A stretch of DNA of 64,000 nucleotides, taken from Eledone cirrhosa. Lineage: Eukaryota. The translations under genes were made by a program, and so were the position numbers. The DNA is taken from positions 220,720,001-220,784,000 of the forward strand of contig OZ024740.1 in the NCBI GenBank assembly GCA_964016885.1. Reading direction: 5' to 3'. The notes beneath the pieces were generated by a model. The model ran no database searches. It was not told where the DNA came from and saw nothing but the letters and a program-made list of their open reading frames with translations. Positions 1 through 64,000 of this stretch are shown here, piece after piece. Each line of letters opens with the position of its first letter. Within the stretch, counting starts at the first letter, position 1.

Positions 1-1019
1 AAATGGTGACCACTAAAAATGGCAATATGGTGCAAATATAAGTGTAAAATGTAACAATTTGTTCACTTTGTGTTACATACTGGCTGATGTTGGTAGTACT
101 CTATCATCATCATTTGTCCACTTTCCATGCTAGCATGGGATGGAAGCACCATCACAGTCCGAGTTAATACTTATTTAGAGTTACTGCCTTCCTAGATGGG
201 TCAGGAAATAAATGTCATGCTTTTATGTTCCAAATTCTGGTATGGTTTCTATAGCTGGATGCCTTTCCTAACACAAACCACTGTGCAATTTTATCATGGC
301 ATCATCACCAGAGAGGTTGTTTTGTACTCAACAAGACAAAAGAATCTTCTCTACCCTATGATGTCTCCATTCAATTCGATTGTCAACCACTTTACAGAGT
401 GTACTAAGTGCTGGATGGCACCCCCATCTTCACTACTTTTCAATGGTGCACCCTCAGGTTGAGAAAAATTTATGGTGATATGTTTATTCTGTAACTCCAT
501 CTTAGAATTATTGCAAATGAGAGTGTTCTGAAGCCCATCCCCCTATAGCCCAGAGAAGGGCCTGTGCTTAGTTGATAACCACGTTATTACTCATAGGAAT
601 TAATTGTTAAGACCTTAATGAAAATGATATTACACAAACTATAAACACAAGATTGAGACAGAAAAGAGAAACAGACATACATCACCATCATCATTAGATG
701 ATGGTGATGTATAGAATACATATATATTATTGAAACATTATATATATTGTTGTAACATTGACTACATAATATAGTTTAATAATGGGGCATATAAATCCAC
801 TGGATGGAAAAAGATGGTTATGTTATAGTGAAGCTGCTATTTCTATTTCTGTGTTCCAAATATCATCATCATCCTGTGGCCTCGGCCGAAATGGACTCCG
901 CATGGGTCTGTTGTTTATTGCCGTTGTCAAGTCCTGGATTTCAATACCAGAATCTCAGGAGACGACATTGAGATAGGAGAGCTTGCTGTTATTAGTGATT
1001 ACTTGTGGTTTTCAAAGCA

Positions 1020-1360
1020 CTAATAGTGATATCAAGCAAGTCGAGGATTTCAAGTACCTTGGGTCCTGGATCATGGACTATGAGAAGGATTTCGCCACCA
1101 GGAAGGCCCAAGCATGGTCAGCTTGCAACAAGATGGATCGAGTTTGGCACTCAAATCTTTCCAACGACACCAAGATCAGACTCTTCCAAGTAACAATTCA
1201 ACCAATCTTGCTATATGGAAGTGAAACACGGACACTTTCATCCAAACAACAAAAGCACCTTGATGGCACTTATACTTGTCTGCTTCAATGCATTCAGAAC
1301 ATAAGCTGGCGACATCTGACTTTGAGAGAGATATATGCCGGACTCCCATACATATCTGAA
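1020..1360 (+). mobile_element. LINE RT C-terminal fragment
   Basis: VEDFKYLGS...AWSACNKM..VW..TKIRLF..ILLYGSET in ORF 983-1456; truncated by a SINE. Confidence 0.8.
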
Positions 1361-2331
1361 CTCAGAATGGAAAGGGCCGTAACTCTATGCGCCAAAGCAT
1401 GGCGTCCGACCCTCTACCGATACTGCCAATCCACAATAGATGATAGACATGAGTGAACATATCATAAATATACAGTAATCCCTGTTTAGTCCAATCCAAA
1501 ATAACTCTTTTAAGCTCTTTTGTGTCTGGAACAATAATTGTTTCTACTTTAGGCACAAGGGCAGCAATTACCCAGTACACTGCTGGTACTTTATTTTATT
1601 AACCCCGTAAGGATGAAAGGCAAAGTCAACCTCGGCGGGATTTGAACTCAGATCGTAAAGGGACGTAACTATGCTGGAAAGCATGGCGTCCGGCCCTCTA
1701 CTGATACTGCCAATCCACCGCCTTTTTTTGTGTCTGGAACAATAATACTCTCCTTTTAGCATCAGGTTAAAGTTTTGTTCAATAAAAATCTTTTAGCCCT
1801 TTCATGACCTCATTTCTAATGAAATACACTTTATTTCAATTAATTGATGAAGGATTTTGAGGGATTTACTAAAATTATTAATTATTTCATTACTACAATA
1901 GTGCAAGAATTGTAGAAGCTGGTGCAATAAAATACAGATATGATAGCCTTCCTTACAGTTTCTGTTAACAAAATTCACCAACAGTGAGATGGGACCCAAA
2001 ATTGATGCCTACTTGAAATCTAGTTTGGGGTTTTATATTCAGAAAGAACTAACAGAGACAAAACTAATCAAAGCTCTTGGTACACACACTAAAGTGGTTG
2101 GTATTAGGAAGGGCATACACATCCAAACCAATAATGGAACATATGAACAAGACATGGTCACCTGACCTTTATAAACTTATAACATGACAATTTGTCTAAC
2201 TCATGCAAGCATGAAAAATAGACATTAAATTGCGATGAAGATACTCTGTAAAAGTAAGGTACATAATAGTACAGAAAATTATTACAGTAATCTGAGGGGA
2301 AAGAGGTGGAATGAAACAAAAAATAGATTAC

Positions 2332-2408
2332 CTTGTATAAAGTTCATATAAATTAGTTAAATATTGTTCAGGGTCAGTCTGGGCATCCAACTTTTTAGAA
2401 ATATTTTC
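2332..2408 (-). CDS. EXOC5: EXOC5 exon 9; gene continues left of the window
   Basis: 77 nt; ENISKKLDAQTDPEQYLTNLYELYT(R) (human DAEQYLKNLYDLYTR). No further EXOC5 exon recognised in 1-2331. Confidence 0.93.
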
Positions 2409-5140
2409 CTGGGAAATTAACAAGAAGACAATTAATTAAAATGATAATAAAAAATTTAGTTTTGTAGTTGCATTTTTCATTTTTTTAAACTATTTTCATA
2501 TCAAACCACCTAAAACTGGCTCTGATTTTACAACACAAGTTGATAGCTTTAAACTTCTATCATAATTTTATGTAAGAACCTTTGTTAAATTATGTTCCAA
2601 ATGAGAAAGTTATTTCCCTAAATTCCTTTAAATTTTTGACAATCTTCAAAATTATTTGAAAATCATAGGTAATGTCTTTCATTATAAATATGATAATGAA
2701 AGGGTTAAATAGTTATTTGAAAAGATTTCTGACAATGGTCAAGTTCATCTTTTCTCAAATATTCTAGAATAAAAATGTCCTTTGAACAGGTAAAAAACCA
2801 ATCTTTTTAGGAGAATTAAGTTGATGCTAATGTATTTTGGTACTTGAATAAATATTGTTGTCTCTGATCGAGATGAAGCAAGAGTAAATTTGAATTCATA
2901 GAAAACTCATTGCTAGAACAGCTGTTAAAACAATCAAATGCTGACAATGACAGCGATGGGCAAACATGTCCCAGAGGACAGAGACCAGTGGCCAATGGTT
3001 GGCTGAAAGACAATCCAAGAGGTGGATGACAAGCAGATGAAATATAGAAAAGATTGATAGAGGCAGAGGACAAGGAGAAGTGTATTAGAGCATAGAAGTG
3101 ACCGGAACAAGGAAATAATTGTTTCTACTTTAGGCACAAGGCCAGCAATTACCCAGTGCATTACTGAAGTTCACACACTCATCTTCACCCTCATTAGCTC
3201 TCAAACCAGCAAAATTATTTAATTGAGAGTACCAGTTTAAAATGCTCGATTGTGCAACAGAAAAATAAACCTTTCTGCTGGTATGATGTCTTGATCTCAA
3301 AGAGCTGAATGGCAAAATAATTCTTGCAGGATTTGAACTCCAAGTTTAGAGAAGCTAAATAGCCATAAGGCAATCTAGTGCTTATCATTTTTCCATTGTA
3401 TGTATGGACCTGTAACTCCCGAGGGAATCGTAGGGGCACTGCCATATTGACATACACAATTTTTAGGTTATTTTCAAATCTGGAGGAGCCCATCTCCTCT
3501 CCAGGTCTGAACACAGCAGATTTCTTCCAGAAAAGGATAGAGAGTGAGAGAAAGGAAAGGAGAAAGAGATATAAAGGAAGAATTGATCCCAGTACTAGAC
3601 TGGTACTTTGGGTTATCAACCTTAAATGGATGAAAGGCAAGGTTGACTACGACGGGACTGGAATTCTGAGAGCTGGAACAAATACCATAAAGCATTCTAT
3701 CCGATGTTCTAACGACTCTACCAATTTGCCGCCTCATTTTGCCAATATACATCCTTAATTTGTATACACTGCTAAATTAATAATTGTTTCTACTTTTGGC
3801 ACAAGGCATACAATTATCCCAGTGCATTACTGGTGCTTTATTTTATCGACCCCATAAGGATGACAGGCAAAGCTAACCTCGACAGTATTTAAACTCAGAA
3901 CATAAAGGGCCATAACTCTTTGCTGCAAAGCATGGTGTCTGACACACCACCAATACTGCCAATCAATGGCAAAATTAATAATGCTAAATTAATAATATTA
4001 CCAAAACCACTACATAAACAATATCTATGTATAGTCCTGTAACTCCTGATGGAATCTTTGGCATGCCATCATGTCACATGACATGTCTTGGGCACTTTTT
4101 AAACCTGGTTAAGCCTATTTCCTCTCCAGGTCTGGATACAGCTGATTCCTTCCAGAGAGATAGAGGGTGAAAGAGGAAGTGAAGGGGAAGTGAACCTGAA
4201 GTGCCATCGTGACACACAACATTTCTTGGGCACCTTTTAAACCCGATGGAGCCCATTTCCTCCCCAGGTTTGAATAAAGCTGATTTCTTCGAGATAGAGA
4301 GAGAGAGGAAGTGAGAAAGAGATATAGAGGAAGAATAGACACCAGTACTGGACTGTTACTTTTTTTTATTGACATTAAAAAGATGAAAGGCAAAGGATTT
4401 GAACTTAGTGAGCGCCTGCAGATTTGCTGCCGACATTTGTGATATATCAACCTAAAAATAAAATGATCTTCATACTCGTTTTGATAACTAACCTATAGTG
4501 TATTTTGCTACATAGTAAAAAACGGTGACACTCAACTAGTAGCATAGGGTAGGAAGGGTTCTTCAGTCACTCTTCCCAGAGTTGGTGCCACAATAAAATG
4601 CACTGAATACACTCTGTAAAGTCTTCTTCTTGTCATATGACCTATGCACAATTGTTAGAGACAGATTGAGATTAGTGAACCAAACTAAGGTGTCATTTGT
4701 AGTATTATGGATTGCTTCCAGGCCCATAACCAACCACTTTACAGAGTTGTGCATATATCACAACTCTGTAAAGTGGTTGGTGATAGGAAAGGCACCTAAT
4801 TATAGGAGCCATGTTAGAATTGGAACCAACTAGCTTATCTAGGAAGACAGTTGAGTACTGACTTGGTCGGTGACAAACTGTCCAACCCATGCTTGCATAG
4901 AAGAAAAGACATTTGATGATGATGATGATACAATACTCTATTATAAATATTGAGTTTTTTCTCTTCTGTCTGATCACAAAATCAGAACCCAATTTGTTTT
5001 TTATACGTAGAAACCAAGCAAAAATTAGTTCTGTATGAGCAAGACATAGTCATCCAACATGGCTTGTCTCACAATGGGACAGCTCGTTTAACTCATGTTA
5101 GTGTGGAAAATGGATGTTAAACTGATGATGATGATGATGA

Positions 5141-5507
5141 TCATCATCATCATCATCATCAACGTTTAACGTCCGTGTTCCACGCTTGCATGGGTTTGGA
5201 CGGGGGTAGTCCCACTTGAGACAAGAGTGATTGTCTTGCTCGCATAGGACTGTCTGGCAGGTTTTCTACAGTTGGATGCCCTTCCTAACACCAACCACAT
5301 TTACAGTGTGGGTCTGGGAGGTTTTTACCGTGTTGCCTACACAGCCACATTACAGCGTGGACTGTGTGTTTTTTTGTCGTGACACCTACACGATCTCATT
5401 TGTTTCGGCCTCGATGGCGCGGCACCAACATAACTTTACATAGAACGGGGTGGTGTGGATGGGGTGGGGGTGGGGGTGGTGGGACGGGGTGTATTTTGTT
5501 AGAGATG
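5141..5507 (-). mobile_element. 3' UTR-only fragment of the young RTE LINE
   Basis: Near-identical to 34843-35207 and 14706-15069. Confidence 0.9.
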
Positions 5508-5586
5508 ATATATATATATATATTTATTTACATACCTGAAGTTGAGATGTTAGAGATGATATATATATATATATTTATTTACATAC

Positions 5587-5727
5587 CTGAAGTTTACCAA
5601 GGTAAATTTTCTGCACTAATTTCCCCATTACAATTTCCGGATTGGTAAAAACACTGTTGATTAATTCATTTGTTTTAGTACACAATGGCAGAATCTCATC
5701 AAAAATGTCATCCGATGTAAAACATCC
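5587..5727 (-). CDS. EXOC5: EXOC5 exon 8
   Basis: 141 nt; DDIFDEILPLCTKTNELINSVFTNPEIVMGKLVQKIYLGKLQ (human NDIFED...FSNPETVLAKLIQNVFEIKLQ). Confidence 0.95.
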
Positions 5728-6889
5728 CTGAAATATAAATAAGAAATTATTCTTAACCACAACAAGTAAAATAGGAGTGAAATTTTATAAAATACAATTC
5801 AAAATGAAATTCTGCTGGTAAAAATACATAATGGTTTCTGATTTAGGCACAAGGCAAACAATTTAAGGGGAGAGGAAAGTCGATTAAATCGACTGTAGAG
5901 TGTTAGTGGTACTTTATTTTATCGAACCTGTAAGCATAACAGGCAAAGCTAACCTCAATGAGATTTGAACTCACACTGTAAAGGGACGTAACAATATGCT
6001 GAAAAGCATGTTGCCTGATTCTCTACTGATACTGTCAATAGAAAGTTGTCATATGATGTTAACTTTGCTGGCTGTTTTTTTTTTTATATTCCTCTTAATA
6101 TTTACTTGCATTAGCCTGGTTTGCTCAAAGGTTTCACACTATCTCATATTTTTGAATGACAGATAGAGCAATCCACTGCGAGACTTTTCATATATACTAA
6201 GCTACTATGCACACACATATATATACACATACATATATATCTTTATATATACACATATGTATATGCGAAAGGTAAATGGAAAACAGCAAATAATATAGTA
6301 CAATGAATTTTAGTTTAATGCTTGATGATATCGTAGGAAAAAAGTCTTAACGTTTCAGATGCTAGTCCTTTATCAGAATACAGAACAAGAAATAAAAGAA
6401 GAAATAGAAAGACAGAGGAGAGTGAGAAGCAGAAGAAATGTAAAATAAAATTTTTGAAGAGATTGGCACAACAGTCCACACTGTAAGGTTGCTGTGTAGG
6501 AGACAAGGTGAAAAGGTTGCCAGTCCACACTGTAAATGTGGTTAGTGTTAGGAAGGGCATCAAGCTGTAAAAAAACCTGCCAGAGACGCTTCCGTGCGAG
6601 CGAGACATGGTCTCCCGAACAGTTCCGCATCAAATGGAACAAAACCATCTAACCCATGCTAGCGTGGGAGATAGACATTAAATGATGATGATGATGATGA
6701 TGATATATATATATATATATATATAATATAATTTGAATTTATTGAAAAAAACATTTAGAACAATGTCTAAATGATATGTAGTATATGTAGACAGCGACTA
6801 TTTTGCTCCCCCCCACATCCTGAATGCTGTGGTAAATGTGAGGGTCACTGCTTCCATAGGCGAATGGAATAAAATCCTAAAATACCGGG

Positions 6890-8297
6890 ATTATCAAATT
6901 ACTATTCTTTCTAGCATGTGGCTTTCAAGACATATGGTGGAGCTGGGCTGCTGACAGTGAAGTTCTTGTCATTGTTAGTGGCTCGCCTTATAGAGGGGTC
7001 AGGTGATACCTGTGAGGAGGATGCTTGGCTGTTCCAGTGCGTTAGACTTGCCATCAGCTGTGGTAATGCTGCGAATGCATTGGCTTGCCTCAAAAATTTC
7101 CAATTACGCTTGCGGTGTGTCACCAAAAGACACACTTGGTGGGAATTGATGGTTTTTTTTTTGTTTCGGGTTTCTTTTTCTCTCGCTTTGATTACATATA
7201 TTTTATGTATTATATTTATAAGGTTCCTAGCAATAATTGTATTTATTATTTGTGATTATATTTTCATTCTGTAAGAATTATAAATAATTTATAATGTTAC
7301 TTATACAACTGTGAATATCAAATAACTATTTTTTCCAGCCTGTGGCATTCAAGAAGTTTGGGGGAGCTAGGCCGCTGACGTTCTTATCGCTAGTGGCTCG
7401 CCTTACTGAGATGTCAGGTGATGCACATGAGGGTGCTTGGTTGTAGCAGTGCCTTAGCCTTGCCATCACCCATGGTAAAGCTATGAGTGTGTTGGCTTGC
7501 TTCAAAAATTTCCAATGACTCTTGTGGTGTGTGACCGATTGACGCACATTTTCAATTCAATATATTTGGCAGAAAATAAAACATAGATGCTTCAGATGCC
7601 ATGTAAGGAGGTGAAAGGGGCAAAATTTACAGTCGGAAACACAGTGGTCCAACACTGGTCTAATTTCGCCTTGAATTGTTGCGTCGTTGGCGCGTTGACT
7701 ACTTCTTCTGGAAGCCGATTCCAGGGTCCAGAGATGCGGATCGAGAAAGCAGCTTTCCGTATATTTAGGCGAAAGCGGCGATGAAACAGCTTTTTGTCAT
7801 GTCCACGTAGACCCCTTTCAAGTGCCGGAGTGAATAGGAGATCTTGAGGGAGATCGTAATGGCCATTGAAGAGATTGTAAGCCAAAATGAGATAGCCGTC
7901 GACGCTCCAAGGAGAAGAGGTTCAGCTTCTGCAGCCGGCTTTCGTAGGGCAGCTCATGAAGACCCTGTACCATTCGAGTCGCTAGTCATTGAACTCTCTC
8001 CAAGTGATAGATATCCCGGATGAGATATGGGTTTGATGCTTGGATGCCATATTCTAGGTGTGGTCTCACGAGGGCGACATAGAGAGGCCTGAACATTTCT
8101 GGAGTGAGTTTTCATTAAATTCCAATTATGGTGTTGGATTGATTTTTTTTTTTTTTTTACACTTGTTTTGATTGTATATTTTTTGTGTATTATATTTAAA
8201 AGGTGCCTCGCAATAATTGTATTTATTATTTGTGGTTATATTTTCATTCTGTAAGAATTATAAACAATTTGTAACGTTATTTATACAACTGTGAATA
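6890..8297 (+). mobile_element. Two tandem 3' fragments of a CRE/RLE-type non-LTR element (second copy interrupted by the CR1 fragment)
   Basis: VAFKTYGGAG..WLFQCVRLAISCGNA resembles the RLE C-terminus (ETxG...FQRxSxAIxRGNA); repeated at 7325-7545; 3' tail 7188-7317 is repeated at ~8167-8297. Confidence 0.6.
7585..8108 (-). mobile_element. CR1/L2-like LINE 3' fragment nested in a CRE-like repeat
   Basis: LYVALVRPHLEYG...LRGHDKKL...FSIRISGPWNRLP motifs. Confidence 0.8.
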
Positions 8298-8331
8298 AAA
8301 TGGAGATGTAATCAGTAATAATTATAATTAC

Positions 8332-8376
8332 CTTTTGCGCTTCTTCTATAAAAGATTCAATACATTGATTGTAACT
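8332..8376 (-). CDS. EXOC5: EXOC5 exon 7
   Basis: 45 nt, TTTCAG/GTAA; SYNQCIESFIEEAQK (human GYSHCVDVYIKQCQE). Confidence 0.9.
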
Positions 8377-9879
8377 CTGAAAAGAGATCAGAAGAATAAT
8401 AATGTCATTTGATGATAAACATTAACCCTTTAGCATTTAAACTGGCTGTATCCAGCCAGAATTCTCTCACCTCTTTCTGTTCAAACCGACCGTAATCAGC
8501 CACTAATATTGATATTCTCAAAATGAATACCATCAAAATCTCATGGATTCAATATTATGGGAAGTGAAGCCTTTACCATGAAAATACAATAGTAAATATA
8601 GCGTAATGTAATTACTAAAGGGTCGAAGGAATATAAAACCATTTATTGTAATATAAATTCCATTACCCCTACCATTACTGTATTTCCTCCAGCACTGCTC
8701 CTTGCTCATTACTTCCTCCTTTGCTACTGTCTTGCTCCACAATGACTCTTCCACATTACCCCCTCCCTCAGCCAACCTCTCATCAAAATTATTGTTCCTC
8801 CCACCATACTCTCACTCTCTCTTTCGTTATTCATTTCTTCTATTTCATATTCTTGGTCATGTTGCCTTGAATGAATGAAAAGTGTTGAATAGCTGGTGCC
8901 ATGAAAAATGCACCCAGTACACTCTGTAAGGTGGTTGGTGATAGGAAGGGCACACAACTGTAGAAACCATGCCAAAAAAGGGTTGAGAGGACCAGTCAGT
9001 TGTGTCAAGGTCACAACAACCTCCCTAGTGTTGGTGACACAGTAACATGCACCCATACACTGTAAAGTGATTGGTTTATAAAAAGGACATCCAGCTGCAG
9101 AAAATATGGCAAACAAAGGGCTGAGAGAACTTTGTCATGATAACCTCCCTAGTGCTGTGCCATAATAAAATGCATCCAGTACACTCTGTAAAGTGGATGG
9201 TGATAAGAAGGGCATCCACCATAAATTTTCTATAGGAAGATGCCCTTCCTATCACCAAACACTTTACAGTGTATTGGATGCATGTTATCATGTCACCAAC
9301 ACTAGAGAGGTTGTTGTGCCCTTGACACAACTGAAGAGTCCTAAAGAGTCCTCAACCCTTTTTTGATATGGTTTCTATAGCTGGATGCTCTTCCTATCAC
9401 CAACAACTTCAATAGGCTGTGATTTCAGCGCAATTTGGTCTCTATTTTAAGTAGGTTGAGCAATCATATAGAGGTTTGTCTCACTAAATGACTCGTTATT
9501 AATGTACTTGTGAAATATATGTGGCAAACTGGTAGTCATTAGTGTTAGATTATCTTGTAGTATTTTGTTCTGGCTCCCTGCACTCCCAGTTCAAGTCCTG
9601 CAATCACCTTCGATTATTTTAGGGTCAATAAAATAAAGTACCAGTTCATGGCAGTGGATTGGCAAGATTGTTAGATAATTGAACAAGGTGCCTTGCAGCA
9701 TCTGTTCCAGTAGTAATTTGTGTTCTGAATTCAAATCCTACCATTAGCTAAAGTTAATCACTTGAACCACAGGACCACAACTGATTATGAGAGCTGCAAT
9801 GGGTGGTGGAAGATTGTGGCCATTTGCTACTACAGTCAAATGATGATGAAATACAGGTGTTTACATGTTTAAAGTATAC

Positions 9880-9989
9880 CTTGAAATTTTGTAAGACCGA
9901 GGCAACTCTTCTCATTTTACGAGTGTCCCCTTCATGGTGAGCAATTCTGAATTCTTCAATCAATTCATTTTCCACCTGGTTGTATTTAT
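9880..9989 (-). CDS. EXOC5: EXOC5 exon 6
   Basis: 110 nt; KYNQVENELIEEFRIAHHEGDTRKMRRVASVLQNFK (human KYHDLECQLIQEF...SRMREVAAVLLHFK). Confidence 0.95.
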
Positions 9990-10091
9990 CTGTGAACCAA
10001 GAAGATATTTAGGACAGAATGAGTGAAATAGATGACCATCATTCACATCTGTTGTAGACATACTTAACAATTAAGACACATATATTATACA

Positions 10092-10620
10092 CTCACATAT
10101 GTACAAATAAACATACACTTACATATGCCCCCAAAACATACACACATATACTTACATATACACACACATACTTACATAAGCACAAATAAACATACACACA
10201 CATACACTTACATATACACAGGTATACACACACATACTTACATATGCACAAATAAACATACACACACATATACTTACATATACACAAGTATACACACACA
10301 TACTTACATATGCACAAATAAACACACACACACATATACTTACATATACACAAGTATACACACACATACTTACATATGCACAAATAAACATACACACACA
10401 TACTTACATATGCACAAATAAACATACACACACATATACTTACATATACACAAGTAAGTATACACACACATACTTACATATGTACAAATAAACATACACT
10501 TACATATCCCCCAAAACATACACACATATATTTACATATACACAAGTAAGTATACACACACAAACTTACATATACACAAATAAACATACACACACATATA
10601 CTTACATATACACAAGTAAA
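10092..10620. repeat. CA/TA-rich minisatellite (~28-30 bp units, e.g. ACACACATACTTACATATGCACAAATAAAC)
   Basis: Directly visible; source of the spurious low-complexity ORFs. Confidence 0.9.
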
Positions 10621-10679
10621 CACTTTTGAAATTATTAATTACAAAACACTTTTGAAATAAAATATTTATAAATGCATAC

Positions 10680-10708
10680 CTGATATTCTTTGTCTTGCTT
10701 TTACAAAT
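10680..10708 (-). CDS. EXOC5: EXOC5 exon 5 (29-nt micro-exon)
   Basis: TTTCAG/GTATG bounded; (K)FVKARQRIS(D) corresponds to human RFSEVKSKIAS. Phases 2 and 1 fit the neighbouring exons exactly. Confidence 0.85.
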
Positions 10709-12386
10709 CTGAAAGTAATCAATATTAAATAGTAAATGTTTTTATAAGTTTTAGGTAAAATATTCACTTAATCAGCAGAAGATAAAAATAAAAAATACAT
10801 AAAAAAAAACAAAGAAACAAAAAACAAACATTTAATTACAAACAGATGGACATTTTAAAAATTATAAATTAATATTTTAATTGATATTTTGTAGAAAATT
10901 TAGTTCTAATCCTTTTGATACCAAACCACCCAACTGCCTGCCCTGGTTTTATGATACAAAGTTGTTTATTTTAATGATTTTATATTTATCTAAAAACCTT
11001 CAATCACGTTATGTTCGAAACATGAGAAAGTTTGTTATATTACTAAATCTCTCCAAATTGTTGATTATTTTCAAACTGATTAAAACATTATAGGCAGTAT
11101 ATTTCACATAGAGTGACATAGCAATAATAATTTCTCAAAGAAATGAGATGAGCCTGTTCCAATGTATGATTAAGGTAAGTGTACATGAATAAAAAAGCAC
11201 AGGTGAGTTGAAAGAAAAACTGGGCATGAGAGGTATCACATATTGTGTACAAGAGAGAAGATCAGTAGCGGGTTGCATGGGGGTGCAGCTGCACTTCCCC
11301 CTACCTAAAAAATTGTCAGAAAATTCTTAAATTTTCAAAAAATATTGTATACTTTGCTCGTTTATTTTAATTACACAAAACATAATAAAATATGTATAAT
11401 ACAATAATGAATAAAGATGTTATAATAATTGTTTCTACTTTTGGCACAAGGCCAGCAATTATCCAAGTGTATTACTGGTACTTTATATGTTATAATAATT
11501 GTTTCTACTTTTGGCACAAGGCCAGCAATTATCCCAGTGTATTACTGGTACTTTATTTTATCGACCCCGTAAGGATGAAAGGCAAAGTTAACCTCGGCGG
11601 GATTTGAACTCAGACCATAAAGGACCGTAACTCTTTGCTGCAAAGCATGGCATCCGACCCTCTACCGATACTGCCAAATGATTGGCTTGCATAAATATTT
11701 TTGTTGGAAAATTATGAACATCTGCACCCACAAAATTGAAAGGAGCAATAGCTTATAGAGATGATTATGATGGTAGAAACACACTATATGTAATGATGAT
11801 GACTGTTGGATGGAGAAGTGCCAGTAGTTGTATCTAAATTCATATACAATATGTTTACATAAAATAAATGTAGATTTAGTCTCTCTGAAAGTATTTTAAA
11901 CTGTGATCATGTATTAATAGTTCCTTTACAAAATCTGTAAGAAGATATTACTGTATTACGACTATCACAAATTAAAATTAATTGGTCAAACTTGCTAGTT
12001 TAAAGTCTGTCTTAAGCCAGAAGGCTCATTAGGCCGGTGCTTATCCAAGTTTCGTGGTGTGAAGCGACTGAAAGTACAAGACTTCCTCCCGGTCAGGACA
12101 CCAGTCCATCGCAGGGTTAAACCCCCAGCTATTGCTGGTACTCATTTTCAGCTGAGTATACTGGAGCAATGTGAAATGAAGTGTTTTGCTCAAGAACACA
12201 ACACGCAACCCAGCCCAGAAATTGAACCCATGACATTATGATTGTAAGTCCAACAACCTTACCACTAGGCCTTGTGCCTCCACTAAACTTGCACTATATG
12301 TAAATTAGGCTTCACCAAGAATAGTTTGTTTACAAAATCCTGTAAGAAGATATTGTCTTCCAAACTTCAGCATCTTGGTGAAAGTA

Positions 12387-12882
12387 CATATACTTGAATA
12401 TAAGTTGATCTGAATACAAGCCGACTTCTCCTATTTTATGTATGAGAAATAGACAAAAATCCCAACCCCGTTTATAGGCCGAGGCTGGTAATCAATACAT
12501 TATGTTTAGATGGTGCAGTTTTGAAATTCTCAGGAGTGGAAAATACATTTATGAAGTTTTAATAGTTTGATATTGAAAATATTTTAAGTTTCAGTTAGAG
12601 TAAAGTGTCAGTTAGAGTAAAGTTTCACAACTCCATTACATAATGATTTTTTAACCAATTTCTGATTGTTGTGAAGGCCATTTTCATTCAAAACATATAA
12701 AAAACAATAGGAAATACGAATTTCACGTCAACGTGGAATATTCACCTTCAAAATAAAAATACTTCAGCACCTCATTTATGTAGAAAATCAGCAAAATATT
12801 GACCTTGAATATAAGCCAACCCCCTTTCATCATCAATTATTTTTTGTCACATATTTCTCGGTTTATATACAAGTATATATGG
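12387..12882. mobile_element. pogo-type MITE (second, inverted copy at ~17235-17720)
   Basis: Degenerate TIRs (ATATACTTGAATATAAG / TTTATATACAAGTATATATGG); internal similarity to the reverse complement of 17235-17720. Confidence 0.6.
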
Positions 12883-13096
12883 TAAGTGAGCACTGATGAA
12901 TTGTATTGACAGTGAAATACATCTGCTATCCTTACTCTGATGCTGAGGTAGCTGTGACATGATCATAGCTTAAAATACTCACAGAAAAACTAAATATATG
13001 TCTATTACATGTAAAGATATTGTATATGGGTTCATATATGCCTTCATTCAAACCATTACCATACTGAATGAAGAAAACCACAGATGCAAGAATGTA

Positions 13097-13421
13097 CTCT
13101 CTAAGGGGTTGGAATAAGCGGGAAGAAAGGGGTTTAGAAAATCGGTAATTGTTCTAGGTTGTCTCCCTTGATTTAAAAAAAAAACAGAATTAGTCATTTA
13201 ATTTACATATTTATTTCATAACGTATAGGATATTCTTGTAATGTAGTTTTTTGTCATGCATAATGTTTTTTAAAATATAAAGAAAATTAGTTATCATAGG
13301 AATGCTACCATTTAAAATAAAATTTCGCTGGAGATAGATTAGCAAAGCAGAGGGTGGGTGGAAAAAATCTGAAAAATTAATAAGCAGGGTGGTGTGTGCA
13401 ATTATTTGAGACCCAACAGTA
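13097..13421. mobile_element. MITE-like repeat (second copy at ~22800-23125)
   Basis: Shared blocks TAGGTTGTCTCCCTTGATT, AGGAATGCTACCA, GAAAAAATCTGAAAAATTAATAAGC. Confidence 0.55.
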
Positions 13422-13465
13422 GTCATACAAAATTAAATAATTAAATAAAACTTCAAAAGACATAC

Positions 13466-13533
13466 TTTTCACTATTTGGTAATTCTTGTGCAATAAGATG
13501 CAGCTTCTGAATAATGTCTGCTGCTAATTGAAG
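13466..13533 (-). CDS. EXOC5: EXOC5 exon 4
   Basis: 68 nt, CAG/GTATG; LQLAADIIQKLHLIAQELPNSE (human AADIIQKLHLIAQELP). Confidence 0.95.
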
Positions 13534-14705
13534 CTGAAGAAAGAATGGATATATAATTGTTATTATTATTAAGTACATTAAGGAAAGAATGGATATATTC
13601 TTTATTATTATTAAGTATATTAAGTAGGGCAGTGAATTGGCAGTATCGGTAGAGCATCGGACAAAATGCTTTGCAGCATATAGTTATAGCTCTTTACATT
13701 GTGAGTTCAAATCCCACTGAGGTTAACTTTGCCTTTCATCTTTACGGGGGTCGATAAATAAAGTATCAATAATGCACCAGGGGTCAATTTAATCGACTTT
13801 CCCATCTCCCTTTAAATTGCTGACCTTGTGCCAAAAGTAGAAACAATTAGTAAGTACATTAAGAAAATTCATTTCCTCATCATCATCAGCTTTTAACGTC
13901 TATTTTCCATGCTTGCACAAGTTAGACAAATGTCACGTGTTGTGGCTTGACTGGTCAGGTGACTTGGCCCTATGCATATGCTTTGTTTTGGTTTGGTTTC
14001 TATGGCTGGATGCCCTTTCTAATACCAACCACGTTACAGCATGTACTGGGAGCATAGGTTCTATGGCTGAATGCCCTCCCAAACACCAACCACTTTACAG
14101 CATGTACTGGTAGCGTTTTATCGTGACTCTGGCACTACCACCTCACAGAGTTGACTGGGTGCCAAAACAAACAAAACAATATAGAAGCAAGATTCAATGA
14201 CTATGAAACATAAATATAAATCTGTTGTTCCAATAATGTATTGGTTTCCATCCTGGGGTCCATGGATCCTTGGGATTCCACATGAACTAAGTTCAAATTT
14301 TCAAGTACTTTGTTAAATACATATGTATTGGCAAACTATATGATAAATGCATTCAGTACATACTGAAAAATGGTTGGTGATAGGAAGGGCATCCAGCTAT
14401 AGAAAGATTGCCAAACACAGGGTTGGGAGGACTCTTTAGTCATGTCAAAAACATGACAACCTCTTCTGCACACTTGGTAGAAGGTGAGACTGAACATAAG
14501 GTCAGTAGCCCCACTTCAGTACTGACTACATCTATATAGACCCATCCAACCTTTACTAGCAGACATTAAATGACAATGATGATGATGTATATGCTATTGG
14601 GTATCCATTCTTCTCTAAGTATAAACATTTCTCTTTTTCAATTATTTTTCTTGTCGTATAACAATCTGGGAGGGGAGCAATTGTAGCAAGGAGTCTGATA
14701 AGGAT

Positions 14706-15983
14706 TCATCATCATCATCATCATCAACGTTTAACGTCCGTGTTCCACGCTTGCATGGGTTTGGACGGGGGTAGTCCCACTTGAGGCAAGAGTGATTGTC
14801 TTGCTCGCATAGGACTGTCTGGCAGGTTTTCTACAGTTGGATGCCCTTCCTAACACCAACCACATTTACAGTGTGGGTCTGGGAGGTTTTTACCGTGTTG
14901 CCTACACGGCCACATTACAGCGTGGACTGTGTGTTTTTTTGTCGTGACACCTACACGATCTCGTTTGTTTCGGCCTGGATGGCGCGGCACCAACATAACT
15001 TTACATGGAACGGGGTGGTGTGGATGGGGTGGGGGTGGTGGCGGGACGGGGTGTAGTTTGTTAGAGATGCCTACTGGCAAGGCGGGTCTTCTCTGTTACT
15101 GAGTACCGCCAAAGGTCACGGTCCAGTGACATTGTCTTGGAGAGGTGTAAGTGTGTGAGGTCGGAGTTTATCAGCTCATCCCATGTTTTTCTAGGTCTGC
15201 CTATTCCGTGGCTACCGTCTATCTTTATTGCCCTGCACTTTGTAATACAGCTATCGACTTTCATGCGCATCACGTGTCCATACCAACGCAGCCTTCTCTC
15301 GAGTAAACAACATCTGATCCCTCTTATCTCTAATTTTTTCCTTAGTTCGTTTATGCTTTGCCGTTCACGTATATTACTGTTACACATCCAGCGGAGCATG
15401 CAAGCTTCGTTCCTCTCTAGTCTGCGTATATCCTCTGCACACAATGCCCAGGTCTCACTACCATGCAACATTGCTGTTCGTATGCAGGCATCGTACAACC
15501 TGCCTTTCATTTTTAGGGAGAACCCTTTAGCAGCTAATAGTGGTATAAGCTCTCTGAACTTTTTCCAACCAGTTCTGACTCTAGCTACAGTACTTTCAGA
15601 GCACCCTCCCCCACTGCTGATTTTATCGCCCAGGTAACGGAAGCTGTCCACTATTTCTATAGAACCCTCTGCGCAATTGAAAGAGCTAGTATTTTGTGGG
15701 CACTTGCTGCTACTTATTGCACCAGAACACCGGCCACATGTAAAGTCTATGTTCTTAGTTAGCTTACCTGTGATCCCACTACATCTTTTATGCACCCATA
15801 CTTTGCATTTAGGACATAAGATGGAGTTTCTACCTACGCCTTTCCTACATACCGAGCACGACCATTTCCCAGAAGGGACCGCCGCCTTGTTTTCTTTCCT
15901 ACAAACTAGAACTTTGGTCTTAGCCAGGTTAATTTTAAGTCCTTTGGTCTTAGCCAGGTTAATTTTAAGTCCTTTTGACTCTA
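14706..15983 (-). mobile_element. 5'-truncated young RTE LINE
   Basis: ORF 15061-15795 (RT C-terminal/thumb, RRLRWYGHVMRM), shared 3' UTR, (ATG)n tail. Confidence 0.92.
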
Positions 15984-16559
15984 TTTAAATAAAAGGGACA
16001 CCTGAGAATGAACAGTTTGGGAACCACTGTTGTAGCCTAACCTGTGTACAGAGAGATACACCCTTTTTAACCAACAGCAGCAACAAAACTCTAAACTTCT
16101 TTCTATGCCTTTCTTACTTTAGTTAATATGTCAGGATTAAAACCATTTCTATCACTACTTAACTCATAGACATTGTTGTTGAAGAGTTCACTTTGCAATA
16201 ACATGGTTTTGGGTTCCATCCCACGGTGTGGTACCATGGGCAAATATCTTCTACTGTAGTCTTGAGTTGACTAATGCCTTCTGAGTTTAATTTGGTAGAC
16301 AGAAACTGTGACTAAGTCCATCATATATACACTTATATATATATGTGTTCATGAGTACATATGTATCCTTGCCTGTGTTTGTTTATGTCCCACAAACCTT
16401 GTTCGCAGTTAAAATAAATGGATGATGCAGTTTAACAGACTTGAAGGGAATAAGTACTAGTGCTGATATTGACTAAATCACTTGAAGGTAGTGCCCCAGC
16501 ATAGTCACATCCAATAACTGAAACCAGTAAAATAAAATAAAAGAATAGAAATATTTTAC

Positions 16560-16757
16560 CTGGAAAGGATCAGTAAATACAGTAGATTTCAAATCTTCAT
16601 CTGATAAAAACTCTGAAAAATAATTCATTAATCTCTGTGCTTCAACTGCACAAGCCCGTGGTGTATTCACTCCTTCAAGTTGATCTCCAAGGTGGACAAC
16701 TTTTGTAGCAACAAAATTGATTCGCTCGTCTAATTCTTGAAACTTAGAATATGAACT
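16560..16757 (-). CDS. EXOC5: EXOC5 exon 3
   Basis: CAG/GT bounded, 198 nt; FQELDERINFVATKVVHLGDQLEGVNTPRACAVEAQRLMNYFSEFL is near-identical to the EXOC5 signature. Confidence 0.97.
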
Positions 16758-18174
16758 CTGAAAAAAAAGAAAGCAAATAATACGGATATAAATGATTCTA
16801 TGGTTGGATGACCTCCCAAACACCAACCCTTTTACAGCATGTACTGGGAACATTTTATCGTGACTCTGGCAGTACCACCTTACAGAGTTGACTAGGTGCC
16901 AAAACAAACAAATCAACTATGTAGAAGCAGGATTCAATGGCTATGAAATATAAATATAAATCTAAGTTCAAATTTTCAAGTACTTTGTTAAGTACATGTG
17001 TATTGGTGAACTACATGATAAATATAGAAACTAAACATATGGCAGAATGGAATGGCACACATCTATTGTTTCCATCAATGTAGGAGGAGTATTATTTTTC
17101 ATTAATAGTCAGAACATGTCGCCACTGTTTACCTCTGTGGGGTAAGTGTTGACTCTTAATACTTTTGATGATACCAATCCATCCAAATCTGCCTTTGCTC
17201 TGGTTCTATGAAATTAAACAACCCATTTTAAGGGGTATTCATATATAAGTCGAGAAATATGTGACAAAAAAAAAAAAAAATCAATGTTAAAATGGGGGTT
17301 GGCTTATATTTGAGATCAATATTTTGTCAATTTTCACCAACTTCAAAATTCAACATAAATGAGGTGCTAAAATATTTTCACTTTGGAGGTGAATATTACA
17401 ACAGTTTCACTTCAGGGGTTAATATTTTACTGATTTCACTTTTGACGAGAAATTTGTATTTCCTGTTGTTTTTTTATATCTTGAATATGGCATTCAAAAA
17501 CTATACTCTTAATGACACTTAAAACATTTTATATATCAAACTATTAAAACTTCTTGAATATATTTTCCACTCATGACAATTTCAAAACCGCACATCTAAA
17601 CATAATGTGTTAATATCCTACCTCAGTTTATACACAGGGTTTCGGTTTTGCCTATTTCTCTGACATAAAATAGGGGAGGTCGGCTTATATTCAGATCAAC
17701 ACACATTTGAGTATGTAGGATAAATGAAAATTTTCCATGATTTGATATGAATATCATGAATACCATCTTAATGATTTCTAATTTAGGCACAAGGCCAGCA
17801 ATTTGAGGAGAACTGACAGTTGATTACATTGTTCCAAGTATTTCACTGGTACTCTATTTTATCAACCCCAGAAAGGCAAAGTTGACCTCAGTGGGATTTG
17901 AACTCAGAACTTTCCTACAAGTGTTTCCTTATAAACATGATAAATAAAGGGTTAAGATACGATGATAATCCTAACCAGGTTTGATTTAACCCTTTCCCTA
18001 CCATTTTTTAGTGAAAGTGACTGCCTATGATTTTCAAATAATTTTGAAAGTAATCAAGAATTTGGTGGGAATAACTAACTTTCTTAGAACATAAAGGTTA
18101 TTACATAAAACTATGATGGAAAGTTTTTAGATAAATACAAAGCACTTTAAAATAAACAGTTTTGTATCATTGAG

Positions 18175-18648
18175 TGGGACTTCACAACATCTGCCCAGGT
18201 CTTCCTTGGCTTCTCCCTACTGTAGTTCCCTTCCACTGGGATTTCTTGGCACTTCTTCACCCAATAATCATTATCCATATGCATTATACGCCCATACCAG
18301 CAGAGTCTTCACTCCTGCACATCACACCCGATTCCCCTTATACCTAGCCTCGCTCCCAGCTCATCTATGCTTTGCCTTATTCACATATTAACATTGTACA
18401 TTCATCGGAGCATACTTCTTTCATTTATCTTCAGGGTTCGCCTATCTTCTGCCTATATCTCACTACCATTCAACATCACACTTCATACATAGCCATCAAA
18501 CAGCTGGCCTTTCTTTCAAGGAGAAACCTTTTGCTGTCAGTAGAGATAGTAGCTCTCTGAACATTTTCCATCCTGTTCTTACTCTATTATGGTCTTGATG
18601 CAGCCTCCTCTCTCATTAACTTTTTCACCTAGGTAACAGAAGCTAGTC
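18175..18648 (-). mobile_element. Old RTE 3' fragment
   Basis: Degenerate similarity to the RTE thumb region (GWKMFREL, GRPRKTW). Confidence 0.65.
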
Positions 18649-19253
18649 TGAGATATCTCAAAGATGGAGACATTAGCGCAATATTTACACACTGTTGTTG
18701 TTTGTTGTTTAACCTCAGGCCAACCTGATTGAGTGGACCTACTATCAAAAGCATTTCAGCTTTGACCGTTCTATTCTTTTTTTTCAGGAATAGTGCATTG
18801 AAAAAAGAAAAGAAAATGAAAGGAGCTGATCACCAAATTGGACCAAAGAAACAATGTTTCTATTGGTCTTTCCACGACTCCTGGCAGAATGAGTAACATA
18901 GAATAAAGCATTTTGCTCATGAACACAATGCATCGTCTGGTTCAAGAATTGAACATTCGATCTTATCATCTGATCATAAGTCCAACGTCCTAACCACAAG
19001 GCCATACACCTTCAGATGAGAACCATATAATATGATTTTTTTAGTATCATTTCAGCGAGATTTAGCTATTATTTCTAGCTGTCTACAATGCATAATTTCA
19101 GAATTTCAATTGCAATAAGCTAAATATAATTTTTCAGAAGACAAATTTACACACACATGCACACACATGTCACACATACACACATATACTGTTTCACTTC
19201 ATGATTTAGAAAAGCTATCATAAGAATATATTAATAGAAGAATGTAAACATAC

Positions 19254-19496
19254 TTGGTTGTTTCTTTGTAATTCTGCAACACGCTGCCAATGACGTTTCT
19301 CTTCTTCTTTGCAGGCATTTTCTAATCTTTCAACTTTCTTGTGAACTTGTAGGTTTTTCTCTTTTAAATCTGTGATCATTCTCTCAAAAGCTGCATGCAG
19401 TGTCATTGGATCAAACTCATCACAGTTAGTTTGTGCTCTGGTTCCCATAGTACGCCAAGCTAAACGTTCCACAAATTCATGTGGATTGAAGGGCTC
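19254..19496 (-). CDS. EXOC5: EXOC5 exon 2
   Basis: AG/GT bounded, 243 nt; EPFNPHEFVERLAWRT...KVERLENACKEEEKRHWQRVAELQRNNQ matches human EPFVADEYIERLVWRT...KVEKLEQQCQKEAKEFAKKVQELQKSNQ. Confidence 0.95.
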
Positions 19497-22407
19497 CTAC
19501 AAAAACAATATCATTAATGAAAGGTGCTCTGCCCATTTCAGCTGTTCAATTAACCGAGTGTGCAATTGGGGAATTAATGTATAAGTGGGTGAGTATTTCA
19601 CTGTTATTCACTGTCTCATTGAAAATAAAGTGAAACAATTTAAAGAAACTTTATTTCAAAACTGGACTTAGCATTATCTAATGTTCCTTTGAAAATAGAG
19701 TGAAGTGATTTGAAGAAACATTATTTCAATACTGGATGTAGCATTAACCAAAATATAAAGAAACATTATATAAAAATTGGGCAGTTCAGGTATAATACCT
19801 TGATGCTCAGCAGTAGCATCCCTAGGGACAGATGGGTACACTGGTTCTCACCCGACTCACACTTATGGCTCCAGGACATTTTTCAGCCACACCCCAGGAA
19901 CTGCTTCTGTTGACAGACTAAACTTAGTTATGGACTGGATGCTTGGAGAGGAAATGGGTGTCACCAAATATTTCTAAAGCCCATTGAAATGACATGATGT
20001 ACACAGAGTCAAAGTGAAGTGTGGCACCTCAATGATTGGCTGCACCAGTTGTGGAAACTTGATTGATTGAGTATTATACAAACACATATACCCGTATTGT
20101 AATTTGAAAGCTGAGTCAGTCAAATCAGCATGACATAGTGGTAAGAAACTCTCAGGCGAGCTAGACAGTAGAAGGTCTTCAGAGAAGAACCCCCACCCCA
20201 CCTCATGCAAGTGTTTTATTTTAGACCTTAACTTCTGTGGCAAGGCTGGATCTTTGAATTACAGATACAATCCACCAGACAGGCTTCCAAATAGTTTACA
20301 TTTACACAATTTCACTCTCAAGGTTTGTGTCAACTTCAGGCTATGGTAGACATTTGTCCAAGATGTCACGCAGTGGGATCCAAGTCAGGACCTCATCATT
20401 GCAAAGCAAAATTCTAAAACACTCAGCTATGTTTACGACCAATACCATTAAGGGTTGCTACTTTAGGCACAAAGTCAGTAATTTAGGGAAAGATTAACAG
20501 TCAAATATATTGACCCCAGTACTTGACTGGTACTTTATTTTATCAACCCCAGAACGATGAAAAGCAAAGTTGATTTCAGCAGGATTTGAAAACAGAACAA
20601 TGAACAACCCTTTGCTCACAATAATATAAATTAAAACTATACGGAACATTTATTTAGATGTAACCATTTGATATTCTTAACATTACAGCAATTAATCGTG
20701 CAAATTATGATTAGTTTCTAAAACCGTTAAGATATTAATTCTTTCACTATCATGTTATTATGAAATACACTGCCTACGATTTTCAATTAATCTTGAAAAC
20801 AATAAGACATAGCTTTCTCGTTATTAAGCTAGTGTTTGGGGCATAACTTAACAAACGTTCTTACATAAAATTATGATGGAAGTTTTTTTAGATAAATATA
20901 AACACAAAAAGGGGGAGGGGGTTTCAGACGGTTTAGCATCGAAATGGTTAACCAAATGCTGAGATATGAAATTATTTTGAAAACCAGTTAGACTTAAAAG
21001 TATCAGTGACAGAATGATGTCTTAGCAACAAGTGAAGCTGGAGACATTATTTATATCAAGAATTCCTATGAAAATGGATATCGTGGGAGAATTTAGACAA
21101 TCACAAATATTGCATATAGAAAGTTTTCCTGTTACGGACTAAGCTTTTTATTACTTAGATCCTTTATTTCATTGGCGTTAAGCGCGCGCGAGAGAGAGTA
21201 TCAAACTCCTGCTGGGTGGGACATCAATCAACTGGAGTAATGTGAAATGAAGTGTCTTGCTCAAAGACACAATGCGCCACCGGTGCAGAAATCGTCAGCT
21301 TAAAACTCTATTTCAAAACCAAATATCTATTTATCTGTACTGTCTTATATGTCATCATCATCATCATTTCTGTGCAGGCCTTTTCAATCAGTGCTGCACT
21401 GTGGCCAAACAACAAAGTGTATCTAAATATATAGTATATTTTAATTGAAGGTCAACTAACTTCTAGATCTGTGTTGTACTTCCAAATATATAAACCCTCT
21501 CGGTCGAGCATATTAGACTATCAATATTTAGTTACATATCTCAGCTGTTAACAGCAAAGGTGTGTCAGCCAAATTAACATGACACAGTGCTAAGAAACTA
21601 CAGGCGAGCTGGACAGCAACATAACGCTTTAACATGGATTTTCTCATTCTATAATTTCTTTTTAATCACAAAAAAAAAGCAAAAACAAAAATAAAACACC
21701 AAATAAACATTATATGTATTTTCCTTAGATAATATCTGTGTTCGAATTGATTTCGAAATTTACAAATTACTTTGATAATTGGTATTTGTTTGACCGTTTG
21801 TATCCCATTGTTTCACTGTTTCATACGGCAAAATACGGAATACGAGGAAGCTAGAGATTGGTTCTGTTAGCAACAATTGGACGGTGTAGAAGTTCAATTA
21901 CCGCAGGAGTGAAAAATCAGTTATCACTAATAATAGATCTCGAATGAAGAAAATGAAAATAACTCGTCCGATTTACTGGATTCAGTTTGCATTCTCTGCA
22001 AACATACTCACACACAGACACTCTAGTCGATGAGGGAACCCTAACCCTAATGTAGCAGCGAATCTAGTGAATCAGACGAGATATTTAAATTTTCTTAATT
22101 CGAGATCTATTGTCAATGATAGCCATAAAATCTAATGTTTTCTACTTTCGCCTTTCTCTGACGGAGAGCAAAGCACGAAACGTTAGGCTCTATATCCTTC
22201 AAGGCATTTAAACATAACCAACTTTTTTACGCCGTCTAATGTTTTGACAGAACTTCGAATAACGGGCCCCACCCCTTTGACATTTTATACGTCATTTAAC
22301 AGAGTAAATTTGTAAATAATAATAATAAAATGAAATTAATTCCTATTTGGTGATAAACAAAAATGTGCGTTAAACATAGACATCGTATAACTATTAACTA
22401 CATTTAC

Positions 22408-22449
22408 CTGTTCTAATTCTTGATAAAGCATCGTTGCAGTTGATGCCAT
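22408..22449 (-). CDS. EXOC5: Exocyst complex component 5 (Sec10), coding exon 1
   Basis: ATG at 22449; encodes MASTATMLYQELEQ, then GTAAAT donor. Joins in frame to exon 2, matching the EXOC5 N-terminus (human MATTAELFE-EPF). Confidence 0.85.
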
Positions 22450-23357
22450 GGTGAGAATGTTTATAAAGAAGTGGTTCAATTAATATAATCCGACAAGTCC
22501 AAAATCAACACATTAATCAAAACTGTTGACAGCTCTCTTCATTTATATCTTAATGTCAGAGATTGGCTTTTGCCAAGTTTATATTTTTCCCCCTAAATAT
22601 ATTATTTTCTCTTTTTCTTTTGAGAGGATTAATTCCTCCAAAGAAAACCCCGACTTGATGGTTATATTATTGCTATAAACTGCTGGAGATTTCAACAGAT
22701 ATTTACTATTAGTGAGCAAAGGGAGGTAACTAACTAACTTCACACTCTCCATACAATGGTTAATTTTGATACAAATCAATATTTTTTGTTCGAATACATA
22801 CTCTCGGGTCCCAAATAACAGGGGCGGGGGCGATAATTTTTGTAGGTTGTCTCCCTTGATTAAAAAAAAAAAGCAAACTAGAATTGGTCGTTTAGTTTAT
22901 ATATTGAGGTCCCAACCCATCCTATTTATTTTATAACGGACGAGATTTCTTGTAATGTTTTATTTTTTGTCATGTATAACGTTTTTTAATGTCTAAAGAA
23001 AATTAATTGTTACAGGAATGCTACCACTTAAAATAAATTAGCAAAAATTAATAAGCGGGGGTGAGGTGGAATAAGATTGGAGGGTGTATGGAAAAATCTG
23101 AAAAATTAATAAGCGGGTGGGGCAGTCTAAAGGCAGAATAAGTAGAACGTCAGACAAAAATATTTAGTGCTATTTACTTACATTCATTTATATTCTGAGT
23201 TCAAACACTCACTAAATTCGATGTGACCTTTCATCATTTGAGAGCAAATAAAACACGTTAAGAATTGGGCTGATTTAATTGACTGTCCTCAACTTTAAAA
23301 AAAAAGTTGGTCTTGAGAATCATTATTGTTAAATGTAGGCCTGGAAAATAATAAACT

Positions 23358-23629
23358 TGAGGGTATGGTGTGGTGTGCGGTGGCCGGAAGCTGGGGAGTG
23401 CTCGACTGGAAGGGTGCTTGACCGGAAGGGTGCTTGGCCAGAAGGGTGCTCGACCGGAAGGGCCAGCAGGTCGACTTCTCTCTAGCGGTGATCAGCAAGG
23501 TGGTGGATGCGAGTTTTGCAGCTCCCGGTGTTAACGAGTTGGATTACGCACATGGAAGAGGAGAAACCAGCCATGGGATTTAGCGGCGCCTATGAAGAGC
23601 AGTAAGTGAGGTAGCTTTTTCTAACCTCA
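23358..23629 (+). repeat. 5' LTR (272 bp)
   Basis: TGAGGGTA...TAACCTCA inverted termini; aligns to 27268-27541 with roughly 10% divergence by eye. Confidence 0.9.
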
Positions 23630-23758
23630 AGCTATTTCAGCACTGGAAACTGAGATCTGATAAAAAAAAAAAAAAAGAACTTTCTCAAAAACAAAGTTAC
23701 TGGAAAAACAGAGAGGAGTCTGTTGTTTTTTTTATTACGTACCGCAAGACAAATTAGG

Positions 23759-26700
23759 ATGGCAATGAGACTCCGAACAAGCGAAGCGATTAGGGCATTT
23801 ACCGGTGAAGGCGATGTTGTCGCTTGGCTGCGAAAAGTCCGGCTGGTCACAAGCTTACAGAAGATAGAGGATGTGGCTGGCCTCATGGCACTGTACCTCG
23901 AGAGGGACGTGTTGGTACTCTTCCTTGAGATGGATGAACACAACCAAAGGGATGCGCAAAAGATTGAGAGGAGCATGATGGAAGCGTTCGCGGAGGAACC
24001 GTTAGCTGCTTTTCCTAAGCTGGCAAGAATTAGATGGAACGGTGAATGGTTGACATTTTCGCAGCGGAAATACGGTGATTGGGCATGTTGGCTGGATATC
24101 AGGTGGAATGCGAATGCACGGTGCAGTTGGCGTTCATAAATGGATTTCCAGATGACATAGCGGTGAAACTAAAGCAAGTCCCGGGTTACAAAGAAATGGA
24201 GATGCGTGCACTGGTGGAACAAGCCCGCATCATAGCAGAAGATGCCAAGAAGAGTGTCGCGGCGATAGCAACTACAGAGGCCCAAGACAGCTGGCAGCGA
24301 AATGGTGAAATGGTAGAGGTCGCTGTTTTAGGTGCCAGGGCCCGCACATGGCTAGAGACTGTAGAGAGTCAAGGCCGGAAATAATGTGCTACCGGTGTAA
24401 GCGACCAGGCCACATCGCTACTAATTGCGACCAGGGAAACGATCCAAGGGGAACTACTGCGCCGGTAGTTGCCCCTTACGAGTAGAGGCGCTGCCCGTCG
24501 TGGAAGTCTTCGTGAGGGAAAAGCCACAGCGAGCCCTCGTGGACACGGGTTGTACGATGACACTGGTGACTGCGGGGGTGGCGCAGAGGTGGAGAGGGAA
24601 GAGCAGCGTAAGGGCAGTCGACGGTAGGAAAATTGAATGTCGAGGTCACAGCGAGGTGGAGATGGCGGTACAGAGAAGGAAAATAAGGCTTTCTGCCATC
24701 GTAGCTGGCAACGTGGTGGATGGGACCGGCGTGGTTATGGGCATGGACGCAATTGGCCGTCTAGGAGGTGTCACAGTGAACAACGTCGGTGTGTCGTTTG
24801 GCAGCGCCGCATCGGTATGCGCTGTGAGTACACAACAGGAGAACCAGAAGGCCCACGAGGAGAAATACCCCACTTACACTGTGCAGGACAAAGACTTCAA
24901 GGCTGTGTTCGATGGGCAGCGATGGGTTGTTGAGTGGTACTGGAAGGGAGAACCACCAACACTGAAGACCAAAGTGGGCTGCTATCAACACATTGAAGGG
25001 AGACATTAGGAGCGAGTTCGAGCGAGAGGTAGAGAGATGGATTGAGGAGGGCATACTGCTTCCTTGGAAAGAGGATGTGAAGTGTGGAGTATTGCCGTTA
25101 ATGGCGGTGGCGCAACCCACAAAGAACAAGGTGAGGCCGGTACTGGACTTTCAGGAGCTGAACGAGCACGTGTCATGCCACACGGGTGGCGAGGTCACGG
25201 ATGTCTGTGGGGAAACCCTGCGGTGCGGAGACGCATGATGGGGGGGTTCCGCATTCGTAGATCAAAATCGGCATACTTGCAATTGCATATAGATGTGAAG
25301 CTCTGGCAGTATCAGCTGGTCAGGTATAAGGGCCGGACATATTGCCTGACCAGGCTCGGTTTCGGGCTGAGCTCCGCACCGAAGATCATGGTGGCGGTCC
25401 TCAAGACCATTCTGGGAAAGGCCGACGAGATGAAGAGGGCCACTAATTCCTACATTGACGACATCCTAGTGGACGAGTCTGTAGTGTCAGCGGCGGAGGT
25501 CACGAGCCATTTACAGGGGTATGGACTGGCTGCGAAGCTGTCAGAAACGTTGGAGGGAGGAGCTGCGCTGGGACTTAGGCTATGGCGAGACAGGATGGGC
25601 GTCTTAGTATTCCAGAGAGGAAATGAAGTTCCAGAACTGGGCCTAAGTATGAGTGTGGGCCTCGGTGTGTGGAAAGTTGGTGGGTCACTACCCGATTGCT
25701 TGGTGGCTCTGGACGGCATGCAGCTATGTCAAGAGACGAGCGGGAGGGGTGACTTGGAGTGATAGAGTGGGAGAGAGGACGATGGCCATGATGCAGGAGA
25801 TCGTGGAGAGGGTGAAGGCCGACAACCCAGTGTGGGGATGCTGGTATGTTCCCAAATCGCAGAGCGGGACCATATGGTGTGATGCCAGCAGCATAGCGCT
25901 GGGTGTCACGTTGGAGATAGGAGGTATTGAGGTCAAGGATGCAGCCTGGCTTAGGAAGAAGGACGACTGCAACCATATCAATGTGGCCAAGCTGGACGCG
26001 GTGTTGAGAGGGGTGAACCTCGCCCTGAGGTAGGGACTGCGCACCATCGAGATACGCACCGACTCGGCTACTGTACTCGGATGGGTGAGATCAGTGCTCA
26101 CCAGTGAGAAGAGAGTGCGAACGAGAGGGGCGGCGGAGATGCTGATAAAGCGCCACCTGGGAACTTTAGGAGAGCTGGCCACCGAGTTCGACCTGAGGCT
26201 GAGCGTAGTTTTCGTGCCCTCAGAGAAAAATAGGGCGAACGTCTTAACCAGGGTGAAGAAAGCCTGGATGGAAGTGCCGGAGGAGGTAGAAGAGGAGATA
26301 GCTGCCGTGTGTTGGCTGACCGAGTCGGATCTGAAAGGGTTGCATGACATGCACCACATGGGGGTGGATAGAACTCTGTTCCTAGCCAGGGGAATCGACT
26401 CAGACGATAACAGACACAGTGTTCAAAGAGTGGTTAGAGGCTGCGTCCGATGTCAGTCCATTGATCCCGCCCCGGGTGTGCACGAAACAGGAAGCCTCCC
26501 GGTGGATCGCGACTGGAAGCGATTGGCGGTGGATGTAACACACTACCGACAGGAAACGCACCTCTCGATGGTCGACTGTGGACCGGGATGGATGGCGATA
26601 TGGAGGGAGATGAAGACTGGAACGGCCGAGGAAATCATGCGGACGTTGAGAGATGTGTTCTTGGAGAGGGGCCCTGTGGACGAACTGCTGATGGAGGCGC

Positions 26701-27257
26701 TGAGGGAGATGCTCGATGGATGGAAGGTGGACCGTTTCTTCAGAGCAGCGTACAGGCTGAGAGGAAATGGAATCGTGGAGCGACACCACCGGACGATCAA
26801 AGCAATGGCGGAGCGGGGCCACATCTCACCAATGGAGGCAGTGTTCTGGTACAACATGTCCCCTCGGGTGGGACAGGTTGAGGAATCGGTCCCACACAGA
26901 GCAGTATTCAGATACGAGTGGTGGCACCCGAGCACGCCACCACAACGGCCAGTGGGGAGAGAGAATGCATTCGTGCAGGTGGGCGAAGAAGTCTGGGTTA
27001 AGCCCCCAGATGCACGTTGCACATCTCAATGGGGAAGGGGAACAGTGACGGCCGTAAATTCCCAGAACAATGTGTCTGTGGACGGAGTACCACGTCATGT
27101 CCTGGATGTCCGTAGAATTTCTGTGTCAACGGACTCCGAGGAAGAGGAAACCCAAAGGGCCTCCTCAACACTGCGGAGATTGCAAAGACGTCGCAAACCA
27201 CCAACCTGGACAGCAGACTTTCATATGCAGAAGGACGAGGGGAAAATTGATCCTTGA
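23759..27257 (+). pseudogene. Frameshifted gag-pol of the Gypsy element
   Basis: Gag CCHC knuckle CYRCKRPGHIATNC (~24387-24428), protease ALVDTGC, RT RLGFGL/YIDD, RNase H WCDAS, integrase H-H-C-C plus VDV...GIVER core; split across several frames. Confidence 0.92.
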
Positions 27258-27267
27258 GATCAGGGGG

Positions 27268-27541
27268 TATGGGTTTGGTGTGGTCTGCGGTGGCTGGAAG
27301 CTGGGGAGTGTTCGACCGGAAGAGTGCTTGACCGGAAGGGTGCTTGGGCGGAAGGGTGCTCGACTGGAAGGGCCACCAGGTCGGCCTCTCTCTAGCGGTG
27401 ATCAGGAACGTGGTGGACGCGAGTTTTGCAGCTCCCGGTGTTAACGAGTTGGATTGTACGCATGTGGAAGAGGAGAAACCAGCCATGGGATTTAGCAGCG
27501 CCTATGAAGAGTGGTAAGTGAGATAGCTTTTTCTAACCACA
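27268..27541 (+). repeat. 3' LTR (274 bp)
   Basis: Direct repeat of the 5' LTR; ends TAACCACA followed by the TSD. Confidence 0.9.
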
Positions 27542-30500
27542 AAACTCACATTAGATCTTTTATTCTGTTCTGTTACTTGTAAGTTCATCATGTACACTAC
27601 ATGTACACAAATTATAATAGGTTCTGAGTGTAAAGATATCAGGGATTGGGGAAGGAGAGATACATAAAGGAAGATGAAAGGTCATATTTTGTTCACTCCT
27701 CAGACTCTATACTTAATCTTTTATCCAGTTCTTTTTTCCAGAACCCTTTATAATTCCTTCCTCCTGACAACATTTTCCCTGTACTTGTCAATAATAATTA
27801 AATCAATCTTATTAATCTTAGAGGGTCTGCAAAGGCCTTGAGTACAAACCCTTTCTCCATATCAAACAAATAACCAAAAATAAAAATGGTGGCAATGGTA
27901 GTGAATGAAGGGGATTGTTGATCTGTATGTCATTGTGGGGTCACTATGACTCCATAAGGAGTTAAGTGTCCATACATACAAATACTGTTAATGTGATTTA
28001 AGTAATTTCAATATACAATTAAAGTGAATTTTTGATCACATTTTATTTTCTTCTCTAGGAGAGGTATTAGGCTTGTGTATACAAATACATATACACACAC
28101 TAATAATCAAGATACCTTATTTTTTGTTTTACAATGAAGTGCAAAAAAGGTCACATGTGTTGCATGTGTGTCTGAAAGATATATATATATAGAGAGAGAG
28201 AGAGTAAGAGTGCATTATAGAATGAGTATAGATGTGTTGAGTCTTCATCATCTTAACCATTTATTAAATATTCCACCAATTCTCTTTTAAATATTTCTTG
28301 AAAAATTTGTTGTCTTATTTGAATTAATATTTCTTGTTTTAGCTGACATTAATCAATGCTTCCCGATTGTATTTAAAAACTGATGATCTTTCTGGAAAGG
28401 TAAGATTTTAAGGTTGTCCACTTATATCCTAAACACAACTATTTTCGATGTTGCTTTTTTGGGGGGTGCATTTTCCAATGTAGGAATTATTACAAATTTG
28501 TAAATGTTCTTCTGTATTAACCTTTTAGTTACCAACCTGGCCAGAACTGGTTCTATGAAATAACTCCACCCAATTTTAAAGGTTTCCAATTTAAATTAAA
28601 ATCTTGCAAAATAATTTTATATAAGAAACTTACATTAAGTTGCTATCTTAGTAATGAAATAATTAATAATCTTAGTAAATCCCTCAAAATTCTTCATTAA
28701 TTAATTGAAATATAGTGTATTTCATTAGAAATGTAGCCCTGAAAGGGTTAAAATGTCAGACTAGATTTATTCATTAGTAAGTAACTTGATAATATTTCTG
28801 AATTCAAGCTCAGTTAAGGGTTAAATGAATAAATTATTAGCTGATAACATTAATTAGTATTCAAAACCTAAAGCATGTCATGTTAAATTCCCAGATATTT
28901 TGGCTAGCTATCTTCAGTGCCACAAGTTTAATCAAGCAAATATGACCAAAGTTTTCAGATAAAATAACTTAAGAAATGTTGCTCAAACTTCTGAGATAGT
29001 ACAATTGCTATAGGCACTAACACCCTATACTATATCCCTTAAAACAAAAATATAATTTGGCTGATCAGTAAAGACTCTGATCAAGTAAGTGACATGCCAC
29101 ACCCACCTCTACTTCTCTTATTATCCTTACTGTGTCATGCTGTTCAGCCCTTAAACTAAAAACTTTGCCCAATCATTCCTTCTCGAATGGCAACTCTCCT
29201 CAATTATATCATGTATTCAAAATTATTTATATCAAACTGTTTTCAGAAGAAAAGTCAAATGCCATTGAATTGAGCTGGAGATCAGGTTATAATTGTTTCA
29301 TATCCTAAATTATTTTACTTTATTTTTTTTTTAATACACAAAGGCCATAATGTATTTCCTCTGATGCAGATTTATTGAACCTAGAGACTCATCAGGTTAT
29401 AGCTTCTTTAGGTTCCATGTGGAATTAAGTGACTGAGACAAGACACAATACTAATCTACTACAAGATTAATCCTCAAGTGCTGGTATTCATTTTTATAAC
29501 CAAATATACTGGAGCTATGCGAAATTGCCTAACCAGGGACTCAAACCCATAGCTTTATGATTGTGAGATCATCTTCTGAGCCACTAAACTGCATGCCTTC
29601 AAATGATGTCAGCCGAGTCACACTGTGGGTATTAGTGATTACAAAATCTCATGTCTTTCTATTTAGCATTTTACAAGTATTTTCTGTATTATATTTTTTA
29701 AAATAAAATATTCTATTACACAATATTTCCTGTTGGCATATATTAGCTAAGGTTATGACTTACTATTGAATTACACAATTAGATTTTATATTAATGACAC
29801 ATAATTGATTAGGAATTTAAACAAATTTCAGGAGTTCTTCATACATCTATAGATATAAATACTTGGACACATCAGTGTTGTATACAGGAGTTATTGGTTA
29901 TTACATGTCTTACAGCTTACAGTTCTTCAGATATCCTGAGATGTAAACACTTGGGAAACATCAGTGTCACTGGGTATTACAGGTTTTCAACACAGCTCTT
30001 TCTACATCTACAGATATACATGCTTGGGCACAGTAACAGTGTTGTATCCTGGAGTCACTGAGTGTATCAGGTCTTACAACATACATGTTTATTCATGTGA
30101 CCGGACCAAGGTTGATCAAGCATCAATCCCTATCCAAGTGGCATTATGACCTCAGTGGTCACTTCTTTTCAGCCATAGCCATCTAGATACCCTCTCTGCT
30201 CTTTCCATGTTGTTAATAGATACCTGCAGCTTACTCTCATAGGGCCTAGAGTTCCATAGGCCTTTCGAAAGGAATATCCTGACCCCTTGACAACCCACCC
30301 CCACATATTCCTGCAATACGTCACCAACTAGTATTTTGCTCTCTTTTTTTCTTGTGCCTCCTCCCTCCTCTTCCAGACAACCATAAAAGGCTTCAGTAAA
30401 ATGAGCTATCTTGTCACCTCAGAAACCAATATAATGTCTGGTCTCACCAACAACTGTATAATTAGACCATTAGCAGGGCCAGAATTTTGGATATTTGTTC

Positions 30501-31065
30501 CAGTTCTCTAAGTTCAAATCCCACAGAGGTCCACTTAGAAAGTACTAGCCCAGTAATGGTGCAGCTATCTCACCTTACAAGTGTCATATCTTGGACGTTC
30601 CACTAGATTCAAGGAGGGAAGGTTGAGAAGGTATGTCTCTGCTCACAACTGAATGGGTATTTAAAACCCTGAGCAAAAGAATGGTACATACTACCAAGTT
30701 ATACTCAATTGCAATAGATGAGTATAATTTTTTTTATTTAGGGTCATTATCAAACACTTCATGTAGTTCATCAAGAGTAAATCTTGTAGTGCTCATGATG
30801 AAGAGTTTGCTATCCTTCAACTTATTCACTTTACTTCATCATCATTGCTTTTAGATCTAGTTTTCCATACTGACAGGGCTTGGACATTTTTCAAGCAGTT
30901 TTTCTACAGCTGGATGCTTTTCTTGATGCCAACTCTCACTTGTTTTTCAAATAAGGTACAGATCTTCACATAACTACCTGTTGAAATGTAGGACATACAA
31001 AAATATTGCTTGCCTGCCAAGCAATATTGAATGTGAGGGGATGGCTACTGACTGAGGAGTTCATA

Positions 31066-34000
31066 CATCATCATCATCTTCGTTTAACGTCCATCTTCCA
31101 CGCTAGCATGGGTTAGACGGGAGTTTTCCCATTTGAGGCAAGGTTGGTCGGGTGACCGTGTCTCAATCATATAGGACTATCTGGCAGGTTTTCTACAACT
31201 GGATGCCCTTCCTAACACCAACCACATTTACAGTGTGGAACTGGGAACTTTTTACCATGTTACCTACACGGCTACATTACAGCGTGGACTGTGTGTTTTT
31301 TTGTTGTGACACCTACACAATCTCATTTATTTGGACTGGATATTGTGGTACCAACTTTACAGAGAGAGGGTGGTGTTGGTGGGAGTGGAAGGATAGGGTA
31401 GGGGTAGTGGATTTGGGTGTATATTTGGTTAAGAGGTGCCTACTGACTGTAGGTTTCACTTTGTACATAGGCAAGGCAGGTCTTCTGTATTACTGCATAG
31501 CGCCAAAGATCTCGGTCCAGTGACATTGTCTTAGAGAGGTGCAAGTCTGTAAGGTCGGAATTAATCAGATCATCCCAGGATTTTCTGGGTCTACCTACTC
31601 CGTAACTACCATCAATTTTGATCGCCTAGCACTTTTTTATACAGCTGTCGTCTTTCATGCACATCACATGACCATACCAACGTAGTTTTCTCTCAAGTAA
31701 ACAGCATCTGATCCCTCTTATTCCTAATTTCTCACTTAGTTCATTTATGCTTTGCCGTTCACGTATATTACTATTACACATCCAATAGAGCATGCATGCT
31801 TTGTTCCTTTCCAGTCTGTGCAGGTCCTCTGCACGTAATGCCCATGTCTCACTGCCATGTAGCATTGCTGTTTGTATACAGGCATCATACAATCTGCCTT
31901 TCCTTTTTAGAGAGAAACCTTTTGTGGCCAACAGTGGTATAAGCTCTCTGAACTTTTTCCATCCCGTTCTGACTCTGGCTACTGTACTTTCAGAGCACCC
32001 TCCACCACTGCTGATTTCGTCACCCAGGTAACGGAAAGTATCCACTATTTCTATAGAACCATCTGGGCAATAGAAGGAGCTAGTATCCTGTGGACACTTG
32101 CTACTTAGTGCACCTGAGCATTGGCCACATATAAAGTCTACGTTCTTAGATAGTTTACCTGTGATCTCACTACATCTTTTATGTACCCATAGTTTGCATT
32201 TGGGACATAAAATGGAATTCCTGCCTACTCCTTTCCTACACACTGAGCATGGCCATTTCCCTGAGGGTACCTGTGCCCTATTTTCCTTTCTACAAACTAG
32301 AACTTTAGTCTTAGACAAGTTAACTTTAAGGCCTTTTGATTCTAGGCTATTCTTCCATGATTCAGCTAAGAGAGTTAGATCATCTGTGTATAGGAGTTCC
32401 CATGGGGAGCCGGTCTTGAACTCCTCTGTTATAGCCTGAAGGGCAATAATAAATAGGAAGGGGCTAAGGACAGAGCCTTGATGAACACCAACTTTTACAC
32501 TAAATTCTTCACTATATTCGTTGTTAATTCTAACCTTGCTGACTGTTTCTTTATACATGGCTTGTATAGCTCTCACAAGCCATTCACCTACACCTAGTTT
32601 TCTAAGAGCCCACCAGATAATGGAGCGGGGGACTCTGTCAAAGGCTTTTTCCAGGTCTACAAAAGCTAAGTAGAGGGGTTTACTTTTAGCTAGGCACTTC
32701 TCCTGTAGTTGTCGTACAAGGAAAAGAGCGTCTGTGATACTTTTACCTGACACAAACCCAAACTGCATTTCATCTAGATCAATTCGCTCTCTGATTAGTT
32801 GCGCTATAACTCTTTCTGTGACCTTCATGACCTGGTCAACTAACTTAATGCCTCTATAGTTTCCCCTATCTAAAGCATCCCCTTTACTCTTGTAGCAGTT
32901 AATGATGATGCTACTACGCCAGTCTTTTGGTATGACCTCTTCTGTATTACTTGGTTAACTATCCGGGTGACCATAGTATGTCCCACTATTCCAGATACCT
33001 TCAACATCTCAGCAACTATCTCCGAAGGCCCAGCTGCCTTGCCTGTCTTCATATCTTTGATTGCCTTACTTATTATACTACCTTTAACTTGCACCGCTGG
33101 TCCTTCTATTGGATCAATTTGGGGCAGACTATCTTTTTCCCATTTATTCTCCTCATTTAATAGTCTCTTGTAGTGACACTTCCAGGCTTTCTTCTTATCA
33201 GTATCAGTGAGGGCAAGTACACCGTTATCATTACGGACACACTTCTCCCCGACACATTGTCTAGCAATCCTGAACACCTCATGTTGTAGAACATGCTTGA
33301 ACTTTCTATCCTCTGCTTCCCTTTTTGCAAGGTACACTTGTCTCCTAGCCACTTGATAGTGTTCTCTACTTCCCCCATCCTGCTTTTTGGCCTTGTCTCC
33401 TCCAGCCACAGATTTCATCAGGTTTACTTTCAAGAATTCCCACTGTTCCTCTATATTGCACATCTCTATTTGCTCTTCCTTATTGTCAAAGGCATCAAGT
33501 AATAAGCTTTTAAATTTGTCACTGGCTATGGGGTCCTTCAACTTCCATATTCTTCTCCTCAAGGTAGGCCTCCTCTGTCATCGAGTACATCTATTCCTGA
33601 CTATGAGGTCACTAACTACTAGGCTATGTTGGGAGGTGCATTCTTCACGGGGGAGGGATTTAGTGTTTACAACAGACACTTTGTCATGTCTTCTAGTAAG
33701 GATATAATCTATCTGGCTGGTGTGCTCCCCTGATCTATAGGTGATCAAGTGGTTTTCTCGTTTTTTGAAGTTTGTGTTACAGATAGTTAGGTTATTAGCG
33801 TCACAGAATTCCAGGATTCTGAAGCCCTCCTCATTTCTATTTCCAGCCCCATAGCCTCCATGGATTCCACCATAGCCATCACTATGTTGTCCAACGTGAC
33901 CATTTAGGTCACCAGCAATAATTAAGTAGCCGCTGTCAGTTATTTGGGAGGTAGTGTGCATTAACGTCTCATAGAACTTGTCCTTTATAACGTCAGGTAG

Positions 34001-34600
34001 ACCAGATTGGGGTGCATAAGCGGATATTATTGTCACAGTAGATCTATTTAGAACTAGTCTTATTTTAATTATTCTGTGATTCCCTCTATTTACGTCACTT
34101 ACCTTATCTACCCATTTTTCAGCTAACATAATTCCTACACCACCCAGTCCATTGTTATTTCCCACCCAGAAAAGTTTATAGCATCGATTTTTAACCCACA
34201 ACAAATCTGGCAGACCCACCTCTCCACCTAGTCTCTTGATCACAACAAACATCAACTTCTTTACGTTCAAGCATCTCTACAACCTCATTTGAGCGACCTT
34301 TCAATGTGCCTAAGTTCATGGTACCAACTCTGAAGTTGGGAGGGTGGGATGGATGGGTTGGAGGGGCAGGGAGGGGTGTGGGGAGACGGAATTATGTTGG
34401 TCATCCATGTCTGAAATAAAGAGGGGTCCTTGTATTCTCGTCCTGCAGCGGGAGGTGAATTTATCTTTATGTCACATTGTCAGTGAGTGCTTAGACTTTC
34501 CAAATTCCGCAGTCCACCCATCAAACAGGTCTAAACTTAAGGAGTAGTAACCGAGGTGGTAGCTTTGCTATACTGATTTGTTAGAGAACTTACTATAAGC
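31066..34600 (-). mobile_element. Near full-length RTE-clade LINE (APE endonuclease + RT + PHD finger), frameshifted
   Basis: ORFs 33578-34270 (SAYAPQ, GDLNGHVG, SQIDY, SQH), 32870-33562 and 31626-32828 (FVDLEKAFD, GVHQGSVLSP, YTDD); 3' UTR with (ATG)n tail. 5' boundary approximate. Confidence 0.92.
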
Positions 34601-34842
34601 CGCTGAGTTATGATTGGACAATATAGCAATAGTGGTGTCTGGGTGTGGGAGGGCAGGAAATGGGTAACTTTAGGAGAAGGTTAGTTTTTAGGAAGGGTCC
34701 AACAGAATGAGACATATTAAAAACATGTAAAATATTAATTGAAAATCCAAGAGAAAAACGGAGAATTTGAATTCTAGACTGGCATAAATAGAAGTTTAAA
34801 ACGCTGCTTATTGAGTCAACTTTATGGGTAACTTTAGGAGAT

Positions 34843-35794
34843 ATCATCATCATCATCATCAACGTTTAACGTCCGTGTTCCACGCTTGCATGGGTTTGGA
34901 CGGGGGTAGTCCCACTTGAGGCAAGAGTGATTGTCTTGCTCGCATAGGACTGTCTGGCAGGTTTTCTACAGTTGGATGCCCTTCCTAACACCAACCACAT
35001 TTACAGTGTGGGTCTGGGAGGTTTTTACCGTGTTGCCTACACGGCCACATTACAGCGTGGACTGTGTGTTTTTTTGTCGTGACACCTACACGATCTCATT
35101 TGTTTCGGCCTCGATGGCGCGGCACCAACATAACTTTACATAGAACGGGGTGGTGTGGATCGGGTGGGGGTGGGGGTGGTGGGACGGGGTGTATTTTGTT
35201 AGAGATGCCTACTGGCTGGAGTAGGTTTTACTATATATTTAGGTAAGGCGGGTCTTCTCTGTTACTGAGTACCGCCAAAGGTCTCGGTCCAGTGACATTG
35301 TCTTGGAGAGGTGTAAGTGTGTGATGTCGGAGTTTATCAGCTCGTCCCAGGTTTTTCTAGGTCTGCCTATTCCGTGACTACCGTCTATCTTTATTGCCCT
35401 GCACTTTGTTATACAGCTATCGACTTTCATGCGCATCACGTGTCCATACCAACGTAGCCTTCTCTCGAGTAAACAACATCTGATCCCTCTTATCTCTAAT
35501 TTATTCCTTAGTTCGTTTATGCTTTGCCGTTCACGTATATTACTGTTACACATCCAGCGGAGCATGCAAGCTTCGTTCCTCTCTAGTCTGCGTATATCCT
35601 CTGCACACAATGCCCAGGTCTCACTGCCATGCAGCATTGCTGTTCGTATGCAGGCATCGTACAACCTGCCTTTCATTTTTAGTGAGAACCCTTTAGCAGC
35701 TAATAGTGGTATAAGCTCTCTGAACTTTTTCCAACCAGTTCTGACTCTAGCTACAGTACTTTCAGAGCACCCTCCCCCACTGCTGATTTTATCG
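34843..35794 (-). mobile_element. 5'-truncated young RTE LINE
   Basis: Near-identical to the 14706 copy; ORF 35239-35862. Confidence 0.92.
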
Positions 35795-36155
35795 ATATAA
35801 TATATATATGCATAAAGAAAAACACAAACATATATATATCTGTCTTGAGCCAGGAGGCTCATCAGACCAGTGCTTATCCCAGTTTCTGAGGCATGAAGTG
35901 ACAGAGTACATGACTCTTCCCTAGACAGGATGCCAGTCCATCACAAGGTTAAACCTCCAGATATTACTGGTATTCATTTTCAGCTGAGTATACTGGAACA
36001 ACATGAAAATGGAGTGCATTGCTCAAGAAAACAACACAGAATCTAGTCCAGGATTTGAACCCACAACATTATGATCGTAAATCCAACACCTTTACCTCTA
36101 GGCCATGTGCCTACACAAAAATATATATATACATGTGTGTGTGTTATGTGTGTGT

Positions 36156-37203
36156 ATCATCATCATCATCATTTAACGTCCATGTTCCACGCTTGCATGG
36201 GTTTGGACAGGAGTTTTCCCACTTGAGGCAAGAGTGGTTGTCATTGCTCGCATAGGACTGTCTGGCGGGTTTTCTACAGCTGGATGCCCTTCCTAACACC
36301 AACCACATTTACAGTGTGGGGCTGGGAGGTTTTTACCGTGTTGCCTACACGGCCACATTACAGCGTGGACTGTGTGTTTTTTTTTGTCGTGACACCTACA
36401 CGATCTCATTTGTTTCGGCCTGGATGTTGTGGCACCAACATAACTTTACATTGAAAGGGGCGGTGTGGAAGGTGGGACGGGGGTGTATTTTGTTAGAGAT
36501 GCCTACTGGCTGTAGTAGGTTTTACTTTGTATTTAGGTAAGGCGGGTCTTCTCTATTACTGAGTACCGCCAAAGGTCTCGGTCCAGTGACATTGTCTTGG
36601 AGAGGTGTAAGTGTGTGAGGTCGGAATTTATCAGCTCGTCCCAGGTTTTTCTGGGTCTGCCTACTCCGTGGCTACCGTCTATCTTTATTGCCCTGCACTT
36701 TGTTATACAGCTGTCGTCTTTCATGCGCATCACGTGACCATACCAACGTAGCCTTCTCTCGAGTAAACAACATCCGATCCCTCTTATTTCTAATTTTTTC
36801 CTTAGTTTGTTTATGCTTTGCCGTTCACGTATATTACTATTACACATCCAAGCTTCGTTCCTCTCTAGTCTGCGTATATCCTCTGCACACAATGCCCAGG
36901 TTTCACTGCCATGCAACATTGTTGTTCGTATGCAGGCATCATACAACTTGCCTTTCATTTTTAGGGAGAACCCTTTAGCGGCTAATAGTGGTATAAGCTC
37001 TCTGAACTTTTTCCATCCAGTTCTGACTCTAGCTACTGTACTTTCAGAGCACCCTCCCCCACTGCTAATTTTGTCACCCAGGTAACGGAAGCTGTCCACT
37101 ATTTCTATAGAACCCTCTGCGCAATTGAAAGAGCTAGTATTTTGTGGGCACTTGCTGCTACTTATTGCACCAGAGCACCGGCCACATGTAAAATCTATGT
37201 TCT

Positions 37204-37205
<2 letters not shown>
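36156..37205 (-). mobile_element. 5'-truncated RTE LINE
   Basis: ORF 36533-37099 of the same family; (ATG)n tail; 5' end abuts (TA)n. Confidence 0.92.
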
Positions 37206-37234
<29 letters not shown>

Positions 37235-37520
37235 GAGTTGAGATTTTTATCTTTTTCTTTACCAAAACACAGCCACTGTATCTGCTATTAACTAAACGTG
37301 TGCACTTTGAACAGCTGATTGCAACTGCATTACTGTAATTTGGCAGATTCATTGAGTGAGGTAGATTGACTCAATAACAGTGATCTTCGTTACTTTTATA
37401 TATATATATATATATTATATAGTACAGATTCCGACAACAACAAACTCACTCATAAGGCAGAAGAAGACTCTTGCAGAGGATTGGCAGCAGTGTTCAAGAG
37501 TCAAATGAGATGCTTTACTA

Positions 37521-37687
37521 CCGTATTTCTCGTTGCCGAAGACACTGTCTTTGAGGACGCCCCCTAATTTTGACAACCAAAAATTTGAAAAAAACCCAAA
37601 AAACAACATTCGGCCTCCAGGACACATGGTAGATTTTTGAGACTTATTTTAGGAAAAAAGTAGCATCTTCGACGCCGGGAAATACGG
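37521..37687. mobile_element. pogo/Tigger-type MITE
   Basis: TIRs CCGTATTTC...GAAATACGG flanked by TA on both sides. Confidence 0.75.
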
Positions 37688-38529
37688 TATATCTAATTTG
37701 GTTTGTTCTTTCTGAGTTCAAATCGCACCTCTTTCTCTCAAGATTTGTGACTGGCAGTATCAACTATGGAAACATTGATCAGCTCCTTTCCTTTTATATC
37801 TCTCAAAACATGGTACTTTAGTTCTTATCAGGTCCTTAGCACATATAAAACTCAAGAGACACAACAGAGTACAATCAAACTTTTAAAATGGTTAAATAAT
37901 ATAGAAATCATTGACAGAATTTGCAATTATATATTCTTTATTGCATAGAAAATTGCAGATATGTGCAGCCATTAAAATATTTACACGAAAGGGAATAAAT
38001 TAGGGTAGAACTGGTAAAGATATTCATTGATAAGGTTTTCCTGTAAAAAGAAAAGACAGAAAAATAAATAAATAAAATAATTATTTCCTGATTAGTTTGT
38101 TCTGGAACATTTAAACTGATCATACGAATCACAGAACTCCTTTTTAAGACATTGTTTTATGGCTGGTTTTCATGCCCTTCTTAGTGCCAACCCCTGTGAA
38201 GAGAAAGGGAATGAGATGGTTGGGTCATGTGTTGAGGAAAGATTAAAGTAACTGGATGAGGGGAGAGATGGAAATGAATTTAGAAAGAAATATAAGAAAG
38301 GGAAAACATGACTAAAGATGATGGAAAAGGAAATGAATGCAAGGGAGTAGGTAAGTGGGGATGCATAGGTTAGGGCAAAATGGAAGCCAATGAAGAGTTT
38401 CGCAAAGCAAACTCTGCTTTAACAGGTAAAATTCATATTAGATTATGTTTCTTATTTATTTATATATTTTATACTCCTTGGATATGTGCTCACCCCAAGT
38501 CTTAATTTCTATTCCTGGTCAGATAAACT

Positions 38530-39115
38530 AAAATGTTTCCAATACCAGGAAGGTTCCATAGTAGTGGTTGAGAGTTCCAGCTACCTAGGTGATCCATGCT
38601 GGGGAGGAGGTTGTACTGAGAGAATAGTAGCTAGGATAAGATTAGTATGGAAAAAGTTCAGGGAGCTACAATCTCTGTTGATGACAAAAGGTTTCTCTCT
38701 ATAAAAGAAAGGTCAGCTGTATGATGCCTGTTAGTCAACTATGATGTTGCATGGCAGTGAAACATAAATGTAGAGGGTATATGAAGACTAGAGAGAAATG
38801 AAGCAAGCATGCTCTAATGGATGTGCAATGTTAAGCATGAATGAGCTGTGAGAAAAGCTGGATATAAAAGGAATTAGATGTAGTGTGCAAGAGAGAAGAA
38901 GGCACTGCTATGGCCATGTAATGCATATAGATGATCATTTGGTGAAGAAGTGCCAATAAATCCAAGTGGACGGAAGCTGCAATAGGAGATGAAGAAAAAC
39001 CTGTGCAAAGGTTGTGGGAGATAATCTCAAATCACTGAAGCTCACAGTTGGGTTGACAAAAGACCACAACAAGCAGAAGGATGCTGTGCTTGAAAAGATT
39101 CATCCAACCCATGGA
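38530..39115 (+). mobile_element. Older degenerate RTE 3' fragment
   Basis: SYLGD...GGGCTE..VARIRLVWKKFREL..TKGFSL, with stops. Confidence 0.8.
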
Positions 39116-39917
39116 AAAGAGGATATTCCTGATAGATGGATATGTAGCAAAATCTGTCCACACCTTAACCCCTGGGTACACTTAATGGTCAAATTCTGGG
39201 TTACCTCCTTTTTGGCGTAAACAAGTCTATGCGTGGGTGGTCCCTCGAGGCAGGGGACAGATATAAATAGCCTGTCTTAGACCAGGCAAAAAGTAGTTCG
39301 GAGCAGTTCTTGAGAGAATAATGATGTAAAACATTCGCTTTCTACAGACATTTGCTCTCTCTCTCCTGGTTTTACAGGCTCTCACCTTCTCTGGCCACAG
39401 ACTACACCAGCATAACAAAGTAACAACAAAAACATTGTCAATCTTTATAACTTGTAGTAACCTATTCTTTGTTCATTTATTCACTGAAGTGGAGTAAATT
39501 TTATATCAAAATGAAACTATTTATTTTGTGTTATTTCACCTCTAACAACATTTACTAACTTTTGCTTTGCTTCAGATATTCTTGTTTACTTCTGTACATG
39601 TAATGTTCAGACAGCACACAAGAAATTATTGACAAATTCTGTTGTCTAAGTAATTTAATCAGTGCTAAAAAGGAACAATAGATCATCATCATTTTACATG
39701 TTTATCTATACTGGTATTGGTTAGATGAGACATGTTGAGGCACTTTTTCTACATCCTGATGCAAACCTATACTCATATAGCTTACAACCACAGTGGTGGA
39801 CTTACCTATAAGCTAAATAATCTATTGCTTAGGGTTACACACACTAGGAGGCCTCTTTTTTTTTTAAATATAGTTTTCTTTTATCGTTAGTTTTTATTCT
39901 TTAACACTAAATCATCA

Positions 39918-39966
<49 letters not shown>

Positions 39967-40134
39967 CACAGTTCAAGAGTAACCAATCTTAAAGAGAGAG
40001 ATGGAGATAGGAGAGGAGAGATTGGTGAATTAGTTAGAAGCCAAAGCGTAAAGGCATGTGCTCAATGTGCAATATGCAGTAGAAAGCAGCTAGGTGGCTG
40101 GGTTCATGCAGAAGTTAGGTGCGCAGAGCTGGAA

Positions 40135-40464
40135 ATATTCATTAGTTAAGCAAAACAAGACCACAAATTTCACAAGGAAGACATTATTAAAAGATTGTCA
40201 ACATATTTTAGTTTGATGTAAGGAATGTAGAGAATAATAATAATAATATTAATAATAATAATGTCTGTTTACAATTGTTTCGCTACTCCATATAATATTT
40301 CTGGATCAGATGACTATATATCATTATTGATCTGGTTCAATTGAAAATAATTAACATATTTAAAAACATTCCTCTCTACATTCCTTACATCAAACTAAAA
40401 TATGTTGACAATCTTTTAATAATGTCTTCCTTGTGAAATTTGTGATCTTGTTTTGCTTAACTAA

Positions 40465-40471
<7 letters not shown>
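40135..40471. repeat. 99-bp inverted repeat (40135-40233 / 40373-40471)
   Basis: Arms are reverse complements with one mismatch seen; lies between two (TA)n runs. Confidence 0.9.
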
Positions 40472-40500
<29 letters not shown>

Positions 40501-40505
<5 letters not shown>

Positions 40506-42199
40506 TGGAATAAATGCTCTGAAATAGCGATATATATGTGAATATAGACATAGAATATTCGAAAATATTCTGTATGTTTATAATAAACATTTTGAAGACC
40601 TAATCGCTATAGAATAGAATACGTCACGTATTACAATTAGATTCTCGATAAAAGCAAGGGAAGTAATCTACGCGTTTCATTCTCGTTAGAAATCATCAGG
40701 ACTACATATCCAGTGCTTTTATCGAGAATGACACAGCTAGAGACTTATAGAATACTTAGCTGTGTACAGGAACTGGTTTGAAAGAGCGGTTGCCGGTCCG
40801 GCAGAAATTAGAAATTGGAATAAATGCTCTGAAATAGCGATATATATGTGAATATAGACATAGAATATTCGAAAATATTCTGTATGTTTATAATAAACAT
40901 TTTGAAGACCTAATCGCTATAGAATAGAATACGTCACGTATTACAATTAGATTCTCGATAAAAGCAAGGGAAGTAATCTACGCGTTTCATTCTCGTTAGA
41001 AATCATCAGGACTACATATCCAGTGCTTTTATCGAGAATGACACAGCTAGAGACTTATAGAATACTTAGCTGTGTACAGGAACTGGTTTGAAAGAGCGGT
41101 TGCCGGTCCGGCAGAAATTAGAAATTGGAATAAATGCTCTGAAATAGCGATATATATGTGAATATAGACATAGAATATTCGAAAATATTCTGTATGTTTA
41201 TAATAAACATTTTGAAGACCTAATCGCTATAGAATAGAATACGTCACGTATTACAATTAGATTCTCGATAAAAGCAAGGGAAGTAATCTACGCGTTTCAT
41301 TCTCGTTAGAAATCATCAGGACTACATATCCAGTGCTTTTATCGAGAATGACACAGCTAGAGACTTATAGAATACTTAGCTGTGTACAGGAACTGGTTTG
41401 AAAGAGCGGTTGCCGGTCCGGCAGAAATTAGAAATTGGAATAAATGCTCTGAAATAGCGATATATATGTGAATATAGACATAGAATATTCGAAAATATTC
41501 TGTATGTTTATAATAAACATTTTGAAGACCTAATCGCTATAGAATAGAATACGTCACGTATTACAATTAGATTCTCGATAAAAGCAAGGGAAGTAATCTA
41601 CGCGTTTCATTCTCGTTAGAAATCATCAGGACTACATATCCAGTGCTTTTATCGAGAATGACACAGCTAGAGACTTATAGAATACTTAGCTGTGTACAGG
41701 AACTGGTTTGAAAGAGCGGTTGCCGGTCCGGCAGAAATTAGAAATTGGAATAAATGCTCTGAAATAGCGATATATATGTGAATATAGACATAGAATATTC
41801 GAAAATATTCTGTATGTTTATAATAAACATTTTGAAGACCTAATCGCTATAGAATAGAATACGTCACGTATTACAATTAGATTCTCGATAAAAGCAAGGG
41901 AAGTAATCTACGCGTTTCATTCTCGTTAGAAATCATCAGGACTACATATCCAGTGCTTTTATCGAGAATGACACAGCTAGAGACTTATAGAATACTTAGC
42001 TGTGTACAGGAACTGGTTTGAAAGAGCGGTTGCCGGTCCGGCAGAAATTAGAAATTGGAATAAATGCTCTGAAATAGCGATATATATGTGAATATAGACA
42101 TAGAATATTCGAAAATATTCTGTATGTTTATAATAAACATTTTGAAGACCTAATCGCTATAGAATAGAATACGTCACGTATTACAATTAGATTCTCGAT
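40501..42199 (-). repeat. Left arm of the 310-bp retrozyme-like array (5 full + 1 partial units; ribozyme strand minus)
   Basis: Units start at 40501, 40811, 41121, 41431, 41741, 42051; no differences seen between copies. Confidence 0.97.
40663..40705 (-). ncRNA. Minimal type I hammerhead ribozyme (first of 5 minus-strand copies, every 310 bp to 41903-41945)
   Basis: Same motif on the minus strand; predicted cleavage between 40669 and 40668. Confidence 0.85.
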
Positions 42200-44908
42200 C
42201 CTGTACACAGCTAAGTATTCTATAAGTCTCTAGCTGTGTCATTCTCGATAAAAGCACTGGATATGTAGTCCTGATGATTTCTAACGAGAATGAAACGCGT
42301 AGATTACTTCCCTTGCTTTTATCGAGAATCTAATTGTAATACGTGACGTATTCTATTCTATAGCGATTAGGTCTTCAAAATGTTTATTATAAACATACAG
42401 AATATTTTCGAATATTCTATGTCTATATTCACATATATATCGCTATTTCAGAGCATTTATTCCAATTTCTAATTTCTGCCGGACCGGCAACCGCTCTTTC
42501 AAACCAGTTCCTGTACACAGCTAAGTATTCTATAAGTCTCTAGCTGTGTCATTCTCGATAAAAGCACTGGATATGTAGTCCTGATGATTTCTAACGAGAA
42601 TGAAACGCGTAGATTACTTCCCTTGCTTTTATCGAGAATCTAATTGTAATACGTGACGTATTCTATTCTATAGCGATTAGGTCTTCAAAATGTTTATTAT
42701 AAACATACAGAATATTTTCGAATATTCTATGTCTATATTCACATATATATCGCTATTTCAGAGCATTTATTCCAATTTCTAATTTCTGCCGGACCGGCAA
42801 CCGCTCTTTCAAACCAGTTCCTGTACACAGCTAAGTATTCTATAAGTCTCTAGCTGTGTCATTCTCGATAAAAGCACTGGATATGTAGTCCTGATGATTT
42901 CTAACGAGAATGAAACGCGTAGATTACTTCCCTTGCTTTTATCGAGAATCTAATTGTAATACGTGACGTATTCTATTCTATAGCGATTAGGTCTTCAAAA
43001 TGTTTATTATAAACATACAGAATATTTTCGAATATTCTATGTCTATATTCACATATATATCGCTATTTCAGAGCATTTATTCCAATTTCTAATTTCTGCC
43101 GGACCGGCAACCGCTCTTTCAAACCAGTTCCTGTACACAGCTAAGTATTCTATAAGTCTCTAGCTGTGTCATTCTCGATAAAAGCACTGGATATGTAGTC
43201 CTGATGATTTCTAACGAGAATGAAACGCGTAGATTACTTCCCTTGCTTTTATCGAGAATCTAATTGTAATACGTGACGTATTCTATTCTATAGCGATTAG
43301 GTCTTCAAAATGTTTATTATAAACATACAGAATATTTTCGAATATTCTATGTCTATATTCACATATATATCGCTATTTCAGAGCATTTATTCCAATTTCT
43401 AATTTCTGCCGGACCGGCAACCGCTCTTTCAAACCAGTTCCTGTACACAGCTAAGTATTCTATAAGTCTCTAGCTGTGTCATTCTCGATAAAAGCACTGG
43501 ATATGTAGTCCTGATGATTTCTAACGAGAATGAAACGCGTAGATTACTTCCCTTGCTTTTATCGAGAATCTAATTGTAATACGTGACGTATTCTATTCTA
43601 TAGCGATTAGGTCTTCAAAATGTTTATTATAAACATACAGAATATTTTCGAATATTCTATGTCTATATTCACATATATATCGCTATTTCAGAGCATTTAT
43701 TCCAATTTCTAATTTCTGCCGGACCGGCAACCGCTCTTTCAAACCAGTTCCTGTACACAGCTAAGTATTCTATAAGTCTCTAGCTGTGTCATTCTCGATA
43801 AAAGCACTGGATATGTAGTCCTGATGATTTCTAACGAGAATGAAACGCGTAGATTACTTCCCTTGCTTTTATCGAGAATCTAATTGTAATACGTGACGTA
43901 TTCTATTCTATAGCGATTAGGTCTTCAAAATGTTTATTATAAACATACAGAATATTTTCGAATATTCTATGTCTATATTCACATATATATCGCTATTTCA
44001 GAGCATTTATTCCAATTTCTAATTTCTGCCGGACCGGCAACCGCTCTTTCAAACCAGTTCCTGTACACAGCTAAGTATTCTATAAGTCTCTAGCTGTGTC
44101 ATTCTCGATAAAAGCACTGGATATGTAGTCCTGATGATTTCTAACGAGAATGAAACGCGTAGATTACTTCCCTTGCTTTTATCGAGAATCTAATTGTAAT
44201 ACGTGACGTATTCTATTCTATAGCGATTAGGTCTTCAAAATGTTTATTATAAACATACAGAATATTTTCGAATATTCTATGTCTATATTCACATATATAT
44301 CGCTATTTCAGAGCATTTATTCCAATTTCTAATTTCTGCCGGACCGGCAACCGCTCTTTCAAACCAGTTCCTGTACACAGCTAAGTATTCTATAAGTCTC
44401 TAGCTGTGTCATTCTCGATAAAAGCACTGGATATGTAGTCCTGATGATTTCTAACGAGAATGAAACGCGTAGATTACTTCCCTTGCTTTTATCGAGAATC
44501 TAATTGTAATACGTGACGTATTCTATTCTATAGCGATTAGGTCTTCAAAATGTTTATTATAAACATACAGAATATTTTCGAATATTCTATGTCTATATTC
44601 ACATATATATCGCTATTTCAGAGCATTTATTCCAATTTCTAATTTCTGCCGGACCGGCAACCGCTCTTTCAAACCAGTTCCTGTACACAGCTAAGTATTC
44701 TATAAGTCTCTAGCTGTGTCATTCTCGATAAAAGCACTGGATATGTAGTCCTGATGATTTCTAACGAGAATGAAACGCGTAGATTACTTCCCTTGCTTTT
44801 ATCGATCTAATTGTAATACGTGACGTATTCTATTCTATAGCGATTAGGTCTTCAAAATGTTTATTATAAACATACAGAATATTTTCGAATATTCTATGTC
44901 TATATTCA
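42200..44908 (+). repeat. Right arm of the 310-bp array, inverted (7 full + 2 partial units; ribozyme strand plus)
   Basis: Reverse complement of the left-arm unit with period 310; last copy has a 3-bp deletion near 44805. Confidence 0.97.
42265..42307 (+). ncRNA. Minimal type I hammerhead ribozyme (first of 9 plus-strand copies, every 310 bp to 44745-44787)
   Basis: GUAGUC-CUGAUGA-U-UUCU-AACG-AGAA-U-GAAA-CGCGU-A^GAUUAC: stem I GUAGUC/GAUUAC, stem II UUCU/AGAA, short palindromic stem III ACGCGU, GUA cleavage site after 42301. Confidence 0.85.
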
Positions 44909-45908
44909 TATATATATATATTATTTATTCTTTCCCATTAAAATTATTATAAAAATAATAATCATGTATAACTATTAACATTTTTTTTAGAGAAGGGTCT
45001 CAGCAGGTGAAAGTCCAGACCTGCGTTCAGATGCTTTGTCTGATGCTAACCTATACTCACATGGCTGTCTGATTTAGATGTTTGCAACACAACTATGTGG
45101 TTTTGGGTTCCATCCTACTGTGAGGCATATTAGTTTTCTACTATAGCCTTGAACTGACTAATGCTTTGTGAACAAATTTGGTAGATGGAATCTGTAAGGA
45201 AGTTCACCATCTATATATATATATGAGTGAGTTTAGCACATATGTCTTTATATCAATAATGTTTAAAGCAGCCTGTTACATTTGTTTATATCATGATGTC
45301 AGGAAGGGGATCTCGTTATAGAAATACTTCTTCAAAAACATCTTCTCCAACCCATGCCAGATGTAAAAACAATGGTGATGTTGAAACTCGACTGTTTTAT
45401 AAATATGTACATTTGATAATGTTGTCCAAGATTCACTGTGCCTAATGAAAAGATAGGAGGGAATGTTTTGGATCATAAGCCTGCTCAATCTGGGCTGACC
45501 TAGGGCTAAATAATAATTTTAGGGTCCTTATCATTTTTCTTACTGTCTTTCATTAACCATTAACAGAGAAAAATATCCCCTAATTCTTATTACTTTTTTT
45601 TTTACAAAATATTTTTTCAATTAGTAATTTACAATATATTACAGTAATACCCCAGTTAGTACTCTAGATACGTTTGTAAAAATACAGTGATATACTGGGT
45701 CATTATAATATAACACAAAAAAACCCCACAGCTTGATTGGCTATTTTTAGTAACAATGTAGATACAAATACAGCTGATAGATATCAACAAAAAATTGAAA
45801 AATCTAGAAACTTGTTGCACTCTTCAAGAATTTAATAATTTTAGATATCCTCAAACAATGTGATGTCATACTTTGTGATCTACAATTATGATAAAATTAG
45901 AACATATG

Positions 45909-46240
45909 AAGTGGAACCTCGGTTCACGAACTTAATTTGTTCCTGAAGGCTGTTTGGCAGCTAAAACGTTCATAAACCAAATCTATTTTTTCCATACAAA
46001 ATGTTGAGAGAGAAATAGAGTGAAAGAGAAACTGTGTGTGAAAGACAGACATCACTATAGTAACTACACATCAAGTGACGCTTTCCCGCCAAAACTCCAA
46101 GCTTGTCGGCAACCGTTGTTGCCGGGTTGTGTTCGTTACTCAAAATACTGTTTGTAAACCGAGATGTTTTATGTTCGGAAAAACTTTTCATTAGCCAATT
46201 TGATCACGATGAGAGGAGTTCATGAACCAAGGTTCGACTG
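45909..46240. mobile_element. Tigger-type MITE
   Basis: TIRs AGTGGAACCTCGGTTCACGAAC / GTTCATGAACCAAGGTTCGACTG followed by TA. Confidence 0.7.
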
Positions 46241-46439
46241 TATCATCATCATCGTTTAACGTCCATCTTCCACGCTAGCTTGGGTTAGACGGGGATTGTC
46301 CCACTTGAGGCAAGATTAGTCAGGTGACTGTGTCTCGCTCGTATAGGACTGTATGTATATATATATTGCACAAATAAAATGCTATAGTGATTCAGCATCA
46401 AACATAGAGTGAGGTATTACTATGGTTAACTAGTTAAGG

Positions 46440-46917
46440 GACGCAGCTATCTATTTAAAGTTGTATATAGCTATGGTGCGGCCACACTCAGAATTTGCCT
46501 CACCAACCTGGAACCCCTATCTTGCTCAGAATATTGATGATCTGGAAACTGTTCAGAGACGTGCAATCAAACAAATACTCTATCAGGCATCTATCATACT
46601 CTGAACGCTTTGCTTCCCAGGGCATAGATACATTAAAGCTCCAACGTCTGGCAACTGACTTGGTAGACACCCACAAGATTGTTAACCATCTTTCCAACAA
46701 CAACCCTGAGTACTTTTTTGAATTCCATGTGTCTAACACCCATGGACATGCTGACAAAATCAGAAAACAGTACAGCTCCCATGACATTTATAAACATTTT
46801 TTCACACTCAGAGTTGCTGAAGCATGGAACAAACTACCTGCATTAGTTGTTAGCTGTCGGGACACTGCATCCTTCAAAACTTCCATGCTTCCTGAAACTC
46901 GCCAACATTACACCTGA
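46440..46917 (+). mobile_element. CR1/L2-like LINE 3' fragment
   Basis: LYIAMVRPHSEF.., LSYSERF, HFFTLRVAEAWNKLP motifs. Confidence 0.8.
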
Positions 46918-47259
46918 TACCCTCCCCCCATACACATGTACACATGTATGTATGTGTGTCTCTGTGTATACCATAACTCATACACTGTTCACTTTCCTGA
47001 CATTTCTACATTATTCTATGTACTACACATGCACCTTTGATGAGTGTAGTGTACCTAAGCATTGTACACAATCATTTTCATTATTATTTTTATTTTTTTA
47101 AAACTGTGCTACTTACAAACAACAAATTCCGGTCATCCACAAGGTTCGACACCAAATTTTCCCATACCTTAAAAAAAAAAGAATTTTTAAATACACATAT
47201 ATATATAATCCATAAATATCATCATCATCATTTTACGTTCGCTTAAGAGAAGACTGCAT

Positions 47260-47875
47260 TGGTACAGACACATGGGCAGAAGTGGTGAAAGAGACAAATG
47301 GAGGGACTTGTCCAACCAATGAAAATATGTAAAAATGGACATAGATACTGCTCTGTGTGCATGAAAGGAGTAGGTAAAAACTCAATCCTGTGTCCTAAAT
47401 ACAAATTATGGATACACAAGAGGTGTAGTGGGAAATCACACTAGTAAAGAACATAGACTTCATATGTGGACGTTACACAGGAGCAGTAAGCAAAAACCAT
47501 CAGGAAACAAGCTCTTTTAAACGCACAGAAGATTCCATAGAACTAGTTGATAGTTTCTGCTATTTCGAAAACTAAATCAGCAGTGGAGGTGGATGCACAG
47601 AAAGTACAGTTACCAGAGTAAGGACGAGTTGGAAAAAGTTCAGGGAGCCTCTGCTGCTGCTAGCTAATAAAGGTTAAGATAAAAGGCAAAGTATATGATG
47701 CCTGTGTGCGAACAGCAATGTTACATGCAAGCGAAACCTCTCAGAAACCAAGCCAGAAACAGTTCTGTATGAGCAAAACATGGTTAACTGATCTTGCATG
47801 TCTGAAAGGGACAACTCATCTAACCTTTGTTAGCATGGAAAAATGGATGTTAAACAGTGATGATGATGATGATGA
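47260..47875 (+). mobile_element. Older degenerate RTE fragment (PHD region to tail)
   Basis: GVGKNSILCPKYKLWIHKRCSG-like segment, GGGCTEST segment, (ATG)n tail. Confidence 0.75.
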
Positions 47876-49569
47876 CACCATAAATTAGCTCAAGATCTGA
47901 AATGATTGTGCCAATCCACTTTTTAGGCTGCTTACCTCACTTCATACATTTCTCCTGGTGATTACAATTAAATTAAACTGAAAGAAATTGAGTCTTTTTT
48001 TTAAATTTGCTCTTGTCAACATGGGTAGGTTTGCAATCACAATCCACTCTCCTGGCATTATTTACTTTTGTGGGAAGTCATAAGCCCAACAGTAAGTCAG
48101 CAGAATTATTTTGATTTCTTCTAATTACAGCAAGTCTTTCCATCCACAACATCAGCATGGTTGATTAATCCACAGAACAGTGATCCCAAGTATATGAATT
48201 TTGCATTAAGTGATAACATGCACACCACTGAATGCAAACATATATAAGGTATCGAATGTACAAGGTGAGTTATGGTGAAATTTCCTACAACAAACAGGTT
48301 GCTAAAAGCATTTCATCCATATTCACAATGGAATGAGAAGCTACTGAGGGTTCACATGGCATAGTTGACAAGAAACACACAAGGAAAAAAAAAACTCATC
48401 ATTGTTTTTCTTTTACAAACATAAAACATGACAAAATCAATCAAACTTCCAGTGTAATTTTACCCAATTTTACTATCTAGGTCATGCAACCATTACCTTC
48501 TTCATTTTATACCTACTTTACATTCCAGCATGGGTGGGAAAACTGCAACTAGCTTGTACATATAATGGTAAATACAATGTCTATACCCGGTTCTTCCCCC
48601 AAACACCTTTTATAGCATGTTTGTGTATTTTGTCAGATGTTGCATAATTTAGGCTAACTTGGATATCCTGATATAGTTCAATGTTTAAGCTTGTCCCAAG
48701 CTCAGTCTCATCAGGGTGGTGTTCATCACAGTTTCATTAGTGTTAAGTGACTGAGAGTACAGTCCATTGCAGGGTTAACTATCGGCTACTGGTACTCATT
48801 TCTTTCAGCTGAGTGAACAAACTAAGATCACCAATACTAAACTTCATCACCATCATCACAGTTTCATGTCCATTTTCCAAGCTAGCATGGGTTAGATGAG
48901 TTGTCCCCTTGTGAGACAAGCCAAGTCAGATTACCATACCTGAGTCAGTAGAAAGTCAGAATATTTGCTTCAGTATTTGTTTTAGCTCTCTGCACTCTTG
49001 AGTTCAAATCTTGTCATGGTCAACTTTGTATTTCATTCATCCAGGATTGACAAATAATGTACCAGGGGCAGTGGATTGGCAGAATTGTCAAAGAGTGAGA
49101 TGAGATGCTTTGTGGTATCTGTTCCAACTGTGTATTCTGATTTCAATCCTGACTCTTGTCACCAGAAAAGTAGCAACGCATCTGCCAAAAGTTGTGACTG
49201 GCAGATAGTATTAGCAATGGAAATAGTTTCCTTGGTTCGATCTGACGATCAGCTCCATTATCATCCAGTGTTGACCTCGGGCGGAAAGTGAATACAATAT
49301 CATCTCTGCATTTAGATGATAAGTTGTGTATATGTATATATATACGTTACAAAGTGTTGGTGCCACAATAAAATGCACCCAGTTCACTCCCTTAAGAGGT
49401 TAGTGTTAGGAAGAGCATCAAGACGTAGAAATCATGCCAAAATATAAACGTATGAACAAGACATGGTTATTCGACCATGTATTATCTCAGATCGTGATGA
49501 ATCGTTCAACCTATGCCAAGATGTAGAATGACAAATATTATAAGACAAACTTACCATTATTGTAGGAAT

Positions 49570-49669
49570 TTATGCAAGTGCTTCTGTTTTGATAGACGCA
49601 TCGTAAGAGCTTATCACACGTGCCAAATAGACAGCGCCTCCAAACACAGCCAAACTCTTCACGATTTGC
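49570..49669 (-). CDS. TOMM6: Tom6-like, coding exon 2 (72-aa protein in total)
   Basis: (W)QIVKSLAVFGGAVYLARVISSYDASIKTEALA*; single TM segment resembles Tom6 (human NLGLFAAGVWLARNL). A GTAAG donor 15 nt after the stop indicates a 3'UTR intron. Confidence 0.72.
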
Positions 49670-50087
49670 CTTTAAATGAGAACAAAATGAAAATTTACAT
49701 TTAAAATGCTTATAGATACTTTTTCCTTTTACACTTAATTTTCTCTAAACTGACAAAAACAATATTTATTCCACCGTTGGTCGCTCCCGACTCTACTCTA
49801 TAGGATTATAAAAGCACATTATCATAAAAAGTTCAAAATAACACAAGAAGCATAAAGAAGCGAAATTTCAGTATAATCCAAAAATGATAATTGCAAGAAA
49901 AACAATCTTAAGGCTAGGGAGACAACTCTGATTGGGTTTATGAGAAGGTCTGTCCACATTAAAAACAAAATAGTAAACATTTAGTTCTCTATTATTTATA
50001 AAATTAACCAATTCAACACCAAACCTCTACCTGTCAAATTTGAAAATATATTGTACGAAAGATATTAGATTGCACCGGGTAAACATT

Positions 50088-50270
50088 GGTGGATTGGCAA
50101 CGGTAGAGAGTCGGACACCATGCTTTGAAGCATAGAGTTACGTCCCTTTATGATCTGAGTTCAAATCCCGCCGAGGTTAACTTTGCCTTTTATCCTTACG
50201 GGGTGATAAAATAAAGTACCAGTAATGTACTGAGTAATTGCTGGCCTTGTGCCTAAAGTAGAAACAATTA
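50088..50270 (+). mobile_element. tRNA-derived SINE (many copies, e.g. 1532-1722 -, 3777-3970 -, 11425-11690 -, 13628-13850 +)
   Basis: Pol III B-box-like GAGTTCAAATCC; conserved tail GGCCTTGTGCCTAAAGTAGAAACAATTA recurring across the window. Confidence 0.8.
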
Positions 50271-52110
50271 AGTTAGTCATATTACAAAATCTCTTAATTC
50301 TCGATTGTTTCCCCTTTATACGCTTTCATCATACATTATTGGGATGAAAAATACAATGAAACATTGTTTATAATAAAGTCTTACCATTAAATAAAAGAAA
50401 TAAGTGTTGTTACAGTTTAAGGCAGTTGTAGTTGAGTATGTGTGACGTCCGAACGAGTATTCTCCACCTCCAAATAATTTACCCTGCTCTCTTTGTCCCG
50501 GCCAACAGGATGGAGAATATATAGCCCCGGAAAACGGTGAAAGATGCTTTGGAATAGCCACTCCACTTCACGGGTGAGCACCTACGGGTAGCCAACTCCG
50601 CTCCGTTAACAGCGAGCAGGGAGGTGGTTCGGGGGCCAAGAACACAGGAAGTCCACACTACTACATTATTGAGATTGCGTTTGAGTGTGAGAGAATGTGT
50701 CAACATTTCTTGTCAGAATATTTAATAGGACTAAAACTTTATGTAGAAATATTTCTCAATATAACTCTCTGATAGCTAGAAAAAAAAAAGTAAATTATCA
50801 GGTTCAATAGAAAGACAAGGGACAACTCAAAGTTTGTTGTATCTATTTAACAGAAGTAAAATAAAATATTGGCAATAGAATTTTGCTCTTTGGTAAACCA
50901 TGTTAAGATCAGACAACCTCTGGTAATTTTCGCAAGTGAAAATGACAAAAAGCAATTGTATTTTCTATCCAGTGATAAACAGGCGAACTCCAGAGTAACA
51001 AGACTCACTATTTAGCTATAATAAATATTAAAACTCTGCTTCGGTATTGCTTCTTGTCTCTCAGCCGTCAACCACATACGGATATATATACATATATATA
51101 GTTTACTGCTCCTATCTGACTTTGTTTACTCATAATTTTTTTAACAATGCGTATTTTGCAAAGATACATTTTCGAAGGTATAGATCGCGATTATATTTAC
51201 AATATAAAATTTCTAAAACAAAACTATCAAGTTCACTTATGTAAATTACCGGATTTTAAAACTAAGGGTTACCTGCTTATTTTTGTATGGACTTTCTTCA
51301 AGGGTAATTTTGTTTTTGCAATTCGTTTGCACGCATTTGCATAACCTGATTGTTTTGTTTCATACCTAACAAACATAAATTTAATTCCCACGCTAAATAT
51401 AACCTTTGACCTTGAGGGGAATACTAATCCTCGAATTCCTTATGTAACATATCTTCCTTCAGAAAAGAAAAGAAAAGAAAATTGGACCCCCCCCCCACCA
51501 CAGCCAATGCGTGCATGCGTTAGAGACATTAATTTCAGTTACATTTTGCTTTTTGTCTAATATAGACCTGCCAACCTCTAAAAACCCGAACGGGGAGTAC
51601 CATAAAAATGGTCCCAAAACGGGCAGATTTTATGTAATGAAAGCTATACCCATTTTCACAAAAGAAGACATCTCTTACATACTACAAAGTGGGTGGGAGA
51701 TCTCCGGGTCGGACGGGGAGAGTTGACAGGTCTGTTAATAAAATGATAAATACTGTCTATCGAGTTCATCGATATTGCATAAGCATTCTCGATACTAATG
51801 ATTAATGATAGGTCAATAAAAATAAATTCTTTCGACGTTAAATAAATGATCAGGGTTATTTGCAATGTAACAACGGGTGCTCTTCAGGGATTTAGCGAAC
51901 CAGAAACCGAGGATAAACACACACAAAATATAGGGAATTCTCGGGTGAAGGTATAAATAAAAAAAAGATTACCTTATTCCTGATGAAACCACCAAATTAT
52001 AAAAATAAGAATTTCTGATGTCATAACGGCAAAAAAAAAATACACGTGAGAACACAAATTAATATCCGAACCCCAGTTACAAGCGAAAATAATAAAAAAA
52101 AAATACAAAC

Positions 52111-52229
52111 CACTTGAGAGGATCTGTCCAAAAACTTTTCACAAAGTCAAGCACTCCTGTAGGACCAGTAGGCCCTTCAATCTTTTTGGAATTAGGTCCA
52201 GAACCAAAATCCATACTTGAGAAATCCAT
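52111..52229 (-). CDS. TOMM6: Tom6-like mitochondrial import receptor subunit, coding exon 1
   Basis: ATG at 52229; MDFSSMDFGSGPNSKKIEGPTGPTGVLDFVKSFWTDPLK + TG, then GT donor; phase 2 fits exon 2. Confidence 0.72.
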
Positions 52230-52429
52230 TTTGCTCTGCTATGGCAATAACGTCTGTTGTAGTCTCGCAGTTTTGCTAAAATATAAATAAAGAAATAATA
52301 ATGGTTGAATACAGGATTTTAAATTAAATATTTAAAATACATTAAGAATTCATTAAATAATTTATATGAATTAATAATTTATTAATTATTTAATGTTTTA
52401 AACAATACATACAATAGGCGAAGTAATAA

Positions 52430-52437
52430 CCGGAAGT
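52430..52437 (+). promoter_or_regulatory. ETS/GABP-type motif CCGGAAGT about 200 bp upstream of the Tom6-like ATG
   Basis: Exact motif in otherwise very AT-rich flank; such sites are typical of nuclear-encoded mitochondrial gene promoters (function inferred). Confidence 0.35.
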
Positions 52438-54071
52438 ATCTTCTATCATTTTATTATTTGAAACAATGATGTAACGCTAGAATGAACTAAGTCCTTTATT
52501 GGTTCTCGTAAGACTAGTTAAAACTAGGTCAGTTTAGTGCATATGTTGTCTAATTTTAATTACTGTAAATGAATTCAGGTTATAAAGAGATTAGGTAATG
52601 TGCTTAACATGATGAATAACGAATGTGGGAACGAGAGAGAGAATGTTTAGGCTGATTAAGATACATATTAGAATTGGTAGGCTAGTATGCTAGTTTATGC
52701 TTTAAGCATTAAAAAGCTAACTAAAAATAGTTAATCGGCGGGGGAAAACGATATTAACTAATGGTTAATGCTAATTTAGTTTTCTCGCCTGTTAAGGGAA
52801 ACAACTCTGGCGCATTTTCTTCTTCCATTGAAGGCAACAGCCAGTGACAGGGGATGGGGGGAAACGATATTAACTAATGGTTAATACTAATTTAGTTTTC
52901 TCGCCAATTAAGGGAAACAAATTTAAGGCATTATTATTTTCTTCTTTTTCTTCTTCTTCTTCTTCTTCTTCTTCTTCTTCTTCTCCTTCTCCTTCTTCTT
53001 CTTTGAGTGAATATCTGATCTCCGAGCTACGCACTTTATTGAGTAACATTACTCCAAAGACTCGTTGGAGGAACCTCATTTCGGCTGCTTGTATTCTCTA
53101 TCATACCTATCATAGTAATTAATAAATCACAAAGTGAACAGCTGCTTACTCTTGAAATTTATGTGTAAACAGCTTAATATTCAATTGACACATATACTCT
53201 TAACAATTCTCAAAGAGATTCAGTGTGGGACTCTGCAACAAGGTGAGCCCTTTGAATTACAGGAACAGTATATATGATGGGTTTTCAAATAGTTTCTGTT
53301 TACTCAATTTCACTCACAAGCCTTGGGTCTAGCCAAGGTTATTGTAAAAGAAACATGCCCTATGCGTCATGCAGTAGGACGGACTAAATCTTATGATTGT
53401 GAAATGAACTTCTTAACCATTGTTATGCCCGTAAATTTCGAAGTAAATGCACAAGATTGTACATGAGCTGAGAGCCACTATGTTGTCTCAACTTATCACT
53501 ACAACAATATCCCACCTAGCACTACCGCATTCAGTGCTGATTTGCTATAGTGTTTCTTTTTTCTTGTGGAATAGCATTGTGTTATTATAATTGTATTCAG
53601 GGATGTGAATTGGCAGTATTGGTGGAACAGAGGACAAAATGCTTTGCAGTATTTAGTTATGACTTTCTACGATCTAAGTTCAAATCATGCTGACATCATA
53701 TTTGCTTTACATCCTTCCAGGGTCAATAAAATAAGGTACTTGTTAAGTACCGAGGTCGATATAATCAACTTTATCCTTATATATATATATAGTATATATA
53801 TATAGTATATAAAGGAACAAAGAATCAGTGTTGCATCATATACATATTTATTACATATTACATATGTTTCACTGCCGATGAGCTCTAGGAACGATCTATT
53901 AATGATCGAACCTGACTCTGGAATAGGAGGCTCCTCAGATATGTTTTAATATGCAGGTTTGAGTCTGAGAGCCTGCATATTAAAGCATTAAATACTATTG
54001 ATATTCTGCTCCCCAAGAGCACCGAGTGCTCACCTGGCATACTGCCTACAGATGCAATTAACTTGCACCTT

Positions 54072-54120
<49 letters not shown>

Positions 54121-54639
54121 ATATATATATATCTTAGTCTTAGCCTTAGGTTCTTCCGCGCCATTTGGTGCATCGAGCAGTAAGTACTCACAAGCGGTCA
54201 TGATCAGTGGCTTTCGCGTCTTTGTCAAATGATGTTGGCTGCCATCAGGTCTTTTCGGAATGTTTGTTGCCAGGTGATCCTGGGGCAAACCCGCCTCTGT
54301 TTGCCACCAGCTGGAATCTAGTTCATTGCTGTTTTCGAGTGTTGTGCGTTGGGCAAGCGTAGAAATGGCCAACCAGGCAGCACCGGCGCTCTGCGACCAT
54401 CCTCTGTAACGTCCATGACTCTCTGCAGGATTTCCTCGTTTCGCACTCAGTGGAAAGTGTTCAGCCGTCTCTCTATCTTTTATAATTGTTGATGATTTAG
54501 TGTTAAAGAATAAAAACTAGTAATCAAATAAAAAAATATTTTAAAAAATGAGGCCCTCAAAATTCTGAAACTATAAACTATAGATTATTTAGCTTATAGG
54601 TAAGTCCAGCACTCGCTCCTAGAGCTGAAACTACACCAA

Positions 54640-55468
54640 AGGTGCCGAGAAAAGCATCATGCTAAATGTAAAACCAAGTTTTAAGATGATTAGAAACTAG
54701 AAAACGTCAAGTGAATATAGAATAGCGAGAATTGCAACAAGTGCGTAAACAGCAATAACACTAACCAACTGGCCGATAGGTATCGACTGGATTTCCCGAC
54801 TGCACCACAGTGGACGTGGGCACACCGCAGCGGGACATCTAGATCGTATTTAGATAGGTTCTTCATTAGAGAAAGGGACAAGGAGATGTTAAGCTGTCCA
54901 TGAATGCACATGGTTGCCTATTCAGATCACAAATTAGTCGTCTGCTTAGTCAACCGTGATAGAACACATAGACAAGGACCCGGGTACTGGAAGCTGAACG
55001 TGTCGTTGCCGGCACGTAAAGCTTAAAGTGAACGGATAAGTAGACTAGTCAAGCAACAGCTAACAGGAGCCATCGTCAACAATAAATGGTAGTACTCTCT
55101 CAAGAAAGCAATTAGAATAGAATTGATAGGGTTTAGCAGAGAGTTAGCCTTAGAGAAAAACAAAATAGAAAGAGAACTAGTAGCCAAGGTAGAGGAGGCA
55201 CTTAGAAATGGCAACGCGGCTAGAGTGTTAGCGTCAAGAACGGCACTGGACCAGTTCTTCGATGCGAAACATGAAGGCTGTGTGGTCAGAAGCAAAACAT
55301 GTGCTCTAGGAAACGAAGGAGCGAAAGCTGTCAGCTGGGCCCGAGTGGCGGAGGCGAAAAGTGGCAACAAGTCCACGATTTGGTCTTTTAAAGACCAAAA
55401 CGGACGCGTGCTACTTGACCCCAAGCAAATGTGCGCGACCTTTCAGCAGCACTTTGCGCGACTGTTTG
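54640..55468 (+). mobile_element. L1/Tx1-clade LINE endonuclease fragment
   Basis: SYLDRFFI, YSDHKLV, GPGYWKLNVSL motifs, followed by ORF 55123-55575. Confidence 0.75.
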
Positions 55469-55626
55469 TCATACATATATTCATATATACATACATATAT
55501 ACATATATACATATATATATATACATAAATACATTTAGTCATACATATATAAAAAAAAGAAAAAGTCTATATTAGTAGTATGACAAAGTCCATTCATTAT
55601 ATTAGTCGATCCGGTTTGTTATTGTG

Positions 55627-57250
55627 TTATTTCTCTTTTTTTCTCTTGTTGTCCTGCTTCCTTTGGTTTTCAATGTTGATGCTTACATCATGGATTAGCT
55701 TCCACCATATTGGTCTGTCAGAGACATAATGCCTCCAGCAGTGAAGAATGTTACCTTTTTTCGAAATATCCTTGATCGTGTCCTTATACTTCAAGATAGA
55801 GTGTCCCACATGTTGAACACTATCCTCAAGCTCACCAAAAAGAAGTTTCTTTATAGGTTTACAATCATCCATTCAGAGGACATGGCCGGCCCATCTGAGT
55901 CTATTCCTTATGAGGATAGTTTCAATGTCAGGAGTTTTTGTACATTTCAGTACCTCATCGTTTGTGACAAAGTGGTCCCATTTGATGCTGAGAATAAACC
56001 TAAGGTGTCCTTGCTGAACTGTTCTTAACTGTCTTATGTGGTAACGATGGAGAGTTCACATCTTACTTCCATATGACAAGAGAGGAGCTACACATTGGTT
56101 AGTCTCAGATGTCAGTTCCCTGGATTCAAAGACTCTCACTCTTAGTTTACCTACAGCACAAGTGGCAGCTTCAATACGTGCACTAAGTTCTTCATCTAGT
56201 TTACAGTCTTTGGTGACATAGCTGCCACTCTGGCAAGTTTTTGCCCATCAATAAAAAAAATCAACTTGCTCTCCGACACTCATTGTTTCAGTCTTCTTAA
56301 TGTTGATTCAGAAGCCCATTTTCAATGAAACTGTTATATGTAGATAACAGCTGCTGGAATCATTGCAGAAAACAGCAATATCATCAGCATATTGGACCTC
56401 CCTTATGAAATCATGTCTTGGACCATTATATCTAAAGTGTACTTTGATGCTGTGTGAGGAGCTGACTTCTTTGAAGACTATAAAGATCAATACAGCAGCA
56501 TAGAGCCCAAATAGTGAAGGGGAAAGTTTGCAGCCTTGCTTCACCCCACTATTGTAGTTGATAGGGTTTGGCAATTCACCATCTATAATAAGCCTAGCAT
56601 TCATATTTGAATATAGAATCCTAATGATGTTAACAAATTTTGCTGGACAGCCAAGCTGTCTCAGGATTTCGAAGAGTAGTTCTCGATTGACGCAGTCAAA
56701 AGCCTTGGTGAAGTCTATAGAGGCGATGTGTAAATATTACTACTGTTCTCTTCATTTCTCCATAATTTGATGTAAGGTGAAGTTACCATCTATAGTGTTT
56801 CTATTCCTCCTATATTGTGACACAGGGTAGGCTTTTTTCAACAATTCGTTGTAGTCTGTGGAGTATAATGTCGGCAAAGAGTTTTCTAACCACACTAAAC
56901 AATGATATGCCATGGTAGTTTTCACAGAGACTACGATCACCTTTCTTAAATAGAATACAAATGTTAGCATCAATAAGATCAGATGGTAAGCTTTCTGAGA
57001 TCCGGAACCGATTAAAAATAAATAAAGTAGAGATGTTCTCAAAGCATTGCCACCATGAGCTAAAACCTCTGGGACTATTCCATCAGGACCTGGACTCTTC
57101 CTAAGTTTAGTGTTTTTGAGTGCTGTCTCAAGTTCTTTCATGGTAATAGGGTTGTCAAATTATTCATTGATTGGTTGATGCTCCATTTCCTTAAGGATTT
57201 CCCGATTAGCATCAGTTGGTTGGTTGAGGGGTTCACTAAAGTGCTTAACC
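55627..57250 (-). mobile_element. Degenerate RTE/BovB-like LINE RT region
   Basis: KSPGPDGI, IDFTKAFD, GVKQGCKLSPSLF, QYADD, LRWAGHV, KKLLFGEL. Confidence 0.85.
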
Positions 57251-57959
57251 AATATATACAAGAGAAAAAAGTATCATGTAAATATTCTTGAACATGTTCG
57301 TCAGACTTATTCTGAATATCAGCTGGTTCTCACAAACAGAAGGCACAGAAGTTTCATGGGGATCTGAGGTGTTGAGTATTGAGGCAATGGTATAAAAGCA
57401 ATGTTTATGTTGGACCTAATGCCTTGTGGAAACACAAGAATGAGTGCCCCAGACCATGTGGTTTCAATACTGCACCTTGCACCTGGTGAGTGCATATGCA
57501 AAACACCATGCACAGAAACTATGTGTTATTTCTGAAAACATCCAGAAAGTTTACACAATTAGGACTGATGGAGCGAATTATCAACAGAGTTTTTAGTCCT
57601 AATATTCTGGGGGTCTGTTCACGACAGGTTGGACAGAAAGTTCTCGTCGTTTTTCAAATTTTTATTGACTTCGACATTTTTTAATATTAGGAACATTTTA
57701 CAAGTCAAAATAATTGCCATCATTTGCGATTACCATCTGCTATCCTTTAGGAATTCTTCTCACTTCAATGTAAATAATTCCGTCAGCCACTGATTCAACT
57801 GGTCTTCATTGGTTTTTGACTGCATTGCATTGCTCATCTAAAGAAAAAAGTAATAGTCTGTAGGTGCGAGTTCGATCAGATACGGCAACTAGGGCAGAAC
57901 CACCCAACCTAGCTCCAGCAACTTCTCATGGGTCACTCCTTGATATATGTGGGTGAGCG

Positions 57960-58795
57960 CTACTTTGCTGGGTGACTTATTAGGCTGATTGTTTAGTAAT
58001 TCTGGCAGAGTCTTAAGTTTCCTTTTTTGGGAATGGGTATCATCAGTGATTGGGTCCACTCATTTAGCCACTTCTTTGTTTCCCATATCTTCTGACAGGT
58101 AACTGTCTGTGCCTTAATAAGTTTTGGCCCTCCATGTTTTAGGAGGTCTAATAGAATTTTATCAACTCCTGGAGATTTATCATCTTTAGTAGAGGAAGAC
58201 CACGAAAAACATGGGCGGAGGTGGTGAGAGCAGACCTCAGATCGCTGAAGCTCATGGTGGAGATGACGAAGGACTGTGACAAGTGGAGAGATGCTGAATA
58301 GGACCCGTCCCACCCTTGCAAGCAGGGAAAAGCGGACGTATGATGATGATGATGATTAATCATGGGCGCCACTTCTTCGACTTCCTCCTGAAAAATTGGT
58401 GTATCCTCAATTTCATTGTTCTTATTGGTGGAATTGTCCAGGATGTGGATATCATGTCTGAGTTTGTGATTACAAAGGTTTTCATAATACTCAGACCATC
58501 TTTCGATGACATAAGCCTTGTCTGTGAGGAGCAAGTCAACTTTGTCCTCAATGACATTGGTGGTGTGCTGCTTTCTTTTTTTATTAGCATTTTGAGGGTT
58601 TGATAAGCAACCTTGCTGATGCCCTTTTTTTATTCCAGCTTTGATGTTTTTGCACTGGTCTTTGGCTTCCCTCATTTTCTTCCTGACCTTCCTATTCCCA
58701 GCATTGTATTGATGTATAGCTTTCTGATCTGTTAGTTTGGTCTTCCTAAAGTCACTTCTTAAATCACATAGGTCCAAGATGTCATCAGATGTAAT
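57960..58795 (-). mobile_element. RTE-like LINE fragment with a nested short + strand RTE tail (58185-58356)
   Basis: KSPGVDKI..LLKHGG, IPIPKKGNLRLCQNY, VIERWSEYYENL. Confidence 0.75.
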
Positions 58796-58864
58796 TACAG
58801 GGGCATAAAACTGGACCAACCATAACATGAATCAAATTAAGAAAGCGACAAAAAGCTTTAGCAC

Positions 58865-59355
58865 AAAATAATTAAGGAAATGGACAAATTAGATGAGATT
58901 AAGTTTGGTTTTATGCCAGGGAGGAGCACCACAGATGTCCTCTTTCTATGAATGAATGACAGGCTATACAATGTTGTGTGCAATGTGTAATGCTGCATGA
59001 TATTGAGGCATTAGCACTGAGTGCAGAGAGAAATGAGGTGAGCATGCTTCAATGGATGTACACTGTTAATATGTATAAATTATGAGCTGAGAGAATAACT
59101 GGATATAAGAGGAATCAGATGTAGTGTCAAAGAAAGAAGACTGCACTCGTATGGACATTAGATGCATATGGATGATGATTATTGGTTAAAGAAGTACCAA
59201 GAAATCCTAGTGGAGGGTAGCTGCAGCAGAGGAAGACCTAGGAAGACTTGAGAAGAATTGATGAGAGCTGATCTCAAATCCCTAAAGCTCACAGTGGTGA
59301 TGATGAATGAACACATGAAGGATGCTGGAAATGATCTATCCAACCCATGTACGTG
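58865..59355 (+). mobile_element. Internally deleted old RTE fragment
   Basis: FGFMPGRSTTD-like start joined to GIRCSV-ERRL and RGRPRKT motifs. Confidence 0.65.
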
Positions 59356-60519
59356 AACAAACTATCCTTTTGAATTACAGGCACAAATCATATTTTCCAG
59401 TTGAGTGGACAGGAGTAACTTGAAATAAAGTGTCTTGCTCAAAGACACAACAAATGGTTGAGAATCAAACTCATGACTGTGAGCCAAGCACTGTAATCAC
59501 TTAGCTGTATGTAGATGCAACAGGACAACATAGATTACTGCAATAAGTAACAACACCAGTGTCAAAAGATTGGCTTATAGTGATGCATGTAGATCTTCTT
59601 GTATTGCTGTTGATAATGTCATTAATGTTGATCACAATTGATGGATATCATTCCTCCTTCATCATTCAAAAGTCAATTGACAAACTTTATTATCTGATAC
59701 ACTATACAAGGAAGAACATTGCCGGGAACTGATTGCTATTCTGTTGATAGTGTGTTATCTAAATTAGACATGAATAATTATAGACACGCTATTGGAATTA
59801 AATTCTATTAATATTCAAAGAAGTGTCTCTAGTGATAACCTTTGAAATGTCTGATTCATTCTCAAAATGTTTTGGAGAAGATATGTCATGTCTTAGGGTA
59901 TATGCTGAATTTAGATATTCATTTAAATAGTATTAAGAAAAGAATTCCATGAAAAACAGAAGAACAATAATCAAATATAAAAATGAAATTATTTATATGC
60001 ATTTCGATCTGTTTATTTCTAATGGGTTAGGGGTGGAGTACATATGCTGCCAGGGAGAGTTAGCATAGGACTGGTGAAGTTTTGACTAGTCAGCATATTT
60101 GAAATGTTACCCTAAGTCCATAAGGTATATAGAATGTTTTATATGTCCATCGTCCCACACCGTGCGTAATTCTTTCCTCGCTTACTTTCGCATGGTTGAG
60201 ATGTGTCTCTCGTCTTCTCGTCAATATTCGCAAGTTCTTATGTTCAAATGAATCATTGACTTGATTTTCTCATTTTTTCCTCTGTTTATGTTGCCTCACC
60301 ATTCATGTTTCTTTACCTGTCTCTCTTTCTCCACCCAATTCTTTTTATCCCAATAACTTATTTTAGTTATTGTTCGTGCTAGCCTGAGGTATCTGGTCTT
60401 TAATGCGAAGAAATACCTATGATGGCTAGTAGATCACTGATGATGGATAGTCCTATTTCTAATTCTTCATTTTAATTTGTTTATCACATTTGCAACAACA
60501 CAGCACACCATTTTTCATT

Positions 60520-60583
<64 letters not shown>

Positions 60584-60598
60584 ATTTTAATATAGATG

Positions 60599-60649
60599 AG
60601 ATTCTACAGGGCTAGAACTGTTTCATTGTTTAGAAATCATCAGGAATCT
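60599..60649 (-). ncRNA. Type I hammerhead ribozyme in an inverted PLE terminal repeat
   Basis: AGAUUC-CUGAUGA-UUUCUAAACAAU-GAAA-CAG-UUCUAGCC-CUG-UA^GAAUCU: stem I AGAUUC/GAAUCU, stem III ACAG/CUGU, GUA cleavage triplet; stem II weak. Confidence 0.75.
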
Positions 60650-60750
60650 GGCTTTCCAAAAATAAATGTTGTGGTATTTATATCTTTTCAGGTAGTAGGA
60701 GAGGGTGGGGAGTGGGATGGGTAGAGGTGATTGGTTGAAAGAAAAGGGAA

Positions 60751-61094
60751 TTCATTACATCGGCATGACTTCCAATAACTTTAAGACTTGTTGGTATGCC
60801 CATACCCACTCCTTCAGAAGACCGGACAAATCAAACCAGACAACACTCGCTTCCTATGTTTGGGACCTCAAAAGGAACTCCACCCCCTTCACGCTTAAAT
60901 GGAAAATACTCCAGTGAGAATGCTCTTACAACGGAGGACACAAGGGCTGCGACCTTTGTATCTCAGAGAGCTACAAAATTTTATTCGCCAAGGGCCCGCT
61001 ACTGAACAAACTCTCTGAACACTGCCCGAACTGCATGCACAAAAACTTTGCAACTTTCAAATACCTTAAGCCAGTGATAATGCCCGATGGCTGA
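60751..61094 (+). mobile_element. Penelope-like element GIY-YIG endonuclease C-terminal fragment (one TGA stop)
   Basis: HYIGMTSNNFKTCWYAHTHSF...TTLASYVWDLK...FTLKWKIL*...CDLCISE...LLNK.SE..CMHK is the characteristic PLE endonuclease tail. Confidence 0.85.
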
Positions 61095-61489
61095 AAACGA
61101 CTTCCCCCTTTTAGCCTACTTCCTTCCCACCCCACCCCTACCCCTCCTCAACCTGAAACACGGCCACTATGGTTATATAAGTACCTCTTACCTATCTGCA
61201 TTTTCTGCTTGTAGAGCTGTTTTTATGTGCCTGTGTATATGCGTATATTTATGAGTATGTATTTGTATGAGTAGCCGTTCGTTTGTATGCATATCGCTGT
61301 GTGTAGGTGCATTCACATGTCATCTATGTGTGTATATTTATATGTATGTATATATGGTTTTGTGTATGTGTGTGTGTATATGTGTATATATATATGTAAA
61401 TGGAATAGTATGAAACGAAATTTCATTTCTCACTCTTAGTACGGCACTTACTTAAATGTAAGTATGTATGTATACGTACATACATATAT

Positions 61490-61795
61490 GTATACAGACG
61501 TACAGTAGTATGTATATATATATACATACATGCACACATATATACATGCACGTATCGGTTTACCGAACATTTATTATAATGCTCGGTTTGTTTGTTTGTA
61601 AACAAACAAATATATGTCATTGTTGAACAAAAAGGTGACGTGGTTGCCTAAACACTGTACGGCGTAATTCGGGCTGTTTGTTTGTTTACAAACAAACAAA
61701 CCGAGCATTATAATAAATGTTCGGTAAACCGATACGTGCATGTATATATGTGTGCATGTATGTATATATATACATACTACTGTACGTCTGTATAC
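61490..61795. repeat. About 120-bp inverted repeat (61490-61610 / 61677-61795)
   Basis: Arms differ only by one TA unit; 66-bp spacer; abuts the PLE RT fragment. Confidence 0.9.
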
Positions 61796-62781
61796 GTCGG
61801 ACTGGAGGCGTCGGAAGAGGCGGAGGATGGTGCGGTGGAGGGGTATGGTGGAGGGTGGTAGGTGATGGGGAAGGGGAGACGGTGGGTGGGTGTGCGGTGG
61901 CGTGGGGTGAGGGTGGTGGAGCGGTGGACAGCACGGGCGCGGGTGAGAGCGGCTTGGACGAGAGATGGGGGGGGGGGGGTAACCTCTGCGGATGAAATGG
62001 CTGACTAGGGAAAGGGCCTGGGACTCAAAGTCAGCATCTCGGCTACAGAGGCGGCGGATCCTGAGGAGTTGGGAGTAGGGAATAGAGTGTTTAGTGTGTG
62101 TAGGGTGGGAAGAGGTGAAGTCGAGGTAGGAGTGGAAGTCGGTGAGTTTGAAGAAGGCGGAGGTGACGAGGGAGTGGTGGGAGGGGTCGAAGGCGACGGA
62201 GATGTCTAAGAAGTGGACGTGGGTGGTGGAGATAGAGGTGGTGAAGTGGAGGGAGGGGTGGAAGGAGCAGAAGAAGCAGAGAAAGGAGTCGAGCTGTTCT
62301 CGGGTGAGGGTCGTGGCTCCGATAAAGTCGTCGATGAACGACCGTACAGTTCGGGCGTGGGGCCGGTGTACTGGGCAAAGATTTGGGCCTCAACATGGCC
62401 AACAAAAAGGTTGGCATAGTTTGGGCCCATTCTTGTACCCATGGCTACCCCCGTGACCTGTTGGTAAAACTCACCCGAGAAGGAGGAACAATTGAGGGTG
62501 AGGACCAGCTCGGCGAGGCGAAGGAGGGTGGGGGTGGAGGGGATGAGGGAGGGGCGAAGGTCGAGGTAGTGCTTAAGGGCACGTAGGCCGTCGGCGTGGG
62601 GGATGACTGTGTAGAGGGACTTGATATCTAGGGAGAAGAGGAAGGGCTGTGGGTCGGGTGGGAAGGTGAAGGAGTCGATTAGGCGCAGGGCGTGGTTGGT
62701 GTCGGAGATGTGGGAGGGGAGGGTGGTGACAAGGGGGCGAGGATGGAGTCAAGAAAGGCGGAGATGAGTTCGGTGGGGCAT
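61796..62781 (-). mobile_element. Penelope-like element reverse transcriptase fragment (frameshifted)
   Basis: [46 protein letters not shown]...SSHP...SIPYSQLLRIRRLCS are PLE RT motifs. Confidence 0.9.
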
Positions 62782-62907
62782 AATGTATATATGTGTGTAT
62801 ATATATATGTATATATGTATATATATATGTGTGTATGTATGTGCATATGTATGTATATGTGTATATATATATGTATATATATATATGTATATATATGTAT
62901 ATATATG

Positions 62908-62994
<87 letters not shown>

Positions 62995-63144
62995 ATATAT
63001 ATATATGTATATAAATATATATATATATGTATATATATGTGTGTGTGTGTGTATATATATATATGTGTGTATATGTGTATATATATATATATGTGTATAT
63101 GTATATATATAAATATATATATGTGTATATGTGTATATATGTAT
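62782..63144. repeat. Compound (TA)n/(TG)n microsatellite
   Basis: Directly visible. Confidence 0.95.
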
Positions 63145-63643
63145 CGAGCTGATAAACTCCGACATCACACACTTACACCTCTCCAAGACAATGTCACTGG
63201 ACCGAGACCTTTGGCGGTACTCAGTAACAGAGAAGACCCGCCTTACCTAAATATATAGTAAAACCTACTCCAGCCAGTAGGCATCTCTAACAAAATACAC
63301 CCCGTCCCACCACTCCCACCCCATCCACACCACCCCATTCTATGTAAAGTTATGTTGGTGCCGCGCCATCCAGGCCGAAACAAATGAGATCGTGTAGGTG
63401 TCACGACAAAAAAACACACAGTCCACGCTGTAATGTGGCCGTGTAGGCAACACGGTAAAAACCTCCCAGACCCACACTGTAAATGTGGTTGGTGTTAGGA
63501 AGGGCATCCAACTGTAGAAAACCTGCCAGACAGTCCTATGCGAGCAAGACAATCACTCTTGCCTCAAGTGGGACTACCCCCGTCCAAACCCATGCAAGCG
63601 TGGAACACGGACGTTAAACGTTGATGATGATGATGATGATGAT
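63145..63643 (+). mobile_element. 5'-truncated young RTE LINE inserted in a TA/TG microsatellite
   Basis: Reverse complement of the 34843-35345 segment; (ATG)n tail. Confidence 0.92.
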
Positions 63644-63908
63644 ATATGTGTGTATATGTGTATATATGTGTGTATATGTGTATATATGTGTGTATATATG
63701 TATATATATGTATGACAAACCACACCCCTGATGTTACAGCCAGTAAACCGCCAAGCCCTTTGGCAATCAGTCTGGAACAAGCTGTTGAAATGGCAAGAGC
63801 TCAACCATCGGGTCCCAACTCTTAATAATATAACCATACTCTTCTACACCAAGTATTGAGTACTCTGTTGAGTAATGGTCTAACCAGTTTCAAACTGGAT
63901 CCAGCTCG

Positions 63909-63976
<68 letters not shown>

Positions 63977-64000
63977 GTTATTCCGGGTTGAATCGGAGGT

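What the first reader, a model, noticed from the sequence alone, without database searches (positions are those of the whole stretch)
60590..61200. Penelope fragment with a hammerhead sharing the retrozyme's unusual core: candidate autonomous partner
Seen: the minus-strand hammerhead at 60599-60649 shares TCCTGATGATTTCTAA (16 nt) and AATGAAAC with the array ribozyme, including a U-U juxtaposition at the base of stem II. Its stems I and III differ but still pair. It lies in a segment inverted relative to a PLE GIY-YIG fragment, with the junction near 60750, one end in (TA)n and the other in TG/TA-rich sequence, which echoes the array's architecture. Established: PLE terminal repeats carry minimal hammerheads. 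Inference: this PLE lineage gave rise to, or mobilises, the 310-bp element.
Basis: partly seen in the sequence, partly recalled or inferred. Interest (0 to 1): 0.75.

Follow-up and report, generated by a model that had tools for sequence, protein, structure and literature searches.

The report
Hydra Penelope end, retrozyme-related ribozyme
This is a broken, back-to-back copy of a jumping-gene family that has intact copies elsewhere in the genome; its predicted self-cutting RNA is likely related to that of a nearby 310-base repeat and has been copied elsewhere into a 78-base satellite, but it is not shown that this family's enzyme is the one that moves the 310-base repeat.

Summary
60585-61401 is one dead, 5'-inverted copy of a Hydra-clade Penelope-like element (family A). 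The hammerhead is that element's own terminal repeat: it lies near 34 of 39 coding copies against 17 of 97 control loci, and 13 of 20 young copies have full 713-aa ORFs. The shared core is not generic: 10/10 non-universal positions match the 310-bp ribozyme, next best 7/10 among 91 family pairs. Family A's ribozyme matches the 310 unit or its 316-bp sister at 18/18 positions, which suggests common ancestry. Against the partner claim: no similarity outside the ribozyme, no PLE sequence at the arm junctions of 61 arrays, a different tail length (about 40 vs 70 nt), U.U also in other ribozymes, and other young Hydra families with the same TA targets and two-end footprint. Also found: family A's hammerhead has itself become a 78-bp satellite (2148 junction matches) that starts inside a two-armed insertion. 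The scan had already noted the arrays' Penelope footprint on other DNA many times, and the retrozyme-PLE link is proposed in print. Verdict: new member of a known kind; family A is the leading but unproven partner (about 0.4).

The parts
60522..60583 (.). (TA)n tract, insertion target at the left end
   Evidence: family ends abut (TA)n
60585..60757 (-). Inverted arm: last ~170 nt of family A's terminal repeat (pLTR), ending at the family's short end (cut site +20)
60599..60649 (-). Type I hammerhead pattern; predicted cut after the GUA at 60605; stem II weakened by a private G>C change
60755..60757 (.). Head-to-head junction of the two arms, 3-nt TTA microhomology
60756..61094 (+). C-terminal 112 codons of the ORF (YIG half of the GIY-YIG endonuclease, CDLC..E..N..CMH), in-frame TGA at 60915
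   Evidence: 92% to a young intact ORF
61095..61401 (+). Start of the 3'UTR running into the element's internal TG/TA tract; the downstream terminal repeat is missing (no + strand copy up to window coordinate 110,000)
40499..44917 (.). 310-bp retrozyme array: 5.5 units on -, 8.7 units on +, one long end (unit 273) and one short end (unit 233), in (TA)n
42265..42307 (+). Example array hammerhead: same core as family A plus 2 nt in loop 2, palindromic stem III

Best explanation
The stretch is a dead, two-armed copy of a Hydra-clade Penelope-like retrotransposon whose hammerhead is its own terminal repeat; that ribozyme likely shares an ancestor with the ribozyme of the 310/316-bp retrozyme lineage, and the 310-bp RNA is likely copied by a Hydra-type reverse transcriptase, with this family the leading but unproven candidate. 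Shown: element structure (terminal repeat, 713-aa RT/GIY-YIG ORF, 2.0-3.5 kb TG/TA-rich 3'UTR, terminal repeat), intact young copies, and two fixed ends per insertion in both the PLE and the retrozyme. Inferred by analogy with PMC11167929: the protein cuts both strands of (TA)n, each 3' end primes copying at one of two internal RNA sites, and the two cDNAs join head-to-head by microhomology; on a small circular or multimeric RNA this gives two tandem arms. Inferred: common descent of the ribozyme cores, direction unknown. Untested: self-cleavage, transcription, and which Hydra protein binds the 310-nt RNA (family A about 0.4).
For: pLTR linkage: 15 of 19 older and 19 of 20 young coding copies have the segment in their 10-kb locus, against 10 of 60 retrozyme loci and 7 of 37 loci of other Hydra families; it lies directly upstream of the ORF in 13 of 20 young copies. 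13 of 20 young copies carry a full ORF; 18 of 20 differ by 0-30 nt per 1350 (two with indels could not be compared ungapped). Family A arm ends fall at cut +11 to +28 or +91 to +94. 58 of 61 retrozyme arrays are two-armed with one short and one long end. Core: 10/10 non-universal positions, against at most 7/10 in the other 90 family pairs; no third family with this stem II in the first 100 of 817 pattern hits. Family A matches the 310 ribozyme at 14/18 positions, the 316 U.U variant at 13/18 and one or the other at 18/18, while those two share 9/18; next unrelated family 11/18. Family A's hammerhead has produced a tandem array of its own.
Against: No similarity between the pLTR and the 310 unit outside the ribozyme. 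No PLE sequence at the arm junction of any of 61 arrays. Tail offsets differ: retrozyme about 35-42 nt, A about 70, B 77, C about 100, E/E2/E3 132-144. Families B, C and E3 also have long open frames and near-identical copies. The retrozyme's start-site region scores best against family B, not A, though none is significant (144 and 105 of 1000 shuffles for B; 262 and 269 for A). The 316 lineage already reaches U.U and TTAC/GTAT by itself, one base-pair flip from the 310 stem II, and the loop start YAA is common to several retrozymes, so part of the match may be convergence. The 18 positions are paired, not independent, and were chosen after seeing the data.
Confidence: 0.6

Rival explanations
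1. The two ribozyme cores converged, and the 310-bp element is moved by another Hydra family (B is the best alternative) or by several.
For: Graded series G-C, A-U, U.U at the base of stem II within the retrozyme's own sister lineage; 310 and 316 units are colinear end to end (score 196 vs shuffle mean 50) and keep the same ends despite different ribozymes; family B has the highest end-region score and a similar GCT..AGAGC hairpin after the short end; B, C, E3 are young.
Against: At all six positions outside stem III where the 310 ribozyme differs from the 316 U.U variant (counting the first loop base) it has family A's letter, and the 316 lineage has family A's stem III pairs CAG/CTG. The B similarity is not significant.
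Confidence: 0.25
2. The 310 lineage captured the core of family A's ribozyme by a template switch, replacing its older GUC-type ribozyme, which may help it recruit family A's protein.
For: The match is confined to about 28 nt and includes the loop start TAA seen in the TAAA/TAAT subfamilies, while other family A copies have varied loops. PMC11167929 reports that a PLE hammerhead needs the PLE protein to cleave.
Against: No recombinant intermediate was seen; the oldest 310-type units found (312 bp) already have the full 310-type ribozyme; the sister lineage also resembles family A in stem III; insertion ends did not change with the ribozyme; in PMC11167929 ribozyme mutants did not affect insertion.
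Confidence: 0.12
3. The 310-bp unit is a recent direct derivative of this element's terminal repeat, as proposed for Xenopus retrozymes.
For: Shared core; family A can form tandem hammerhead arrays.
Against: No alignment outside the ribozyme; the real pLTR-derived tandem is a 78-bp unit mostly 90-99% identical to the pLTR, not the 310-bp unit.
Confidence: 0.03

Closest known systems
Hydra clade of C-terminal EN+ Penelope-like elements, incl. Hydra-1_Obim (Craig et al. 2021, PMC8557442; passages, section 11 and supplement search read)
   Same: Single RT + C-terminal GIY-YIG ORF, DKT, CxCX5C linker, CxxC/CxH around E and N, hammerhead in the terminal repeat, (TA)n targets, 5' inversion and one-sided tail.
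   Different: RWR for RWK; about 5-6.5 kb long because of a 2.0-3.5 kb TG/TA-rich 3'UTR (published ones mostly under 3 kb); tail about 70 nt rather than 30-40; by eye a different family from Hydra-1_Obim, with a compact U.U-based ribozyme.
Animal non-LTR retrozymes (Cervera and de la Pena 2020, PMC7229834; parts 2-3 of 6 and passages read)
   Same: 310-bp non-coding tandem unit with a type I hammerhead and palindromic stem III; U.U at the base of stem II as in axolotl HHR_Amex2; PLEs proposed as mobilisers.
   Different: Here the arrays are dispersed two-armed insertions with two fixed ends; 'inverted' does not occur in that paper's main text. Expression and circles are not tested here.
Retrozymes as PLE pLTR derivatives (Li, Clavereau, Pollet 2026, bioRxiv 10.64898/2026.07.22.740005; parts 1-3 of 5 read, supplements not seen)
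   Same: Proposes origin from and mobilisation by PLEs; units of 51-972 bp.
   Different: Vertebrate-focused, based on pLTR homology and co-occurrence. The 310 unit has no pLTR homology beyond the ribozyme core; the 78-bp satellite does fit their scenario of a PLE end amplifying locally.
Poseidon PAc of Anolis, in vitro (Frangieh et al. 2024, PMC11167929; parts 1-2 of 4 read)
   Same: Both strands cut in AT-rich DNA; two internal RT start sites whose spacing is the genomic tail.
   Different: Other clade; no trans-mobilised RNA tested; start sites lie inside the ORF there, upstream of the ATG here.

Membership tests
Hydra-clade PLE | Single ORF, RT followed by C-terminal GIY-YIG | tested here: met
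   713-714 aa ORF in 13 of 20 young copies with YRDD and YIG; Pfam GIY-YIG only E 0.089, below cut-off
Hydra-clade PLE | DKG changed to DKT | tested here: met
   SSDKTKN
Hydra-clade PLE | RWK motif | tested here: inconclusive
   RWR in family A; RWK in families B, C, E, E3
Hydra-clade PLE | CxCX5C linker; CxxC and CxH either side of E and N | tested here: met
   CNCLNKETC; CDLC..E..N..CMH
Hydra-clade PLE | No CCHH motif in the endonuclease core | tested here: met
   No CxxC between the GIY and YIG halves; a second Cys eight residues on is not conserved (Arg in L079); read by eye
Hydra-clade PLE | Hammerhead in the terminal repeat; (TA)n insertion | tested here: met
Hydra-clade PLE | Generally short (<3 kb) | tested here: not met
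   3'UTR tract of 2.0-3.5 kb in 14 measured copies; a tendency in the paper, not a diagnostic
Hydra-clade PLE | Placement in an RT tree with published Hydra references | not tested
   Reference sequences were only viewed; no tree built
Non-LTR retrozyme (310-bp unit) | Tandem non-coding units each with a complete type I hammerhead | tested here: met
   4190 exact matches to the 40-nt ribozyme; 114 of 165 units identical to the window unit, 32 partial or with indels
Non-LTR retrozyme (310-bp unit) | Self-cleavage and circular RNA | not testable with these tools
pLTR-derived retrozyme of family A (310-bp unit) | Homology to the pLTR beyond the ribozyme | tested here: not met
pLTR-derived tandem hammerhead repeat (78-bp satellite) | Homology to the pLTR and consecutive units with complete ribozymes | tested here: met
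   89-99% to pLTR positions 437-515; intact pattern in 6 of 7 and 13 of 28 units of two loci
Non-autonomous partner of family A | Same RT start signal or chimeric insertions | tested here: inconclusive
   Same two-end rule but different spacing; 0 of 61 arrays chimeric; end regions not significantly alike

The most novel reading that the evidence does not exclude
Family A is both the source and the driver: its hammerhead seeded the 310/316-bp retrozyme lineage long ago, seeded a 78-bp ribozyme satellite more recently inside one of its own two-armed insertions, and its intact protein copies the 310-nt circle today. That would give a named PLE-retrozyme pair with successive stages of retrozyme birth in one genome, testable with a purified protein.
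Probability: 0.3. Interest if true: 0.75.

Novelty: new member of a known kind. Interest (0 to 1): 0.48.

Why it matters
Which enzyme moves animal retrozymes has been proposed (PLEs) but, in the five papers read, not shown for a named pair. Here a very young retrozyme with PLE-type ends sits beside a short list of intact Hydra proteins, one of which carries the nearest ribozyme, so the question reduces to a small in vitro panel. The 78-bp satellite is a direct fossil of a PLE terminal ribozyme turning into a tandem repeat, the birth step proposed in the 2026 preprint. The locus itself is an ordinary dead copy.

Tried and rejected
Rfam scan of the window: nothing. DNA search of the genome with the 310 unit returned nothing, not even the window's own array, because common words are skipped; replaced by patterns. 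Pfam: no family above cut-off for the ORF or the window pieces. Protein homologue search: 594 relatives, best 120 at 38-54% identity and almost all unnamed; not used further. Sequencing-run search for the PLE junction: no RNA holder listed; laying three contig-only runs of unknown kind says nothing on expression, but its joint table gave the lead to the 78-bp unit. An apparent TCTATATT..GCTAT likeness between the family A tail and the retrozyme ends is within shuffles. The tail-hairpin lead from earlier notes: an xCTC..GAGY stem lies 4-7 nt after one of the two ends in all six Hydra families (short end in A and B, long end in C, E, E2, E3), but after both ends in none by my pattern, and the 310 and 316 units have no exact copy, so it does not assign the partner. 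Tail length as a family fingerprint: no family matches. Search for the window copy's missing right terminal repeat to coordinate 110,000: none on +. The idea that the hammerhead segment is a foreign piece fused to the PLE: rejected. Minimum-energy folds of the isolated ribozymes do not give the hammerhead shape for either family, so activity cannot be read from folding.

Full report
Observation. The minus strand at 60649-60599 has a complete type I hammerhead pattern with the predicted cut after the GUA at 60605. Its core aligns to the 310-bp array ribozyme over 28 nt, and 0 of 500 shuffles reach that score. On the plus strand, 60756-61091 encodes the second half of a GIY-YIG domain with one in-frame stop at 60915. 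The arms meet at a 3-nt microhomology at 60755-60757. This copy's stem II is damaged by a G>C change; most family copies read TTTCTAAAGAAT or TTTCTAATGAAT, the retrozyme's TTTCTAACGAGAAT without two loop bases.

What the element is. Both arms are high-copy: 2528 and 1633 first-look candidates. In 10-kb loci around 19 of the top older GIY-YIG copies, the hammerhead segment lies downstream on the same strand in 13, inverted upstream in 11 and somewhere in 15; around 20 young copies picked for long open frames or identical scores the figures are 17, 9 and 19, and in 13 it lies directly upstream of the ORF. Controls: 10 of 60 retrozyme loci and 7 of 37 loci of other Hydra families. So the segment is the element's own pseudo-LTR. 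The full element is pLTR, a 713-aa RT/GIY-YIG ORF, a 2.0-3.5 kb TG/TA-rich 3'UTR and pLTR. Thirteen of the 20 young copies have a full ORF and several pairs are identical over 1350 nt, so the family is likely recently active. The window copy is older (92% to a young ORF), has lost its right pLTR, and its TG/TA side is internal UTR, not target. Motifs (DKT, CxCX5C, CxxC/CxH, no CCHH, TA targets) fit the Hydra clade as described in section 11 of PMC8557442; RWK is RWR, and no tree with published references was built. Hydra-1_Obim in that paper's supplement has the same layout but is, by eye, another family.

How it inserts. Family A arm ends lie either 11-28 or 91-94 nt past the ribozyme cut site, and two-armed copies such as L076, L082, L106, L110, L113 and L116 have one of each. 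PMC11167929 shows for a Poseidon PLE that both strands are cut and that two internal start sites explain such tails. The window copy is the short-ended left arm plus a truncated right arm. The 310-bp arrays follow the same rule: 58 of 61 are minus-then-plus with one end at unit 229-242 and the other at 266-276; 3 are single-armed, one of them at an assembly gap. Fifty loci were picked by a long-end pattern and one is the window's; of the 10 picked without regard to ends, 9 show the rule. Units are nearly identical across loci and the ribozyme has 4190 exact matches. Earlier notes of this scan report the same footprint; they are not independent support.

Is the core generic? No. A descriptor scan of 1.68 Mb of fetched, partly overlapping loci found 1102 hits (1 in shuffled sequence) in 14 clusters seen at two or more loci. 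At ten non-universal core positions the 310 ribozyme and family A match 10/10; the other 90 pairs reach at most 7. A genome pattern for the same stem II with other stem III starts gave 817 hits; about 90 of the 100 listed are recognisable by eye as decayed family A copies with varied loops, and no third family recurs (the pattern covers only part of the possible stem III starts). U.U alone is not special: the 470-bp retrozyme has it and so does axolotl HHR_Amex2. GUA is also the triplet in families B, E and E3.

Origin. Outside the ribozyme the pLTR and the 310 unit do not align better than shuffles, so recent derivation is rejected. The 310 unit is instead colinear with a 316-bp lineage whose ribozymes form a series with G-C, A-U or U.U at the base of stem II, a GUC triplet and a CAG/CTG stem III. 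Family A sits between the two: 14/18 with the 310 ribozyme, 13/18 with the U.U variant, 18/18 with one or the other, while they share 9/18; eleven other families score 4-11. The simplest reading is that all three descend from one ribozyme, in either direction. The caveats are real: positions are paired and chosen after the fact, the sister lineage gets within one base-pair flip of the shared stem II by itself, and the loop start is common among retrozymes. I put common descent or capture at about 0.7 and convergence at about 0.3.

Mobiliser. Not assigned. Five other Hydra families were sampled (B, C, E, E2, E3); all target (TA)n with two fixed ends, and B, C and E3 have long open frames and near-identical copies. 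At least two more families seen were not followed up. End spacing is family-specific (about 70, 77, 100, 132-144 nt) and none equals the retrozyme's 35-42. Junctions of the 61 arrays hold only microhomology or inserts of up to 24 nt that look retrozyme-derived, no recognisable PLE sequence. The start-site region is closest to family B but within chance. The 310 and 316 lineages keep the same ends with different ribozymes, so the shared core probably does not set the start sites. I estimate 0.85 for a Hydra-type enzyme and 0.4 for family A.

A direct derivative does exist. Joints in public contigs pointed to a tandem of the pLTR ribozyme. The junction pattern has 2148 matches, all on the + strand; the 100 listed are 4 at C1:350.20 Mb and 96 at C28:30.497-30.511 Mb, with none on C2-C27. 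The unit is 78 bp, essentially the TAAA-subfamily hammerhead, the same subfamily type as the window copy's close relatives. At C28 the array begins as (TA)n, a long-ended inverted arm of 153 nt, a head-to-head junction and then the 78-bp units: a family A insertion whose second arm became a satellite. Units have diverged by a few percent, so later DNA-level expansion is likely. The C1 array (about 7.5 units) has no TA flanks or PLE ends, so there is no sign that this unit is mobile.

Comparison and verdict. PLE hammerheads (PMC4209133, passages), Hydra elements, retrozymes and their proposed PLE origin are in print. Five literature searches listed no paper on a Hydra-retrozyme pair or on this satellite, but the library lacks most subscription papers and the preprint's supplements could not be seen. 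The locus is a new member of a known kind. Interest 0.48.

Noticed in passing
G000:C28:30,496,5xx onward (L251-L261) and G000:C1:350,200,2xx-350,200,8xx (L247-L250): 78-bp satellite made of family A's hammerhead; 2148 junction matches, all on +; at C28 it starts as the second arm of a two-armed family A insertion.
   Followed up: partly
window 61413-61776: Two head-to-head pieces of a ~470-bp retrozyme family (its ribozyme elsewhere has U.U, GUA and a palindromic stem III) inserted in the PLE's TG/TA tract; no ribozyme in this copy.
   Followed up: partly
window 63974-64000, continuing to 64548 in L095: Long-ended inverted arm of a second family A insertion, with a full pLTR just beyond the window.
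   Followed up: partly
window 61795-62785, minus strand: Broken reverse-transcriptase fragment that by eye looks like another PLE clade; not tested.
   Followed up: no
L106-L125: Family A carries a 2.0-3.5 kb TG/TA microsatellite-rich tract in its 3'UTR, so it spreads its own target sequence; nested insertions in this tract are common.
   Followed up: partly
L078:1573-2069: The ~500-bp pLTR has an internal ~190-nt duplication at about 75-80% identity.
   Followed up: no
L146-L182: Five other Hydra families with family-specific tails (77-144 nt) and other hammerheads, some with very long stem II or a TTGAAAA core in place of CTGANGA (E, E2).
   Followed up: partly
L149, L233, L138-L145: Subfamilies of the 310 unit (312-bp; loop variants AACA, AATA, AACG; ATTC stem start), uniform within an array, which fits copying from one RNA per insertion.
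   Followed up: no
L084, L092, L223-L242: 316-bp sister lineage with the same insertion ends and a graded series of ribozymes (294 pattern matches).
   Followed up: yes
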